Assembly: GCA_965279515.1 (NCBI GenBank)
Contig: CBDIID010000003.1
Coordinates: forward strand, 1,536,001 to 1,600,000
Direction of reading: 5' to 3'
DNA: 64,000 bases
Origin: Turneriella sp.
GTDB taxonomy: Bacteria > Spirochaetota > Leptospiria > Turneriellales > Turneriellaceae
Shown here: positions 1-64,000 of the stretch, piece after piece
Layout: every line of letters begins with the position of its first letter
Position numbering within the stretch: the first letter of the stretch is position 1
The notes under the pieces: generated by a model
Told to the model about the DNA's origin: nothing
Database searches by the model: none
Seen by the model: only the letters and a program-made list of their open reading frames with translations
Position numbers and translations under genes: made by a program

Positions 1-16
1 CCGGCGCCGGTGCGGC

Positions 17-421
17 ATGGTACAAAACATACTTTGGTCAATTTTCGCGCTCATCAGCTCCGCTGTGATCTATACAAACTGGAGCAGTGCGCTCTGGGAT
101 ATCCGCGGCACGCACTCGTACGGCAAGTTCGCGTTTGGGTTCGCTTTCGTGGCATTCACTGCCTACAGTTTCTACTGCAGCCGGCGCGAAAATCTCATCA
201 AAACCGCGCGCAAGATCGGCGAATTCCACTGGGGACGGCAGATCGGCATCGATCTCTACATCGGTTTCTTTCTGTTCTGCGGATTTATTGCCTTACACCA
301 GGGCGGCATACAAATGCTGCTTTGGGCCGTGCCCGTGCTCATCTACGGCAACCAGCTGACGCTGCTCTATCTCGCCGTTCACTACGAATCCATAATCAAA
401 AAGTTTGCAGCCTTTGCCTAA
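17..421 (+). CDS. Small multi-pass membrane protein (DUF1475-like)
   Basis: 134 aa with about 4 hydrophobic segments and a 'QIGIDLYIG...YGN...LLY' pattern. Confidence 0.6.
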   Translation: MVQNILWSIFALISSAVIYTNWSSALWDIRGTHSYGKFAFGFAFVAFTAYSFYCSRRENLIKTARKIGEFHWGRQIGIDLYIGFFLFCGFIALHQGGIQMLLWAVPVLIYGNQLTLLYLAVHYESIIKKFAAFA

Positions 422-1005
422 CGCTGTTTATCCTCACGCGCTTCTTTCCAGCGGTGGTTGCATTTCAAGCAAACCCAGCGCCCAGCCTTGAAGGGAAAAA
501 ATGGCGCGCCCAGGAAGAGAATGAGCGCGCTGACGGGATGGTACTTCTGGTAACTTAAAAGATCCGAACCACATTTCGGGCACAGGCGCTGGGTCCAGTC
601 TGCACTCCCGGGGTTGGTGATTTGCCGGTGTTCATCCAACAGGCGCCGCGCCGCATCTGCCTCGCGCTCGTGCACGAATAGTTTTACGCCGCCCACGACA
701 TACGAGTAATTAAAGCGGGTAGCTCCCAATATCTCGTCGCGCAGCTCGGCGTAGATATCGTTATCGATCAGCAACCCGCGCACGATATTGGCCTCCACAT
801 CGGAGCCAAAAGATTCCAAAAGAACCGTATTGCCGTCGCGGTAATAGCCTTTCTCGATCTTCCTGCGAATCTCATAGGGCAGCTCATCTGTCCCGGCCTG
901 CTGCGGCTCTTTGCGCCCCTGCGAACCGCGGATTTTCTTGCCGACCAACACCAACAGCGGCACGAGAATAACGAATAAAAAGATTTCCTGCGAAGTAAAA
1001 TGCAT
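418..1005 (-). CDS. DUF2007 putative signal-transducing protein with N-terminal TM and C-terminal CxxC-TM-CxxC
   Basis: 'EANIVRGLL...GGVKLFVHE..A..AR' DUF2007 pattern; CPKC and CLKC flank a hydrophobic stretch. Confidence 0.75.
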   Translation of the reverse strand: MHFTSQEIFLFVILVPLLVLVGKKIRGSQGRKEPQQAGTDELPYEIRRKIEKGYYRDGNTVLLESFGSDVEANIVRGLLIDNDIYAELRDEILGATRFNYSYVVGGVKLFVHEREADAARRLLDEHRQITNPGSADWTQRLCPKCGSDLLSYQKYHPVSALILFLGAPFFPFKAGRWVCLKCNHRWKEAREDKQR

Positions 1006-1051
1006 ACTAATAAAATCTTGACACTTTGTTCACTATAACCCAGCGGCAGCT

Positions 1052-2293
1052 ATGTCTAACTCTGCCTTAGCCCATGCCCGAAAGTACCCGAGTCGTTTCC
1101 GCGATCCTTCTGAAAATAAGGATTTCTTTCTCAAGTTGGCGAACACCCTTTTTATCCGCCGCAAACTGACCCCCGAAGAGATTGCGCGTTACGGCGATTT
1201 TCTCTGGGTGGGCGATCCGCTCGCAGACAAGCTCGCGGTAAAATTCCATGAGCTCGGTATGCAGAAAGCGATGCCGATGCTTTCCGCCGCGCTCGAAGGA
1301 AAAATCGCCAAGGATGCGCCGCAAGAACTCCGCGATCTGATGAGCGCAGTAGAAACCGAGCCCACCTGGCTCGATAAACGCCTGCTGGATATCGGCGCGC
1401 GTTTTTCGCAGCGCTCGGGCATGCTGGGTGAATACGTGCTGTCGTGCGTGAGCCTCATGGGCGGTTACCGCTCCGCCGCGGCGAATAAGCCAATCGCCTT
1501 CACAGGCCAACTCGAATATATGGCGCCGCGCCGTCTTGCCGAGACGGCAAAATTCGGTTTCGACGTTTCGCGCACCGGAGCGATGGCGAAGGGCGCACAG
1601 GGGTTTAAGTCGGCGGTCAAGGTGCGCATGATGCATGCGCATGTGCGCCTGATGCTCGATCATTCGCCGAAATGGAAACACGACGTCTGGGGATTACCCA
1701 TCAACCAGGCCGATCTCGTTGCCACGAATACACTTTTTTCCGCGGTGTACCTGAGCGGCTTACGCGTGCTCGGTATGCAGGTTTCTGATGAGGAGTCACT
1801 CGGCGTCACACACCTGTGGCGTTATATCGGTTATCTCATGGGCGTCGACGAAGCGCTCTTGCCCACGAACGAAGAAGAAGGCACGCGCATGGCCTGGCTT
1901 TCGGGTGTGACGCAGCCGCCCGCCGACGAAGACTCGCGCCTATTAGGGCAAGCACTCATGAACGTGCCGCTCGCACGCGCAGAGACGCCGCTTGAAAAAC
2001 TGGCGGCGCATCTCGAAGTGCAGGTGCGTAGTGGCCTCACGCGGATTATCCTCGGCGACAACGCCGGCGACGATCTCGGCCTGCCAAATACACCATTGAA
2101 ATATGGTATTGCACTGACGACGCCACTGATCTTCGGTATGGAGACCATCCGCCGCCTCGTGCCGGGCCTCACGAATATTGCAGTACTGATCGGCGACAAA
2201 TGGCAACGCGGCCTCGTCGAAAAACCGCTCGCGGGAAAGCCGGCAACGTTCATTCCCCCGGAAAACCTGAAGCGCGAATCGGCATACGCGTAG
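1052..2293 (+). CDS. MpaB/rubber oxygenase (Lcp-like, DUF2236) heme oxygenase family protein
   Basis: Motifs GDPLAD, RRLAET, KVRMMHAHVR, WGLPINQADL, HLWRYIGYLMGV. Confidence 0.85.
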   Translation: MSNSALAHARKYPSRFRDPSENKDFFLKLANTLFIRRKLTPEEIARYGDFLWVGDPLADKLAVKFHELGMQKAMPMLSAALEGKIAKDAPQELRDLMSAVETEPTWLDKRLLDIGARFSQRSGMLGEYVLSCVSLMGGYRSAAANKPIAFTGQLEYMAPRRLAETAKFGFDVSRTGAMAKGAQGFKSAVKVRMMHAHVRLMLDHSPKWKHDVWGLPINQADLVATNTLFSAVYLSGLRVLGMQVSDEESLGVTHLWRYIGYLMGVDEALLPTNEEEGTRMAWLSGVTQPPADEDSRLLGQALMNVPLARAETPLEKLAAHLEVQVRSGLTRIILGDNAGDDLGLPNTPLKYGIALTTPLIFGMETIRRLVPGLTNIAVLIGDKWQRGLVEKPLAGKPATFIPPENLKRESAYA

Positions 2294-2358
2294 AAATACC
2301 CGCATTTCGGCGTAGCGAACCGACTTGATTTTTGGCCGCGCGATGCTATGATCGCGGC

Positions 2359-3864
2359 ATGGATACCGATCGGCTACGCAGGAAAAAAATCATTATCATT
2401 GGAGGCGGCGTGGCGGGCCTCTCTACCGGCATTTATGGCCAGCTCAATGGATTCGACACGCATATCCTGGAGATGCATGCATTACCAGGGGGGCAGTGCA
2501 CAGCATGGGGCAGCGAAGGATATCGTTTTGATTATTGTCTCCATTGGCTCGTCGGTACGCGCCGCGGAACTTTTCATAACATCTGGAAAGAGACGGGGGT
2601 CTTAACCGACAAAGTACAGATTGCCGATCATGACATCCATACTCTCATCGAAGATGAAACGCAAGGTAAATTCTACATCTTTGCGAACATTGACCGCTGG
2701 CAGGAATATTTGCTCCGGCTTGCCCCCGAAGACCGCAAAGGAATCAGTAAAATGTGCGGCCATATGAAAAAGGGCATCCGTCTGGATCAATTTGAAAACG
2801 CCCCCGGCTGCCGGTCGCTCACAGATTACCTGAAAGCCGTTTTCTCCATGGGGGGCACCTTATTGCTGATGATGCGCTATGGCAAGATGTCGGCAAAAGA
2901 ATATATCGAATCGCTCGGTTTTAAAAGCCTGAAGCTGCGCTATTTTCTCATGAAAATGTTCGGTGAAGCGGATTTTTCCGCGCTGGCCATCATACTCATG
3001 CTCGGCTGGTTTCACGATAAGAATGCAGGATACCTGGTCGGCGGCTCTTTACCCATCGCCATGCGCATGGCACACCGCTACAAAGAGCTGGGCGGAGTTC
3101 TTTCGCTGCAAAAAAAAGTGGAAAAAATACTGGTCGAAAACGGACAAGCCGTCGGCGTTCGTATGAAAGACGGCACGGAGGAAAGAGCGGATTTCGTGAT
3201 CAGTGCGGCTGACGGCCATTTCACCCTCTATGAGATGCTTGAAGGCAAATATCTGACACCCGCATTTAAAGAAGCGTACGGCAGCTGGAAATTATTTTCG
3301 CCGTTTGTGCAGGTTTCATTCGGCATTCAAGGTACGGTACCATCGGAAAATGTCGTCGTCATGTACGTGGGCAAACAGTTTCGCATCGGAAATTTCGACG
3401 TCAAAGACGGCTATTATATCATGAACCAAACCGCGCACGATCCGACGCTCGCACCCGAGGGGAAATCGAGCGTGATTTTGCGCTTCAACAGCGCCTGGGA
3501 TGAGTGGCAGAATATACCGACCGAGCGGTATAAACAAGAGAAGGAAAGGATCCGGGAGGACGCTGTGCTGCTGCTGGAGAAACATTATCCCGGCATCAAA
3601 GCCAAAATAGAGGTGACCGATGTCAGCACCCCACTCACCGAAGAAAGATACACCGGCGTCTGGCGCGGTGCCTACGAGGGATTCATGCCCACAGGGAATA
3701 TCATGACAAAATCGTTGCCGCATTCCCTGCCGGGTCTCAGCAATTTTCATATGGTCGGCCAATGGCTTTTCCCCGGCGGAGGACTGCCCCCCGCTGCGCA
3801 GTCAGGCAAATGGATCATCCAAACGCTTTGTAAAAAAGACCGCCGAACCTTCAAAACGGCTTAA
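2359..3864 (+). CDS. Phytoene desaturase family FAD-dependent oxidoreductase
   Basis: IIIGGGVAGL dinucleotide fold, GG.CT.W..GY.FD, TPLT..RYT, GQWLFPGGGLP; ATG at 2359 preferred over TTG at 2332. Confidence 0.85.
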   Translation: MDTDRLRRKKIIIIGGGVAGLSTGIYGQLNGFDTHILEMHALPGGQCTAWGSEGYRFDYCLHWLVGTRRGTFHNIWKETGVLTDKVQIADHDIHTLIEDETQGKFYIFANIDRWQEYLLRLAPEDRKGISKMCGHMKKGIRLDQFENAPGCRSLTDYLKAVFSMGGTLLLMMRYGKMSAKEYIESLGFKSLKLRYFLMKMFGEADFSALAIILMLGWFHDKNAGYLVGGSLPIAMRMAHRYKELGGVLSLQKKVEKILVENGQAVGVRMKDGTEERADFVISAADGHFTLYEMLEGKYLTPAFKEAYGSWKLFSPFVQVSFGIQGTVPSENVVVMYVGKQFRIGNFDVKDGYYIMNQTAHDPTLAPEGKSSVILRFNSAWDEWQNIPTERYKQEKERIREDAVLLLEKHYPGIKAKIEVTDVSTPLTEERYTGVWRGAYEGFMPTGNIMTKSLPHSLPGLSNFHMVGQWLFPGGGLPPAAQSGKWIIQTLCKKDRRTFKTA

Positions 3865-3884
3865 ACTGGTCGCAAGGAGATAAT

Positions 3885-4088
3885 ATGGAAGAACCGACAC
3901 AAAAACGCAAAAGGAACTTCAGGCCCCACGATCCGGGAAACGCCGTCTACGGCTTTGGACTTATCGGAGCAGCAGTCTATTTTGTATCCCAGGCGAGCGG
4001 TTTTTGGATGTCCGTTCTGGCGATACTTAAGGCGATTGTATGGCCGGCCTTTCTGGTTTACGAACTTTTTCAATTTCTGCGGCCCTGA
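3885..4088 (+). CDS. Small membrane protein
   Basis: 67 aa, AAGGAG RBS upstream, two hydrophobic helices (VYGFGLIGAAVYF...LKAIVWPAFLVY). Confidence 0.75.
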   Translation: MEEPTQKRKRNFRPHDPGNAVYGFGLIGAAVYFVSQASGFWMSVLAILKAIVWPAFLVYELFQFLRP

Positions 4089-4232
4089 AAAAAGCGCGGC
4101 GCGGCAAGTTTATGCACGCTTGAGTAAGTCTCCCTGGCCGCTGCCAGGTCGAATATCACATGGCGCTCTCGTTATTCGGTTGCGGCCGCGTCTGCCGCGG
4201 GATATCCGGCTTTCCCTTTAAGCGGGAATTCC

Positions 4233-6335
4233 ATGATTTTTAAGATTTTTAAACCGCTCCTTATTCCGGCCGTATTGCTCTGGGCATCCCTGCCGCTCGC
4301 AGCCGCAGCGACGGAACTCACGGCGCAGCGCTGCAAGACGGGCGCCGGTTTTCGTGACGGCGACGTCCAAAAAGTGCTCTCCGATCTTAAGGATTTTCAA
4401 CCCGTGAGCTCATTCCCCGTCCTGCTCAACAACATCTACAAACCGGCGCGCAACGGCGCTTTACTCGAATACAGTATTGCCTGTACCTTTGAAATGCCCG
4501 CAGCGTTTAAAGGCGATCATTTTCTCTACCTACCGGGCATTGGCGAGAATTTTGATATTTTTCTGAACGGCGAAAAAATCCATGCGGATCTCCACGTCAA
4601 AGACGGAAGAATCGAAACCTACCGCTATGCAAAATTCCTGAATATCGCCCTGCCCGCCGGCGTACTGAAAGCCGGTAACAACACGCTGTTTTTTCACATT
4701 GCGGGTTATGCTCCACTAACCCCGCTGTCGGAAAACTTTCTGCTGGGCCTGCCTTTCCGCAGCGGTTATGTGATTTCCGTAAGCCGTGGCGAAGGTCCCG
4801 GCAGCCTGCTGTTGTTTTTTCTCACGGCATCGTACATCTTCTTTGCTTTTTACCATCTGTTCTTTTACCTGCGCTGGCGCGAGAAGAGCTATAACCTGCA
4901 CTTTGCCGTGTTTTCCCTCGCCATTTCAGGTTATTTTCTGGCCTTTTCGCAGGAAGCCTTTGCCCGCATTGAAAATACGCGCTATCTCGTCATGGCATCC
5001 TATGCATGCCAGATGGTTGCGCTGGCATTTTTTCTTCTTTATGTGCAGCGTTTCTTTTTTGAAAACCGGCGTATGCCCAGGTACATCGGCGTGGCGGTCG
5101 GCGTTGACCTGGTGCTGGCTGCGGCAGTCGTCGCGGGCCGGGACACCTGGTACCAGTCGCTTCTGACATTCTGGTACCTGACCGCGATACCGCAGGTGGT
5201 GATCGTTTTCTGGCTCATCGGCAGGGCTGTGCGCCTGAAGCTGCCCGACGCACGGCTTTTGGCTGCGAGCATCGCCGTAGCCATTCTCATGATTTTTTTC
5301 GACATGCTCGATACGCTGCTGATCTATTCGAACGTGCGTTTAAGCCAGTTCGCCTACTTCACCGTTGTGCTTTCGCTCGTGCTCATCATGGCAAATCGTT
5401 TCATCAATATCCACCATGAGACCGATCGCCTCAACCGCCAGCTCTCGCTCGAACGCAATTCTTTCTCGCGTTTTGTGCCGTCGCAGTTCCTCGAAAATCT
5501 CGGCCGCTCGACCGCTGTGGAGATCCGCCGCGGCGACGCGGCGCAGCGTCATATGGGAATTCTCTTTCTGGATATCCGCAATTTCACTGGCATGGCTGAG
5601 AAACTGTCGCCGACAGAGAGCCTTGTATTTCTCAATGTCTTCATGAAAAGGATGGAGCAGTGTATCAGCCAGAACGGCGGCTTCGTCGACAAATACATCG
5701 GTGACGGCCTTCTGGCGCTCTTTGGTTCGCAGGCCGACAAGATTGGCGACGGCGCGCTGCAGGCCGTGCGCGCGGGCCGGCAGATGTTCGACAGCCTCGA
5801 ATTCTTCGCGCGTTATAATGCACAGCTGGGCGAAATCAAAATCGGCGTCGGTGTGCACTGTGGCCCCCTCGTCATGGGCACGCTCGGCAGTAAACGCCGC
5901 CTCGACACTACCGTGATCGGCGATGCGGTAAATCTTGCCTCGCGCCTGGAAATGCTGACGACGCTCTACGGCGTACCGATGCTGGTTTCTGACGCGGCCT
6001 ATGAAGTGCTGCCAGGGAACGAGAGTATCGATATGCGGCGCATCGATACCGTGCGCGTCAAAGGCCGCAAAGAAGCCGTCACCATCTATGAGGATTTCCA
6101 CCACGACCCGCCGGCCATCGCCGCGAAAAAAAGAGAGGCCACGATCACATACACACAGGCTCTCGACCTATATAAGCAGGAAAATTTCACCGAAGCGGCA
6201 AAGCTCTTTGATTTTATCAACAACGGCAGCCCTTATGATGCGGCAGCTACCGCTATGTCAAAACGCTGCCTGAAGCTCGCACGCACCGGCGCGCCGGCAA
6301 ACTGGGATGGCGTGCTGCCGTTGGGCAAAAAATAA
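4233..6335 (+). CDS. Class III adenylate cyclase with signal peptide, extracellular beta domain and 7TM-DISM region
   Basis: FLDIRNFT, DKYIGDG, TVIGDAVNLASRLE, VKGR motifs; about 7 TM helices upstream. Confidence 0.9.
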   Translation: MIFKIFKPLLIPAVLLWASLPLAAAATELTAQRCKTGAGFRDGDVQKVLSDLKDFQPVSSFPVLLNNIYKPARNGALLEYSIACTFEMPAAFKGDHFLYLPGIGENFDIFLNGEKIHADLHVKDGRIETYRYAKFLNIALPAGVLKAGNNTLFFHIAGYAPLTPLSENFLLGLPFRSGYVISVSRGEGPGSLLLFFLTASYIFFAFYHLFFYLRWREKSYNLHFAVFSLAISGYFLAFSQEAFARIENTRYLVMASYACQMVALAFFLLYVQRFFFENRRMPRYIGVAVGVDLVLAAAVVAGRDTWYQSLLTFWYLTAIPQVVIVFWLIGRAVRLKLPDARLLAASIAVAILMIFFDMLDTLLIYSNVRLSQFAYFTVVLSLVLIMANRFINIHHETDRLNRQLSLERNSFSRFVPSQFLENLGRSTAVEIRRGDAAQRHMGILFLDIRNFTGMAEKLSPTESLVFLNVFMKRMEQCISQNGGFVDKYIGDGLLALFGSQADKIGDGALQAVRAGRQMFDSLEFFARYNAQLGEIKIGVGVHCGPLVMGTLGSKRRLDTTVIGDAVNLASRLEMLTTLYGVPMLVSDAAYEVLPGNESIDMRRIDTVRVKGRKEAVTIYEDFHHDPPAIAAKKREATITYTQALDLYKQENFTEAAKLFDFINNGSPYDAAATAMSKRCLKLARTGAPANWDGVLPLGKK

Positions 6336-6388
6336 AAATCTTCAGATACGGAAACGCAGCAACCAAGGCCGGGCACAAAATCGGTGGA

Positions 6389-7117
6389 TTATCTTACTAA
6401 GACCACACCGCGGATATCCTCGGTAAGGGAGGTGAGTAACCACTGCAAGGGTACTGCATCCGGATACGTACCGCCGGGTTTCCCCGCTATCCTAAAGCCC
6501 AGACTCAATTTCCCCTGCACCAGATTGTGCATATCTTTGTCTGATTCTTTCGGGTTATCGATACATTCTGCGCGATGATTTCCCGAAGCACCCGAAATAT
6601 CCATGGCACCCGAGGCCTGGTTGAAGAGATAAAAATTCATTTCAATGATGTGGTCGGTACAGTACCGAGCTTCAAAATCCAGCTTGCCTTTTGCCGGAGC
6701 CTCGCGGTATTCCCTGATATTTAACCTCTCGACACGAAGCAGCAGAATATAATCCACGCCAGGAATAGCTGCCGCACTAATTAACGAAGCTGCTTTCGCC
6801 GCACTAACGTTCTCTCCGTGCAAAGCAAGAACCATCGCCGCGTATTTTCCCGGGGGCATCAATCTAACAATGTCGCCTTCGTGAATCGTGGCTTCGTGAT
6901 TCTCTCTAAAGGCGGAATAAAACTTGCGGCTGATCGCGAGATAATCCTCGCGCGGCAGGTCGGGCGACATCACGGTAATGATGCCCAGCCGCTTGTCCCT
7001 GGTAATACCAGGGGTATTTTTTTGGACCGAGGTGATAGTGTTTTCCCGCGAACAGGCGACCAGCATGACAGAAACCATCATTAAAGGAAATATTCTGTTA
7101 CCGGTAATAGTCCGCAT
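6389..7117 (-). CDS. Hypothetical lipoprotein
   Basis: Hydrophobic N-terminus with lipobox LVAC; GGAG upstream. Confidence 0.6.
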   Translation of the reverse strand: MRTITGNRIFPLMMVSVMLVACSRENTITSVQKNTPGITRDKRLGIITVMSPDLPREDYLAISRKFYSAFRENHEATIHEGDIVRLMPPGKYAAMVLALHGENVSAAKAASLISAAAIPGVDYILLLRVERLNIREYREAPAKGKLDFEARYCTDHIIEMNFYLFNQASGAMDISGASGNHRAECIDNPKESDKDMHNLVQGKLSLGFRIAGKPGGTYPDAVPLQWLLTSLTEDIRGVVLVR

Positions 7118-7464
7118 TCTCCGGGATTTTGGGAAATGATCTTCATTGTCAACAATATCTCTATCTTGGAAGCACGAAGAATTCTATCGGGAATGTTCAG
7201 ACACCGCCAAGGTAACACTCTGGTTTGCTGCCAGGAAAAAAATCTCCAGGACCCTGATGAACTTACCTGCCATATCATCCCGTTGCTTTGATCCGATTTC
7301 AGCCATCCGCACAGACTGATCATTAACTATCCTGTGAGACTTGCTTCTACCGTAACGAGGTAAGTTCCGCCTGGTGATCAGCCTGCGGTAAAGGCCGATG
7401 ACCCAACATTACGGAAAGCCGGGATCCATGTGAGACCGCCTCCCAAGCCAATATGGGAAATTTC

Positions 7465-7493
7465 TTGCCGATATGGTGCATATACACTATACT
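7465..7493 (+). promoter_or_regulatory. Sigma-70 promoter with overlapping palindromic operator for the thiolase-marR operon
   Basis: TTGCCG-N17-TATACT; imperfect palindrome TATGGTGCAT/ATACACTATA at 7472-7491. Confidence 0.65.
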
Positions 7494-7525
7494 ATGGCTA
7501 TGGAATTCCATAACGGAGGCATCCC

Positions 7526-8848
7526 ATGAAAGTCGAAAAACAAGTCGTTATCGCGGCCCCGCTCCGCACTCCCTTTGCCCAAATCGGCAAGGCGCTGGCG
7601 AAATACCCGGCGCACCATCTCGGCAAACTCGTCGCCGAGAAAATGATCGAAAAATTCAAAATCAAAAAAGATGATATCGATGCGGTGATCGTCGGCGAAG
7701 GTTTTGCCAACGCACCCAACTCGGCGCGTGTGATTGCAAACCTTATCGGTCTCAGGGATGAAATTCCCGCGCTCACCGTGGCGAACAACTGCGTCTCAGG
7801 CATGGATGCCATCGCCGAAGCAACGCGGCGCATTGTACTGGGTGAAGCATCGGTCGTGCTGGTGCTCGGCGAAGAATCGCAGACGTCGATGCCGATGATC
7901 ATCAAGGGTGCGCGCCTCGACAAAAAAACCGCGACGCTCGACAAACTGAAGGGCCTGCTGCCCGATAAGCTGCCCGATGGCGTGGAACTCAGAGACACGC
8001 TCGAAGACGGTTTGGGCGACGGCGAAAATTCCTATGGCATGCAGGCGACTGCCGAGATTCTCTCGCAGAACTACAACCTCTCGCGCGCCATCAACGACAA
8101 AGTCGCCTTCCAGAGTTTTAAGCGCGCTTACGACGCTTCGGAAAAGGGTCTGTACAAAGACTACATTATTCCGATGAAAGATGAAGACGGTGAGGTGCTC
8201 GACCGCGACGAAGCGGTTGTGCTGCGCAAAGGCCTCGTCGAAAATCCTGAACGCATGGGCCGCGCGATGCTGCTCTTTGATAATCCCCAGTTCAAGTTCG
8301 ACCAGTTCAAGGAAAAATACGGCAAAGACCTGAAAGAGATCCATGGCCCCACCGTTTCGATCTTCAACGCCAGCCCGCGCTCTGACGGTGCAGCCGGCGT
8401 CATTGTCACAACGCCCGAAAAGGCGAAGCAGTTGGGATTAACCCCGGTGATGAAAATCAGCGGTTTTAAAATGAAAGGTGTTCACCCTAACCTTATGGGT
8501 TTGGGTCAGGCCGAGGCAACGCTGGCCCTCCTCACCGAGCTCGGCATGAAGATCGAAGACATGGACTATGTCGAGATCCACGAAGCCTTCGCCGCTACCG
8601 CCATCGGTGCGCTCGAAGAAATCAAAAAACGCTCGGGCGGCTGGGACTGGGAGAAGCAGTTCGACGCGATGAAGATTAACCCGAATGGCGGCTCGATCGC
8701 AACCGGTCACCCCTTCGGCGCAACAGGTGTGCGCCTGGCGCTCAACGCCGCGATGGATTTTGCGAACGACCCCAACGCAAAAAAGATCCTCACCACCGCC
8801 TGTGCGCATGGCGGCGTCGCAGGTGCCATCGTCTTCGAGCGCGCATGA
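7526..8848 (+). CDS. Thiolase (acetyl-CoA acyltransferase), HEAF type
   Basis: NNCVSG, EIHEAFA, GHPFGATG, ACAHGG motifs; GGAGG RBS. Confidence 0.93.
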   Translation: MKVEKQVVIAAPLRTPFAQIGKALAKYPAHHLGKLVAEKMIEKFKIKKDDIDAVIVGEGFANAPNSARVIANLIGLRDEIPALTVANNCVSGMDAIAEATRRIVLGEASVVLVLGEESQTSMPMIIKGARLDKKTATLDKLKGLLPDKLPDGVELRDTLEDGLGDGENSYGMQATAEILSQNYNLSRAINDKVAFQSFKRAYDASEKGLYKDYIIPMKDEDGEVLDRDEAVVLRKGLVENPERMGRAMLLFDNPQFKFDQFKEKYGKDLKEIHGPTVSIFNASPRSDGAAGVIVTTPEKAKQLGLTPVMKISGFKMKGVHPNLMGLGQAEATLALLTELGMKIEDMDYVEIHEAFAATAIGALEEIKKRSGGWDWEKQFDAMKINPNGGSIATGHPFGATGVRLALNAAMDFANDPNAKKILTTACAHGGVAGAIVFERA

Positions 8849-9432
8849 GTATATCGCGCCTGGGGGAACGTACCACAGGGCTTGGAGCCCGAAGGTCCGG
8901 AACGGACAGGATGTCCTCTGCGTTACGGACGGAAGGTTTAGATTGGCTGAATGCCGGCGCGGTCTGCTTCAACTTCAACCTGAGGCGGACCGCGCGCGCC
9001 GTAACGCAGTACTACGACGAGGTCTTAAAACCTTCGGGCATTAAGGTCACACAGTTCACCATCCTCATGGCGATTGCGACGCAAAGCAGCCGGCGCACTG
9101 CCATCCATGGCAGCGCCGGCCTCGAGCCCTCCGTGGCTCAGAGCACGATCACAGAGATCGCCCGCCTCGCGCAGGTCGACCGCACGACGCTCACGCGCAG
9201 CCTCAAGATATTGCAGGGCGATAAGCTGATCGAAGTCAGGAAGGCACAACCCGGAAACAAACGCCGGGTCAATATCACCCCGCTCGGCATCCAAAGAATG
9301 AAAGAGGTTTATCCCTATTGGTTTAAGGCCCAGCGTTCGCTGGCCAAGGCGCTGAGCCCCGTCAAGACCCGCGAACTGCGCCACCTGTTGGGCGATGTCA
9401 AAAATGCTGCGGAGAAACTGCATGCCGTCTGA
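8845..9432 (+). CDS. MarR family transcriptional regulator carrying palindrome-encoded extra segments
   Basis: CFNFNLRRTARAVTQYYD, TQFTIL, DRTTLTRSL, ITPLG; ATGA overlap with the thiolase stop. Confidence 0.88.
   Translation: MSISRLGERTTGLGARRSGTDRMSSALRTEGLDWLNAGAVCFNFNLRRTARAVTQYYDEVLKPSGIKVTQFTILMAIATQSSRRTAIHGSAGLEPSVAQSTITEIARLAQVDRTTLTRSLKILQGDKLIEVRKAQPGNKRRVNITPLGIQRMKEVYPYWFKAQRSLAKALSPVKTRELRHLLGDVKNAAEKLHAV
8878..8930. repeat. TCC/GGA-loop palindromic element in the MarR N-terminal extension
   Basis: GGGCT-TGG-AGCCC; GGACA-GGA-TGTCC nested within GTCCGgAACG...CGTTaCGGAC. Confidence 0.55.
9089..9143. repeat. TCC-loop double-hairpin element in frame within MarR
   Basis: GCCGGCGC(ac)TGCCA-TCCA-TGGCAGCGCCGGC followed by CTCGAGCC-CTCCGT-GGCTC(a)GAG. 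Confidence 0.75.
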
Positions 9433-10075
9433 AACATTGTCGCAGGCAGAATACCTGACGCCGACCGAAACCATCGACTCGGACCATCCCGAGGTTATCG
9501 CCTATGCGCTGAAAATAACCGATGGGCTCAAAACCCCGCGCGAAAAGGCTGTCGCTCTCTATTACGCGGTGCGCGATCTTGTCATGTACGACATGAACGT
9601 CGAAGTCTTCACGCGCGAAATCTTTAAGGCCAGCGCATGTTTGCATGCCAAACGCACCTTTTGTATCCCCAAAGCCGTTTTGCTGGCGGCGACGGCACGC
9701 GCCGTGGGCATTCCCGCACGGCTCGGCTTTGCCGATGTCACCAACCACCTCGCCACGCCGAAGATGCTCGAGCAGCTGGGTGGCGATTATTTTGCCTTCC
9801 ACGGTTATACCGATCTCTTCATCGACGGCAAATGGGTGAAAGCCACGCCCGCATTCAATGAGCGGCTGTGCCGGTTTTTCAAAATCAAGCCGCTGGAATT
9901 CGACGGCACAAGCGATTCGGTCTTCCATGAATTTTCGTCGGATGGCAAAAAGCACATGGAGTATCTGCACGACCACGGCACCTTTGCCGACATGCCGTTT
10001 GAGCTGATGATCGCAACCTTCCGCAAGCACTACCCGCAGTGGTTTGAGGAATCAGGGGCCATGGCGCTCTGGTAA
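9422..10075 (+). CDS. Transglutaminase-like superfamily protein
   Basis: LYYAVRD, FCIPKAVLL (catalytic Cys), GIPARLGFADV.NH, FHGY, WVKATPAFN. Confidence 0.88.
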   Translation: MPSETLSQAEYLTPTETIDSDHPEVIAYALKITDGLKTPREKAVALYYAVRDLVMYDMNVEVFTREIFKASACLHAKRTFCIPKAVLLAATARAVGIPARLGFADVTNHLATPKMLEQLGGDYFAFHGYTDLFIDGKWVKATPAFNERLCRFFKIKPLEFDGTSDSVFHEFSSDGKKHMEYLHDHGTFADMPFELMIATFRKHYPQWFEESGAMALW

Positions 10076-10134
10076 AAATTCGAACCAAATTCCCTCTTTA
10101 AGAGTCTAAGCCCCATGATCCACATGGAGGCTCT

Positions 10135-11685
10135 ATGAAACTTATTAAAACCGGGCTTATCGCATGCGCGATGAGCCTTTTTATTGCAGCACCGGCATCG
10201 GCCGCAAACCTGCAGGATGCCGCAAAGGAAATCTCCGCCTTTTTTGCGAAGAACCCAGGTAAAACGGTCGCTGTTTTGTCTTTCAAACATGCCGAACAAA
10301 AAGCGGAGAAAGAAGTTGCCGCAGTGCAAGACCGCTTCATTGAACAGCTCGTCGCCATCGGCCAGGTGACTGTGATCGAGCGCGACCGCATTCAGCAGCT
10401 GCTGGGCGAACACCAGATCGACCAGTCGGGTGCAACCGACAAAACCCGCATCGGGCAACTGCTGCAGGCGGATTACCTGCTCGTGGGCAGCATCATGGTC
10501 AGGGCAAAAAAAGGCCTCGATATCAGCGCGCGCCTTGTCGATGTCACGACATCGAAAATTGTCGCCACCGCGCGGGCATCTGCGACGCGTTCAGACTTCT
10601 CTGACCCCGTGCTCACAGCGCAGCCGCGCGGAAACTATCTCGGCGAACCGCTGGTGCAGATCGCCATTCTCATCGATACCTCGTCGAGCATGGACGGCCT
10701 CATCGACCAGACACGCACACAGATCTGGAAGATCGTCAACACGCTCGCCAACGGCAACCGCGAAGGTAAAAAACCCAGGATCGAAGTCGCCCTCTATGAA
10801 TACGGCAACAGCAATATTGCCGCGAGCGAGAACTATGTGCGCCAGGTATCTGCCTTTACCAACAGCCTCGACAAGATCTCAGAAAAACTCTTCGAACTCA
10901 AGACCAATGGCGGTGAAGAGTACTGTGGCGCCGCGATTCAGCGCGCGCTCGGCGAGCTGGCATGGAAAAAATACGACGACGTCTACCGTGTCATCTTCAT
11001 CGCCGGCAACGAACCCTTTACACAAGGCCCGGTGGATTTCCGCCCGGTGATGGAAAGTGCCCGCGCCCAGGGCATCTTTGTGAACACGATCTTCGCCGGC
11101 AACCGCCAGGAAGGCATCGCCACCCAGTGGCTCGCCGGAGCACAGCTTGCGCAGGGTGATTTCCATGTCATCAACCAGGACCGCATGGTACAGGTCATGG
11201 CGACGCCTTACGACGATGAAATCCAGCGCCTGGGTCAGGAATATAACTCTACGGTAATCCCCATGGGCCATGCGGGCAAAGAAGAAGAAGACCGCATGCA
11301 CACGCAGGACCAGAAGATTGCTGCGGCAGCGCCCGCCAGCGGCGCAGGTGTCGAGCGAGCTGCGGCCAAGGCTTCTGCACAATACTCCGAAGCGAACAGC
11401 TGGGATCTCACTTCGGTCTTCAGCAAGAAAAAAAGCGTCGCAGCGGTAAAAAAAGCCGAACTGCCGGCCGCGCTCAAGGGGAAATCCGACAAAGAAATCG
11501 AAGTCTATGTTGCTGAAAAAAACGCGAAACGCGAAAAAATTCAGGCACGTATCGACGAGCTCAATCGTAAACGCAATGAGCATATCAGCCGTGAATCGGC
11601 GAAAAGCGCACGCCACGACGATCTCGGCCGCGCCACGCAGGCATCGGTGAAGTCGCAGGGCAAGAAATCGGGCTTTGCCTTCTGA
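10135..11685 (+). CDS. Secreted CsgG/FlgO-like plus von Willebrand factor A domain protein
   Basis: Signal peptide; VIERDRIQQLLGEH...IGQLLQADYLLVGS...ISARLVDV (CsgG-like); DTSSSM MIDAS motif, GGEEYCG, FIAGNEPF. Confidence 0.8.
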   Translation: MKLIKTGLIACAMSLFIAAPASAANLQDAAKEISAFFAKNPGKTVAVLSFKHAEQKAEKEVAAVQDRFIEQLVAIGQVTVIERDRIQQLLGEHQIDQSGATDKTRIGQLLQADYLLVGSIMVRAKKGLDISARLVDVTTSKIVATARASATRSDFSDPVLTAQPRGNYLGEPLVQIAILIDTSSSMDGLIDQTRTQIWKIVNTLANGNREGKKPRIEVALYEYGNSNIAASENYVRQVSAFTNSLDKISEKLFELKTNGGEEYCGAAIQRALGELAWKKYDDVYRVIFIAGNEPFTQGPVDFRPVMESARAQGIFVNTIFAGNRQEGIATQWLAGAQLAQGDFHVINQDRMVQVMATPYDDEIQRLGQEYNSTVIPMGHAGKEEEDRMHTQDQKIAAAAPASGAGVERAAAKASAQYSEANSWDLTSVFSKKKSVAAVKKAELPAALKGKSDKEIEVYVAEKNAKREKIQARIDELNRKRNEHISRESAKSARHDDLGRATQASVKSQGKKSGFAF

Positions 11686-11706
11686 CGACGGGATATAAGG
11701 AGTATT

Positions 11707-13428
11707 ATGAAGATTTGGATTACCGGGGTTCTGCTGATAGCGCAGCTTCCCCTTTTCGCTCTCACCAAGGTTACGGGCAAAGTCGATACCGTGACCGTGT
11801 TTACCGACCGCGCCCTGGTGAAGCGTGTACAGGCCATCGAGTCCGCAGAGAAAACAGGTATTCTGCGCTTCACCGCGCTGCCACAATCTTTAATATCTGA
11901 TTCGGTGCGCGCTGGCGGCAGCGGCGCAACCGTCACCGGGGTGTCGCAGCGCAACGTCGAAAAGATTTACGGCGAAGAATGGGCAGATCACCCGCTCAAG
12001 AAAAAGATGGTCAAACTGGAGGCAGACATCCGCCAGGAAAATGACCAGCTCTCGAATTACCGCGACCAGCTGCGCGTTGTCGATTCGATGATGAAGCTGA
12101 CGACCGCACAATCCGACAAAGAAGCACGCGCCGGCCAGCTCAACGTCGACTCATGGGAAAAAGCGCTCAGCTTTCTCGAAGAGAAGCGCCAGCGCTATCA
12201 CGAGAAGATCCGCAAGGCAGATGAGCGCCTGGAAAAACTCAGGAAAGATCTCAATAAAATCACCGTCGAATTCAACGCAGAGACGCAGGTCGCAAAAACC
12301 GGCGGTACTGAAGTCGAAGTCTCTTATGTAAAGAACAGCGAGACTGCAAAAATCGAACTCGAGTACCTCGTGACCAATGTCTCATGGAATGGTGTCTATG
12401 ACCTGCGCGGTTCTGCCGAAGGCAGTGAGTTTCAACTCGTCTCGCATGCGATCATCCGCCAGTCGACGGGCGAGAACTGGAAAAATACTTCCGTGACGCT
12501 CTCGACCGCACGCCCTTCTACCAGTATTTCCCCTGGCATTCTGCAGCCCTGGCGCGTGGGCACGACAGTTTTTGATTCACGCCCCGGAAAACAGGCCGCG
12601 GGTAAAATCAGCGGCGGCATGAACAATAGGGCAGATGAAGGCGAAACGGCTGGCGACGCAACGGACTCTGTCGACACTTCAGATACGACAACCGTATCGA
12701 TTACGCTGCCAGGGCGGGAAAATATTCTCAGTGATAATTCTGACCACCGCGTCACACTCGGCACTGCCCCGCTCAAGGGCACGCTGACCCATGTCGCGGT
12801 GCCATCGCTTTCGTCTTATGTCTACCTCAAGGCGCGGCTCAAAAACACGAGCGCCGCGCCGGTGATGGGTACGATGAATGCCTTCCTCGACGGCAGCTTT
12901 GTCGGTAATGTGACGCTGAAAAATCCCGCGGCAGTCGGCGAAGAATTCGATGTCTTTCTCGGGCCCGACCAGCGCATGCAGCTCAAGCGCATCCTCAAGC
13001 GCGGCGATGTCGAAAAGAGCGGTCTCTTCGGCGGCAAGGTCGAAGTTGTGAACCAATGGGAAATCGAAGTCACCAACTTCACCAAGAAACCGCGCCAGAT
13101 TTCTGTGTTCGACCAGTTTCCTGTGCCGGCAGACCCCAATGTTGCGACGAAATATATCGGCGCCAGCCGGGCTGAGACCACCAAGGATGCCAATGGCATT
13201 CTGACCTGGAAGCTCGACGTCAAGTCGGGCGAGAAGATCAAATTCGACTTCAGCTATTCACTGACCTTTCCCAAAGAAACCTGGGAGCGCTTCACGCGCG
13301 GCTATGACGACAACAATAACATGAAGGCCGCAAACGAAGAGCAGTATTATGATCAGCTCTCGAACAAACCCGCTGCAGCACCTGCGCCGCGGCAGTATAA
13401 TCTCGAGAAGATGCTACAGAAGCGATAA
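11707..13428 (+). CDS. DUF4140/DUF4139 (MuiA-like) secreted protein
   Basis: VTVFTDRALV, coiled coil, Y.V.NVSW...YDLR, Q.TGENW...LSTARP, FDQFPV. Confidence 0.85.
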   Translation: MKIWITGVLLIAQLPLFALTKVTGKVDTVTVFTDRALVKRVQAIESAEKTGILRFTALPQSLISDSVRAGGSGATVTGVSQRNVEKIYGEEWADHPLKKKMVKLEADIRQENDQLSNYRDQLRVVDSMMKLTTAQSDKEARAGQLNVDSWEKALSFLEEKRQRYHEKIRKADERLEKLRKDLNKITVEFNAETQVAKTGGTEVEVSYVKNSETAKIELEYLVTNVSWNGVYDLRGSAEGSEFQLVSHAIIRQSTGENWKNTSVTLSTARPSTSISPGILQPWRVGTTVFDSRPGKQAAGKISGGMNNRADEGETAGDATDSVDTSDTTTVSITLPGRENILSDNSDHRVTLGTAPLKGTLTHVAVPSLSSYVYLKARLKNTSAAPVMGTMNAFLDGSFVGNVTLKNPAAVGEEFDVFLGPDQRMQLKRILKRGDVEKSGLFGGKVEVVNQWEIEVTNFTKKPRQISVFDQFPVPADPNVATKYIGASRAETTKDANGILTWKLDVKSGEKIKFDFSYSLTFPKETWERFTRGYDDNNNMKAANEEQYYDQLSNKPAAAPAPRQYNLEKMLQKR

Positions 13429-14388
13429 AATTTCGACATTCTTCAATGCCTCTGTAAAATGCGCGTTGTTCGGCTTGCCGAACAGCGCCTCTTTATAGAG
13501 TTTTACAAAAGGATTCTCTGGCAACCCAAACTTTGCATCCCCCACGCCTTCGGGAACACCGTATGACCTGAGATTCTTGTAGTGCGGACTCGATTGGATT
13601 TTCTGTGTCGTTAAAAAGCCGTTACCGACGGTGATTCTCTCTTTTTTAGTGTGAATCTCGAGTTCGAGGTGGAATACGCCGATGCCCAGACTGGTCTCGA
13701 GCACGCCCGTGGCGCCATCCGCGTGCTCGAGACACAGAACATGCCGCCGCCTGCCTGCAACGGTCTTGTGGCGAACGATATTTCCGAAAAAGAACTGCGC
13801 CAGATCCAGAAGGTGCGTGGTGTCGTGCAGCAGCACACCCTCATCGCCCGTCTTTGCATCGGCATAGAGGCTTTTGCCGCCAGCGGCAAAAAAACCGCGG
13901 TAGGATAGCGCTTTGCCTGAAATTCTCTTTTTCAGCCTGAGATATTTCGGATGGTAGCGCCGCTCATAATTCGGGAGTATGATGCTCTGGCTGTTTTTAA
14001 GCAACAGGCTGAGCTTGCGGCCTTCTGTCGCTGAAAAAACCACGGGTTTCTCCATGACAATGCGCGGAATTTTTGCACGCAGCGCGGCGGCAAGAACAGG
14101 AAAATGCGCGGCCGTACTTGCGGCGATCACGAGGACATCCGGCTTTTGTTTTATCACCGCCTGAAAATCGCTGGTCAGCAATGCGTCGCTGATGCCCAAA
14201 AAACGCGCAGCCCCCGCCGCATTCTCTAACGACAGGTCGCAGAGAGCTGAAATACGCAATCCCCGACGCCGCGTCAGCCAGTAGCGGAGCGCACCCAGGT
14301 GTGTGCAGGGCTTATAACGTAAAGGATCGGCCTCGAGCTTCCAGGCGATGCGGCCGCAACCGACGACGGCAATCTTAGACGCGTTCAC
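13414..14388 (-). CDS. Gfo/Idh/MocA family oxidoreductase
   Basis: VVGCGRIA, MEKPV, NYERRY, LHDTTHLLD; GTG at 14388 overlaps the upstream stop. Confidence 0.8.
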   Translation of the reverse strand: MNASKIAVVGCGRIAWKLEADPLRYKPCTHLGALRYWLTRRRGLRISALCDLSLENAAGAARFLGISDALLTSDFQAVIKQKPDVLVIAASTAAHFPVLAAALRAKIPRIVMEKPVVFSATEGRKLSLLLKNSQSIILPNYERRYHPKYLRLKKRISGKALSYRGFFAAGGKSLYADAKTGDEGVLLHDTTHLLDLAQFFFGNIVRHKTVAGRRRHVLCLEHADGATGVLETSLGIGVFHLELEIHTKKERITVGNGFLTTQKIQSSPHYKNLRSYGVPEGVGDAKFGLPENPFVKLYKEALFGKPNNAHFTEALKNVEILSLL

Positions 14389-15820
14389 GGGGAACAAAAA
14401 GCAACGAAACGAGATTGCCACCGATAAAGGCAATCAACAGTAATTTGAGTACTCCGACGGCAGAAAATCCCGGTAAGAGCTGCGAGAAGAAAGTCGTAAA
14501 ACTGCCGAGCGGTTGTTTGGTGGCAAAGAAAAATGCAGCGAGCAGTAGCAGCAGCAACACAAGGCGTAGCAACTTTCGCCCGAGATCTGCGCGCGAAAAC
14601 GCCGAAACAAGCATCAGTGCGGCAAAAGCAAAAAACGCCGGCAGTGGATTGAAGAACAAAGCGATCGTCAAAAGCAGTTGCACCAGGATATGCAGGCCGG
14701 CGCGATTGAGTTCCGCGCGCAAAACATTTTTCTGCAGAATACGCACGGGAATAAAAACCGCCGGCAAAAGAAAAAGGGAAATCAATGCCACTGAGAAATC
14801 AGACTTCGCAAAACCCAGCACCACCTTAAGCAGCAACAGGTAGCCAAAAAAAGCAACTCCATAGAGCACCGCCGAAGTCAAAGCCGAACCGAGTTCGAGC
14901 CGCTCGCGGAATGTACCGAGCGCATTGGCAAACGGAATAAATGCCAGAAGCCAGAAGAGCACAGCGAGAATAAAAAAACCTGCGCGGTGCAGCTGGTAAT
15001 CGGCCGCAAGGTAGAGCGCAACGGGTTTCGTCGAAACCGCGGCCGCATTTTTTATGGCCGCGGGATGTTTGAGGAGCGGGTTTTGCTGCAACTCGGCTTC
15101 AGGCCCTGCGCTCCAGGTGGCCTTCACGGGCAGCACCGTATCGGGGCTTGAATCGGTAGCCAGCATTGCCATGGTATTTGCCCACAGCGTGCGTTCGCGC
15201 GTAAGAAAGGCGGGTTCAAAGTGCCGGCGTATTTTCAGGTTCTTGAGTTCGGGAATGCGGTCGTAATTGAGCGTCGCTTCGCCTGTCTGCACAATCACGG
15301 GTAGCTCAAAACCTTCAGCCATGAAGGCTGCGAGCGAGGCTTCTGTGTCGCAGGTCTTCGAACCGAAAATAAGACGCGCGTCGATTTGCGCTGCGGGATT
15401 CTGCGGCAGCAAGCGGTCTAAAAAGGTCAGTACGGCGAAAGCGCCCTGGCTTTTTTCATCGATCACCGTGACGGCGATGCCGTGCTGCTGACCGTTGCCA
15501 CGCGTGATGCGAATGGCTTTGCAACCCGCCGTTTTGTCTTCGCGCAGCTTATAACCATGTTTCTTTTCGAGGCGTTTGGCGTAGCCGGTGAGCACTTCCA
15601 TGTGGCTGCCCGCCTCGGCGTCGCGCAGTTCATAGAACATACCCTCGGCAAAACCATTGAGCGTTACCGGCAGTGGCGCCACAGGCTCTGTGGGAACTTT
15701 CTCTACCGAAGTAAAAAACAAGATACCGATCGTGACGACGGCGATGGTCGCCCACACGGCATAGAACTGGCCCCAGTCGGGCAACTTATAGCGGCGATTA
15801 TAAAATACCTTTTTCGCCAT
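14375..15820 (-). CDS. Hypothetical membrane protein (N-terminal TM, periplasmic domain, multi-TM C-terminus)
   Basis: Long ORF with this hydrophobicity pattern; ATG at 15820 chosen. Confidence 0.65.
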   Translation of the reverse strand: MAKKVFYNRRYKLPDWGQFYAVWATIAVVTIGILFFTSVEKVPTEPVAPLPVTLNGFAEGMFYELRDAEAGSHMEVLTGYAKRLEKKHGYKLREDKTAGCKAIRITRGNGQQHGIAVTVIDEKSQGAFAVLTFLDRLLPQNPAAQIDARLIFGSKTCDTEASLAAFMAEGFELPVIVQTGEATLNYDRIPELKNLKIRRHFEPAFLTRERTLWANTMAMLATDSSPDTVLPVKATWSAGPEAELQQNPLLKHPAAIKNAAAVSTKPVALYLAADYQLHRAGFFILAVLFWLLAFIPFANALGTFRERLELGSALTSAVLYGVAFFGYLLLLKVVLGFAKSDFSVALISLFLLPAVFIPVRILQKNVLRAELNRAGLHILVQLLLTIALFFNPLPAFFAFAALMLVSAFSRADLGRKLLRLVLLLLLLAAFFFATKQPLGSFTTFFSQLLPGFSAVGVLKLLLIAFIGGNLVSLLFVPRERV

Positions 15821-15910
15821 CTCAGGGCAGAGGCACGCGTGAAAATGCGCGGCAAAGCAAAATACTGGAGAATTTCTTTCCACCCTCGGCCGGTTTTATT
15901 ACCTTGAATC

Positions 15911-17434
15911 GTGCTTTCTATATTAGCTGGTATACTCCTTTTGGGCGTCTGTGTGTTTTTTCACGAGCTCGGTCACTTTGTGGTCGGCAAGCTGATGGGC
16001 GTAAAGCCGCGTGTGTTCTCGATCGGTTACGGCCGCGCGCTCTTTTTCCGCCGCCGCAAAAGCACAATTTACCAGATTACCGCAATTCCCCTCGGCGGTT
16101 ATGTGCAGTTCTATGGTGACGATCCCTCAAACCAGAAACGCAAGATGCGCAAGGGAGATTTCTTCTCGGTGGGCCCATGGCGCCGTATGGCATTGGCGTT
16201 CGGTGGCCCGATGTTCTCGGTGCTGCTCGGCTTCCTGGTCGTCTTCATTCTGCTGCAAACCGGCTACCGGCCGATGGACAATGTTGTGCGGGTCGACCCC
16301 AAGGGCGCGCTCTATAAGGCGGGCCTGCGCGACGGCGACCGCGTGACTTCTGTCGAAGGCAATGGCACGCCGTCCTTTGACCGTATCATCTATGAAGTGG
16401 GTTTTGCGCGCGGCGAAACTGTCGAGGCAACGATCGAACGCGCCGGCCAGCCCGTAAACCTAAACCTGCCTGTGCAGCGCTCCGAACCGGGCACCCCCGG
16501 CCTGTTAACGGGTGCCCGCCCACTCTCACGCCTGACCATGACCGAAGCCGGTCCCAAAGGTGTAGATTTAAGACCCGGCGACGAGATTCTGAAGGCCAAT
16601 GGCCAGACGCTCTATTCAATCGAAGATCTCATCCGTGTGCTGAACGCCCAGGACGCCGACACGGCTGAGTTAGATATTAACCGCCCCGACGGCAAGGGGG
16701 GATTCACCCCTGTGCACCAGACTGTGCCGCTGAAAAAAGTGCCACGCATTGTACTGAAGAATATTACCGACATTCAGACTGAAAAGGCCGTGCCTGAAAT
16801 CATTCTCGAAGACGGCGCCGGCAAAGATTTCCAGAATATCTTTGTCAATGGCGAGAGTTTCAGCACCTTTAAAGAATTCCATGCGGCCCTTGAAGCAGCA
16901 GATTTATCGGCGCTAAAACTGCGTATCGGCCCCGTCGAAGTCAAAGGCGATGTCGTGCTGACACACCGCAGCCAGATTGGCATCCGCCCTGCGGAAAAAC
17001 ACCTGAGCAGCCTGACCCAGCTTTCATTCTTGCGGCAAATTGTGCTCAGCGCTGACGAGACGATATTTATCACCAAGTCGACATTCGTCGGCCTGTGGCG
17101 CATCGTTCAGGGAAAACTTTCTTTCAACAAGAGTGTTTCAGGCCCCGTGAAAATGGTGGCGATCGCGGCAAAAACTGTCGAACTCGGCTGGCAGACATAC
17201 TTTCTGCTGATGGCGCAGATTACCATTATTCTCGGAGTGATGAACCTTTTACCGATTCCTGTTCTTGACGGCGGCCATATTCTTTTCTACTTTATTGAAG
17301 CGATCTATAAGCCGCTTTCATTCAAGGTGCAGGCCACGGCGACGCGTATCGGTATGGCCGTCATGCTCGCGATGGGTATCTACGTCATCGGTCTCGATAT
17401 TCTCGACGTCTTCGTGAAACGCGTGTTCGGCTAA
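15911..17434 (+). CDS. rseP: RIP metalloprotease RseP (M50) with PDZ domains
   Basis: HELGH, IPLGGYV, GLRDGDRV PDZ, SGPV, NLLPIPVLDGGH. Confidence 0.92.
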   Translation: MLSILAGILLLGVCVFFHELGHFVVGKLMGVKPRVFSIGYGRALFFRRRKSTIYQITAIPLGGYVQFYGDDPSNQKRKMRKGDFFSVGPWRRMALAFGGPMFSVLLGFLVVFILLQTGYRPMDNVVRVDPKGALYKAGLRDGDRVTSVEGNGTPSFDRIIYEVGFARGETVEATIERAGQPVNLNLPVQRSEPGTPGLLTGARPLSRLTMTEAGPKGVDLRPGDEILKANGQTLYSIEDLIRVLNAQDADTAELDINRPDGKGGFTPVHQTVPLKKVPRIVLKNITDIQTEKAVPEIILEDGAGKDFQNIFVNGESFSTFKEFHAALEAADLSALKLRIGPVEVKGDVVLTHRSQIGIRPAEKHLSSLTQLSFLRQIVLSADETIFITKSTFVGLWRIVQGKLSFNKSVSGPVKMVAIAAKTVELGWQTYFLLMAQITIILGVMNLLPIPVLDGGHILFYFIEAIYKPLSFKVQATATRIGMAVMLAMGIYVIGLDILDVFVKRVFG

Positions 17435-17435
17435 C

Positions 17436-18740
17436 TCAGGCCTTTCGGCGGATACGATTTCCGGTTGCAACCCCGAGCACAAGCCAGGCGAAAAATAAGG
17501 CGCCATAGAGCGCGACGGAAAGCCAAGGGTTGAGGCCCGTCACGATATAAGGCGTCAGTAACGTGAGCAATCCCCCCGCGATAAAAGGTTGTGTGATGGC
17601 CGAGCTTTCGGCAAAGACACGCGCAGCGGGAGTCTTGAATCTCGGGTCGACCATCTTCAGCAGCATCAGCCCCGTCGCTGCAGTGCCGTTCAGCATACCG
17701 AAGTTGATGAGCCCCAGCTCAAAGCTATACGATACCGGCAACATTTTCGGCCGCACATAGAAGTGGCAAAAAACATTCCAGAGAAAACCCGCGGCGAATA
17801 CAGTCAGCAGCGGAATCAGGCTGTGCCCCAAGAGGCGAACGTCGATGATCGCAATGCCGGCAAAAATCAGAATCTCCAGGAAGACATCCGCCAATAGCAT
17901 CATGATACTGTTATCGATGAGCGCATCGGCACCGGTAAAATGGCAGAGCATGCGTACTGAATAGCCGCCCACCAGGGTGTAGGCAAAAAGCGGCAGACTG
18001 AAATTCCTGATCTTATCGGCTGCGACGAGGCGCGGCAGAATTTCATGTTCGACCGCACCTTTCAGGAAAAAGCCAAACCAGTATGCCGCGGCGATGAGCA
18101 GAAAACTGATCAAGAGCGAAGTGAGATCGATTGAGGCCCGGTTATCTTCGATGGGCGCCGATGATGTACCGGCGGCGACATTGCGGCGGTGCCGGTGATG
18201 AATGAGCCAGACCCCGCCGGCGATGCCGCAGATCAGCCCGACTGTGGCGCTGAAGAGGCCGTATTCGAGCCCGGCAGGAATGCCGTTCTGCACCAGTACC
18301 GGCCCCATCGCCACGGCTGTACCGTGACCACCGGCAAAACCGGTCTCCAGCACCGAGGTGAACGCCATCGGTTCGTTGAAATAAGGTTTAAAGATAAGGA
18401 TGGTTCCAATAAGTCCGATCAGGACCTGCCCCATCACCGATACCCAAACGAGCGAAGTCTGCGCGAGAATGTGCGTGAACGAGCGGCGCTCTTTATGCGA
18501 GGCGTCGTTGCGCTGCAGAAAAAGGCAGGCGAAGACAAGGGCGATGAACTCTGTGGGTAACGATTTTAAATGCAGAAAAAAGCCGCCGGTTTTTTCGGCT
18601 GGCAGCAATGTGAAATAAATCAGCACGACCAGGCCGATTGTCAGCGATGGCGGAATGCGGAAGCGGTCGAGAAACGTAATTTTTCTTCCGATGAGGGCGC
18701 TCACGCCCAAAAGTAAAAGAACAAGGAGAAAATATTGCAT
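17436..18740 (-). CDS. gltS: Sodium/glutamate symporter (GltS family)
   Basis: GFAGGHGTA, ATVGL, FGMLNGTAATGLMLLKMVDP; about 12 TM. Confidence 0.8.
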   Translation of the reverse strand: MQYFLLVLLLLGVSALIGRKITFLDRFRIPPSLTIGLVVLIYFTLLPAEKTGGFFLHLKSLPTEFIALVFACLFLQRNDASHKERRSFTHILAQTSLVWVSVMGQVLIGLIGTILIFKPYFNEPMAFTSVLETGFAGGHGTAVAMGPVLVQNGIPAGLEYGLFSATVGLICGIAGGVWLIHHRHRRNVAAGTSSAPIEDNRASIDLTSLLISFLLIAAAYWFGFFLKGAVEHEILPRLVAADKIRNFSLPLFAYTLVGGYSVRMLCHFTGADALIDNSIMMLLADVFLEILIFAGIAIIDVRLLGHSLIPLLTVFAAGFLWNVFCHFYVRPKMLPVSYSFELGLINFGMLNGTAATGLMLLKMVDPRFKTPAARVFAESSAITQPFIAGGLLTLLTPYIVTGLNPWLSVALYGALFFAWLVLGVATGNRIRRKA

Positions 18741-18785
18741 GTTTAACCCGGCGGAGTCTTGTGAGCCCCGTCGGAGCGTAAACCC

Positions 18786-21662
18786 CTAATCCGTATCTTT
18801 TTTCAGCCAACGCTTGAGGTATTTACCCGTCAGCGAGTTTTTATGCTTCGCAATCTCTTCGGGCGTCCCCGATGCCAACACCTCGCCGCCCTTGACGCCG
18901 CCCTCAGGGCCCATGTCGATGATGTAGTCGGCGCATTTGATGACATCCATGTTGTGTTCGATCACAACCACGGTATTGCCTTCGTCGACGAAACGCTCGA
19001 GAATATTCATCAGCAGGCGGATATCCTCAAAGTGCAGCCCCGTCGTGGGTTCGTCGAGAATGTAGAGCGTTTTCCCGGTAGAGCGACGGGAGAGCTCCGT
19101 GGCGAGTTTGACGCGCTGCGCTTCGCCGCCCGAGAGCGTGGTGGCAGCCTGCCCGAGCTTGATGTAACCTAAACCGACATCGAAAAGCGCCTTGAGCTTC
19201 GCGTGGATCGCCGGCACCGCCTGGAAAAAATCGACCGCCTCTTCGACGGCCATGTCGAGCACTTCGTAGATGTTCTTGTTCTTAAAACGCACTTCGAGCG
19301 TTTCCTGGTTATAGCGTTTTCCCTGGCAGACTTCGCAGCGTACATAGACGTCGCTTAGAAAGTGCATCTCGATGCGTTTGACGCCGTCCCCATCGCAGGC
19401 TTCGCAGCGGCCGCCCTCGACGTTGAATGAAAAACGACCGGCTTTATAGCCGCGCATCTGGCTCGCCGGCAGCGCGGCAAAAACATCGCGGATCGGCCCG
19501 AAGGCGCCGGTATAGGTCGCAGCATTCGAACGCGGTGTGCGGCCAATAGGGCTTTGGTCGATGTTGATAATCTTATCGATGTTCTCTGTGCCGGTGATGG
19601 CCTTGTGTTTGCCCGGCAGATCTTGCGCTCCCATGAGCTTCTTATTGATACCTTTATAAAGGATTTCATTGACCAGGGAGCTTTTTCCGCTGCCGGATAA
19701 ACCCGTGACTACCGTGAGTACCGAAAGCGGAAAATCGACGTCGATGTTCTTGAGATTGTTTTCCTGCGCGCCGGTGACGCGAATCTTCAACTCGCCGGGT
19801 TTGCGGCGCGTCTCAGGAATCTCAATCCGCTTTTTACCTGTGAGGTAGTCAGCGGTGAGTGAATTTTTTGCCTTGGTCAGTTGCGCATACGTACCCGCAA
19901 ACACGACATTGCCACCGTGGCGCCCGGCGCCCGGGCCCATATCGACGATGTAGTCGGCCTCTTGCATTGTCTCTTCGTCGTGTTCCACGACGACGATGGT
20001 ATTACCGAGATCGCGCAAACCCTTGAGTGTCGAGATGAGTTTTGCGTTATCGGACTGGTGCAGGCCAATCGAAGGTTCGTCGAGTACGTAAAGCACTCCC
20101 ATGAGCGCAGAACCGATCTGCGTCGCGAGGCGAATGCGTTGCGCTTCGCCTCCGGAAAGGGACCCCGCAATTCTATCCAACGTCAGATAACCGACGCCGA
20201 CAGAGTTCAGAAAGCGCAGGCGGTCGAAAATTTCTTTCATCGCCTGTTTGGCAATCTCTGTCTCCGTCTTATTGAAGTTCATCTTCTGGAAATAATCCAG
20301 CGCGGTTTCGAGCGTCAGTGCCGTCGTCTCGGCAATGTTCTTGCCTTTGAGTTTGACCGCGAGCGCGACAGGCTTCAGCCGCTTACCCTTGCAGACGGGG
20401 CATGGCATCTGCTCCATGTATTGTTCCATCTTCTGGCGCATGCCTTCAGACTGCGTCTGCATATAACGGCGGTGCAGGTTGGGAATGATACCCTCATAAC
20501 CGCGCGAGAACTGGTAGGTGCTGTCTGAGCCCTTCCATTCATAGTCGAGCTTGAGGGATTTATCGCCATAAAGCAGGAGATCCATCGTCTTCTTCGGCAG
20601 TTTTCGCCACGGCGTATTCGGGTCGAATGATACCTTCTTGCGCAGGGCATCGATCGAGGCCTTGTACCAGTAGCCATCGCCCGAAAAGCCAAGGCCATCC
20701 CCCAAACCCTCGCGTACGGTCTGTTTGTCGTCGCGGATCAGGCGGTCGGGATGAAACTCGAGCATATGCCCGAGGCCACTGCAGCTTTCGCAGGCGCCGT
20801 CGGGAGAATTAAACGAGAACAAGCGGTGTGTGATTTCGGGAAAACTCAGGTCACAGGCGGAGCAATAGAGCTTTGCGGAAAAGCTTTCTTCGCTCTGTTT
20901 ACCATCCTCGCCTTCGAAGAGTATGCTCGCCTGCCCGCCGCCTGCAGCCTGTTTGAGCGCGAGCTCCAGCGAGCCGGCAAGATGCATGCGCTGCGACTGC
21001 AGGTTTTCTTTTTCGAGCACCAGGCGGTCGACGACGATGTCGATGTCGTGTTTCTGGTTTTTCTTGAGTTCGATCTCTTCGTCTAAACTTCGAATCTGCC
21101 CGTTCACGCGCACGCGCACGAAACCGTCTTTCTGGATACGCTCGAATTCATGCTTGAACTCGCCCTTTTTGCTGCGGGCAATGGGAGAGAGAATCTGCGT
21201 GCGGAATGATTTCGCCTTGGGCATGCGGTCGAAAATGCCGAAGACATGGGCAACCATGGTGTCGATCGACTGCGCCTCAAGCCGGGCGCCGCATTCGGGG
21301 CAATGCGGTTCGCCGAGGCGGGCGAACAAGAGGCGCAGATAATCATAAATTTCGGTGACGGTACCGACAGTCGAACGGGGATTACGCGCCGTGGTTTTTT
21401 GCTCAATCGAGATCGCAGGGCTTAAACCCTCGATCGAATCAACGTCGGGCTTTTCGAGCTGGCCTAAGAACTGCCGCGCATAGGCAGAGAGCGATTCGAC
21501 ATAACGCCGCTGGCCTTCGGCATAGATGGTATCGAAAGCCAGCGAGCTTTTGCCGCTGCCGGATAGCCCCGTGATGACGACGAGTTTCTCGCGCGGTATT
21601 TCGAGCGAGATATTCTTGAGGTTATGCTCGCGCGCGCCCGTAATTTTTATCGAAGGGGGCAC
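18786..21662 (-). CDS. uvrA: Excinuclease ABC subunit A
   Basis: [10 protein letters not shown], two [11 protein letters not shown]alker A motifs, zinc fingers, two LSGGEAQR. Confidence 0.99.
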
Positions 21663-21663
21663 G

Positions 21664-22557
21664 TTAAGAGGGGAACTCCACGTATTTGCCGATGTATTGC
21701 AGAAATTTTTCCGAAGCGCGCTGCGGCCGTGCGCGTGACAACGATACGATCAGCTGCTCGTCGCGCATCGAGATCAACAGCTTGCCGTTGTGCATGACAT
21801 CTTGCCGAAACCAGTAGCGGATTTTATCGATGCGTTCGATCCATGTCATCACCTGTAGTGTATGTCCTGCTCTCGCATGGATGCCATCCATGCCAGGTCG
21901 AGCCTCGGCACCTCCTGTGCCATCGGCAGGACCTTCGGCAAAAAAATTCGCGACACTGCCCATAAAAAACGACGTCGTATCGAGCTCGACAATCTTTTCA
22001 TAGGTGAGGCCGATCTGTTCGACGAACATCCAGCGGCCTTCTTCAAAGATCTTCCATAGCGAGGCGACGTTGTATTTACCCGCGAAATCACGGTCGGCAT
22101 AAGGCAGCTTGTATTGCCCGACGATGCGCTCACCCTTGCCCGACCAGGGTTTTAGCGGCTCATACAAGACGGGCTCTTTGCCTTCGGCTGCAGGCAGTTC
22201 CACAACGAGAAAATCAGAACCGCGCACCGGATATGTGAGCTGCTGCAGGTGGCAGACCAGTTCACCGCCCTTCTCAAAAATTTTCTGGTCCCAGTGGATA
22301 TTGCCGCCGCTTTCAGGAAAAGCGTGGGTCTCTATCCTGAGTTCTGCGCCGGGAAACTGCTGGCGGTGGAATTTGACATAACCCGAAAGCGGGTTGAGGT
22401 AAATTTGTTCGTTTTTGACCTGCTCAAAGGGGATACCCAGTTTTTCGAGCAGCCGGTAACGGCCTTCGAGTGCAAACGATTCATATGTCCTGCTCGTCAC
22501 ATGCCGCTGCGTGTCGAGGTCGGCAAAACGTGTCGTGGCGAAATATTCGTCGCGCAT
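21664..22557 (-). CDS. Double hot-dog acyl-CoA/acyl-ACP thioesterase with an in-frame palindromic insertion
   Basis: [12 protein letters not shown] and [10 protein letters not shown] repeats, E.GR in both domains. Confidence 0.8.
21864..21932. repeat. 69-bp cloverleaf palindromic element in frame within the thioesterase
   Basis: Terminal IR GTCCTGC/GCAGGAC; inner GCATGGATG-C-CATCCATGC and GGCAC-CTCCT-GTGCC. Confidence 0.8.
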
Positions 22558-22560
22558 AAG

Positions 22561-23760
22561 TCAATCCGCCTTCTCTTTGAAGTAGATATCGAGAATCGTA
22601 ATTTCAAGACGCGTACCGATACGCACGGGTGCACCCCAATAACCGGTGCCATCGTTGACATAGACCAGCATATTGCCGAAACGATAAAGACCGCTGGCGA
22701 ACCGGTAGACCAGGTGCACGACCCACGACCAGGGAATATACTGACCGCCATGCGTGTGCCCCGAAAGCATAAGGTCATAGTTTTGCTTCTGCGCGCTCTT
22801 CGCGAAGATCGGCTGGTGAGCGAGTAGAATCGCTAAATCAGACTTCTCGCGGTCTGGAACTCTTGGCAGCTCTTCGGCAAAACGCGCGGCGGTGGGATCG
22901 CTCACTCCGGAAACAAAAACTTTCGTACCGGCGATATCGATCGTTTCACCGCGGTTGATCACCGGCTTGAATTTGAGTTTCTTAAACTCCGCAAGCCAGT
23001 TTTGCATACCCCAGTAATATTCATGGTTACCGGGAATGTAATACGTACCGTGCTTTGCCTGAATGCCCGCAAGCGGCGCGGCATCTTCGGCGAGCGTTGC
23101 AAGATTGCCGTCGCCGATGTCGCCGGTGAAACAGGCAAAGTCAGGCTGCGCTGCATTGATCTTGGCGACGACCCTGGTGACATATTCTTTTTTAATCGCC
23201 CGGCCGATGTGCAGGTCACTGACCTGCGCAATGCGGATTTTCTCTGCGCCGTGTTTATGTTTTTTAAAACGCGGCCGGCGTTTCAACTTACCATGCAACG
23301 GAAAGACAAGTTTAACAAAGCGGTAACGCGGCCCGCGCGCGACGGTGACGCGACCCCAGACAAAATAGAGCAACGCCAGACTGGCAATGAGCAGGGAAAA
23401 AACAGAATCCAGGGTAAAGCCGCGCGGCAGCGCGACAAGGGTGCTCACCTGCCATGCCTGCGGCAATACACCGAAGATAAACCGCACAAATTCACTGAGC
23501 GCAGTGAAAAGCAACAGCAAACTGAGGATGCCCATGAGATTATATGCACTGGCCTCGAGCAGTTTGGTTGCCGCCCCGCCTTTTTGCGGTCTCTGCCATC
23601 TCTTAAAGGGCAGCCAGAGCAGGTTGGCTATCATTGCACCGAGAATAATCCAGATCGCCAGGCGCACAGGCAGCGGCCAGACGGGGGCAACGAGGCGGTG
23701 GCCCAGGTAGACAAAACCCAGCAACACTAAAATGGTCGCCGTGATGAGAAAGCGGTACAT
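22561..23760 (-). CDS. Membrane-anchored metallophosphoesterase (YkuE/YaeI-like)
   Basis: SDLH, TGD, GNHE, LAHQP, SGHTHGGQ motifs; 4 N-terminal TMs. Confidence 0.92.
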   Translation of the reverse strand: MYRFLITATILVLLGFVYLGHRLVAPVWPLPVRLAIWIILGAMIANLLWLPFKRWQRPQKGGAATKLLEASAYNLMGILSLLLLFTALSEFVRFIFGVLPQAWQVSTLVALPRGFTLDSVFSLLIASLALLYFVWGRVTVARGPRYRFVKLVFPLHGKLKRRPRFKKHKHGAEKIRIAQVSDLHIGRAIKKEYVTRVVAKINAAQPDFACFTGDIGDGNLATLAEDAAPLAGIQAKHGTYYIPGNHEYYWGMQNWLAEFKKLKFKPVINRGETIDIAGTKVFVSGVSDPTAARFAEELPRVPDREKSDLAILLAHQPIFAKSAQKQNYDLMLSGHTHGGQYIPWSWVVHLVYRFASGLYRFGNMLVYVNDGTGYWGAPVRIGTRLEITILDIYFKEKAD

Positions 23761-23841
23761 TATGTGCTAAGTTAGGTAATTTCCTATCGGGCGCACAATT
23801 TGCGCTCCATAGAAAATGACCCAACCCGAAAGGGAGACATT

Positions 23842-24588
23842 GTGGAAACGAGTAATTCAGAAACCGGACGACAAAAGCTTTTGGAGGATTTCCTCACGCG
23901 GGAAAATCTGCCGGCGAAAGCGCTGTCCAATCTCAACATTGCGCTGACGCATAAGAGCTACAGCAATGAATTCCGCCAGGGACATGATCCGGCTCTCGAC
24001 AAGCACAACCAGCGCATGGAATTTCTCGGCGATTCTGTTTTGGGCCTCGTGATCGCGCACCATTTCTATGCCTCGAAGCGCAAGACCGCCGAGGGTGGCC
24101 TCACACGACTCAAGGCGATGACCGTCTGCGAATCCGCTCTCAAAAAAATCGCCGACCGCCTCGAGCTCGGCAAAATGCTGCGCATGGGCAAAGGCGAGAT
24201 TGCCACCGGCGGCCTGACACGCACCTCAAATCTCGCCGACGCGATGGAAGCGGTGATCGGGGCGATTTACCTGAGCGCCGGCTTTGAAACTGCGCAGACC
24301 TTTGTACTGCGCCATTTCAGCGAAATTCTCGACAACCCTGAAACGGTTGAAGGCAGCAAAGACTTCAAATCAACGCTGCAGGAGTACCTGGCGAAAAAAA
24401 ATCACCAGCGTCCCGAATATGAGCTCGTGGGCGCCGAGGGGCCAGACCATGATAAGAAGTTTACGATTGCCCTCGTTATCGAAGGCAAAAAGAAATCCGA
24501 AGGCATTGCGCGTACGCGCAAGCAGGCAGAGCAGAACGCCGCGCAGGCGTATCTCGAAGGGTTAAACCAGAAAGTAAAAGTACACTAA
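23842..24588 (+). CDS. rnc: Ribonuclease III
   Basis: ALTHKS, NQRMEFLGDSVL, ADAMEAVIGAIY, dsRBD (DFKSTLQE...GPDH...KQAEQ); GTG after GGGAG. Confidence 0.97.
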   Translation: METSNSETGRQKLLEDFLTRENLPAKALSNLNIALTHKSYSNEFRQGHDPALDKHNQRMEFLGDSVLGLVIAHHFYASKRKTAEGGLTRLKAMTVCESALKKIADRLELGKMLRMGKGEIATGGLTRTSNLADAMEAVIGAIYLSAGFETAQTFVLRHFSEILDNPETVEGSKDFKSTLQEYLAKKNHQRPEYELVGAEGPDHDKKFTIALVIEGKKKSEGIARTRKQAEQNAAQAYLEGLNQKVKVH

Positions 24589-24759
24589 TTAAGCGTAAGT
24601 ATCAACGGCTGAGCTTGTACCCGCGGCCTGTTCCATTTCAGCGCCGACAGTTTTCAGCATTTTGTCGTCCAGGGCGATTTTGGCATCGGTCATTTGGCGC
24701 AGAACCTGCCCCATTTCCTGGATGTTCGAGGCGATGTTGGCGACGGGATTGATGTTCAT
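24589..24759 (-). CDS. 56-aa small protein, YjfB-like putative motility protein (below ORF-track cutoff)
   Basis: Hand translation MNINPVANIASNIQEMGQVLRQMTDAKIALDDKMLKTVGAEMEQAAGTSSAVDTYA; host-like codon usage; C-terminal VDTYA. Confidence 0.7.
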   Translation of the reverse strand: MNINPVANIASNIQEMGQVLRQMTDAKIALDDKMLKTVGAEMEQAAGTSSAVDTYA

Positions 24760-24765
24760 CTTTAA

Positions 24766-24793
24766 TTGTCGTTACCCCGGAGGGTAAACTTGA
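24766..24793 (-). promoter_or_regulatory. Possible sigma-28 promoter of the 56-aa ORF
   Basis: TCAAGTTT-N12-AACGACAA ending 6 nt before the ATG. Confidence 0.4.
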
Positions 24794-24958
24794 ATAGGGA
24801 TCGTCTGGTTTTTCGACGGATTGCCCGTGATGTTGCGTTTTCGCCGCCTTTATGTTTCCCTCAAGCGAGATCGCAAGGCTTCATGGGTCAACTGCCAACG
24901 ATCTCAGCTTTACCCCAAAAAATAATATCCCCATCACAATTCCTTTTTACCAATACCT

Positions 24959-26047
24959 GTGATTGAAACACTTCAGTCTCTGACACTTCTGGGCTGCATT
25001 GTATCCTGGATGATCGCGTTAGCATGCATTATGACGAGGAAGAAAAATGCTATCCATTTTTTCTTTGGGCTATTCTATTTCTCGCTCGGTGTAATTCATT
25101 TATCCGTTTGGAATGTAGAATTGAATTTGCACCTACGTTTTTCCGTGTTGTCTGAAGTTGACCTTCCGTTTATCTGCCTGCTCGGCCCTCTTGTTTATCT
25201 TATCCATCGAATTACAATGGATAGAGAATTTAGATTTCGTTTATTTCACTTGCTCCATTTTCTACCGGCCCTGATAAGCATGATACTGATGTTGCCCTAT
25301 TACTTCACGCCGGCGCCAGAGAAGCAACTCGCTTTTTCAATGGCCTTAACTGACCTTCCCGGCACTCTGTTGCAAATGAACCTCGGCATCACTGTGCTCA
25401 TCAATTTGGCTTACCTCGTTTTAGTGGCAAGAGGCACGCGCATATTTTGGAACTGGCAAACCCTGCGCGATGAACCTCTTGTAAGGAATCTGCTGAAAAT
25501 AATACTTTGGACAGCTTTAGTCCTGGGTATTGCGGCGTTCGGTATTGTTGGACATCGTTTCAGTCTAGTCTACCTGGCATTGGCATTGGCGACCCTCGGT
25601 CACTTGTATATTTTTGCGCAAATGCACCGCAATCCTCAAACGTTCTTTTCTTTGAGAAATATTGCCGAACGCGCGAGATACCGGCGTGCCTTACCAAAGG
25701 AAATTGACACCCGGGATTTAAGAATCCAGTTAGAAAACCTCATTGAAGACCGTAAGCTCCATCACGATCCTGATCTGAGTCTGGCGGGCATGGCACAGAT
25801 ACTTTCCATAACTCCGCACCAATTGTCTCAGTTTCTGAATGAGCATGTCGGCAAGAATTTTGCAGGATTTTTGAACGAATTTCGTGTCGCCGAGGCCAAG
25901 ACAAAGTTACTCGACGAACAGAATTTGTCCGCAACGGCCATAGGTTACCAATTAGGTTTCAGCAACTACGCAACGTTTCAGCTTGTGTTTCGCAAAGCAG
26001 TCGGCATTTCTCCCAAAGCCTACCGCGAAAAGCTACGCCGAAATTAA
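24959..26047 (+). CDS. Membrane-bound AraC family regulator (multi-TM sensor plus C-terminal HTH)
   Basis: DPDLSL...HQLSQFLN...NF..FLN.FRV.EAK...IGYQLGFSN.ATF...FRK..G.SP..YR. Confidence 0.9.
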   Translation: MIETLQSLTLLGCIVSWMIALACIMTRKKNAIHFFFGLFYFSLGVIHLSVWNVELNLHLRFSVLSEVDLPFICLLGPLVYLIHRITMDREFRFRLFHLLHFLPALISMILMLPYYFTPAPEKQLAFSMALTDLPGTLLQMNLGITVLINLAYLVLVARGTRIFWNWQTLRDEPLVRNLLKIILWTALVLGIAAFGIVGHRFSLVYLALALATLGHLYIFAQMHRNPQTFFSLRNIAERARYRRALPKEIDTRDLRIQLENLIEDRKLHHDPDLSLAGMAQILSITPHQLSQFLNEHVGKNFAGFLNEFRVAEAKTKLLDEQNLSATAIGYQLGFSNYATFQLVFRKAVGISPKAYREKLRRN

Positions 26048-26155
26048 TCATAAACTGATCATTTTATAAAATAACGAGTTGATGTTATAAATCTTAATTT
26101 TCTATTTTTGACGGTAGTAAGCGTCTCAGGTAGTTTAACTCCATAGGAGATTTAT

Positions 26156-28054
26156 ATGAAAAAAATATGTATTAGGATTCTGATAGTTGGGGCGTTATTT
26201 ATGTCCTGCGCGAAAAAGAGTGAAATTGCCGACGAAGCACAGCTGACTCGTCTGGGCAGTTTGCAGGGTGAATTAATTGGCGGCATTGCCGGCAGCGGCG
26301 ACCTGGCAATCCGGGTCAACACAGGGGTCGATAAACCACAAACAGTATATGACTATGGAGATCTCATGGAGGGTTCAGACCTAAACCAGATTTTCACCGT
26401 CATGAACACTGGCATAAACCCCATCAGGTTAAGCGTTCAGCAGCCTGCTCTGACGGCTGGTTTTTCTTATGCGGCATCGCCCCTGGGTTCTGTTTTTCCC
26501 GGCAACGGAGGAACTTGCGTTGCAGGCGGTGTGCTGGCAGCGGGTGCGAGTTGTATAGTCATCGTTACATTTACGGCGGCTTCCCCCGAGGGTATCAAAA
26601 CGGCAGCATTGGTGATAGATTACGTGGATAGGTTTGTGCCCTTATCTGCCAGCAAGGCGATTAAGGGTACCGCTCGCCATCTACCGGCGCCGATTGATGT
26701 GCAAAAAGCGGGTGGTTATGGCTGCGCGCTGCAAAATGGGCGCGCAGTATTATGCTGGGGCCACAACACTGGCGGCCAGCTTGGCCACGATAATTCACTG
26801 ACAATCGGTGATGCGGCGAATGAGATGGGAAACGAGATACCTGTGACGGTAGTACACCCTTCGGGCAGTCACGTTAAGAAAATCAGCCTAAGCACAGCCG
26901 GTGACGGCAATGAATTTGTGTGCGCTCTGTTGGATACGGGCAAGGTGTTCTGTTGGGGAAAGGGAGCAAACGGTCAATTGGGCACTTACAATACCAACAA
27001 CATCGGGTTAGCACCTGGACAGATGGGCGCTAACCTGATTCCGGTAGATTTGAGTTCTGATGCTTCGGGCAATTCGTACGCTGTTGATATTGCCGTGGGG
27101 AAGGATTTTGCGTGCGCCATCAGGCAAGATGGATCCATACGGTGCTGGGGTCTTGACAGCAATGGCCAACTCGGTAATGGACCGGCATCTACGGGCAACA
27201 TCGGTGATAGCCCCGCTCACTCTATCAGCGGCAGCGGCAACGCAGTCGCGCTAGGTGGTCCGGCAAGGGCTATTTTCCTCGGCGCGTTTCATGCCTGCGC
27301 CATCTTGGGGGATAACTCGGTCAAATGCTGGGGCAACAACAACAACGGCAGGCTCGGTGTCGGCGAAGCTACGGCAGGTCTTGCATCGAGCCCCGTAGGT
27401 CCCGTAAATTTGGGCGACGGTCTCACAGCGATAACGATGGCGCTGGGCGGCAGTCACACCTGCGCAATTCTGAGCAATCGACATCTCAAGTGCTGGGGTG
27501 GTGGCGGTGGCGGTCTGAATGATGGATCAGGCGAATTAGGCTATGGGGACAAATTGACGCGCGGGAAAACTGCCGCGAGCATGGCGTCGTTGCCCGAAGT
27601 CGAAATTCTCAATGCTGACGGCACCATGGCAGCACTCGACGGTGTTACGGCAGGTGCAGCTACCACATGCGTTGTAAAAACAGGGGCTTTTGTAAAATGT
27701 TGGGGTCGTAACGATAAGGGTCAGGCGGGGCAGGGACATACGAATAATATCGGTGATGATCCCGGAGAGATGGGGTTGAACTTACCACCCATTAGCTTTT
27801 TTGCACCCGAAAATCCAATTCCACTGAGTGTCTTTCCGATCATTACGAGTTCCTGCGCAGTTTATTCGTTCGCGGTACCGGAGATAACAGGGCAACAACG
27901 CAGGTTATCATGTTGGGGAAACAATGCTTCCGGGACTTTAGGCTCAGAAACGAATGGTGTATGTTTGGCCGGCGCAGATGCCATTTGCGGAAATGCTCCC
28001 GACGAAATGGGCGGCAACACTTATGATATTAGGCTACCATTTATAGACCACTGA
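26156..28054 (+). CDS. RCC1-repeat lipoprotein with N-terminal Ig-like domain
   Basis: Lipobox FMSC; repeated CWG.N..GQLG...IGD...EMG units; AGGAG RBS. Confidence 0.85.
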   Translation: MKKICIRILIVGALFMSCAKKSEIADEAQLTRLGSLQGELIGGIAGSGDLAIRVNTGVDKPQTVYDYGDLMEGSDLNQIFTVMNTGINPIRLSVQQPALTAGFSYAASPLGSVFPGNGGTCVAGGVLAAGASCIVIVTFTAASPEGIKTAALVIDYVDRFVPLSASKAIKGTARHLPAPIDVQKAGGYGCALQNGRAVLCWGHNTGGQLGHDNSLTIGDAANEMGNEIPVTVVHPSGSHVKKISLSTAGDGNEFVCALLDTGKVFCWGKGANGQLGTYNTNNIGLAPGQMGANLIPVDLSSDASGNSYAVDIAVGKDFACAIRQDGSIRCWGLDSNGQLGNGPASTGNIGDSPAHSISGSGNAVALGGPARAIFLGAFHACAILGDNSVKCWGNNNNGRLGVGEATAGLASSPVGPVNLGDGLTAITMALGGSHTCAILSNRHLKCWGGGGGGLNDGSGELGYGDKLTRGKTAASMASLPEVEILNADGTMAALDGVTAGAATTCVVKTGAFVKCWGRNDKGQAGQGHTNNIGDDPGEMGLNLPPISFFAPENPIPLSVFPIITSSCAVYSFAVPEITGQQRRLSCWGNNASGTLGSETNGVCLAGADAICGNAPDEMGGNTYDIRLPFIDH

Positions 28055-28055
28055 A

Positions 28056-29078
28056 TCAAGGAATATGAAAAAAACCGCGGGCAAAATCGGGGCCATAGAA
28101 GATCAAGCCGGTGTATACCTGCACGAGATCGGCCCCCATTTCAAGCCGCACTTTTGCTTCGCCGGGGGAAAAAATACCGCCACTCGAAATCACAGGTACC
28201 TTGCCGCGCGTCTCTTTCAGCGTCACTGCCAGGTACTCGCGCGCCCTGGCCGCGAGCGGTTTTCCGGAAAGCCCGCCCCCAAAATCCCTCAGGTTTTCGG
28301 GCAAAACCACCAGGGAATGATCGGTCGTCGTGTTGCTGATGATAATTCCCTGTGCGCCGCCGGCGAGCGCCGCATGGAGCGAATCGCGGTAAGCTTTCAG
28401 CGAATCAAAATCGGGCGCAAATTTGACAACGATGGGCCGCGGCGCAACGGCCACACATTTTTCCACAAGCGCACGGATGGCCTTACCCTTCTGCAACGCC
28501 CGCAGGTTCGGCGTATTGGGCGAGCTGACGTTCACGGCGATATAACTCAGGTACTCGCTCATGATGTCGCCGCGCAATAGCTCCAGGCAATAGATATAAT
28601 CGTCGGCCGCACTTTCAACCGCCCTTTCCTTGCCTTTGCCGAGACTCAGCGCTATCTGGTATGATGCCGGCGCGACCGCAAGACGTGCCCGCAGGTTTTG
28701 CCAGCCGCGGATAAATCCCGGGTTGTTAAATCCCATCTTGTTCAGCAGCGCTTCGTTTTCGGGAAGGCGCGCGAGCCGCGGCTTCGCATTTCCCTTTTGC
28801 GGTTTCGGCGTCAGGCTGCCCGATTCGATAAAACCAAAACCTAAACGGTGGATATAAGATGGAGCGCGGCAAAATTTATCAAAACCGGCGGCAATCCCCA
28901 GCGGTGAATAGAACTTGCGGTCGAAAAGAATTTTAGCTTCGCGCTTTGAGAGCACGGCATCTTTGACGAACGGCGAGATGCAGCGCATCGCCATGCCTGT
29001 CAGCGTGTGCGCGCGCTCAGGGTCGATGGCGAAAAGTGCGGGCTTCGTCAGCCGGTAGAGACTCTGCAAAACTGACAT
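28056..29078 (-). CDS. pyrD: Quinone-dependent dihydroorotate dehydrogenase
   Basis: DPERAH, GIAAGFDK, NKMGFNNPG, NVSSPNTPNLR, KFAPD, GGLSG. Confidence 0.97.
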   Translation of the reverse strand: MSVLQSLYRLTKPALFAIDPERAHTLTGMAMRCISPFVKDAVLSKREAKILFDRKFYSPLGIAAGFDKFCRAPSYIHRLGFGFIESGSLTPKPQKGNAKPRLARLPENEALLNKMGFNNPGFIRGWQNLRARLAVAPASYQIALSLGKGKERAVESAADDYIYCLELLRGDIMSEYLSYIAVNVSSPNTPNLRALQKGKAIRALVEKCVAVAPRPIVVKFAPDFDSLKAYRDSLHAALAGGAQGIIISNTTTDHSLVVLPENLRDFGGGLSGKPLAARAREYLAVTLKETRGKVPVISSGGIFSPGEAKVRLEMGADLVQVYTGLIFYGPDFARGFFHIP

Positions 29079-29091
29079 GGCCCGCGGCGGC

Positions 29092-31695
29092 CTATTGCGT
29101 CTTCAGCTGCGGCGGTGGACCGGGAGCGGGGTTCGTTCCCGGCGGTTGCTGCAGGTTCGCCGTACCGGGCCCCGTTGCCGGCACCGGCAAATCACCACCG
29201 AGTTCGCGCATCTTCTCTGCATCCAGCATGTCATACGATTTCTGTTTGGTGCGCCCGACTTCTTCGTTCTGCAAATTATGGTCTGCCTGCAGAAGATCCA
29301 GGAAACTCTTGGATTCGGCATGGTGGCAATTGCATGACGCACCGCCGACGCTGAGGCGCTTGCCATGCCTCGTCATCGGCTCGGGAATCAGCGTCCCCGT
29401 CAGGTTCTCACTGGTATCGCATTTGGGGTTGGGCCACATGCCGGTAAACTTACAGACGGCGCCGGTTCTCACGGAAGGCGGCAATTTCTGGTCGAAGGGC
29501 TCGGCTTCCCTGCCCCGTATCTTGTCGATGTCGGCCATGAAGGAGCCCCAGACGGGGGCGACGTTGGAACCGCCGGAGATACCCTTACCTAAAGTCATAT
29601 CGCCGTTATCCATACCGAACCAAACGACAGCCGCCATCTCGGTGGAGAAGCCGCTGAACCAGACATCGTTGAAGCTGTTGGTGGTGCCTGTTTTTCCGGC
29701 TCCGGGTCCCTTGTATCCGCCATGGACGCGAATCCCTTCGGTGGGGGTTCCGGCATTGACGACATTTTCCATCATTTTGCGCAGAATAAATGTGGAACCT
29801 TCTTCGATAATTTGAATTTGCCCGGTGCGGCGTTTATAGTTGAGCGCCTGAATCACATCGTTTTCGGGATGGGCGATCACGTTGCCTTCGCGGTCGGCGA
29901 TATAAATGATCGCGTGCGGAATGATATCCTGCCCCTTGTTACCGATGATCGCATACCCCAGCAGAAGCTCAGCAGGGGTAAGCTCCGAAGTGCCCAGCGA
30001 CAGCGAGGGATTCGGTTGAAACCGCGACTCGGGTACCTTGGTCAGGCGGCTCGCATAGTTAATGATGACATCCGGGCCGACCAGGTCATAGACCTGGACC
30101 GAGATCAGGTTGATCGAGGCGGATAGCGCGCGGAACGCCAAAACATATCCGGTGAACTCCGAATTGAAATTCGACGGCGCCCATACTTTACCCGTCGGTG
30201 TCACGTTGACGATAGGCGAATCGATAAAACCCATCGCGTAGTGGATGCCACGCGCTTCGAGTGCCGAACCGTAGACAAATACCTTCATAGCCGAACCTGG
30301 CTGGCGGCGGGCCATCGTGGCGCGGTTGAACTGATCGGAAGATTTATATTCTCGCCCGCCGATCATCGCTGTGTAGCGACCGGTTTTCATGTCGAGCGAA
30401 AGCAGCGCGCCCTGGACATGAAGATCTCCGCGGTGTTCGCGGCTGGCTGACATAAATTCGCTCGAAGCCTCGTTAACGGTTGTGGCAGGCAGTGTCAGCG
30501 ACACGAGTTCTAACGCGTCGGACCCTTCATCCCTGAAGGCGCTGCGAAAATCGCCGCGCAGTGAATATTCGCGGGTTGAGATGCTGGTCTCCACGATCTT
30601 GCCGGTTACCGGATCGAGGCTTTTCTGCTTAACGATGCCGGGAGTACGGGCATTCTGCGCGCGCGCAATCGGGTCGATTTTCACAAGCGCCGGGATTAAT
30701 GCTTTTTCACCGGCCTGCTGGTGATCCAGGTCGAGCGTGGTATATACCTGCAACCCCTTCGAGTAGACGGCGTCTTCGCCGTAGAGTGCAATGAGTTCTT
30801 GCCGCACGTGTTCGGTAAAGTAAGGAGCGTTGTTGACCTTCTCGCCGAAAATCGTTTTCGACGGCGGCGTCGTGGCGATTTTGCGCCAGTAGACGGGCCA
30901 AAATGTTTTATAAAGCGTGTCCGCTTCCTGTTTTGTAATGTATCCCACTTCGACGAGGCGGTTCAGCGACAGCTTGTTCTTTTTGTACGCCTCGTGCGGC
31001 GCGCGGAACGGAGAATAGTTATGCGGTGATTTCGGCAGCGCCGCGAGAATCGACGCTTCCATGAAGTTGAGTTTAGAGACCGGCTTATCGAAATAAAATT
31101 GCGCGGCAGAGGCGATCCCATAGGCGCCGTGACCAAAATAGGTCTGGTTGAAGTACATCTCGAGAATTTCATCTTTGGTGAATGCTTTCTCGACCTGCAA
31201 CGCCAGCACCGCCTCATAGACCTTGCGGAATAAACTGCGTTCGCCATCGGTATAAAGACCCTTCACAAGCTGCTGCGTGATCGTTGAACCACCGGCAACG
31301 ACGCGCCGCGCGCGCAGGTTCTTAAACGTCGCGCGCAGAATTCCCTTGAAGTCGATACCAAAGTGGTCATAAAAATTCGAGTCTTCGATCGCGAGAAAGG
31401 CAGCGATCACGGGCCGTGGAATCTCTTCGAGCGAAACGAGCTTTCTCTGGTGACGGAAAAGCTCGGCGATCAGCCGCCCTTTTTGGTCATAGAGCCGCGT
31501 CGGTATTGTCGGGCGGAACGAGGCGAGACGGTCGAGATCGCCGGTTTTCGAATGGATGCGAAAATGGATAAACCCAAGGATGATACCGCCGAAAAACGCC
31601 GAGATAAAAAAGCCATAAACAACGATTTTCTCGAGCTTTTGCCACCACGGCAAACCAGCGAGGGGGGGATTGATATCTGCGGCGGAACCTTGCAT
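29092..31695 (-). CDS. mrcA: Penicillin-binding protein 1A (class A PBP)
   Basis: Transglycosylase AIEDSNFYDH.GID and GGSTITQQLVK; transpeptidase SAMK, SIN, KTGT. Confidence 0.93.
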   Translation of the reverse strand: MQGSAADINPPLAGLPWWQKLEKIVVYGFFISAFFGGIILGFIHFRIHSKTGDLDRLASFRPTIPTRLYDQKGRLIAELFRHQRKLVSLEEIPRPVIAAFLAIEDSNFYDHFGIDFKGILRATFKNLRARRVVAGGSTITQQLVKGLYTDGERSLFRKVYEAVLALQVEKAFTKDEILEMYFNQTYFGHGAYGIASAAQFYFDKPVSKLNFMEASILAALPKSPHNYSPFRAPHEAYKKNKLSLNRLVEVGYITKQEADTLYKTFWPVYWRKIATTPPSKTIFGEKVNNAPYFTEHVRQELIALYGEDAVYSKGLQVYTTLDLDHQQAGEKALIPALVKIDPIARAQNARTPGIVKQKSLDPVTGKIVETSISTREYSLRGDFRSAFRDEGSDALELVSLTLPATTVNEASSEFMSASREHRGDLHVQGALLSLDMKTGRYTAMIGGREYKSSDQFNRATMARRQPGSAMKVFVYGSALEARGIHYAMGFIDSPIVNVTPTGKVWAPSNFNSEFTGYVLAFRALSASINLISVQVYDLVGPDVIINYASRLTKVPESRFQPNPSLSLGTSELTPAELLLGYAIIGNKGQDIIPHAIIYIADREGNVIAHPENDVIQALNYKRRTGQIQIIEEGSTFILRKMMENVVNAGTPTEGIRVHGGYKGPGAGKTGTTNSFNDVWFSGFSTEMAAVVWFGMDNGDMTLGKGISGGSNVAPVWGSFMADIDKIRGREAEPFDQKLPPSVRTGAVCKFTGMWPNPKCDTSENLTGTLIPEPMTRHGKRLSVGGASCNCHHAESKSFLDLLQADHNLQNEEVGRTKQKSYDMLDAEKMRELGGDLPVPATGPGTANLQQPPGTNPAPGPPPQLKTQ

Positions 31696-31774
31696 TTTCG
31701 GGAAAGTTTCTCCCTTTTAGTCAGGCCGCAAAGGATTTTCGTTTCCGCGGCATCCCCGCCTCGCAGGGGTATCT

Positions 31775-32719
31775 ATGCGTAGACATGCCTTAGCCGGTCT
31801 TTTAGCGGTTGCCGCGGCCGGGTGCGCCTCGGTGCAAAACCAGCCCCTTTATAAAGATGTCGAGATGCACGGCCACCGCGGTGCGCGCGGCCTGATGCCC
31901 GAAAACACCTGGCCGGCCTTTACCGCGGCGCTCGATCTTGGCATGACGGTGCTCGAACTCGATACGGTGCTGACGGCCGAGGGCGATCTCATGATTCACC
32001 ATGACACTGACACCAACCCGCAGCTCTGCCGCAACGACGACGGCTCGGCGATTACCGCTACGGCAATACGCAGCCTTAAGGTCGCTGACCTCAAGAGGCT
32101 CGATTGCGGCGCGCTGGGCAATGAAAAATTTCCCGAGCAGAAAAAAGTGCCGGGCACGCGGCTTATGACTCTCGACGAATTCTTCGCGAAGATGCGCGAA
32201 GTCGAAACCAACGATGTCGCCAAACGGCGGATTACCTTCAACATCGAAGCCAAATTCCCGAAAGGGGTAAATCCCACCGAAGACGAATTGCGCGTTTTTG
32301 CGGCCACGCTCACCGGTAAAGTGGCGAACGCTGGCATGGCGCGCCGCGCGACGCTGCAATCGTTTGAACTGAAGATTCTGCCGCTGCTCAAGGCCGGCAG
32401 CCCGGAAAGTAAAACCTCGGCATTGTTCGAGCCGACATACTGGCAGGGGTTCCGTATGTACATGGGCATCGGTGAAGGCCCGCGCGGGGCGATCATCAGC
32501 GCCGCACTCGAAGCGCGGGCCGACATTATTTCTCCTTATAAACTCTATGCCAGCGATGACTTTATCCACGCCGCGCATGCAAAAAAGCTCGCTGTCATTC
32601 CCTGGACGGTGAATGAAAAGAGCGAAATGGTCGAACTCTTGCGGCGCGGGGTTGACGGCATTATCTCTGATTACCCCGACCGCCTCAAGGCGGCGTATGC
32701 CGAAGTTTATGCGCGTTAA
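31775..32719 (+). CDS. Glycerophosphodiester phosphodiesterase lipoprotein
   Basis: Lipobox AAGC; GHRGARG..PENT, LELD, HD, NIEAK, PWTVN, GVDGIISDYPD. Confidence 0.93.
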   Translation: MRRHALAGLLAVAAAGCASVQNQPLYKDVEMHGHRGARGLMPENTWPAFTAALDLGMTVLELDTVLTAEGDLMIHHDTDTNPQLCRNDDGSAITATAIRSLKVADLKRLDCGALGNEKFPEQKKVPGTRLMTLDEFFAKMREVETNDVAKRRITFNIEAKFPKGVNPTEDELRVFAATLTGKVANAGMARRATLQSFELKILPLLKAGSPESKTSALFEPTYWQGFRMYMGIGEGPRGAIISAALEARADIISPYKLYASDDFIHAAHAKKLAVIPWTVNEKSEMVELLRRGVDGIISDYPDRLKAAYAEVYAR

Positions 32720-33506
32720 ATTTCTCGTAGCGGCATGCGCATTTTTGCCCTACACGGTTCTTTCAGCAGCTGAGACAGAACCGCAAAAGCTCCCGCTCGA
32801 TTTTTCTCCCGAACCGGGAATCACGGTGAGCGTCGAAGAGCAAAAGGGCAAAATACGCCTGCGCGTCGGCAAAGAGAAAGCCATTGAAATCGGCGAACTC
32901 GACCCCGCGAGTGAAATGACGGGCAACAAGCCTGTCATCGTCGCCGACTTCAATTTCGACGGCGCGGCCGATCTCGCAGTGCTCGACGGCATCGGCTACA
33001 ATGGCGTGAACATGTTTTACCGGCTCTACCTCTGGGAAAAAGGCAAACAGCGTTTCCGCGAAATCAAAGAGACGATCAGCAATCCCGTTCTCTATAAAGA
33101 CAAATCCCTGATCTTGAGCGCACAGCGCTCGGGGCCGCGCTGGTACCAGACGATATTCCGTGTTGTGAACGGCGAGATCTACCGCTTCGCCGATGCGCAG
33201 ATGCTGAACAACCCCACGCTCTGGGGTATCACGTTTTCGGACAGTGCAGGAAAACCGGGGAGACGCGCCGTCGTTGCAGCGGCATGGTTTGAAAAGCTGA
33301 CACTGCCGTTGCCGGTTTTCGAGGCAGATTACTCCCCCGCCCTCTGCAACGGCGACAAAGCTCCCGCAAAAGGAACGCCTAACAAAGACAAAATACGCGT
33401 CAAACTTCTCGATTTCCGCGAAGAAGGCGGAGAGGTGCAGATCGAAGCCGGCGCGGGAAAAAAACTGCGCTGGGTAAACGCCGACTGCTTTGCCGTTGAC
33501 GATTAA
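32709..33506 (+). CDS. Secreted XAC2610-related protein
   Basis: Signal peptide from ATG 32709; ADFNFDGAADLA calcium-binding motif followed by Y.LYLW and ISNP. Confidence 0.6.
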   Translation: MRVKFLVAACAFLPYTVLSAAETEPQKLPLDFSPEPGITVSVEEQKGKIRLRVGKEKAIEIGELDPASEMTGNKPVIVADFNFDGAADLAVLDGIGYNGVNMFYRLYLWEKGKQRFREIKETISNPVLYKDKSLILSAQRSGPRWYQTIFRVVNGEIYRFADAQMLNNPTLWGITFSDSAGKPGRRAVVAAAWFEKLTLPLPVFEADYSPALCNGDKAPAKGTPNKDKIRVKLLDFREEGGEVQIEAGAGKKLRWVNADCFAVDD

Positions 33507-33520
33507 TCCCCCAACCTGTT

Positions 33521-36500
33521 TCAGTCAAATTTAACGAATTGTGGTCTCGATTCCGGAAGCTTCTGGACCAGCGTTCGTCGGCCCTTTCCATTGGTGAAAT
33601 GGACACTCTGCGGGGCGGCCACAACGTCCGGTTTTTTTGCCGCATGCATAACCTGCTGATCAGACAGTTTAAAGGAGCTGATCGTCTCTTGCAATGTCGA
33701 AGCCTGCGCGCTCAGCTCTTCGGCCGTGCTGGCCATCTCTTCGGATGCCGAAGCATTGGATTGAGTGACCGAATCGAGCTGATGCATCGATTGTTGCATC
33801 TGCTCAACACCGATTTTTTGCTGCTGCGATGCGGCGTTAACCTCTTGCACCAGATCGGCCGTATTCTGGATCGTCGGGACAATAACCTGAAGGAGTTCGC
33901 CGGCCTTTTCGGATATGCCGACGCTGCGCTGAACCAACGCACCGATCTCCTGGGCCGCAGCACGGCTGCGCTCAGCCAGCTCACGGACCTCCGAGGCAAC
34001 AACGGCGAAACCCCGGCCATGATCGCCAGCGCGCGCCGCTTCGATCGCCGCGTTTAGGGCAAGCAGATTTGTTTGGTATGCAATTTCCTCCACGAGTTCT
34101 ATTTTTTTGGAGATATCGCGCATGACCTCCACGGTTTCTGTCACCGCCCTGCCTCCTTCGACGGCCTTCTTCGCGGCCTCGACGGCGATGCTGCTCGTAC
34201 GCATCGTATTTTCAGTATTCTGCACGATCGTCGCTACCATTTCTTCGAGCGAGGCCGAACTTTCTTCGACATTAGCGGCTGCCTCGGTCGCTGATTGGCT
34301 GATGGATTGCGCCGTCGCATTCACCTGTTGTGACGCGGATATCAAATTGCCGGCATTACTGGCAATGTTACCGATCAAATCGGAGAGCGTAACTGTCATT
34401 TTATTGATAGATACCTTGATTTCGCCGAACAAACCCTGGTAATCGGCCGTAATACTCTGCGTCATATCGCCCTGGCTCATGAACGCGACGACATTTGCCA
34501 GGTCGCGCATCGCCGCTTCGGTGATTTCGTTGATTTCATTGAGCCCCTGACTCAGAAGTTTCATGAACCCAACCTTTCCGGTTAAATCGATACGCACCGA
34601 ATAGTCGCCCTTTGTAGCGAGGCTCACCACCTCTTCGATCTCCTTTTGGATTTTCAGCTCCGAGGTGCGATCGATCCATTGCAGCGCTCCGCCCAGTCGT
34701 TCGCCGTTCTCATCGACTACCGGCGTGAGAACAAGATCAAAGGTCCTGTCACCCAAATGTATCTGTTTTTCGTAGGTCTTTTGCAGCGATTGCAATATGT
34801 TCCGTTGATTTTCAGGAACTTTATGGTACCCGTCCATTTTGCTCCCGAGAATAGCGGAGACCCGAAAGTTGGGCAACGTTTGCTGAATTTGCGCTTCGGC
34901 CTCGAGCATCATATTTTTCACGGCCTTGTTCATATAGATGATAGTTCCCTCTGCATCGGCGATCATAATATTCGCCGAAACATTGTCGAGGGCGACCTTG
35001 TTGCGCAGGGTTTCCTGCAGCAAAATTTTCGTTTCCGTCATATCGAGACCGAGTCGGTTTTTCATGCCGCGCAATTTGAGTACGATCGTATCCAGCTCGT
35101 CTTCTCCTGTTGCGGGAACGTATCCGGAAAAAACTCCCGATTCCATTTGTGATAAATCGTTTACCAGCAGCTGGCTACGCTCGCGTATGCCTCGTAGTGC
35201 AAGAAAGAATAAACCGCCGCATAGCGCGAGTATCCCCAAACTGAGCAGCATGATCAGGATAATATTCCGGAAAGCCGCGAATTCCCGCCCGCTCAGAAGT
35301 TGATTCAGATGCCTGAACATGTCACCCTGCAGCGCATACAGTGATCCGACGAGTTTCGTGGAACCCGCGAACACTTCCTCGGCATACACTGCTCCGCGTT
35401 TCTTTGCAGATATATCTCTTCTGGCCTGCGCCAGGAACGCGCCGGTGTCGCGTAACGTCTGCTCGAGGCGTTCTTTCAGGTCGGGCATAGAACCCTGATT
35501 ATGTTTCACGGCGTTTGCGATCGAAACGTTCAGTTCCTCTAAAATGAGTTCAACCTTGTTCATTTCAAACGCCGTATCGACGATTCTATGCGCATTGTGG
35601 TCATTGAGAGCATCGAAGGTTAATCCCGCACGCAGTCGCCCCAGTGTATTGGTCAACCTTGGCATGATTTGGGACGCCGGGATAATAAGATAATACGATT
35701 CCGGTTCCGGATCGAGATCCAGTAGCGATATCGCCTTTATTTCATCGATAAAGGCAATACCCTGATTTACGATATCGTTCAGATCCCCGAAGGATTGATT
35801 TCCCAGATCGGCTGTCGCGGCTTTGAGTTTTTCAAAGAAGGGTTTGAAGCTTGTTGATTCTTTTATCAGGCCGCGAAATTTTTCGGCCGATTGTTCTAAC
35901 GCGGCTGTATCGCTCTGGATACGGGTTTGCAGCTCGAGCACCTGCTTTCCGGAAAATCCGGGTGATGCGACATTTGCATAACGCAATCCCCGATAGCGCA
36001 GCAGCTGACGGAAACCTTCGTTAGTTTCAGAGATGAATTGCATGCCGCGCTTCTCGCTGCGTATCACGCTGATCGCCTTAAAATAGTCGACCAGCCACAA
36101 TGAACCGACGATGAAAGTCGGCAAAAGCAGCATAAGCGCCACGCTACCCAGTTTACCTGTCAGGCTGAATTTCGCTATGACATTCATTCTTTCAAGAAAC
36201 GGGGAAGTATAAAAGCGCCCGTTCTTGATGTATAATTTCCCTACGGCAATATTCCTGTATGCCTCTTCTGCCTCGCGTTTTTCGGCGTCGCTGATCGGGT
36301 ATCTCACAGACAAATAACCGGTCATAACGCCGTTTTCAACAATGGGAGAAACATTGGCGCGTACCCAATAGTGATCGCCGTCCTTGCAGCGGTTCTTCAC
36401 GCACTGCGCCCATGGCCGGCCGCTTTTTATGGTGCTCCATAAATCCGCAAATACCGCGGATGGAACATCGGGGTGGCGGATCACATTATGTGGTTGCCCC

Positions 36501-36646
36501 ATCAGTTCATGGGCCGGGAATTTTGCGGCTTCTGCGAAATCCTTATTTACATAGGTGATGATTCCCTTTAAATCGGTCTTGGTAACCAACTGGGCGTTTT
36601 CGCGAATCCTGAATTCGCGGTTTGTTACGGGTCCGTTATTTTTCAT
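33521..36646 (-). CDS. Methyl-accepting chemotaxis protein with two PAS domains and a periplasmic sensor
   Basis: Aer-type PAS ([21 protein letters not shown]), 2 TMs, HAMPs, Aer2-type [20 protein letters not shown] hairpin. Confidence 0.95.
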
Positions 36647-36948
36647 TTTTCTCCTTTTCTCTCAAAAAAAACTTTCTCATAACCGGCGGGCAAGCTGACC
36701 GGAAAAGGGAAGCCCGGCAAAACATGCCACGCGAGTCCGACTCTCGTACAGATAACGAGACCTTTTTATATTTTATTAAGCGTGCCATACAACTATCTCC
36801 CCTTTCAGGTCAATGTTTAGCAGATTTTGTGGCGGAAGTCAATTCGACTAACAGTAGAAAAAATTGCGTGAAAACACGGAGGGTTACACGATTCCCGGAC
36901 GATGGTTTGTATTAAAAAAGGCGCGCGCTGGTTACGAAACCGCCGCGA

Positions 36949-37794
36949 TTATTTCACAACGAGATAATTCACACGGCCATAGACAGGGTGAATGCGGCTT
37001 TTTTTTGTCGCGACTGTTTGTTTCAGCTTGCCATCCACCCGGTACAAAAACGTATATTCACCCGGGGGAATAACCTTGCGTAGTTCAAAAAAGCCGTCTT
37101 CGCTGCGCGCTAAGAAATCCCGCTGCGGATTCCACTGGTTGAAATCGCCGGCAATACTCGCCGTCTCGGCCTCGCCCGCCGGAATGCGGAACAGGACCTC
37201 GCGGCCATGATTCACCGGTGTATCGAGAACAAAAACACCGGTAGAAGAGGCAAAGTGGTCGTGCAGCAAATGGAAGACCGAAGCCATCTGGCCACCGGTA
37301 TCTTTCTCGTGCTGTTCATGCGTGTCGTCGACTGTGTAGAGGCCGTCGACCCAGAATTTATAGCGCATCTTTTTCGTGGGTGACGAGTGCACAATCTCGG
37401 GCGGCACATAGAAATAGATCCAGACGCCGTATTTGTTGCGGCGCATCGCCTGGTGGGGAAAACCCGGGATATCGGCGACAAAACGCACTTCGCGAGCCGC
37501 GCGGTTATGGTATGAAAAAAGCACACCGCGCGTCGCCATGCCATTGCCGCGCGCATACTGGAAGGAATCCATTAAGGTGATAAAACGCGGTTTTTCCGGT
37601 GCCCGCATGGTATCGAGCGTATTGCCGTAAACCATCGGTTCGCTCGCCGCCTGGTTCTGCTCGAGTTGCTCCGAAGTCAGGTCAAAATCTTCGCTGGGGC
37701 CCGGGGTCGCGCCGAGGGTCGTCGCCGCAACGACAAGCGCGAGATATCCCCATATTTTGGTTGCTGGACTGTACTTACCGGTTGTAGGTGACAT
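36949..37794 (-). CDS. Exported protein with two CBM48/AMPK-beta-type glycogen-binding domains
   Basis: MRRNKYGVW..YKFWVDG and SIAGDFNQWNP...PPGEY.F.YRVDG; hydrophobic N-terminus. Confidence 0.8.
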   Translation of the reverse strand: MSPTTGKYSPATKIWGYLALVVAATTLGATPGPSEDFDLTSEQLEQNQAASEPMVYGNTLDTMRAPEKPRFITLMDSFQYARGNGMATRGVLFSYHNRAAREVRFVADIPGFPHQAMRRNKYGVWIYFYVPPEIVHSSPTKKMRYKFWVDGLYTVDDTHEQHEKDTGGQMASVFHLLHDHFASSTGVFVLDTPVNHGREVLFRIPAGEAETASIAGDFNQWNPQRDFLARSEDGFFELRKVIPPGEYTFLYRVDGKLKQTVATKKSRIHPVYGRVNYLVVK

Positions 37795-37801
37795 AAATCC
37801 C

Positions 37802-37828
37802 TCAAATTATTTTCGGAAAATCCGATAA
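37802..37828 (+). promoter_or_regulatory. Sigma-28 (FliA) promoter
   Basis: TCAA-N15-TCCGATAA, 31 nt upstream of the ATG at 37860. Confidence 0.7.
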
Positions 37829-37859
37829 ATACTTTAGGGATAAACCCCCCGGAAAGCGC

Positions 37860-40800
37860 ATGGCTGACGAGCAACCAAAACCTGAAATTACTTACACTCC
37901 CGAAGAGCTCGCGACCATTAACGACCTCACGAGTTTTTTCCTCAAAGCGCCCGGCCAGGTCGATCTCGACCAGAATGAAGATGTACCCGAGGGCGAAACA
38001 GGCCCCGATCTCGGCGATGCCGCCGTCGATGCAGCGGCGCCCAAGCGCCCCGTAGCAGACCTCTCTAAATTCGACGACGTCATGAACATGGACGTCGATA
38101 ATTTTGACGCCCCGGCGGCGGCCGACGAACCACAAGATGTGCCACTGGCGGATGAACCCACGGGCGACGAACCGGCCATGGATTTCGGCGATTCACCCGA
38201 ACTCCCGGGCGCAGATCCCCTGGTCGCAGCAGCAGATACCGGTGACTTTGCCCTGCCGGGAATCGACGAACCAACAACCGCACCCACCGACGATCTCGCG
38301 AGTGATTTTACTTTCGATGAAACACCGGCTGCAGAGACGCCTGCGGGCGGTATGGATTTGGGCGACCTGGATCTGCCACCGGCTACATCCGCTGCGCCCG
38401 CGGGCGATGATTTTACCCTCCCCGATGCAGGCAGTGACCTCGACTTCCCGGCTGCTGAGCCCGCGGCCGAGGCGATGGATTTCGGAACGGATTTGGCCGC
38501 ACCGGATACTGCAACCGGTGATACAGCCTCTTTAGACTTTGATCTGCCCGCAGAAACAGCAGCGCCGTCGCTCGATGATTTTGCGCTGCCCGATACTGCC
38601 GCTCCCGACACGGGCAGTGATTTTAATTTCGACACACCTTCCACAGACGGCCTCGACACCGTTGCTCCCGCCGCCGACGCGGGGATGGACTTCGGTGACG
38701 CTCCGGCTGCAGCTCCCGATCTCGGAGATTTCGATTCAGCGCCGGCATCACAACAGGACGATTCCTTTAACTTTGATTCTGCCGCGCCGTCGCTCGACGA
38801 TCTCTCACCCGAAGTGGCGCTCGGCGCCGGTGCCGCAGCGGGAGCTCTTGCCGGTGCCTCGCTTTCTTCTGACCTGAGTTCACTTGCAGCCGAAGAAGCG
38901 GCGACAGTGGACCCCGCGACGCTGCGCCGCGTGCGCGAAACGCTGCGCGCCTTCCCCGCGCCGCTGCGCCGCCGCCTGAGCAAAGCACTGCTCGACGAGA
39001 ACATGAAGGCCGCGGATTCGAACGAGCTGATGCGGCTGCTCTCCGAAGGGGCATCCGCCAATGAAGTCAGCGCGTGGCTCGATTCGAAAAACGTCGAAGA
39101 AATTCCCGAAGAGGCAGCCGATGGTCAGGGCCCGCGCATCATCATGGCGCGCCCCGAGTATACCGACGAGGGGCTCGCGCGGCAAGAACGTCTCATCAAG
39201 CTCACGCGCTTCGGTGCGATTGCTGCCTTCGTACTGATCGCCGTGGTGGGCGGCGCCTATTTATCCCTGATTAAACCCTACTTCTACCGTCAGGCAGTCG
39301 CGAAAGGCCGTGACATGATTCTGCAACGCGGCAGCGCGGCAATACCAGACGCCGAGCGGCAGTTCGAAAAAGCCCTCAGCTATTACGATAAAGACACCTA
39401 TGCCTTCCTTCAATATGCGGATGCCTACCGGTACAAAGGCCTCTACGCCGACGCATTCGCGAAACTTTTTGCCGAAGTGAAGCTGCCCGGTATGGCTGCG
39501 AAAGTCGGTGATAAAGAAGTGCGTTCCAGCGCAGAACTTTTCGGCGCATTAAAACGTGTGCCGGTGGTCGCCTATGCCGGCGGCGAAAGCATGGTGGCGG
39601 TTAACGGGACTCCCCTTGCCGTAGGCAAAAAAGGCGCCTATGTGATTTCTCACCTCGACAACCGTAAAGACGAGGCGCAGGTATTGCTCGCACTCGGTCA
39701 GTTCCATTCGAATCCTTCACGCCGCTTCGGCCGCGAGCCGTATAAGAATAATTTTCTCGGCGCCGACTATTACCGCCGCGTGCTGATGGCCAACCCGGCG
39801 ACACCTGCCTTCAAAAAAGAAGAAATGATGGACCGCGCCGTCATGGGTATCGGCGACATCTTCTATCACGAAAAAGATTATGACCGCGCGCTCGACTATT
39901 ATAAGAAGATTCTGGATAAAGAACCCGACAACGTTACGGCACATGCAGGCGTGTTAAAATCACTCATTAAGCTCTTTCATCTCAACAACGACCCACGCAT
40001 GGTGATCCAGCATCACACAATGGTGCGCGGCAAGAAGATCGAAAATAAATTGCCGATGTACATCAAGGCGCGCCTGGCAGCGTTCTATATCGACCTGCCG
40101 GCCGACAACGAGCTGCGCGTGAAATACAACATTTCCCCTTCGAATATGCTGACGGGTCAGCAGCTCAAGACGCGCACCGACGACCTGTTAACCTCGATCT
40201 TCAACTCGAGTGAAACCGATAATTTCGGCGTCAAACACGAGGGTGCCAAATTCGCCGAAGGTTATTACCAGCGTGCGCGCTCTTACGCCAAAGACAAAAA
40301 CCAGGTGCGCATGGCCCTGAAACAATTCGAATACGCCTACCACTATGACCAGCGCCACTTCATGGCGCTCAACGATCGCGCAGAACTACTCACAATGCTG
40401 AATGACTTTTCGGGTGCGACGGAACTTCTCCGCCTCGCCAAGCAGCTCAGCACACCGGACAAACTCGCCGACCTCGGTGAAAACGAACAAGACGAAACGC
40501 TGTCCGACGCCCCGGTCGGTATCATTTCTTTCAACATGGGAAAAGCCATGTACCTCGATGCCATACGTGACCTGGCGAATTCAGAGACATGGCTGCGTCT
40601 GAAAGAAGTGCAGAAATACCGGTCGCAATCCGACAACGGCGCCAATGCACTCCTGGCGCACCTCGACCGTATCGAACTCGAATTCAACGAAGCGAAAACT
40701 CTGGGCATCTCGGGCACAAAGGCTGAAAGCGAACTCATGTACTTCTCGGGCTGGTCAAAATTTGTGAAAAACGACCACCGGGGAGCGCTGACCGACTGGG

Positions 40801-41258
40801 AAAAAATCGACCCGGAAAAGACTTCATCGCTGCCGAACCTCAGCCTCGCGCAGTCGCATTGCTACTACCGTCTTGCCGTCGAAGAACCCATGGCAGCAAA
40901 ACGTGAAAAATACCTCGATAGCGCTTTAGGCCTGCTCTTCTATTCACAGGACCGCTACAATGCGCGCGTCGGCACCATCACGCGCATCGACGCTTCGAAC
41001 GAGAAACATGCGCGCCTGATGTCAAACCTCGCCATCATCGAAAATAATATCGGCGCGATCTATGAGATGCTCGACGACGAGCAAAAATCGCTGATGCACT
41101 ATTGGAAATCGATCGAAAACTCGAAGCGCATCGGTAAAGAGAACGAAATTGCCAACCTCAATATCCGCCTGAGCTTCAAGCGCAAGGCACTAGGCGAGGG
41201 GGAAAATTATCCCGTGATTATGGATTATGTACCCCCGCTGATTACCGACGAACTTTAA
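37860..41258 (+). CDS. TPR protein resembling periplasmic flagellar collar protein FlcA
   Basis: Long acidic low-complexity N-terminus, helical domain, single TM, periplasmic TPRs; sigma-28 promoter upstream. Confidence 0.65.
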   Translation: MADEQPKPEITYTPEELATINDLTSFFLKAPGQVDLDQNEDVPEGETGPDLGDAAVDAAAPKRPVADLSKFDDVMNMDVDNFDAPAAADEPQDVPLADEPTGDEPAMDFGDSPELPGADPLVAAADTGDFALPGIDEPTTAPTDDLASDFTFDETPAAETPAGGMDLGDLDLPPATSAAPAGDDFTLPDAGSDLDFPAAEPAAEAMDFGTDLAAPDTATGDTASLDFDLPAETAAPSLDDFALPDTAAPDTGSDFNFDTPSTDGLDTVAPAADAGMDFGDAPAAAPDLGDFDSAPASQQDDSFNFDSAAPSLDDLSPEVALGAGAAAGALAGASLSSDLSSLAAEEAATVDPATLRRVRETLRAFPAPLRRRLSKALLDENMKAADSNELMRLLSEGASANEVSAWLDSKNVEEIPEEAADGQGPRIIMARPEYTDEGLARQERLIKLTRFGAIAAFVLIAVVGGAYLSLIKPYFYRQAVAKGRDMILQRGSAAIPDAERQFEKALSYYDKDTYAFLQYADAYRYKGLYADAFAKLFAEVKLPGMAAKVGDKEVRSSAELFGALKRVPVVAYAGGESMVAVNGTPLAVGKKGAYVISHLDNRKDEAQVLLALGQFHSNPSRRFGREPYKNNFLGADYYRRVLMANPATPAFKKEEMMDRAVMGIGDIFYHEKDYDRALDYYKKILDKEPDNVTAHAGVLKSLIKLFHLNNDPRMVIQHHTMVRGKKIENKLPMYIKARLAAFYIDLPADNELRVKYNISPSNMLTGQQLKTRTDDLLTSIFNSSETDNFGVKHEGAKFAEGYYQRARSYAKDKNQVRMALKQFEYAYHYDQRHFMALNDRAELLTMLNDFSGATELLRLAKQLSTPDKLADLGENEQDETLSDAPVGIISFNMGKAMYLDAIRDLANSETWLRLKEVQKYRSQSDNGANALLAHLDRIELEFNEAKTLGISGTKAESELMYFSGWSKFVKNDHRGALTDWEKIDPEKTSSLPNLSLAQSHCYYRLAVEEPMAAKREKYLDSALGLLFYSQDRYNARVGTITRIDASNEKHARLMSNLAIIENNIGAIYEMLDDEQKSLMHYWKSIENSKRIGKENEIANLNIRLSFKRKALGEGENYPVIMDYVPPLITDEL

Positions 41259-42493
41259 GAGCGGCGTAACTCTTTCAGCGCGTCGGATTCATGCGCAAAA
41301 TAATACACTGCAATCGCAAACGCTAAGAACTGCATCAGCGCGCTGGCAAAAAACGGCATCCCTGCCTGTAGCGTGTTAATCGCGCCGGGCGCATGCGTGA
41401 ATTTCGAGAGGATAGTAAGGCCGATGAACGGCGCTGTGACCTGGCAGAGACTCGCAATTGAAGTGAGTGAACCCATGGCGATACCCTGCTTATCGGGTGG
41501 CACACAGCGCGAGACGTGGGCCTGCAATGACGGCCCGGCGGCGTTGGCGAGAATACATACCGCGAGAATCACATACATATAAAAGCCCTGCGGCGCCAGG
41601 CCCATGAGAACAAATTGCAGCGCGCAAAAGAACAATCCTATTTTTGCAAGGCTCACTTCGCCGAATTTCTTAATCAGCACGCCTAACAGGCCGCCCTGCA
41701 CGATCGCGGCAGAAATACCGACGCAGAAAAGCGCGATGCCGTTGTCTTTCGGCGTCCAGAAGAAGCGCGTCTCTGTGTAACGCACCCAGACCGAGTGCAT
41801 CATGAACTGCGCGAGGTTGGTGAGCGCAATCGCGAGAATAAACATGCCGAGGCCTTTCAGTTCGACGAGACCTTTAAGGGCTGAAAAGGCATTGGCCTTT
41901 TTCAGGGAGAATGGCGTGCGCAGCTTGTGCGGCAATGACTCGGGTAAAACGAAAAAGCCGTAGACGGCGTTCAGCAGCGAGAAACCCGCAGCCGCGAAGA
42001 ACGGATACTCCGCTTTATAGTCGCCGAGAAAACCGCCGAGCATTGGCCCCAGAATAAAACCGATACCGAAGGCCATACCAATCATGCCGAAACCTTTCGC
42101 GCGGTCTTCGCTGGTTGTGACATCGGCTATGTACGCGCTACCCACCGAAAAACTTGCACCGGTGATGCCGCCAAGAATGCGCGCCAAAAAAAGAACCGGA
42201 ATCGACCACGCAATGCCCTGCAAAATAAAATCGAATCCCAGGCCCACGATGGAAATCAGAATCACCGGCCGGCGGCCAAACTTGTCCGAAAGCGCGCCTA
42301 AGATCGGCGAGAAGAAGAACTGCATGATGCCATAACTCGCGGTCATGATCATGTACCAGTTGTTGGTCTCGACATCGCTCGAAGTGAACTTTGCCACCAT
42401 CTTCGGCATCACCGGAATGATGAGGCCGAAGCCGATAACGTCTAAAAGAATCGTAATAAAGATAAAAGAAGCGCTTGCTCGGGATGCTGCCAT
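41255..42493 (-). CDS. TCR/Tet family MFS efflux transporter
   Basis: LLDVIGFGLIIPV, GALSDKFGRRPV motif A, GFILGPMLGG motif C, LPESL. Confidence 0.93.
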   Translation of the reverse strand: MAASRASASFIFITILLDVIGFGLIIPVMPKMVAKFTSSDVETNNWYMIMTASYGIMQFFFSPILGALSDKFGRRPVILISIVGLGFDFILQGIAWSIPVLFLARILGGITGASFSVGSAYIADVTTSEDRAKGFGMIGMAFGIGFILGPMLGGFLGDYKAEYPFFAAAGFSLLNAVYGFFVLPESLPHKLRTPFSLKKANAFSALKGLVELKGLGMFILAIALTNLAQFMMHSVWVRYTETRFFWTPKDNGIALFCVGISAAIVQGGLLGVLIKKFGEVSLAKIGLFFCALQFVLMGLAPQGFYMYVILAVCILANAAGPSLQAHVSRCVPPDKQGIAMGSLTSIASLCQVTAPFIGLTILSKFTHAPGAINTLQAGMPFFASALMQFLAFAIAVYYFAHESDALKELRRS

Positions 42494-42690
42494 GCGGCGA
42501 AAAAAAACATCGGAACAGGAAGTCGAAATGTTTTAAGGTCAGTTATCCAGCAAGCGAGCGGAAACCGGCGGCACAGGAGACCATTCCACGCCTCTCAAAT
42601 TTTAATCACGCATACATATTATTAACTTTACACACCAAGATGGTTTGATTTTCTCCCGATTCCGATGCACCCGCTAAGAGAACTATAGAT

Positions 42691-43752
42691 ATGAAAACTT
42701 ATCATGTAAAAAAATTGTTACTGCCGATTATTTTTGCCCTCACCGGTGGCCCCGTCGCAGCCAAGTTTGCAGCGAGACAACCTTTGATCACTTCAGGTAG
42801 TCCTGTGCCAACAAAACAGCCCCCCACGTTTGAAACACCAAACACCGAAAACGGCGAAGTGAAAAAAACCAAGGATGAAGGCCCTAAATTACACATGGCG
42901 AATCCTTTCTATTTACCCTACGACGGTGAGTGGCAAATTTCTATCAAGGCTTCGCATGTAAAAAACCGGGTACGCACTGACATACCGGCACAAACTTTTT
43001 TCGGCAATCCCCAGGCGGCGATGTTTTCTGATTCGGAAAGGCGCAGCTATGCTTTGTCTGTTTCAATTCTTTATGGTATCGCAAACCGATTTAGCCTGGG
43101 TATCGGTACAGATTTCTATTTTTCCGAAGAACCCACAACCACAAAGAGCGGCAGCACATCCACTTTTGCGTCGCCAACTGCCCTCAGCGGCTCTACCGGG
43201 CCTGAACTTCGGGCTGCCGCCCGCTTCGCAGGCATCCGCCCCGGACAGGTTTATCTCGATCTGCTGATCTCGGCGCGGCCCGGTATTGGTGCCAGCGATA
43301 GCAATTTTATAAGCGTCGGCCGACCGATGGCTACGGGCACCCTGGCTACGGGAATTAATTTCGGGCTTATTACACTGGGTATCGCCGGAAGCTTCTCTTA
43401 TGCCCCGGCGGCAAGCGGAACGAAGGGCGGCGTGCCCAGTGCCACAACGGCCACGGGGGCAGCTGTCGGCCAATTTGAGTGGAAATACGGCTATGTCCGG
43501 GGATCCTTCGGACTGTCTCGCAATATCGACTCAACGAATGCCTCGAATGGCTTCGGGAAATCCAGCATCCTGACATATGGCGCCGGCGGAGGAATCAAAT
43601 TTACAGACGCAACATTATTAGATTTCGATTTTGCCATAACTCCCGAAATCCGTGGGGATGGATACAATACAGGGTATGGAAATGCCATCTATCAATATAA
43701 CACAGTCGGCCCGATAACACGTTACGCCTTAACATTCTCTTTTAAGCTATGA
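42691..43752 (+). CDS. Putative outer-membrane beta-barrel protein
   Basis: Signal peptide; Gly/aromatic-rich amphipathic strands; ends YALTFSFKL. Confidence 0.55.
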   Translation: MKTYHVKKLLLPIIFALTGGPVAAKFAARQPLITSGSPVPTKQPPTFETPNTENGEVKKTKDEGPKLHMANPFYLPYDGEWQISIKASHVKNRVRTDIPAQTFFGNPQAAMFSDSERRSYALSVSILYGIANRFSLGIGTDFYFSEEPTTTKSGSTSTFASPTALSGSTGPELRAAARFAGIRPGQVYLDLLISARPGIGASDSNFISVGRPMATGTLATGINFGLITLGIAGSFSYAPAASGTKGGVPSATTATGAAVGQFEWKYGYVRGSFGLSRNIDSTNASNGFGKSSILTYGAGGGIKFTDATLLDFDFAITPEIRGDGYNTGYGNAIYQYNTVGPITRYALTFSFKL

Positions 43753-45084
43753 TCTTATTTTTATCCCGAACATCACCTCCACCCGCACCCCACCCTCGCG
43801 CCTGTTGACAATATGAATATTACCGTTATGCAATTTCATCACCTGCTCGACGAAGGCGAGGCCCAACCCCGTGCCCTTGCGGCCGGTGTCGGGGCGCTCG
43901 AGGGAATAAAATTTCGTGAAAATTTTAGCCAACGCATATTCGGGAACTCCCACGCCATTGTCATCGATGGTCACACGGATACCCCCTTCTACCCGCCCGG
44001 CGGTGATGCTGATCTTTCCGCCCTGCGGTGAAAAATCCACCGCATTCTGCAACAGGTTCGAAAACGCCTGATAGAGAAAGAAATAATTACCCTGTACGGG
44101 AAGCGCCGTTGCGGTCACTGCGACCACAATTTGTTTTGCGGCGAAAACTTCGGCAAAGTCTTCGCTGAGTGTTTCGAGAAGCTCATTCAGCTGAATCCAC
44201 TCGAGGTTCGACAGCGTGCGCGTGTTTTCGAGCGTCGCAATAGTGAGCAAGCTTTCGGTGATGCGTTGAATGCGCCCGGCTTCGCGCGTGATGTTGGCAA
44301 GAAAGCGTTTTCGGTCGTCGGGGGGCAGCTCGCGTTCCAGAATTTCAGCGGCGCCGAGAATGCCGGCGACCGGCGTTTTGAATTCATGCGTCAGCATCTG
44401 CACAAAGTTCTCGATATATTTGCGCGCGTCGAGCTCGGCCTGCATGCGCGGTATCGGGCGGGTAATCCAGAAATTCAGCGCAAAACCAATGAGGATAAAC
44501 CCCGCGAAGACAATCACAATCGTTGCGAGTATCTTTTCCTTCGTCGCGTCGATGGCCTGCTCGAGCGTCACCGCCGGCTTTCCCGTGGTGAGCACGCCAA
44601 TGATCTTGCCGCCCGCGCGTATCGGCGCCGCGATGTATTTCACACTGACTCCCGGAAAACGCGTATCGTCGCGGCTCGAACGCGCACCGTAACGGCCGCG
44701 CAGCGTCAGGTAGACATCGTTCCACCGCGAATAATCCCTCCCTGTCGCAAGGTAGGCGGAATCAAAGAGCACGATACCTTTTGCATCCGTGATATAGACG
44801 CGCAGTTGCAGGTGTTCCTTCTTTATACCATAGATCTCGACGTTCATCGCGCGGTTTAGGGCCGAATTGATCGCACGCCCTGTCTTCACCACATCGATGC
44901 GCGTGCCGCCCTCGAGGTTCTGCTCGACACCGGCCGCGAGCAGGTGTGCCGTCTCAGCCAGCGAGTCTTCGAGCACCTGGAAATAGCGCGCCTTGACATC
45001 GCCCATGAGTGTGCGCGCGAGGAAATAAAACGCCACCGCCGCGGTTACAAAGAGCGCGATGAGCAGGCGAAGGCGTATACTCAC
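43747..45084 (-). CDS. creC: Sensor histidine kinase CreC lacking most of the HAMP domain
   Basis: LRVYITDAKGIVLFDS...G.DYSRWNDVYLTLRGRYGARS, LTHEFKTP, NAVDFSP, FYSLERP.TGRKGTGLGL. Confidence 0.93.
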   Translation of the reverse strand: MSIRLRLLIALFVTAAVAFYFLARTLMGDVKARYFQVLEDSLAETAHLLAAGVEQNLEGGTRIDVVKTGRAINSALNRAMNVEIYGIKKEHLQLRVYITDAKGIVLFDSAYLATGRDYSRWNDVYLTLRGRYGARSSRDDTRFPGVSVKYIAAPIRAGGKIIGVLTTGKPAVTLEQAIDATKEKILATIVIVFAGFILIGFALNFWITRPIPRMQAELDARKYIENFVQMLTHEFKTPVAGILGAAEILERELPPDDRKRFLANITREAGRIQRITESLLTIATLENTRTLSNLEWIQLNELLETLSEDFAEVFAAKQIVVAVTATALPVQGNYFFLYQAFSNLLQNAVDFSPQGGKISITAGRVEGGIRVTIDDNGVGVPEYALAKIFTKFYSLERPDTGRKGTGLGLAFVEQVMKLHNGNIHIVNRREGGVRVEVMFGIKIRS

Positions 45085-45779
45085 CAGTTTTCCCTGAGCG
45101 CATAACCGAAACCGCGCTGCGTCTCAATCGCCTCGATGTCAGGCTTGATTTTGCGCAGCTTCGCGCGGATGCTTTTAATATGTGCATCGATGGTGCGGTC
45201 AAAGGGTGCACTCATCTGCCCCATCGTGTGGTCGATCAGCTGGTCGCGGCTAAAGACCCAGCCAGGGCGGCCGATGAGCGTACAGAGAATAAAATATTCA
45301 TATCGCGAGAGTTCAAGCTTTTCGCCAAAGAAAGAAATCCGGTTACGTTTTTCGTCGATCTCGAACGGCGTTTTGGCCTTACCTTTCGGCGCGTCTGGTA
45401 TAACTGCCTTCGTCTCGCTGCGCTTCAAAATCACGCGGATGCGCGCAATCAGTTCGCGCAGGCTAAAGGGCTTCATGAGATAGTCGTCGCCGCCGATCTC
45501 GAGGCCCACAACCCGGTCGATCTCGTCTTGCCGCGCCGAGAGAAAAAGAATCGGCTTATCACTGAGCTTGCGTATCTCGCGGCACACGTCAAAACCCGAC
45601 ATATCGGGCAGATTGATGTCGAGAATGATGAAATCCGCACCTTCGTCTTTGAGCACACCCACGGCGTCGCCGCCCTTCGAAACCCATTTTACGGCAAAAT
45701 GTTCGGCCTTGAGTGCATAGACAATGTTTTCGGCGATCGGCCGTTCGTCTTCGACGAGTAAAATTCTGCGCTGCTGCAT
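45081..45779 (-). CDS. creB: Response regulator CreB (OmpR family)
   Basis: ILLVEDE, ILDINLPD, EIDRVVGLEIGGDDY..KPFS, LSRYE, DRTIDAHIK; ATG at 45779. Confidence 0.92.
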   Translation of the reverse strand: MQQRRILLVEDERPIAENIVYALKAEHFAVKWVSKGGDAVGVLKDEGADFIILDINLPDMSGFDVCREIRKLSDKPILFLSARQDEIDRVVGLEIGGDDYLMKPFSLRELIARIRVILKRSETKAVIPDAPKGKAKTPFEIDEKRNRISFFGEKLELSRYEYFILCTLIGRPGWVFSRDQLIDHTMGQMSAPFDRTIDAHIKSIRAKLRKIKPDIEAIETQRGFGYALRENW

Positions 45780-45852
45780 CGATGTATCTCTCAGGCAAAG
45801 AAATAACGCCAACCGGAAGGTGAAGTCGTTTTTCGCCGCGCCCGCCGCAAAA

Positions 45853-45879
45853 TTCACATAAAATTCACAAGACCTTCAT
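45853..45879 (+). promoter_or_regulatory. cre-tag (CreB binding direct repeat)
   Basis: TTCAC-ataaaa-TTCAC-aagacc-TTCAT between divergent creB and creD. Confidence 0.85.
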
Positions 45880-45912
45880 CGGGAACATCCTGCCCCTTGG
45901 TATATCTATGCA

Positions 45913-47109
45913 ATGCGAAAAAACAAACTACGAAATCAGATTCTTTGGGTCTCCCTGCTGACCCTCGTGCTGACCATGCTGGCATCTTTGGTGCTGCCGC
46001 TGGTGAGCGAACGCGCCGGGCGGCGCGAAACCGTGCTGCGCGAGATGGCGCGCATCTGGGGAGCGCCACAGGTGATTGCAGGCCCGGTCGGCATCGCCGG
46101 GGAAACAACCATTGAACTCAAACACCTTATTGTCGAAGGCGAGCTCAAAGTCAGCCTGCGGCGCAAAGGCATCTACAAATTCCCCATCTATGCCGCGAAA
46201 CTGGAATTCAGCGGGGATCTCAAAAACGCGGGGGCGCAAAAAATCCTCATGAAATCGCGCGCACGCCTGAGAATCGAAGCGGCAAGTTTAGGCGGCTCAT
46301 CCTTAGCGTTCAGTGAAAGCATGGAGAACGGCATCTTTCTTTATAAGGCTGCTGTATATGGCGACAGCGATCATCCGCACCTGATCATGAAAATCTCGGC
46401 CGAGGGTTTGCAGAGCTTTAGCATGCTGCCCGTCGCCGCCGAAACGGAATTGCGCCTGCGCTCTGACTGGAACGACCCGGGCTTCTTCGGCGATTTTTTG
46501 CCGCTCGAATATGAAATCGGCAAGGCGGGTTTTTCCGCCGTCTGGAAAGTGCCCGGCATCAGCGCGCGCAAGTGGGGTGAAATCTTCGGTGCCACCGACC
46601 GCGGCGAGCGCGGCTTCGAGGCATCGCCCTCAGGCGCGTTCGGCGTCGCGTTCTACCAACCGACCGACATCTATCTCGTCACCGAACGCTCGGTGAAATA
46701 TGCGATCCTTTTTATCGCGCTCACGCTCTTGACGCTCTTCCTGTTCGAGATGATCAGCAGCGCCGAGATTCACCCGATGCAGTATTTTCTCGCGGGTCTG
46801 GGGCTTGTGATCTTTTATCTGCTGCTGCTTGCGCTGTCAGAATTTGTGGGATTTACCCCAGCCTACCTCATTGCGGCCGCGGCGAATACGGCTCTGCTCT
46901 CGCGTTACTGCGGCGGCTTTCTGCTCAGCCGGGCGCATGCCGTGCAGTTCACGCTGATCATTACTGGCCTCTACACCCTGCTCTACGTGATACTGCAACT
47001 CGACGAGGCTGCGCTTTTGTCGGGGGCGGTAACACTCTTTGCTGCGCTGGCGCTGACGATGTACCTGACGCGCCGCGTCGACTGGTACAGTATCGGCGAA
47101 GTGAAGTAA
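45913..47109 (+). CDS. creD: Inner membrane protein CreD
   Basis: ER..R, WG..Q.IAGP, P.FFGDFLP, ERSVKYAILFI, IHPMQY, FYLLLLALSE, MYLTRRVDWY. Confidence 0.93.
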   Translation: MRKNKLRNQILWVSLLTLVLTMLASLVLPLVSERAGRRETVLREMARIWGAPQVIAGPVGIAGETTIELKHLIVEGELKVSLRRKGIYKFPIYAAKLEFSGDLKNAGAQKILMKSRARLRIEAASLGGSSLAFSESMENGIFLYKAAVYGDSDHPHLIMKISAEGLQSFSMLPVAAETELRLRSDWNDPGFFGDFLPLEYEIGKAGFSAVWKVPGISARKWGEIFGATDRGERGFEASPSGAFGVAFYQPTDIYLVTERSVKYAILFIALTLLTLFLFEMISSAEIHPMQYFLAGLGLVIFYLLLLALSEFVGFTPAYLIAAAANTALLSRYCGGFLLSRAHAVQFTLIITGLYTLLYVILQLDEAALLSGAVTLFAALALTMYLTRRVDWYSIGEVK

Positions 47110-47150
47110 TATTGACCAAACCCTTGACGGGGTGATACCTAATCACAATC

Positions 47151-47180
47151 GCTTGCCCACGCATTAATTCGTGGGCAAGC
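47151..47180. other. Perfect 11-bp stem-loop abutting the next start codon
   Basis: GCTTGCCCACG-cattaatt-CGTGGGCAAGC followed directly by ATG; no U-tract. Confidence 0.6.
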
Positions 47181-50141
47181 ATGCAGAATTGCTTTAGATT
47201 ATTTTTGCCTTTATTGCTGGTCATCCCCCTTTCTGCCGCACAGAAAATCAACTGGGAAGAAATCGACTGGCAGCTGCTGAAGACCGAGCATTTCGATATC
47301 TATTTCCCCAAGGGTTATAACCACCTCGCCCAGAAGACGCTGCAGTACGCTGAAGAGGCAAACATACACCTCAGCCGCAAGCTGCACCACCGCCTCAGCA
47401 TGGTGACGCCGATCTTCGTCTATCCTTCGCATGGCCACTTTCAATCGACCAACATCATTCCCTTCGCCATCGACGAGGGCACCGGCGGTTTCACGGAACG
47501 CATTAAGCGCCGCGTTGTCGTGCCGTACCTGGGCAGCGGCGACGACTTCCGCCATGTCGTCGTGCACGAACTGGTGCATGCCTTCCAGTACGACATTCTG
47601 CTCGGGCAAACCATGGGCAGCACCTTCTCGCTGGTGCAAGGCGGGCAGCCGCCGCTGTGGTTCGTCGAAGGTATGGCGGAGTATTTTTCATTAGGTTGGG
47701 ATTCCAGTGCCGATATGCAGATGCGCGATGCCGCGCTCACCGACACTTTGCCGACACTCGAGATGATGAACGAGTACCGCGTGCAGACGGGATTTATCTT
47801 TTATAAGGGCGGGCAGTCCGTCATGCAGTACATCGCCGAAACCTATGGCGAAAACAAGATCGCCGAGATGCTGCGCGACCTGCGTGACCTGCGCGGTATT
47901 GAAGACGCGGTTAAAACCAACCTCGGCCTTCCATTCGAAGAATTCGACGAGGGCTGGCGCCGCTGGATAAAGAGAAAGTACTTCCACCTCGTGAACAAGA
48001 AGTACGACGCAGAAGAAGGCCCGCTCATCAGCCGGCACAACGATGACGAATCGCTGATCAACCTGCACCCGTCGATTTCACCCGACGGTACGAAGGCCGT
48101 CTATCTCACCGCGCGCGGTTTTTACCCCGTGCTGGTCATGCGCGACATCAAGGATTTCAAAGCTGCGAAGGATTATTCGCTACAGAAGAAAAAAGATCTC
48201 GGCGATACCGAAAAAATACTGTTAAGGAGTTCGGATAACCCGACATTCTTTCAGCTGCACCTGTTGACCAACCGCATCTCGTTTTCGCCGGACTCGAAGC
48301 AGATTTTTTTCTCAGCGCGCAGCCAGGGCAAAGACAGGTTGATTCTCTTCGATATCGAAAAACGCAAGATTATGCAGCGCCTGACGCCGCCCGTGGATAT
48401 GGTGATGCATCCGCGCCTTTCGCCTGGGGGCACCCATGCGGTCTTTGTCGGCGTCACGCTGGGTGTCACCGATATCTACCGTATCAACCTGGCGACGGGG
48501 CAGACAGAAAAACTCACGCACGACGCTTTTTCAGAAAAAGACCCTGCGCTTTCGGGCGACGGCAAACTGGTCGTCTATTCATCCAACGCGAATGCGGCAG
48601 GGGATATCGAAAATGCCGAATACCACCTCTATGAAATGGACATCGAAACGAAAAAAATCCGCCAGCTGACGTTCGATGCGCAGAAACAGATTTCGGCGCA
48701 GTTTTACGACCGCAAGTCAAACGATAAAGTTCTCTATGTTTCGAACCACACCGGCATACACAACATCTATCTGCTCGACCGCAAATCGCTGTTAAAACGC
48801 AAGTTTACCGACACAGGCGGCGGCGCACTCGATGCCCAAGTTACCTACCCCACTGCCGAGCCCGGCAAAAATACCGAGCCTGCGAAACGCATCATCTATA
48901 CCCAGTTCCGCCAGCAGGGCTTTGACATTGCGCTGCGCGATGTAACGCCGGGCGATGAAAAATTTTACGACGACGACAAGACAGTGCATACGTACAAAGC
49001 GTTCTCGCTGCCGCGCTACGACTCGCTGGGTAAACCGATGAGTATGGAACCCTACCAGGCGCGCGTGGGACCCGATTTTATTTTTTTCCTTTTAGGGTAT
49101 GGTGCATACTCTGGTGGCAGCTATTTTGCCGGCATGGTCGCGCTGACGGGTTCTGACCTCACAGGCAACCATAGCTTCAGCGCCGTGGCAAACTTTCTCA
49201 CCAACGGTTTAGGCATCTACCAGTTCGATTACGGTTACCTGAAAAAACGCGTCAAGATGCACTTCGGCGCGTACCGCACGACATTTGCCATCTCGCCGGT
49301 GAATCTCATTGATTTGCAATCGCTGAACGGCCTGTTCTGGTATCCGAACTATGTCGGCTCTGTGCTAAAGATCGGCGGTTATTTTGGCATGGAATATCCC
49401 ATGACGCCCTTTGATTCCCTGCTGTTGCAGTTTAACGTAGCGCGGGCCGAAGAAACATTTCTCTTCGACCGTTCTGTGCCTGATACGCGGCTGCAGCCCG
49501 ATCGTTTCACGAACATGTATACGGTGCAGTACGGCATGCAGCACAATAATGTACTTTATTCCGTCATCGGCCCCATCAAGGGCTGGTCGGCGTCGTATGT
49601 CGGCGAACAGAGCATCAACATCTCGGGCCGCGACTATATGTTCAACCGCAACAGTGTCGACGGCCGTTTCTACTGGCATATCTGGCAGCGCTATATTTTT
49701 GCCAGCCGTTTTTATGCGGCTACGACCAATGGCCCCGATGCGAAATATTTTCCCTGGATCATCGGCGGTCCGTTTAACCTGCGCGCGTATGATTTCTGGT
49801 CATTGCGCGGCCAAAGCGCATTTTATTTCAATCTCGAATTCCGCTTTCCGATGCTCGACGCGCTGGCATTCGGCTTTCCGGCGCCCTGGGTCATCCGCGG
49901 GTTTTCCATGGTCATGTTTCTCGACGGCGGCGGTGTGTTTGATAATCCGAAAAATTGGCGGGCGTATGATCCCGGTAAGGGACAGCTGCAGGATCTTCTG
50001 CTGTCTTACGGTCTCGGTGTACGTTTTATTCTGTTTCCCGGCGTCATGATCAAGCTCGACTGGGGCACGCCGTGGAACTGGAAAGACAGTCGCCCAATCG
50101 GCGACTGGAAAGGTTTTTTCTCCATCGGCTACGAATATTAA
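47181..50141 (+). CDS. Omp85/BamA-TamA family protein with N-terminal zinc-peptidase-like domain and PD40/TolB propeller
   Basis: HELVH...WFVEGMAEY; P.ISPDG repeats; C-terminal barrel GG..NLRAY...LEFRFP...FFSIGYEY. Confidence 0.85.
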   Translation: MQNCFRLFLPLLLVIPLSAAQKINWEEIDWQLLKTEHFDIYFPKGYNHLAQKTLQYAEEANIHLSRKLHHRLSMVTPIFVYPSHGHFQSTNIIPFAIDEGTGGFTERIKRRVVVPYLGSGDDFRHVVVHELVHAFQYDILLGQTMGSTFSLVQGGQPPLWFVEGMAEYFSLGWDSSADMQMRDAALTDTLPTLEMMNEYRVQTGFIFYKGGQSVMQYIAETYGENKIAEMLRDLRDLRGIEDAVKTNLGLPFEEFDEGWRRWIKRKYFHLVNKKYDAEEGPLISRHNDDESLINLHPSISPDGTKAVYLTARGFYPVLVMRDIKDFKAAKDYSLQKKKDLGDTEKILLRSSDNPTFFQLHLLTNRISFSPDSKQIFFSARSQGKDRLILFDIEKRKIMQRLTPPVDMVMHPRLSPGGTHAVFVGVTLGVTDIYRINLATGQTEKLTHDAFSEKDPALSGDGKLVVYSSNANAAGDIENAEYHLYEMDIETKKIRQLTFDAQKQISAQFYDRKSNDKVLYVSNHTGIHNIYLLDRKSLLKRKFTDTGGGALDAQVTYPTAEPGKNTEPAKRIIYTQFRQQGFDIALRDVTPGDEKFYDDDKTVHTYKAFSLPRYDSLGKPMSMEPYQARVGPDFIFFLLGYGAYSGGSYFAGMVALTGSDLTGNHSFSAVANFLTNGLGIYQFDYGYLKKRVKMHFGAYRTTFAISPVNLIDLQSLNGLFWYPNYVGSVLKIGGYFGMEYPMTPFDSLLLQFNVARAEETFLFDRSVPDTRLQPDRFTNMYTVQYGMQHNNVLYSVIGPIKGWSASYVGEQSINISGRDYMFNRNSVDGRFYWHIWQRYIFASRFYAATTNGPDAKYFPWIIGGPFNLRAYDFWSLRGQSAFYFNLEFRFPMLDALAFGFPAPWVIRGFSMVMFLDGGGVFDNPKNWRAYDPGKGQLQDLLLSYGLGVRFILFPGVMIKLDWGTPWNWKDSRPIGDWKGFFSIGYEY

Positions 50142-50145
50142 AAAA

Positions 50146-50799
50146 TTACGTTCTTAAGCCCAGCTTTCTATCGAGCCAATTGGCCCAAAATAGCACCGGC
50201 ATGAGCGCCAGCGAGCTGATGGCCAGTACCGTCTGGTTATTCGGCGGTGGCGGCCCGAAAATGAAGCCGGCGTACATAATGAGAAAGAACACAACCATCA
50301 GCAGAAAGTGAATGCGCCCCGATTTTGAAAACTGCGGCGCCATCTTCGCATAGACAAACACACCGATGGCAAAGAGTGAAAGCTCGGCGATGAGCGTGCC
50401 CGCAAGCGAATTCCACAGGCCGAGACCAACTTTCTCTGCATGCGGCGCGAGCGGCATGTCAGGGCGGTGCGTGATATAGTCCAGAATCCAGTGACTGAAG
50501 ACGGCAAACGCAATCCATAGAAATGCTTTTGCAGTACGGATGCGCAGCCATACCACAGCGGCAAAAACCAGCGACCAGACTACAGCCATCATCAGGCTGT
50601 GCGACCAGTGCACAATCTCGAGATTTAAGGGAGTGACGCGGGTAATGCCGGGAACAATACTCGCCTTCTCGATGCCGACGAGCAGAAAGATCGGCCAGAG
50701 AATGTCGAGAAAGAGCGCGGCGGCGAACCAGATGCCGAGCGGCACCTTAGGCTCGGCCTTCTTAAGCGCGAAGCCGACTGCAAAATGTCCGATGAACAT
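50146..50799 (-). CDS. Membrane-bound metal-dependent hydrolase (YdjM-like)
   Basis: MFIGH, LDILWP, WSHSL, FSHWILDYITHRPD, GLGLW. Confidence 0.8.
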   Translation of the reverse strand: MFIGHFAVGFALKKAEPKVPLGIWFAAALFLDILWPIFLLVGIEKASIVPGITRVTPLNLEIVHWSHSLMMAVVWSLVFAAVVWLRIRTAKAFLWIAFAVFSHWILDYITHRPDMPLAPHAEKVGLGLWNSLAGTLIAELSLFAIGVFVYAKMAPQFSKSGRIHFLLMVVFFLIMYAGFIFGPPPPNNQTVLAISSLALMPVLFWANWLDRKLGLRT

Positions 50800-50847
50800 G
50801 GCACTGGGGAAATCCCCCTGAGTATCAGGTCAAGTCGATTCGCCGCT

Positions 50848-51258
50848 TCAGCGCAGTACGTAGATGCCGAGAACCGCGATGCCGGTATACATCGCAATCG
50901 TCGCAGCGCCGGGATAATCTTTCGCGATGCGCTGCCCGGCAAAGAGCTGAAGGAGCGTCGCGCAGGCGAGCACCAGCCCCCAGAATGCGGCGACAGTTGA
51001 ACCCGAGAACAAAATCACTAGCGCGCCCGCCGCGCAAAGCAGCGATGCCAGAAGTTCCATGGCTGTGATGGCGATGAGCGAAGGTTTTACGACACCTTTA
51101 AGAATCGTTTTACTGAAATGCCCGGTCATCCAGCTGAGGTTGCCCTTAAAATCGAAGACCTTGTCGAGCCCCGACTGCGCGAACAGCACCGCCATCAGCG
51201 CGGGAATAATCACGCGCATGACTTTAAGTTGCAGATTCGGATCGATGAGTAAGTCCAT
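50848..51258 (-). CDS. DoxX family membrane protein
   Basis: F.QSGLDKVFD.KGNL.W, GQRIAKDY.GA. Confidence 0.8.
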   Translation of the reverse strand: MDLLIDPNLQLKVMRVIIPALMAVLFAQSGLDKVFDFKGNLSWMTGHFSKTILKGVVKPSLIAITAMELLASLLCAAGALVILFSGSTVAAFWGLVLACATLLQLFAGQRIAKDYPGAATIAMYTGIAVLGIYVLR

Positions 51259-51285
51259 AGACTCAGATTTCAGGGGCAGACAGAA

Positions 51286-52113
51286 TCACAAATTCTTTTT
51301 GATGATGCCGAGCGTGAGCGATCGGTTCTCGAAGGGCAGCAGATGCCCCGAACCGGGTACACGTTCAAGCCGCGAGCGGGGATGCCCCCCGGTGATGCGG
51401 CGGGCAACCCAGGGCGCGCAAACATTCGAGCGCGGCGGCAAGATCAATTGCACCTCGCCGCGGATACGCCCGAGCTTAAACAGGTGTGAAAACTCGGTCA
51501 GCGAAAAGATACGGCTTTCGACTGCGGGATCGCAGCAGAGCTCGGCGGCGCCGTCTTTTTCCCGGATACAGTATTCCACATAGGCTTTGACAGCTTCTCT
51601 TTCCCAGCTTTTGTTCGCGGGATGGCGGTCAAAAATCTTCAGCGCCTGTTCCTTATTTTTGAAAATCGCCCGGCGGCCGAGCGCCACACGCGCCATGGGA
51701 TTACCCAAGAGCTTCACGTACGCAATCGATAAAAAGCCCAGCATCACCGGGTCAAAGGCGATGATTTTTTCGAATTTGCCGGAATCTTCGATCGCCGCGC
51801 GCAAGAGACTGCCGCCACCCAGCGAATGCCCGATCGCCGCGCAGGAGTTCCAGCCTTTATGGGAAAGAAATGCCAGTACCTGGTCGCGGAAAAAGTTCCA
51901 TGAACTGAAAGCGAGTGTACTCTGCGACTCACCGTGGCCGGCAAAATCGAGCGCACAGACATGGTGGTCATCACTCAACGCCTGGATGATATAATCATAA
52001 CATCCCGCGGCATAACCATTCGCATGCGCAATAAAAACTTTCTGCGGGTTCGCCTCGCCTGCTTCGAGATAGCTCAGGCGTAAACCGTTGAAATCGAATG
52101 AAGCGCGCCGCAT
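51286..52113 (-). CDS. Alpha/beta hydrolase
   Basis: HANG, DFAGHGES, GHSLGG nucleophile, GHLLPFE. Confidence 0.9.
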   Translation of the reverse strand: MRRASFDFNGLRLSYLEAGEANPQKVFIAHANGYAAGCYDYIIQALSDDHHVCALDFAGHGESQSTLAFSSWNFFRDQVLAFLSHKGWNSCAAIGHSLGGGSLLRAAIEDSGKFEKIIAFDPVMLGFLSIAYVKLLGNPMARVALGRRAIFKNKEQALKIFDRHPANKSWEREAVKAYVEYCIREKDGAAELCCDPAVESRIFSLTEFSHLFKLGRIRGEVQLILPPRSNVCAPWVARRITGGHPRSRLERVPGSGHLLPFENRSLTLGIIKKNL

Positions 52114-52148
52114 ACGGCACTCTGGGGGGATCGATCACGGCGCAAACA

Positions 52149-52673
52149 TCACAACACTTCGTAGCGGGATTGAACGAAACCGTTGGGCCAACTCTGGGTC
52201 TCTGTGTGCCTCAGCAAAACGTCGCGATCCAGCGCGCCGAAGAGCGGCAAGCCCTCGCCGATCAGCACCGGCAGACGCGTGATCGTCAGATCGCTGACGA
52301 GTTTCTCCCGCAGAAATGCCTGAATCAGGCGGCCGCCATCGAGGTAAATTTTGCGGCAGCCCTGGGCACTGAGTTCGTGCACGAGCTGTTGCGGCGTGAG
52401 TGCTGAGACTTCGACGCGGTCATCGGCAGCCGCAAGTGGTTTGTGCGTCATCACCACCACGCGCTGCGCCGGGTAAGGCCATTTCTCAAACTCAAGGGCT
52501 TTGTCATAGCTGCCCCGCCCCATGACCAGTGCATCAACATCCTTATTAAAGTCGGCATAACCATAATCTTCGCCCTTGAGTTCATGGCGCGCATCCAGCA
52601 GCCAGTCGAGGCCGCCACCAAGGCGCGCGATAAAACCATCGAGACTCACCGCGATAAATACTGAGACCTGCAT
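52149..52673 (-). CDS. Dihydrofolate reductase family (RibD C-terminal-like) protein
   Basis: FIAVSLDGFIA, LVMGRGSY, WPY, YLDGG, PVLIGEGLPLF. Confidence 0.92.
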   Translation of the reverse strand: MQVSVFIAVSLDGFIARLGGGLDWLLDARHELKGEDYGYADFNKDVDALVMGRGSYDKALEFEKWPYPAQRVVVMTHKPLAAADDRVEVSALTPQQLVHELSAQGCRKIYLDGGRLIQAFLREKLVSDLTITRLPVLIGEGLPLFGALDRDVLLRHTETQSWPNGFVQSRYEVL

Positions 52674-52679
52674 TCTACT

Positions 52680-52728
52680 CCTTATATTCTACAATGTAGA
52701 ATATAAGGCAATCTTTCTACGCCGTAGA
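52680..52728. promoter_or_regulatory. Tandem TetR-type operators (TCTAC-N3-GTAGA)
   Basis: Perfect CCTTATATTCTACA-A-TGTAGAATATAAGG (52680-52708) and TCTAC-GCC-GTAGA (52716-52728) between divergent genes. Confidence 0.8.
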
Positions 52729-52774
52729 CTTTGTAAAGCCGTTTACGGAGCACGGGCCTTACGGAAACGGGGCG

Positions 52775-53323
52775 ATGCCGAAAAAAGCAGGCAGGCCCGC
52801 AAAGGCGCGCCTCACGCAGGACCAGATTCTGCGCGAGACCATCGCGCTATTGCGGCAGGGCAAAGGCGAGCTCAGCATGCGGGCGCTTGCCGGCCACCTG
52901 GGCGTCGACCCCATGGCGATCTACCATTACTTCCCCAACCGCGAGGCACTCTGGCAGGCGGCCCTCGAAACGGTATTTGCCGATCTCCCGGTTGCAGCTC
53001 AGGGTGCATCGTGGCAAGACTCTGCTATGGAATTCCTCATCGCATACCATGGTATTGCGCTGCGTAATTTTCACCTCACGCACTTTCTCGTAACGCATGC
53101 TGAAATGCGCATAACCGCGATCGATACCTTCAACGCTCATCTCTTGAAGACACTCAGCGCCTCAGGCTTCGGCAGTGAACGCACTGAACTTATGCGCGAC
53201 CTGCTCATCGATTACCTGCACGGCTACCTGATGGCTGAGGTGCATTATTCGCCCAAAGAAAAAAAGCAGCGCGCGCAGCAGGTGCCGGTGACGCTGCGCT
53301 GGATTCTCACGTCGCTGCGTTAA
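52775..53323 (+). CDS. TetR family transcriptional regulator
   Basis: LSMRALAGHLGVDPMAIYHYFPNREAL HTH. Confidence 0.95.
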   Translation: MPKKAGRPAKARLTQDQILRETIALLRQGKGELSMRALAGHLGVDPMAIYHYFPNREALWQAALETVFADLPVAAQGASWQDSAMEFLIAYHGIALRNFHLTHFLVTHAEMRITAIDTFNAHLLKTLSASGFGSERTELMRDLLIDYLHGYLMAEVHYSPKEKKQRAQQVPVTLRWILTSLR

Positions 53324-53451
53324 TTTTTGCCGCCGGGCATATCTGAAGTTATATTTCCCTTCGCAGCATCCGCTGCCTCTATGCGCTAATCCGCTCAAAC
53401 CTCACCAACCATTATTCTGGTCATTTCTATTGTTTTGTTTAAGGAGCGGAT

Positions 53452-54879
53452 ATGCATTCCATTCAATTGTCACAGGTTTCCTTTGCCTTTCCGGGATCGC
53501 AAACGATTCTGGACGAGATTAATTTTTCAATCGCTTCGGGCATTGTCGCCCTCGCCGGCCCCAACGGCGCAGGCAAGACAACGCTCATGCGCCTCATGCT
53601 GCGGTTGCTTCACCCGCAGCAAGGCCATGTCATCTGGCATGGTTTTGATGAATGCGGTTGGTTGCCGCAGAACCTCACCGCGGCAACGCGCAGCAGCGGC
53701 GAAGAGAAGATGCGTTGTCTTGCGGGCTTGTTGCGTGACGGCAACAGCGTCGTTTTTCTCGACGAACCCGAAACGCATCTCGATCACAAAAACCGTGAGT
53801 GGTTACGCAAGTCACTCGCCCGGCACCGGGGTCTCGTCGTGATCGCCTCGCATGACCCTACGCTGCTTGATGATGCCAGCGTAATACTGCATACCGAGAT
53901 GCGGCAGGTCGTCGTCTACCGGATGCCTTACGCGGCCTACCAGGCTGAGATCGAAAACAAAAAAGCCAACCAGATCGCGAACGTTAACCACGCCGAACAC
54001 GAACTCAAAAAGGCCGAACGGGCGCGCCGCGCCGATTTCGAGCGGCAGTTGAAACGCAGCCGCAACGCCGCGGCGCGTGCACCGCTCGCGGGCATACCCC
54101 GCATCGCGCGCGGCATCATGAAGCGCAACGCCGAGCAGACTCTCGGTAAAATTATCCGCAAGAATAAAAAAAAGGGCGAGGCGGATATCGCGGCGCTCGA
54201 AAACCTGCGCGCCAAAAAAGGTTCACGCGCCGAATTCACTTTCACGGCGATGCATCCGACTGGGGGGCCGGCGCCGTATCTTGAAGTGCACGACCTGCAA
54301 CTGTACCGGGCCGATGGTACAGTGCTGTGGCAGAGACCGGTTTCGTTTTCAGTGAAAGCCGGTGAGCCACTGCAAATTGCCGGAGCCAATGGCAGCGGTA
54401 AGAGCATGCTGCTGACAACTCTGCGCGGCGAGGGAGAATTCCAAAGCACGGGAAATATTGTTTTGGGGCCGGGGCAAATCCGCCTCATGGATTCTGCGCA
54501 CACCGCTATTGCCGCCGACGCACAGGTTTTAGAGCTCACCAGGAATGCAGGCATCAGCGATGACCCCGGTGAAGCCCGGCGCCTTCTGGGCGCGTACGGC
54601 TTTCCCGGTGATGCGGTGTTTCGCCCGTTTCACAGCCTCAGCGCAGGGGAAAAAATGCGGCTGCGGCTCTTCTGGATCAGCCATGCGCCCCGCCCCGTCA
54701 CCGGCATCTTCTCTGACGAAGCCGAGACCGGTCTCGACACAGAGGCGCGCCGCCTCTATGCCGATTTTCTGAATGCGTTTCCGGGGCTTGTCGTTGTCGT
54801 GAGCCACGATGTAAACTTCGTTCGATCGCTGCAGATACGAAACCGGGTTGTGCTTGACATGAGCCCTGTTATGGAGTAA
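53452..54879 (+). CDS. ABC-F family ATPase (two NBDs, no TM), ARE-like
   Basis: GPNGAGKT, LDEPETHLD, SHD; GANGSGKS, LSAGE, DEAE, SHD; helical linker; AAGGAG RBS. Confidence 0.8.
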   Translation: MHSIQLSQVSFAFPGSQTILDEINFSIASGIVALAGPNGAGKTTLMRLMLRLLHPQQGHVIWHGFDECGWLPQNLTAATRSSGEEKMRCLAGLLRDGNSVVFLDEPETHLDHKNREWLRKSLARHRGLVVIASHDPTLLDDASVILHTEMRQVVVYRMPYAAYQAEIENKKANQIANVNHAEHELKKAERARRADFERQLKRSRNAAARAPLAGIPRIARGIMKRNAEQTLGKIIRKNKKKGEADIAALENLRAKKGSRAEFTFTAMHPTGGPAPYLEVHDLQLYRADGTVLWQRPVSFSVKAGEPLQIAGANGSGKSMLLTTLRGEGEFQSTGNIVLGPGQIRLMDSAHTAIAADAQVLELTRNAGISDDPGEARRLLGAYGFPGDAVFRPFHSLSAGEKMRLRLFWISHAPRPVTGIFSDEAETGLDTEARRLYADFLNAFPGLVVVVSHDVNFVRSLQIRNRVVLDMSPVME

Positions 54880-54887
54880 AAAAAGCC

Positions 54888-56226
54888 ATGCCCGCAATTG
54901 CAATCGTCGGCCGACAGAATGTGGGCAAGAGTTCCCTCTTTAATAGCCTGCTCGGCCACCGCAAGAGCATCATCTACAACCAGCCCGGTGTCACGCGCGA
55001 CCTCATCACCGAGAAGGTGCCCTGGGGCGAAGGCTCGTGGACGCTCACCGACTTTCCCGGTTTCGAGAGCGAAAAGGTCGTGCGCGGCGACGAGCTGACG
55101 CTCGCGGCGATCCGTTCGGCAGAGAAGCAGCTCGATAAGTTTCACCTGCTCTTGTTTGTCGTGGCACGGGGGGGATTAACCCCGTACGAGGCCGATTTGG
55201 CCGAACGCCTGCGGCGCATGAAAAAACCCGTGTGGCTTGTGGTCAACTTCATCGACGACCCGCAGCTCGAAGCCGAGGCGTCGGAATTTTTTGAACTCGG
55301 CTTTCCCGAAACCGTGTTCGTCTCGGCGCTCAACCACCGCAACATCGGCAGTTTACGCGAAATGATACAGGCGCAATTCGCCGTCGGCAAGAGTAAAAAG
55401 GGCCGACGCGGAAACGGATGAAACGACCGAAGGCCCCAAGGCCGATCTCAAACTCGCGATTCTTGGCAAACCCAATGCCGGCAAGAGCACGCTCTTCAAC
55501 ACCATGACCGGCAAAGAGCGCGCGCTCATTTCACCCGTTGCCGGTACGACGCGCGACAGCATCAACGAGATCTTTCACTTCGAAGGCAAGCTCATCGAAA
55601 TTGTCGACACCGCAGGTCTGCGCCGCCAGCGTAACGTCGTCGAAGATGTCGAATCGATCAGCGTCAAGCGCGCGAAAGAGGCGCTCGAGGTCTGTGACGT
55701 CGTTTTTCTCGTCATGGACCACACCGAGAATCTGGACAAACAGAACAAAACACTCTTCGCCCTCATCGCCGAAGCGGGCAAACCCCTCATCGCGCTCATC
55801 AACAAATACGACAAGTTCCGCGATGACGCCGAAACCAAATCTCAAATCGCCGCAGACCTCGCGGACTCACAAAAAGCCTTCTGGCACTTCCCGTGGTTTT
55901 TTATCAGCGCTTCTACGGGAGAGAACTGCATCAAGGCCCTTGCCAAGGCCTTCGATTTGCGCGCACAGGTATTCGAAAAATTCAGCACACCAAAACTGAA
56001 TACGATTTTGAAAGATTTGCAGCGCAACCACATTCTAGCCAACCAAAATATCAAGCTGAAGTACATCACCCAGGGAACTCCACTCAATCGTTTTATCCTG
56101 TTCACCAACAAACCGGTGACGATGCCGATCAAGCGCCACCTCAATAACGAGCTCAGAAAAAGACTCAACATGACCGAAGTGCCGATTCTGCTCACCGTGC
56201 GCACGGAAGAACGGAAAAAGAAGTAA
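54888..56226 (+). pseudogene. der: Ribosome biogenesis GTPase Der (EngA) interrupted by a +1 frameshift near 55395-55402 (error, mutation or recoding)
   Basis: GD1 (GRQNVGKSSLFN, PGVTRD) ends at TGA 55421; GD2 G1 motif LGKPNAGKSTLFN lies in the +1 frame with no in-frame start before it. Confidence 0.85.
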
Positions 56227-56231
56227 ACAGA

Positions 56232-56364
56232 CAAGCGCGCGGAAAAATCTCCGAAAAAAAGAAAAGCCTCGCCGTTTGCAAAGCCAAACGGCTGCTAAAG
56301 CGCTTCGCTGCTTTTCTTTTTTTCGGTTCCGCGCGCTTGCTCGCGTTTTCCTTTCGGAAAACGC
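56232..56364. repeat. Long inverted-repeat structure between convergent genes (terminator or MITE-like)
   Basis: 13-bp plus 17-bp perfect arms, inner GCCGTTTG/CAAACGGC hairpin, then GCGTTTTCC-TTTC-GGAAAACGC. Confidence 0.75.
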
Positions 56365-57429
56365 TTAGTTAAACATCACATCCTGCCCCGGCGGTTCGTC
56401 TTTCGGTTTCGGATCGGAAATCTGAATCTGCAGCGCCGGCCTGTCAAATACCCGCGGCATCTCGGCCTTCATCAAAAGATTTTTCTGCAACACTTCGGCC
56501 TCATGCGCAAGCTCCCTGTCAAATAACCACTCAGTCGCGGTCATGCGCACCGCGAGGTCATGTGTTTCGACCAGCATCTGTTCGCGCGCATGCATGAATT
56601 CATGGTAGGCCTTGTCTTGCAGCATCTGGAAAGCGTTCTTCACATCGGCCAGGCCCAGATAGGCCGAGGGCCTGCCCGTGTACGTCGCCTGCGAGAGGCC
56701 CGTGGCATTGCCAGCCTTGAGTTTCCACGTTGCATGGCTGACATGAAAATCGCAGAGATAGTTGCGGATGAATTCGAGAAACTCAGACGGCGACAACATC
56801 GCATTCGAAACGTCTTTCGCGAGCGTCGTCATGTCGCCGAACAGGCTGCCCTGGTCGAAATCCTTGATGATCAGAACCGCGAGCTGGCGGTGCTGGCGCC
56901 GTTCGCTGCGCAGGAGCGAAAAAATTTTTTCTCGGCTCTCATGCACACGGTTCTTGAGCACGGGCATGTCCTGGTCAAAGACGACAATACCCGCCCCGTG
57001 TTTGAGTTCTTTCAGCAAGCCCTGTGTCGAATCGACCGCGACGGGATTAAAACCGAATAAGGAAAACATCCGCATCGCCTGCACGCGCAGAAGATCGGGT
57101 AAAAATGCCAGCACGACTTCGCCAAAAACCGCCGGCGATTGCAGCTGCAGGGTATGCGCGGCATGCGTCTGAAACTGTGCGAGCGTCATCGCCGTAATAT
57201 GCCCGGCTGAGAGCGCATGGCGGTAGGCGCCCGCCAGCGTATCGCCGCAACAGACAAGCAAATCACCCGGCGCCAGGTTCTCGAGTTCGATACCGCTTTC
57301 GGCAAAATGGATACGCGCGGGTTTCAGGTTGGGGTAGAGAATCTGTAGCGCGGCAACGCGTTCGCGGTCAGCGGACGAGGCCTGGAAAAAGACAAAGCGC
57401 TCGAACGCATACGCCATGAGATGTGACAT
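56365..57429 (-). CDS. Hypothetical protein, possibly with a degenerate receiver-like domain
   Basis: 354-aa ORF; 'FGFNPVAV...IVVFDQDMP' resembles a REC beta3 loop. Confidence 0.6.
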   Translation of the reverse strand: MSHLMAYAFERFVFFQASSADRERVAALQILYPNLKPARIHFAESGIELENLAPGDLLVCCGDTLAGAYRHALSAGHITAMTLAQFQTHAAHTLQLQSPAVFGEVVLAFLPDLLRVQAMRMFSLFGFNPVAVDSTQGLLKELKHGAGIVVFDQDMPVLKNRVHESREKIFSLLRSERRQHRQLAVLIIKDFDQGSLFGDMTTLAKDVSNAMLSPSEFLEFIRNYLCDFHVSHATWKLKAGNATGLSQATYTGRPSAYLGLADVKNAFQMLQDKAYHEFMHAREQMLVETHDLAVRMTATEWLFDRELAHEAEVLQKNLLMKAEMPRVFDRPALQIQISDPKPKDEPPGQDVMFN

Positions 57430-57508
57430 AATTCCGGAGCGTTTTTCATGGTGTCAAATGAATTGCCCGATGTCGTTTACGCCCCAGCCCCTGAAATGAC
57501 TGACAGGA

Positions 57509-58450
57509 ATGCACCGCCTCGCTTCGTTGCTTGCCGTCTTACTGATCCCGGCATTTTCGATCGAAGCCGCGATGGTCGTGACGGCAAAAGAGCGCATTGT
57601 CTGCACCATCATCAGCCAGGACGATAAATCCCTGACGCTGCGCCTCGAGAATCAGCGCGAAATGAAAATTGCCCGCGACAAGGTTTTGCAGATTTTCGAC
57701 GATGCCGGCGATCTTACCTGGCAGGGCGCGCTGCCGCCCGAAGAGCTACGGCCAGAACCCGTGGAACAACGGCCTCCCTCTTTTGCCAAACGTTCCGTAC
57801 TGCTCGATTTTTATCTCGGTTCCGCATTCGGCGGCCTTTATGCAGACGAAAATAAACTGGTCGACGATCTGAAGATATATACACAGTACAGTGACGGCTC
57901 GGTGCAGTATGCAAAATCTTCGATGCTGTCCCTGGGCGGCGGAATCAGCTACCAGAATTTTGACTCCGACCGCTGGTCGACGCTGATCTCCTATCTGTAC
58001 AAAACGACCTCGCAGTCGGTGACAATCGGCGAGAATGCAAGCTACGAAAAGAGTTCGCTGGCAAATCTGGTTGTAACACGCCGGCATGCTCTCTTCTACG
58101 GCAAGGAAGCGCATTTTTATCCAGCATCCGACGTATCGTCGCTCGACATTATCGGGCAGATCGGCTATGAGCTCGGCAGCTATGCTCCCCTGACAACCTA
58201 CAATTCTTACCGCACCATGCTGACACCTATGCCAGCGGCCTATACCGGTGCCGCATCCATAATTATCCATGGCCCTACAGCCCGTCTCGGTACCGGGGTA
58301 ACCCTGCGCGGTGAAAACTGGCAATTCCGTTTGCTGGGTTTTTACCAGCTGACGACGCTGTTTCTCGCCGCGACGACGCCGCTCACGAATTCCCAGAGTA
58401 CTATTGTGCATGACCTCTATGGCGGCGTCTCGCTCGGGTATGGCTGGTAA
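57509..58450 (+). CDS. Putative outer-membrane protein
   Basis: Signal peptide, small N-terminal domain, amphipathic strands, ends GVSLGYGW. Confidence 0.6.
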   Translation: MHRLASLLAVLLIPAFSIEAAMVVTAKERIVCTIISQDDKSLTLRLENQREMKIARDKVLQIFDDAGDLTWQGALPPEELRPEPVEQRPPSFAKRSVLLDFYLGSAFGGLYADENKLVDDLKIYTQYSDGSVQYAKSSMLSLGGGISYQNFDSDRWSTLISYLYKTTSQSVTIGENASYEKSSLANLVVTRRHALFYGKEAHFYPASDVSSLDIIGQIGYELGSYAPLTTYNSYRTMLTPMPAAYTGAASIIIHGPTARLGTGVTLRGENWQFRLLGFYQLTTLFLAATTPLTNSQSTIVHDLYGGVSLGYGW

Positions 58451-58534
58451 TATCTTGAAACCGTTTTTGCCGGCTCAACAACACGATTATGTACGAAAGC
58501 CCGGTTTCCGATAATAGAATGTCCACTACCTGAT

Positions 58535-58888
58535 ATGAGCCTGAATCCCGAAAGACCCAAAGAACACAAACGGGAACACGGCCGCCTAAAAGTCACCGTC
58601 GACGGCCATTACCGCTTTGCCGGCGACGAAGACTGGATGCCTTGCAGCCTGATCGATATCAGCACCAGGGGGATGGCCCTTGTCGGAAAAAAATCGTTCT
58701 ATGTCGGCGATAAAATCGAAGTACGTTTCGGACTCGAAAAGCGCACTGTCTTGGTAGAGCTGGAGATCACGAACCTGATTGGCAAGAAGGCCGGCGGCAA
58801 AGTCACCGGCATGACCGACGCCGATCGCCTGGCCATTCAGGATATCCTCAACCGCGACCTGCTTTCCGGTAATACGCCGCTCTCTTAA
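58535..58888 (+). CDS. PilZ domain c-di-GMP receptor
   Basis: RxxxR (REHGR) and DxSxxG (DISTRG) motifs. Confidence 0.9.
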   Translation: MSLNPERPKEHKREHGRLKVTVDGHYRFAGDEDWMPCSLIDISTRGMALVGKKSFYVGDKIEVRFGLEKRTVLVELEITNLIGKKAGGKVTGMTDADRLAIQDILNRDLLSGNTPLS

Positions 58889-58904
58889 CCAATCGTGCCG
58901 GCTG

Positions 58905-61900
58905 TTATTCCCGCTCGCTCTGCAACCACTGGTAGAAAGCGGGCAACAGGAATAATGTCATCAATGTCGCTGTCACAAGGCCACCGAGCACCACAACCGC
59001 CAGCGGTTTTTGCACCTCGGCTCCGATGCCGCTGTTGAGCACCATCGGCAAAAAACCCAGGCTCGCCACAGAGGCTGTCATGAGCACGGGCCGCAGGCGA
59101 CCGAGTGCACCGGTATGCACTGCCTGCTTCACTGTGTGCCCCGCGGCAACCAGCTGGTTCAGATAGCTCACCTTTACAAGACCGTTCAGAATCGCAACGC
59201 CCGAAAGCGCGATGAAACCGACGGCGGCCGATACCGAGAAAGGTATGCCGGCGATGTATAAGGCGACCACGCCCCCCGTCCAGGCAAAGGGTATCGTCAT
59301 AAAAATCAGCAGGGTCTGCTTCACCGAGCGGAACGTGCGCCAGATAAGATAAAAGATTCCGAGCAGGATAACCGGCACGATAATCGCCAGGCGCAACCGG
59401 GCACGTTCGAGATTTTTGAACTGCCCCTGCCATTGCAACCGGTACCCCGGCGGCAGGCCGGTGTTCAGCTTGAGCTCTTGCTCAATTTTAGCCTTGGCTT
59501 CCTGAACAAACGAAAGCGTGTCGCGATTACCGAGGTAGATGGCAACGCCGGCATAGCGGTTGAGACCGCTGCGTGCAATGGCCGTCACGGTATCGCGCAC
59601 TGAAAAATCGACAAGATCGGCCAGGGGAATCGTGCCCCCCGCGGGCAATGCAATGGGGATTTTTTTGATCAGCGCAGTATTGGCGCGGCTGGCATCGTTC
59701 AATTTGACGACGATGGGAAAGCGCCAGTCCTCTTCATAATAGTTGCCGACGCTCCGCCCGACCATCGCCATCTGAAAACTTTCATTAACCTCGGCCATCG
59801 AGACGCCATAGAATGTAATGCGGTCATTCTTCATTCGGGCTTCGAGCACCGAACTGCGCCGCAGCGCCGTCAGCGAATCGAGCGTGACATCTCTCGCGCC
59901 GGGAATACTTTTCAGAATCTCCACCGCACGCTCCTGTAATTCAAAGAGCGTTTCCAGCTCTTTGCCATAGATGCGCAATGACACATCGGCGCGGCTGCCC
60001 TCGAGCATTTCGTTAAAACGCATCGCAATGGGTTGCGTCTGCTCGAGTTCCGATTCTTTCAGGTTCTCCGTTTTCGCGAGAACGGGCCTCAGATCGTTTT
60101 GTATGAGACCGAACAATTCATCCTGTGAAATCGTTTTACCTTTGGTATTCTTGCGCCAGGTAGCCTGGTCTTTTTTGAGGATAACAAACAGATCTGTGAG
60201 ATTCACTCCCATGGGATCGGTCGCCGCTTCGCTCGTGCCAATACGGCCGAAAACGGTTTCCACCTCGGGGTATGCGGCAATAATCTGCTCGGCCTTTTTC
60301 TCTCTCGCCAGCGATTCGCTGAGCGACATGCGCGCATCGTGCAAAAGGTTGAGCGTCATGTCGCCTTCGTTCAAAGCCGGCATAAAATCAGAACCCAGCT
60401 TCCGGAACAGATAACCGCAGAGCAGGAAAATCACAACGAGCGGCAGCACAAACTTTCGGATATGCCTGAGCGGAAAATTCAGCAACGGTTCATAAACGGC
60501 ATAGATTTTCTGAAAGACCGCCGTCTTATGGACTTCGCGTTTGGCCGCGACATAAACACCCAAAACCGGCATCAGCACAACGCCCACCAGTAAGGCGCCC
60601 GCGAGGGCAAAAAGCACGGTAATCGCCATGGGGTAATAGAGCTTACCTTCGACGCCCTCCAAAGTCAGAATGGGGAAATAGACTGCCATGATAATGATCA
60701 TGCCCGTCACCATGGGACGCATGATTTCGAGAGTCGCGGCACGCACAGCGCTTAGGCGCTCCGCAAGGTTCCGGGGTGGGTTGGCCTCCATCTTCGATAA
60801 CAGGTTCTCCAGCATGACGATGGAGCCGTCGACGATGAGGCCAAAATCGAGTGCGCCGAGACTCATGAGATTTGCCGAGATTCCGAACACCTTCATACCG
60901 ATGAGCGCAAACGCCATGGATATGGGAATAGCCAGCGCCACGAAGATCGCCGCGCGCAGATTGCCGAGAAAGAGTAACAGGATAACAACGACGATGCCGG
61001 CACCTTCCGCAAGATTTTTCACAACGGTCTTGACCGTCGCATTGACGAGAAAGCTGCGCGAATAGAGCACGCGCGTCTCGACATCTTCAGGCAGCGGCAC
61101 ATTCTTCAGCGCCGCCTCCGCGCTCTGCGCCACCGCGCGGCTGTTTTGCCCCGAAAGCATCAGCACCGTACCGAGTACTGTCTCATTGCCGCGGTAGGTC
61201 GCCGCGCCGATGCGCTGCGAATGGTATTCGCAGATTTCGGCGACCTGTTTCAGGCGTATCTTTGAGCCATCCCAGCTCATTTTCAGCGGCACTTCATTGA
61301 GCTGACTCAGGCTAAGGCCGCCGTTGGTGCGCACAATCAGCTGCTGCTGGCGGTTCTCGATATACCCACCGCCATAATTTTCACCGACCGTTCTCAGGCT
61401 TTGCCGTATCTGGTTGAAGGTGATGCCATACTGTTCGAGTTTTTCAGGACTGACCTCGATGTGCACCTGGCGTTCATAACCGCCTAATGAATCGATCTCT
61501 GCGGCGCCGGAAATATTCGACTTCAGGTAAGGCCTGATCACAAAATGCTGGATAGTCCGCAGGTAGACGAGTTGTTCGCGTTCGGTTTTTTTAGCCAGTG
61601 CACTGCCCGGCTTCGGCAAAACGGTATACATCAGCACTTCACCGAGCCCGGTGCTGATCGGCGCCATCCCGAGACTGACCCCCATCGGTAAATTTACGGC
61701 GCTCTGTATGATCTTTTCGGCGACCTGCTGCCGCGCCCAGTAAATATCGGTACCATCGGCAAAAATGATCACGGTCTGCGAGAGACCGAAACGTGAAAGC
61801 GAGCGCACCTCTTTCACATGGGGTAATCCCGCCATCTCGGTTTCGACAAAATAGGTAACGGATTTTTCGACCTGTTGCGGGTCGAGCCCCCCGGTCTTGG

Positions 61901-62051
61901 CATTGACAATCACCTGGACATTGGTGATGTCGGGCACCGCATCGACCGGTAAATTTAAAGCCACGAGCACAGCTGCGGTGAAGATCGTGAGCGCCGACAA
62001 AACGACTGTAAGCCGGTGAGCAAGTATGAAATCGATTAATTTACTGAACAT
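58905..62051 (-). CDS. czcA: CusA/CzcA family heavy-metal efflux RND permease
   Basis: LPVDAVPDITNVQV, RSLSRFGLS, ANLMSLGALDFGLIVDG, RLRPVLMTA, GAEVQKPLA. Confidence 0.95.
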   Translation of the reverse strand: MFSKLIDFILAHRLTVVLSALTIFTAAVLVALNLPVDAVPDITNVQVIVNAKTGGLDPQQVEKSVTYFVETEMAGLPHVKEVRSLSRFGLSQTVIIFADGTDIYWARQQVAEKIIQSAVNLPMGVSLGMAPISTGLGEVLMYTVLPKPGSALAKKTEREQLVYLRTIQHFVIRPYLKSNISGAAEIDSLGGYERQVHIEVSPEKLEQYGITFNQIRQSLRTVGENYGGGYIENRQQQLIVRTNGGLSLSQLNEVPLKMSWDGSKIRLKQVAEICEYHSQRIGAATYRGNETVLGTVLMLSGQNSRAVAQSAEAALKNVPLPEDVETRVLYSRSFLVNATVKTVVKNLAEGAGIVVVILLLFLGNLRAAIFVALAIPISMAFALIGMKVFGISANLMSLGALDFGLIVDGSIVMLENLLSKMEANPPRNLAERLSAVRAATLEIMRPMVTGMIIIMAVYFPILTLEGVEGKLYYPMAITVLFALAGALLVGVVLMPVLGVYVAAKREVHKTAVFQKIYAVYEPLLNFPLRHIRKFVLPLVVIFLLCGYLFRKLGSDFMPALNEGDMTLNLLHDARMSLSESLAREKKAEQIIAAYPEVETVFGRIGTSEAATDPMGVNLTDLFVILKKDQATWRKNTKGKTISQDELFGLIQNDLRPVLAKTENLKESELEQTQPIAMRFNEMLEGSRADVSLRIYGKELETLFELQERAVEILKSIPGARDVTLDSLTALRRSSVLEARMKNDRITFYGVSMAEVNESFQMAMVGRSVGNYYEEDWRFPIVVKLNDASRANTALIKKIPIALPAGGTIPLADLVDFSVRDTVTAIARSGLNRYAGVAIYLGNRDTLSFVQEAKAKIEQELKLNTGLPPGYRLQWQGQFKNLERARLRLAIIVPVILLGIFYLIWRTFRSVKQTLLIFMTIPFAWTGGVVALYIAGIPFSVSAAVGFIALSGVAILNGLVKVSYLNQLVAAGHTVKQAVHTGALGRLRPVLMTASVASLGFLPMVLNSGIGAEVQKPLAVVVLGGLVTATLMTLFLLPAFYQWLQSERE

Positions 62052-62124
62052 AACCCTCCTGTAACATAAACTCCAGGGATATTACTCCCAAACCCAATGG
62101 GCTGAATGTTCAGGCTACAGGAGG
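62044..62124 (-). promoter_or_regulatory. Anti-SD/SD RNA pairing between the RAPP codons and the czcA translation initiation region
   Basis: mRNA CCUCCUGUAGC (62124-62114) pairs with GUUACAGGAGG (62065-62055); CUGAACAU (62113-62106) pairs with AUGUUCAG (62051-62044). Confidence 0.75.
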
Positions 62125-62511
62125 TGCTCGCGGCGATGCAGGAACAAAGAATAAGGATAACGGGTCGTCGTCATGGAAATCGCGCAAGGCATATGCAGCG
62201 ACGATGATTTCGGGACCGGCAGTGATCGGTGTGACTACTGCAATGGAAACGGGTAAAGAGATAATGAGTATGGGCGCGGAATTTTTGCGGATGCCATTTT
62301 CGAATGTATGCTCAAACAGGGATTCTTCACCGCCATGCGCTTCATCGTGTGCATGCGGCAATTCTGCATGGCAGCGTGCGTTAATTTCATTTGTGCAGAC
62401 AGTCTCGTGGCTACCGTCGTGGTCGACGTGGACGGCAGAAACCGTAGACGCCGTCAGCAGCGTCAGGTAGAGCAAGTTGATGATGGCGAAGATGCGCATC
62501 CGCTGCCGCAT
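62110..62511 (-). CDS. Exported His/Cys-rich leader protein with C-terminal RAPP motif (CruR/CutF-like)
   Basis: Signal peptide from ATG 62511 or 62499; HVDHDGSH...C-x7-CH...HAHDEAH; ends SPRAPPVA. Confidence 0.75.
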   Translation of the reverse strand: MRQRMRIFAIINLLYLTLLTASTVSAVHVDHDGSHETVCTNEINARCHAELPHAHDEAHGGEESLFEHTFENGIRKNSAPILIISLPVSIAVVTPITAGPEIIVAAYALRDFHDDDPLSLFFVPASPRAPPVA

Positions 62512-62584
62512 CGCCCGGCAAGCGAGTTGGGCCGTCAAAAATAATACGGTTTCACTGGCTTGTTGAAAAAACCGTATGGGGCAC

Positions 62585-63622
62585 TTAAGCTCGAACAGCG
62601 AATAAATCGATGCCGTCGGCCTTTCCCCGCAAAACAACCGGTCCGAGATTCGTTACCTGAAAATCGGGCATTTGGGTCAGGGAGCGATGCAATGTTCCTG
62701 AAATAATCAAATTGTGACCGCATTCACGGCTGTACGCGGCAATGCGAGCCGTTGTATTCATGACATCGCCGATCAGTGCAATCTCGCGTTTCAAGACGCC
62801 GACTTCACCGATCACCAGCTCACCGATGTGAATGCCCGTGCGAAATTCCGGCACATATCCATAACGTTGCCGGTAAATTTCGGCGCGGTCCGCAAAAAAT
62901 TTTTCGATCAACAACGGCAGCCTTAGGCAATTGGAATTTTTTATACCGCGCGGCACAGGCCAACTGAGAATAATTTCATCGCCTACGTACTTATAAATTT
63001 CCGCTTCCGTCGCAATAATTGCCTCCGTCATATCGGAAAATGTCTCCGACATAAAATCCAGGTATCTTTGATCGCCGAGTTTTTCAGTGAGAGTTGTTGA
63101 GGATTTCAAATCCATAAATAGGACGATCCGTTTCTCATAGATCGGGTTATGGTAACGGCCCGTGATAAAATTCGCGAGCACTCTCGGCCCTAAAAGCCGG
63201 CTATTTTGCAGAAGAAAATTTAAAAGAAGTGAGAAAATCAGGGCAGCTCCCAGGGCCTGATAAAAATGCTGTCGGGCTACATCTGTGCCTGTCGGCAACA
63301 GCACAAAATGCTCGTACTCCATGATAAAACGCCCTAAGGCCCGACCAAACAAAATGAGAAAACTGTAGGCGATGGAGTTGAGCAGCAGCGTTCGCACAAA
63401 GCTGAGCCGCACGAAAAAACGCCGCAACAGAACGTCTGAAACAATCAGCTTATAAGTGCTAAGAAAACCTACTATCAAAAAACCATCCACAAGACCGTTC
63501 GCAAAACTGTGCCAGCTCATATACCCGTTGGAACTATAATTCTGCCACGAACTAATACCGGTAGCAAACAAGGCAGCTATACCCGTAAGTTTTGCCGCAA
63601 GAATGGCGTTGCGTTTGAGCAT
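62585..63622 (-). CDS. Membrane-bound class III adenylate/guanylate cyclase
   Basis: FMDLKSST, YKYVGDE, GIHIG, GDVMNTTARI, LRGK; 4 N-terminal TMs. Confidence 0.9.
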   Translation of the reverse strand: MLKRNAILAAKLTGIAALFATGISSWQNYSSNGYMSWHSFANGLVDGFLIVGFLSTYKLIVSDVLLRRFFVRLSFVRTLLLNSIAYSFLILFGRALGRFIMEYEHFVLLPTGTDVARQHFYQALGAALIFSLLLNFLLQNSRLLGPRVLANFITGRYHNPIYEKRIVLFMDLKSSTTLTEKLGDQRYLDFMSETFSDMTEAIIATEAEIYKYVGDEIILSWPVPRGIKNSNCLRLPLLIEKFFADRAEIYRQRYGYVPEFRTGIHIGELVIGEVGVLKREIALIGDVMNTTARIAAYSRECGHNLIISGTLHRSLTQMPDFQVTNLGPVVLRGKADGIDLFAVRA

Positions 63623-63623
63623 G

Positions 63624-64000
63624 CTATTTCTGAATCCTCTCTAAAATCGTTACAACTAATGCCAGAGTCTTTTTGTCAATCTCGGGGTCTTGGGCAAAAA
63701 AATGATCGGTTTTAGGTGAGAGAATGGACAGACTATGGGGAGCAATAATATCGGGTAGCAGAGTCAAGCCGTCGTTTGGGCCGTCATCCATCATCATCGA
63801 ATATTTATCGCGGCCGTATTTTGATATGTCGCCGGACAAAGATAGGCCCAGATAATTATAGATTTGAATGTGCCTCGGAACAGAGAGGGTTTCAAAACGC
63901 TTGCGGCTCAATTCCGCATACATGCTCTCGAAGCTATAACGCTTCCAGCCTTTGAACCAGATGATGGTCGAGAAAAGCCAACCCTTTGGTCCAGTTGCGA
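63624..64000 (-). CDS. C-terminal part of a protein running off the window, possibly an alpha/beta hydrolase
   Basis: Frame stays open from the window end to stop 63624; 'PNDGL...TDH' resembles the Asp/His triad positions. Confidence 0.5.
   Translation of the reverse strand, partial: ATGPKGWLFSTIIWFKGWKRYSFESMYAELSRKRFETLSVPRHIQIYNYLGLSLSGDISKYGRDKYSMMMDDGPNDGLTLLPDIIAPHSLSILSPKTDHFFAQDPEIDKKTLALVVTILERIQK

Follow-up and report, generated by a model that had tools for sequence, protein, structure and literature searches.

The window analysed here, a stretch of 64,000 nucleotides of Turneriella sp. DNA, carries on its minus strand a short open reading frame, referred to as the leader, which ends 58 nt upstream of the start codon (ATG, 62051-62049) of czcA (Table 1). 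The frame can also be opened at an upstream ATG at 62511, which gives 133 instead of 129 residues, and it is closed by a TGA at 62112-62110. In the numbering of the 129-residue form the protein contains eight His (24, 27, 31, 44, 49, 51, 55 and 64) and two Cys (35 and 43, C-x7-C), and it terminates in PRAPPVA-stop, with RAPP at residues 124-127 (62130-62119) followed by Val, Ala and the stop codon. The initial annotation had described an ORF of 129-133 codons with a signal peptide, a His cluster, C-x7-C, this C-terminus and a distance of 58 nt to czcA, all of which is correct, the His count being eight.

Table 1. Positions of the leader, the hairpin and the pump gene in the window (columns: feature, position, strand, remarks)
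czcA, CusA/CzcA-family heavy-metal RND pump, 1048 aa	58905..62051	minus	TIGR00914, 1017 bits vs cut-off 701
Whole hairpin	62046..62129	minus	MFE and centroid structures; structure unchanged in longer context
czcA SD arm GUUACAGGAGG	62055..62065	minus	pairs with anti-SD arm
Leader ORF, 129 aa + stop	62110..62499	minus	homologues begin at the position of ATG 62499 (MR-x-F/A)
Anti-SD arm CCUCCUGUAGC, Pro-Pro-Val-Ala codons	62114..62124	minus	pairs with czcA SD
RAPP codons CGA GCA CCT CCT	62119..62130	minus	invariant in 25/25; rare codons in the window
Hydrophobic spacer segment, variable sequence, residues 75-106	62182..62277	minus	hydropathy of 28 sequences and AF2
His/Cys/acidic conserved segment, residues 24-67	62299..62430	minus	alignments A1, A2
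Signal-peptide-like N-terminus, residues 1-22	62434..62499	minus	MR, hydrophobic core, V-S-A ahead of conserved VHVDH
Promoter-like site TTTTCA-17-TATTAT, just 5' of leader ORF	62541..62569	minus	consensus match

By inspection of the sequence a hydrophobic core of 15 residues was identified at the N-terminus of the leader, the mean Kyte-Doolittle hydropathy of the N-terminus across the leader family is ∼1.7, and AF2 placed a helix at residues 2-21 with a pLDDT >90. As judged from sequence and model, the N-terminus is signal-peptide-like, in line with the signal sequence or transmembrane segment that is a criterion for RAPP arrest peptides. The segment that follows is made up of the motifs VH-x-DH-x-GSH, C-x7-C-H, PH-x-H and H-x-GEESLFEH-x-FE. 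Between this segment and RAPP the sequence is variable and hydrophobic: averaged over the 28 sequences, hydropathy reached ∼1.1-1.2 (Kyte-Doolittle, window 15) at -42 to -33 residues from the RAPP Arg, and AF2 predicted with low confidence helices at 75-93 and 96-106. The AF2 model, calculated from an alignment of 25 sequences, had a mean pLDDT of 65 and a pTM of 0.36 and was confident for the signal helix only; this is what one expects if the leader is a sensor peptide and not a folded protein. In the region 58500-63000 three promoter consensus matches were found where 3.0 are expected from shuffled sequences, and therefore the promoter-like site is suggestive by its position alone. A scan of 61800-62800 against Rfam (E up to 1) matched no family.

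The best solved relative of the pump is ZneA (541 bits), above CusA (495 bits). Its TM4 motif DFG-x3-DG-x5-EN (DFGLIVDGSIVMLEN) aligns without gaps to DFGIIVDGAIVVMEN of ZneA, whereas the alignment with CusA needs a gap and CusA has neither DFG nor DG. A pump of the ZneA/CzcA type suggests a divalent cation as the likely metal. The gene is flanked by a PilZ gene and an adenylate-cyclase gene; neither an adaptor nor an outer-membrane-factor gene was found beside it, with no adaptor match nearby, and the locus has no two-component regulator of its own. No ORF with a C-terminal RAPP was present at L023 and L024, which are further czc loci of this genome. In the same organism a second RAPP leader, unrelated to this one, apparently precedes the inorganic-carbon transporter DabAB.

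Clear homologues of the leader were found in 11 of the 13 other genomes of the genus. A word-index search with the single leader protein returned only one relative, and a profile search among 1.84 billion proteins returned 16 representative clusters (E up to 0.001). In total 28 sequences were examined, 25 of which are distinct in alignment A2. RAPP is invariant in all 25 and lies 2-6 residues before the stop codon in 28/28, in agreement with the ApdA/ApdP/CruR class, for which RAPP or RGPP close to the C-terminus is a criterion; its R, A, P and P make up four of the six columns that are invariant in A2. In the His/Cys segment H24 and E63 are invariant, and D26, C35, S60 and F66 are conserved to at least 90%. 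The conserved Cys pair is flanked by His; 7 residues lie between the two Cys in the window protein and 7-8 in close relatives. Within the C-terminal half only RAPP and its spacing are conserved: a distance of 54-59 residues separates the RAPP Arg from the end of EESLFEH in 27 of the 28 sequences, the regular expression having matched no motif in the remaining one. No two of the 12 loci share the 12-nt string that encodes RAPP, and thus selection acts on the peptide. The expectation of the initial annotation that RAPP is conserved upstream of czcA in relatives was therefore borne out, in a C-terminal half that otherwise diverges. In all 12 loci the leader is co-oriented with an efflux gene 33-86 nt downstream, which is czcA in ten; in the other two OEP and then czcA follow, in one case with a P-type ATPase gene behind them.

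In the window, CCUCCUGUAGC and GUUACAGGAGG pair over 11 positions including one G-U, as the initial annotation had stated and as can be read directly from the sequence. The outer helix of the hairpin joins the R-A-P-P-V-A codons to the SD and part of the czcA start-codon region and encloses two small stem-loops, so that the 58-nt intergenic region is almost fully base-paired. This hairpin is stronger than chance. The fold of 62140-62030, suggested as a check in the initial annotation, had a minimum free energy of -39.1 kcal/mol (z = -3.68) that none of 200 dinucleotide shuffles equalled, and the SD core had an unpaired probability of 0.00 compared with 0.20 ± 0.12 in shuffles, 2/200 of which were equally low. 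Among 355 strong-SD genes of the same genome, czcA had the lowest SD accessibility (0.002; median 0.37). Its SD-to-AUG spacer is short, with 3 nt after GGAGG. The codons CCT-CCT-GTA each account for 11% of their families in the long ORFs of the window, a joint probability of 0.0014. When a stalled ribosome was modelled, SD accessibility in the window rose from 0.00 to 0.21, which is only about the mean of the shuffles.

The initial annotation had also named conservation of this specific pairing in homologous loci as a check, and here its proposal found no support. SD occlusion fell below that of shuffled controls in only 2/12 loci; in the other ten, 27 to 185 of 200 dinucleotide shuffles were equally low, and a longer context together with a different SD window yielded another set of significant loci (L001, L005 and L009). 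The position of the SD partner relative to RAPP differs among loci. At least 85% of the SD pairing probability lies inside the modelled ribosome footprint in 7/12 loci, but the partner is mostly outside it in L002, L003 and L006 (fractions 0.00-0.13) and partly inside in L008 (0.46) and L012 (0.42). The intergenic regions are too divergent in length and sequence to be aligned across loci. Some SD pairing is automatic, because Pro codons are inherently complementary to the Shine-Dalgarno sequence. In addition, each ribosome that translates the leader melts the helix and reaches the stop two codons further on, and plain translational coupling would therefore work without arrest.

The closest described system is CutF, encoded in cutFOG of Rhodobacter capsulatus (PMC9973294; bioRxiv 10.1101/2025.02.05.636593). 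CutF, as described there, is a small Sec-exported protein that combines a metal motif on the periplasmic side with a proline motif for stalling at the C-terminus. A stem-loop in the short intergenic region behind it shields the SD of the next gene, and CutF acts in cis on a detoxification gene that metal is expected to induce. It differs in that it has CxxxC and PPP, senses Cu and controls a multicopper oxidase, whereas the leader has His-rich motifs with C-x7-C and a strict RAPP, precedes a ZneA/CzcA-type RND pump and uses the arrest codons themselves as anti-SD arm. CruR of Bordetella pertussis, a DUF2946 protein, is reported to share RAPP near the C-terminus (three residues), a conserved spacing between metal motif and RAPP, and a position as uORF at the head of a metal-homeostasis operon (PMC9426467). 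According to the same report, CruR has CXXC, a 45-residue spacing, a 162-nt intergenic region and Rho-dependent termination; Cu relieves its arrest, its target is an importer and its activity is reportedly independent of the signal sequence. The leader has neither CXXC nor CxxxC, since its Cys are 7 residues apart. It does have a conserved distance between metal motif and stalling motif, as is found in the DUF2946 CruR/CutF family, although the value differs from the 45 of CruR. With Pfam DUF2946 (PF11162) the window leader scored 10.6 bits (E = 0.99, C-terminal 37 residues only; gathering threshold 23.7), and none of the 25 family members reached the threshold, one scoring E = 1.5.

The initial annotation had considered a leader of this type in front of an efflux RND gene to be undescribed, a claim that has to be withdrawn. 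In mBio 2023 (PMC9973294), CutF-like proteins whose motifs consist of Cys, of His or of both are reported ahead of OEP, CusA/CzcA and CusB, with Spirochaetota scarcely represented; in three small text supplements of that paper Turneriella, Spirochaet and Leptospir do not occur. In the source data of an EMBO J 2025 study (PMC12992588), CusA/CzcA is a gene class enriched downstream of RAPP uORFs, with 50 RAPP versus 7 AAPP uORFs before CusA/CzcA, and one listed protein is identical in sequence to the relative at L003. The words 'efflux' and 'czc' have no occurrence in its main text. Among the 31 rows compared, of at least 33 CusA rows in this uORF list, the CusA/CzcA-linked RAPP uORFs resemble the leader: they encode ∼100-145 residues, begin with a hydrophobic stretch and contain a His cluster together with Cys; 2-5 residues separate RAPP from the stop, and the CusA/CzcA gene follows within roughly 60-350 nt. 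They differ in that most rows listed have a PHHHH-type motif and no detectable sequence similarity to the leader family. Some are named DUF6769 family protein in the source data; for the leader family no DUF6769 match was obtained with Pfam (E up to 10, 25 members) or NCBIfam (P0001 and P0002), libraries that may not include this model. It is concluded that leaders of this kind had been catalogued before and that the one studied here probably turns on the pump through the stalling of its own ribosome.

The reading that we favour, and consider reasonably likely, is that of a regulatory nascent peptide which is exported by Sec, acts in cis and belongs with CutF and CruR, and in which a metal-sensing arrest would induce the pump. 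The signal peptide would bring the nascent chain to the translocon. We infer that in this organism, too, ribosomes would pause at RAPP, with its two Pro codons in the P and A sites, respectively; in CruR the third and fourth RAPP codons are reported to occupy these sites. At this moment the His/Cys/acidic segment, which ends 54-59 residues upstream, would be newly exposed on the periplasmic side and the hydrophobic spacer would be at or in the translocon, and RAPP would slow peptide-bond formation. The stalled ribosome would cover the CCUCCUGUAGC arm, which is otherwise paired with the czcA SD and part of the start region, and therefore a second ribosome could initiate on czcA. Metal bound to the exposed segment may lengthen the arrest, as is the case for Cu and CutF, and the pump would be induced; possibly the metal keeps Cys35 and Cys43 from forming a disulfide, or prevents folding or pulling of the chain. 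That the arrest codons are the anti-SD is supported for the window and agrees with the published CutF mechanism. The switch proposed in the initial annotation is thus supported as far as the invariance of RAPP, its 12 codon strings, the czc-type operon in 12/12 loci and the identity of arrest codons and anti-SD in the window are concerned, but not in the conservation of the SD pairing or in its novelty.

A mechanism as in CruR, in which arrest at RAPP shields the transcript from Rho and release leads to termination before or inside czcA, would make regulation a matter of transcriptional polarity and the hairpin secondary. CruR is the best-studied RAPP metal leader and is described as acting in this way, and an untranslated czcA 5' region would be exposed to Rho in any case. 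Nevertheless this explanation appears unlikely, with an intergenic region of only 58 almost fully paired nucleotides compared with 162 in CruR, with the most extreme SD occlusion of the 355 genes, and with an exporter that should be switched on by metal, the opposite of CruR. It is considered quite improbable that the leader yields a stable metal-binding protein, periplasmic or anchored in the membrane, as a CzcI- or CusF-like pump accessory for which RAPP and hairpin serve coupling or stoichiometry and not sensing. The conserved N-terminal His/Cys/acidic segment and a spacer hydrophobic enough for an anchor would fit such a protein, and CzcI-like proteins are described in front of czcCBA in Cupriavidus. 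CzcI of Cupriavidus metallidurans, grouped with CutF-like proteins in PMC9973294, is likewise a small exported protein whose gene immediately precedes a czc RND operon, and it is a proposed metal-sensing regulator; compared by description only, it differs in reportedly having no C-terminal proline motif. However, the accessory role is at odds with the diverged C-terminal half and the low AF2 confidence of the leader, and it is hard to see what purpose an invariant arrest motif, kept at a constant distance, would serve in a mature chaperone.

SecM, ApdA and ApdP resemble the leader in that their C-terminal core is RAGP or RAPP, an export signal is present at the N-terminus and a downstream SD is unmasked, but they are protein-export monitors that control secA or secDF and are without a metal-ligand motif. 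That the leader likewise monitors Sec/YidC export or insertion capacity, with an incidental link to czcA, is very improbable: the leader does have the architecture described for localisation monitors, with a signal peptide, RAPP and, ∼25-48 residues ahead of RAPP, a hydrophobic segment, but its conserved residues are typical metal ligands and in 12/12 loci metal-efflux genes, and never sec or yidC, lie downstream.

Going beyond the favoured nascent-peptide reading, a joint reading can tentatively be offered in which the leader is a non-copper transmembrane nascent-chain sensor for a divalent cation (e.g., Zn, Co or Cd) whose RAPP codons double as anti-Shine-Dalgarno of an orphan CzcA/ZneA-type pump. 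The hydrophobic spacer, kept at a fixed distance, might then be a force-generating element, metal on the just-exported His/Cys segment might counteract the force, and the second RAPP leader before DabAB would belong to the same picture.

To our knowledge, the only metal leaders with RAPP or a proline motif studied experimentally so far are CruR and CutF, both for copper and both from Proteobacteria, and no experimental work on RAPP leaders of RND pumps was found in the literature searched. Compared with these two, the locus offers a new setting, with a divalent-cation-type pump and a different phylum, and a compact test case in which a single leader, a single hairpin and a single pump gene occur without a two-component regulator nearby. 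As the arrest codons are at the same time the anti-SD nucleotides, effects at the level of the peptide and of the RNA are separable by synonymous and compensatory mutations. If true, the RAPP leader of DabAB would take control by arrest peptides beyond metals and protein export. If confirmed, the leader of czcA would open no new category, but would support the published suggestion that metal sensing by nascent chains is a general route to the control of heavy-metal efflux.

The leader open reading frame, its motifs, its spacing and its pairing were found in the minus strand at 62511-62044 as the initial annotation had described them, and the leader observation is real and well supported. In the numbering of the 129-aa form, the N-terminus consists of MR, a hydrophobic core and then V-S-A, followed by a segment with His at positions 24, 27, 31, 44, 49, 51, 55 and 64, in which Cys35 and Cys43 form a C-x7-C motif. 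The AF2 model of the leader was confident for the signal helix only, which is compatible with a predicted sensor peptide. No obvious Shine-Dalgarno (SD) sequence was seen in the 25 nt before the start of any of the 12 leader ORFs (window 62499-62524, minus strand, and the equivalents in L002-L012), and the downstream efflux genes of the same loci all have a strong SD.

Coordinates of the leader, czcA and neighboring features, and of a second RAPP-ending ORF
Feature	Position	Strand	Remark
Leader ORF, stop TGA	window 62112-62110	minus	from the window sequence
Leader ORF, upstream ATG	window 62511	minus	gives 133 aa
Leader ORF, second ATG	window 62499	minus	gives 129 aa; start position in all relatives
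RAPP codons CGA GCA CCT CCT	window 62130-62119	minus	residues 124-127, then Val-Ala-stop
czcA ATG	window 62051	minus	58 nt past leader stop
PilZ-domain gene	window 58535-58888	plus	convergent with and downstream of czcA
Adenylate/guanylate cyclase-domain membrane protein gene	window 62585-63622	minus	upstream of leader
Second RAPP ORF, ~129 aa	G000:C3:1218466-1218912 = L025:4970-5356, also L026	minus	hydrophobic N-terminus, ends NSRAPPAL-stop

The leader is a rare protein: one relative emerged from 5.8 billion proteins in a word-index search, and 16 at E up to 0.001 from 1.84 billion representatives in a profile search. Whole-genome searches of 13 other genomes of the genus yielded matches in 12 (E up to 10), of which 11 are clear (E up to 1.5e-13), with a second copy in one genome; among 27 further genomes outside the genus no match was convincing. 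Public contigs matching the leader are titled as Turneriella, Leptospiraceae or Spirochaetota MAGs. Six columns, H24, E63, R124, A125, P126 and P127, are invariant when 25 distinct sequences are aligned, and the region from residue 70 to RAPP is otherwise unconserved. The distance from the end of EESLFEH to the Arg of RAPP is 54-59 residues in 27 of 28 sequences, the remaining one giving no regex match, and a hydrophobic stretch of varying sequence is kept ~25-48 residues before this Arg. RAPP lies 2-6 residues before the stop in all 28 sequences. Since RAPP is written as 12 different 12-nt strings in the 12 loci, the conservation is of the peptide and not of the RNA. The leader directly precedes czcA in 10 of the 12 loci; in the other two it is followed by OEP and then the RND pump (L008/L017, where L017 ends within the pump gene), or by OEP, CzcA and then a P-type ATPase (L012/L021).

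The czcA product scored 1017 bits on TIGR00914 (CusA/CzcA; cut-off 701). Of the solved relatives, ZneA scores best (541 bits), with CusA behind at 495 bits, and the TM4 motif of the czcA product, DFGLIVDGSIVMLEN, matches ZneA residue for residue, whereas over the same motif CusA aligns only if gapped, with DFG and DG missing. At what we take to be the positions of the CusA methionine triad, one of three residues is Met. Because of the ZneA resemblance, the TM4 motif and the triad positions, the pump is by analogy of the divalent-cation kind. Four pumps in the genome exceed the TIGR00914 cut-off, and a RAPP leader was found at the czcA of the window and at none of the other three. No adaptor (MFP) or outer-membrane-factor gene adjoins the leader-linked czcA in the flanks of window 58905-62051 (minus strand) or in locus L019; the closest MFP-family match in the genome is ~100 kb off, and no adaptor was recognizable inside the L021 operon. 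At another czc locus of this genome (L024, G000:C3:2254725-2261720, minus strand), a single 2389-aa open frame contains two full-length matches to CusA/CzcA, at 831 bits each; it may be a tandem fused RND pump or else two genes without an intervening stop, and an adaptor-family match lies directly upstream.

Cyclic-nucleotide signalling genes stand on either side of the leader-czcA unit, and a cNMP-binding EAL protein is encoded upstream of leader-czcA at L014:1953-3149; this may be coincidence. Just past the cyclase stop (window 62530-62585, minus strand), an inverted repeat, ATACGGTTT ... AAACCGTAT, read from the sequence and absent from the output of the region scan, is followed by a T-run. 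It overlaps a promoter-like TTTTCA-17-TATTAT. The repeat may be the terminator of the cyclase gene, and leader-czcA would then be its own transcription unit.

In the window, CCUCCUGUAGC (62124-62114) pairs with GUUACAGGAGG (62065-62055), one G-U included. This pairing, proposed initially, was borne out by the predicted fold of 62140-62030 (-39.1 kcal/mol, z = -3.68; 0/200 dinucleotide shuffles as stable), in which the outer helix also draws in the codons for Arg and Ala and some of the start region. For the SD core, a 127-nt context gave an unpaired probability of 0.00, compared with 0.20 ± 0.12 when the upstream part was dinucleotide-shuffled, a value reached by 2/200 shuffles. When 355 frames of the same genome, each 250 aa or longer and with its ATG preceded by a strong SD, were compared, the czcA SD was the least accessible (0.002; median 0.37, interquartile range 0.22-0.52), and its total MFE was ordinary (64/355 as low). 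In 29 long ORFs of the window, the codons for perfect pairing, CCT, CCT and GTA, each account for ~11% of their synonymous codon family, giving a joint probability of 0.0014, and CGA is the rarest Arg codon (3.6%).

Across the relatives RAPP was kept in 28/28 sequences. The SD pairing was only partly conserved: occlusion exceeded that of shuffles in only two of 12 loci, the window locus L001 (2/200) and L002 (0/200), and in the other ten 27 to 185 of 200 shuffles were as low in SD accessibility. With more context and a cruder definition of the SD window, L001, L005 and L009 were picked instead. In the MFE structures of most loci the SD partner is a C/U-rich stretch at the leader 3' end; counted from the P-site codon, its position varies (about -20 to -12, 0 to +10, or +9 to +22; 0 to +10 in the window). 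When the footprint was modelled as -14 to +15 about the first Pro codon, it contained 85% or more of the SD pairing probability in 7/12 loci; the fraction was 0.46 in L008, 0.42 in L012 and 0.00-0.13 in L002, L003 and L006. The pairing is partly automatic, because Pro codons are inherently SD-complementary and CCT makes up 13 of the 24 that the 12 RAPP motifs contain. The intergenic regions of the 12 loci could not be aligned with one another.

The initial interpretation, that a ribosome paused on RAPP frees czcA translation and that metal binding sets the pause, is probably right in outline, and by analogy the published arrest-leader models fit the czcA leader. A spacing of 54-59 residues is about the length of the exit tunnel plus translocon, and the ligand-rich segment would thus just be exposed as the ribosome reaches RAPP. 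Toeprinting, with CruR, is reported in PMC12992588 to place, in arresting RAPP peptides, codons three and four of the motif in the P and A sites. A ribosome arrested at RAP/P would cover the entire anti-SD arm in the window. Because czcA encodes an exporter, the arrest should be stabilized by metal, as in CutF; in contrast, in CruR copper relieves arrest and Rho then terminates (PMC9426467).

A second, unrelated RAPP-ending ORF that looks exported lies in the same genome ~102-105 nt upstream of DabA (PF10070, 687 bits), which is accompanied by a DabB-like Proton_antipo_M gene. The ORF encodes Pro-Pro as CCTCCT, and TGAGGAGGAAG is the SD region of DabA. Homologs were found in 3/12 other same-genus genomes searched, ending in TRAPPAL, SRGPPSL and PRAPPAL. 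A possible role for this ORF is that of arrest-peptide leader to an inorganic-carbon transporter; DabA is absent among the rows listed of the PMC12992588 uORF list.

Membership of the czcA leader in Pfam DUF2946 was rejected (10.6 bits vs a threshold of 23.7, matching over the RAPP end only); the threshold was reached by 0/25 family members, and the czcA leader family also lacks CXXC. A leader of this kind had initially been noted as not known to be described, but the locus belongs to a kind already published. In PMC9973294, CutF-like proteins, whose motifs may be Cys, His or mixed, most often precede OEP, ACR_tran (CusA/CzcA/SilA) and CusB genes, and are scarce yet existing in Spirochaetota. 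The rows listed of the PMC12992588 uORF list include at least about 30 leaders that are His-rich and 99-144 aa long, and also a row identical in sequence to the L003 leader. The source data count 50 RAPP vs 7 AAPP uORFs before CusA/CzcA and 620 vs 148 before RND adaptor subunits; neither efflux nor czc appears in the main text. The literature searched contained no experimental study of a leader of this type with an RND pump. The present analysis adds the definition of the family, its fixed spacing and hydrophobic spacer, how exceptionally the czcA SD is occluded in this genome, and the negative family-wide result for SD pairing.
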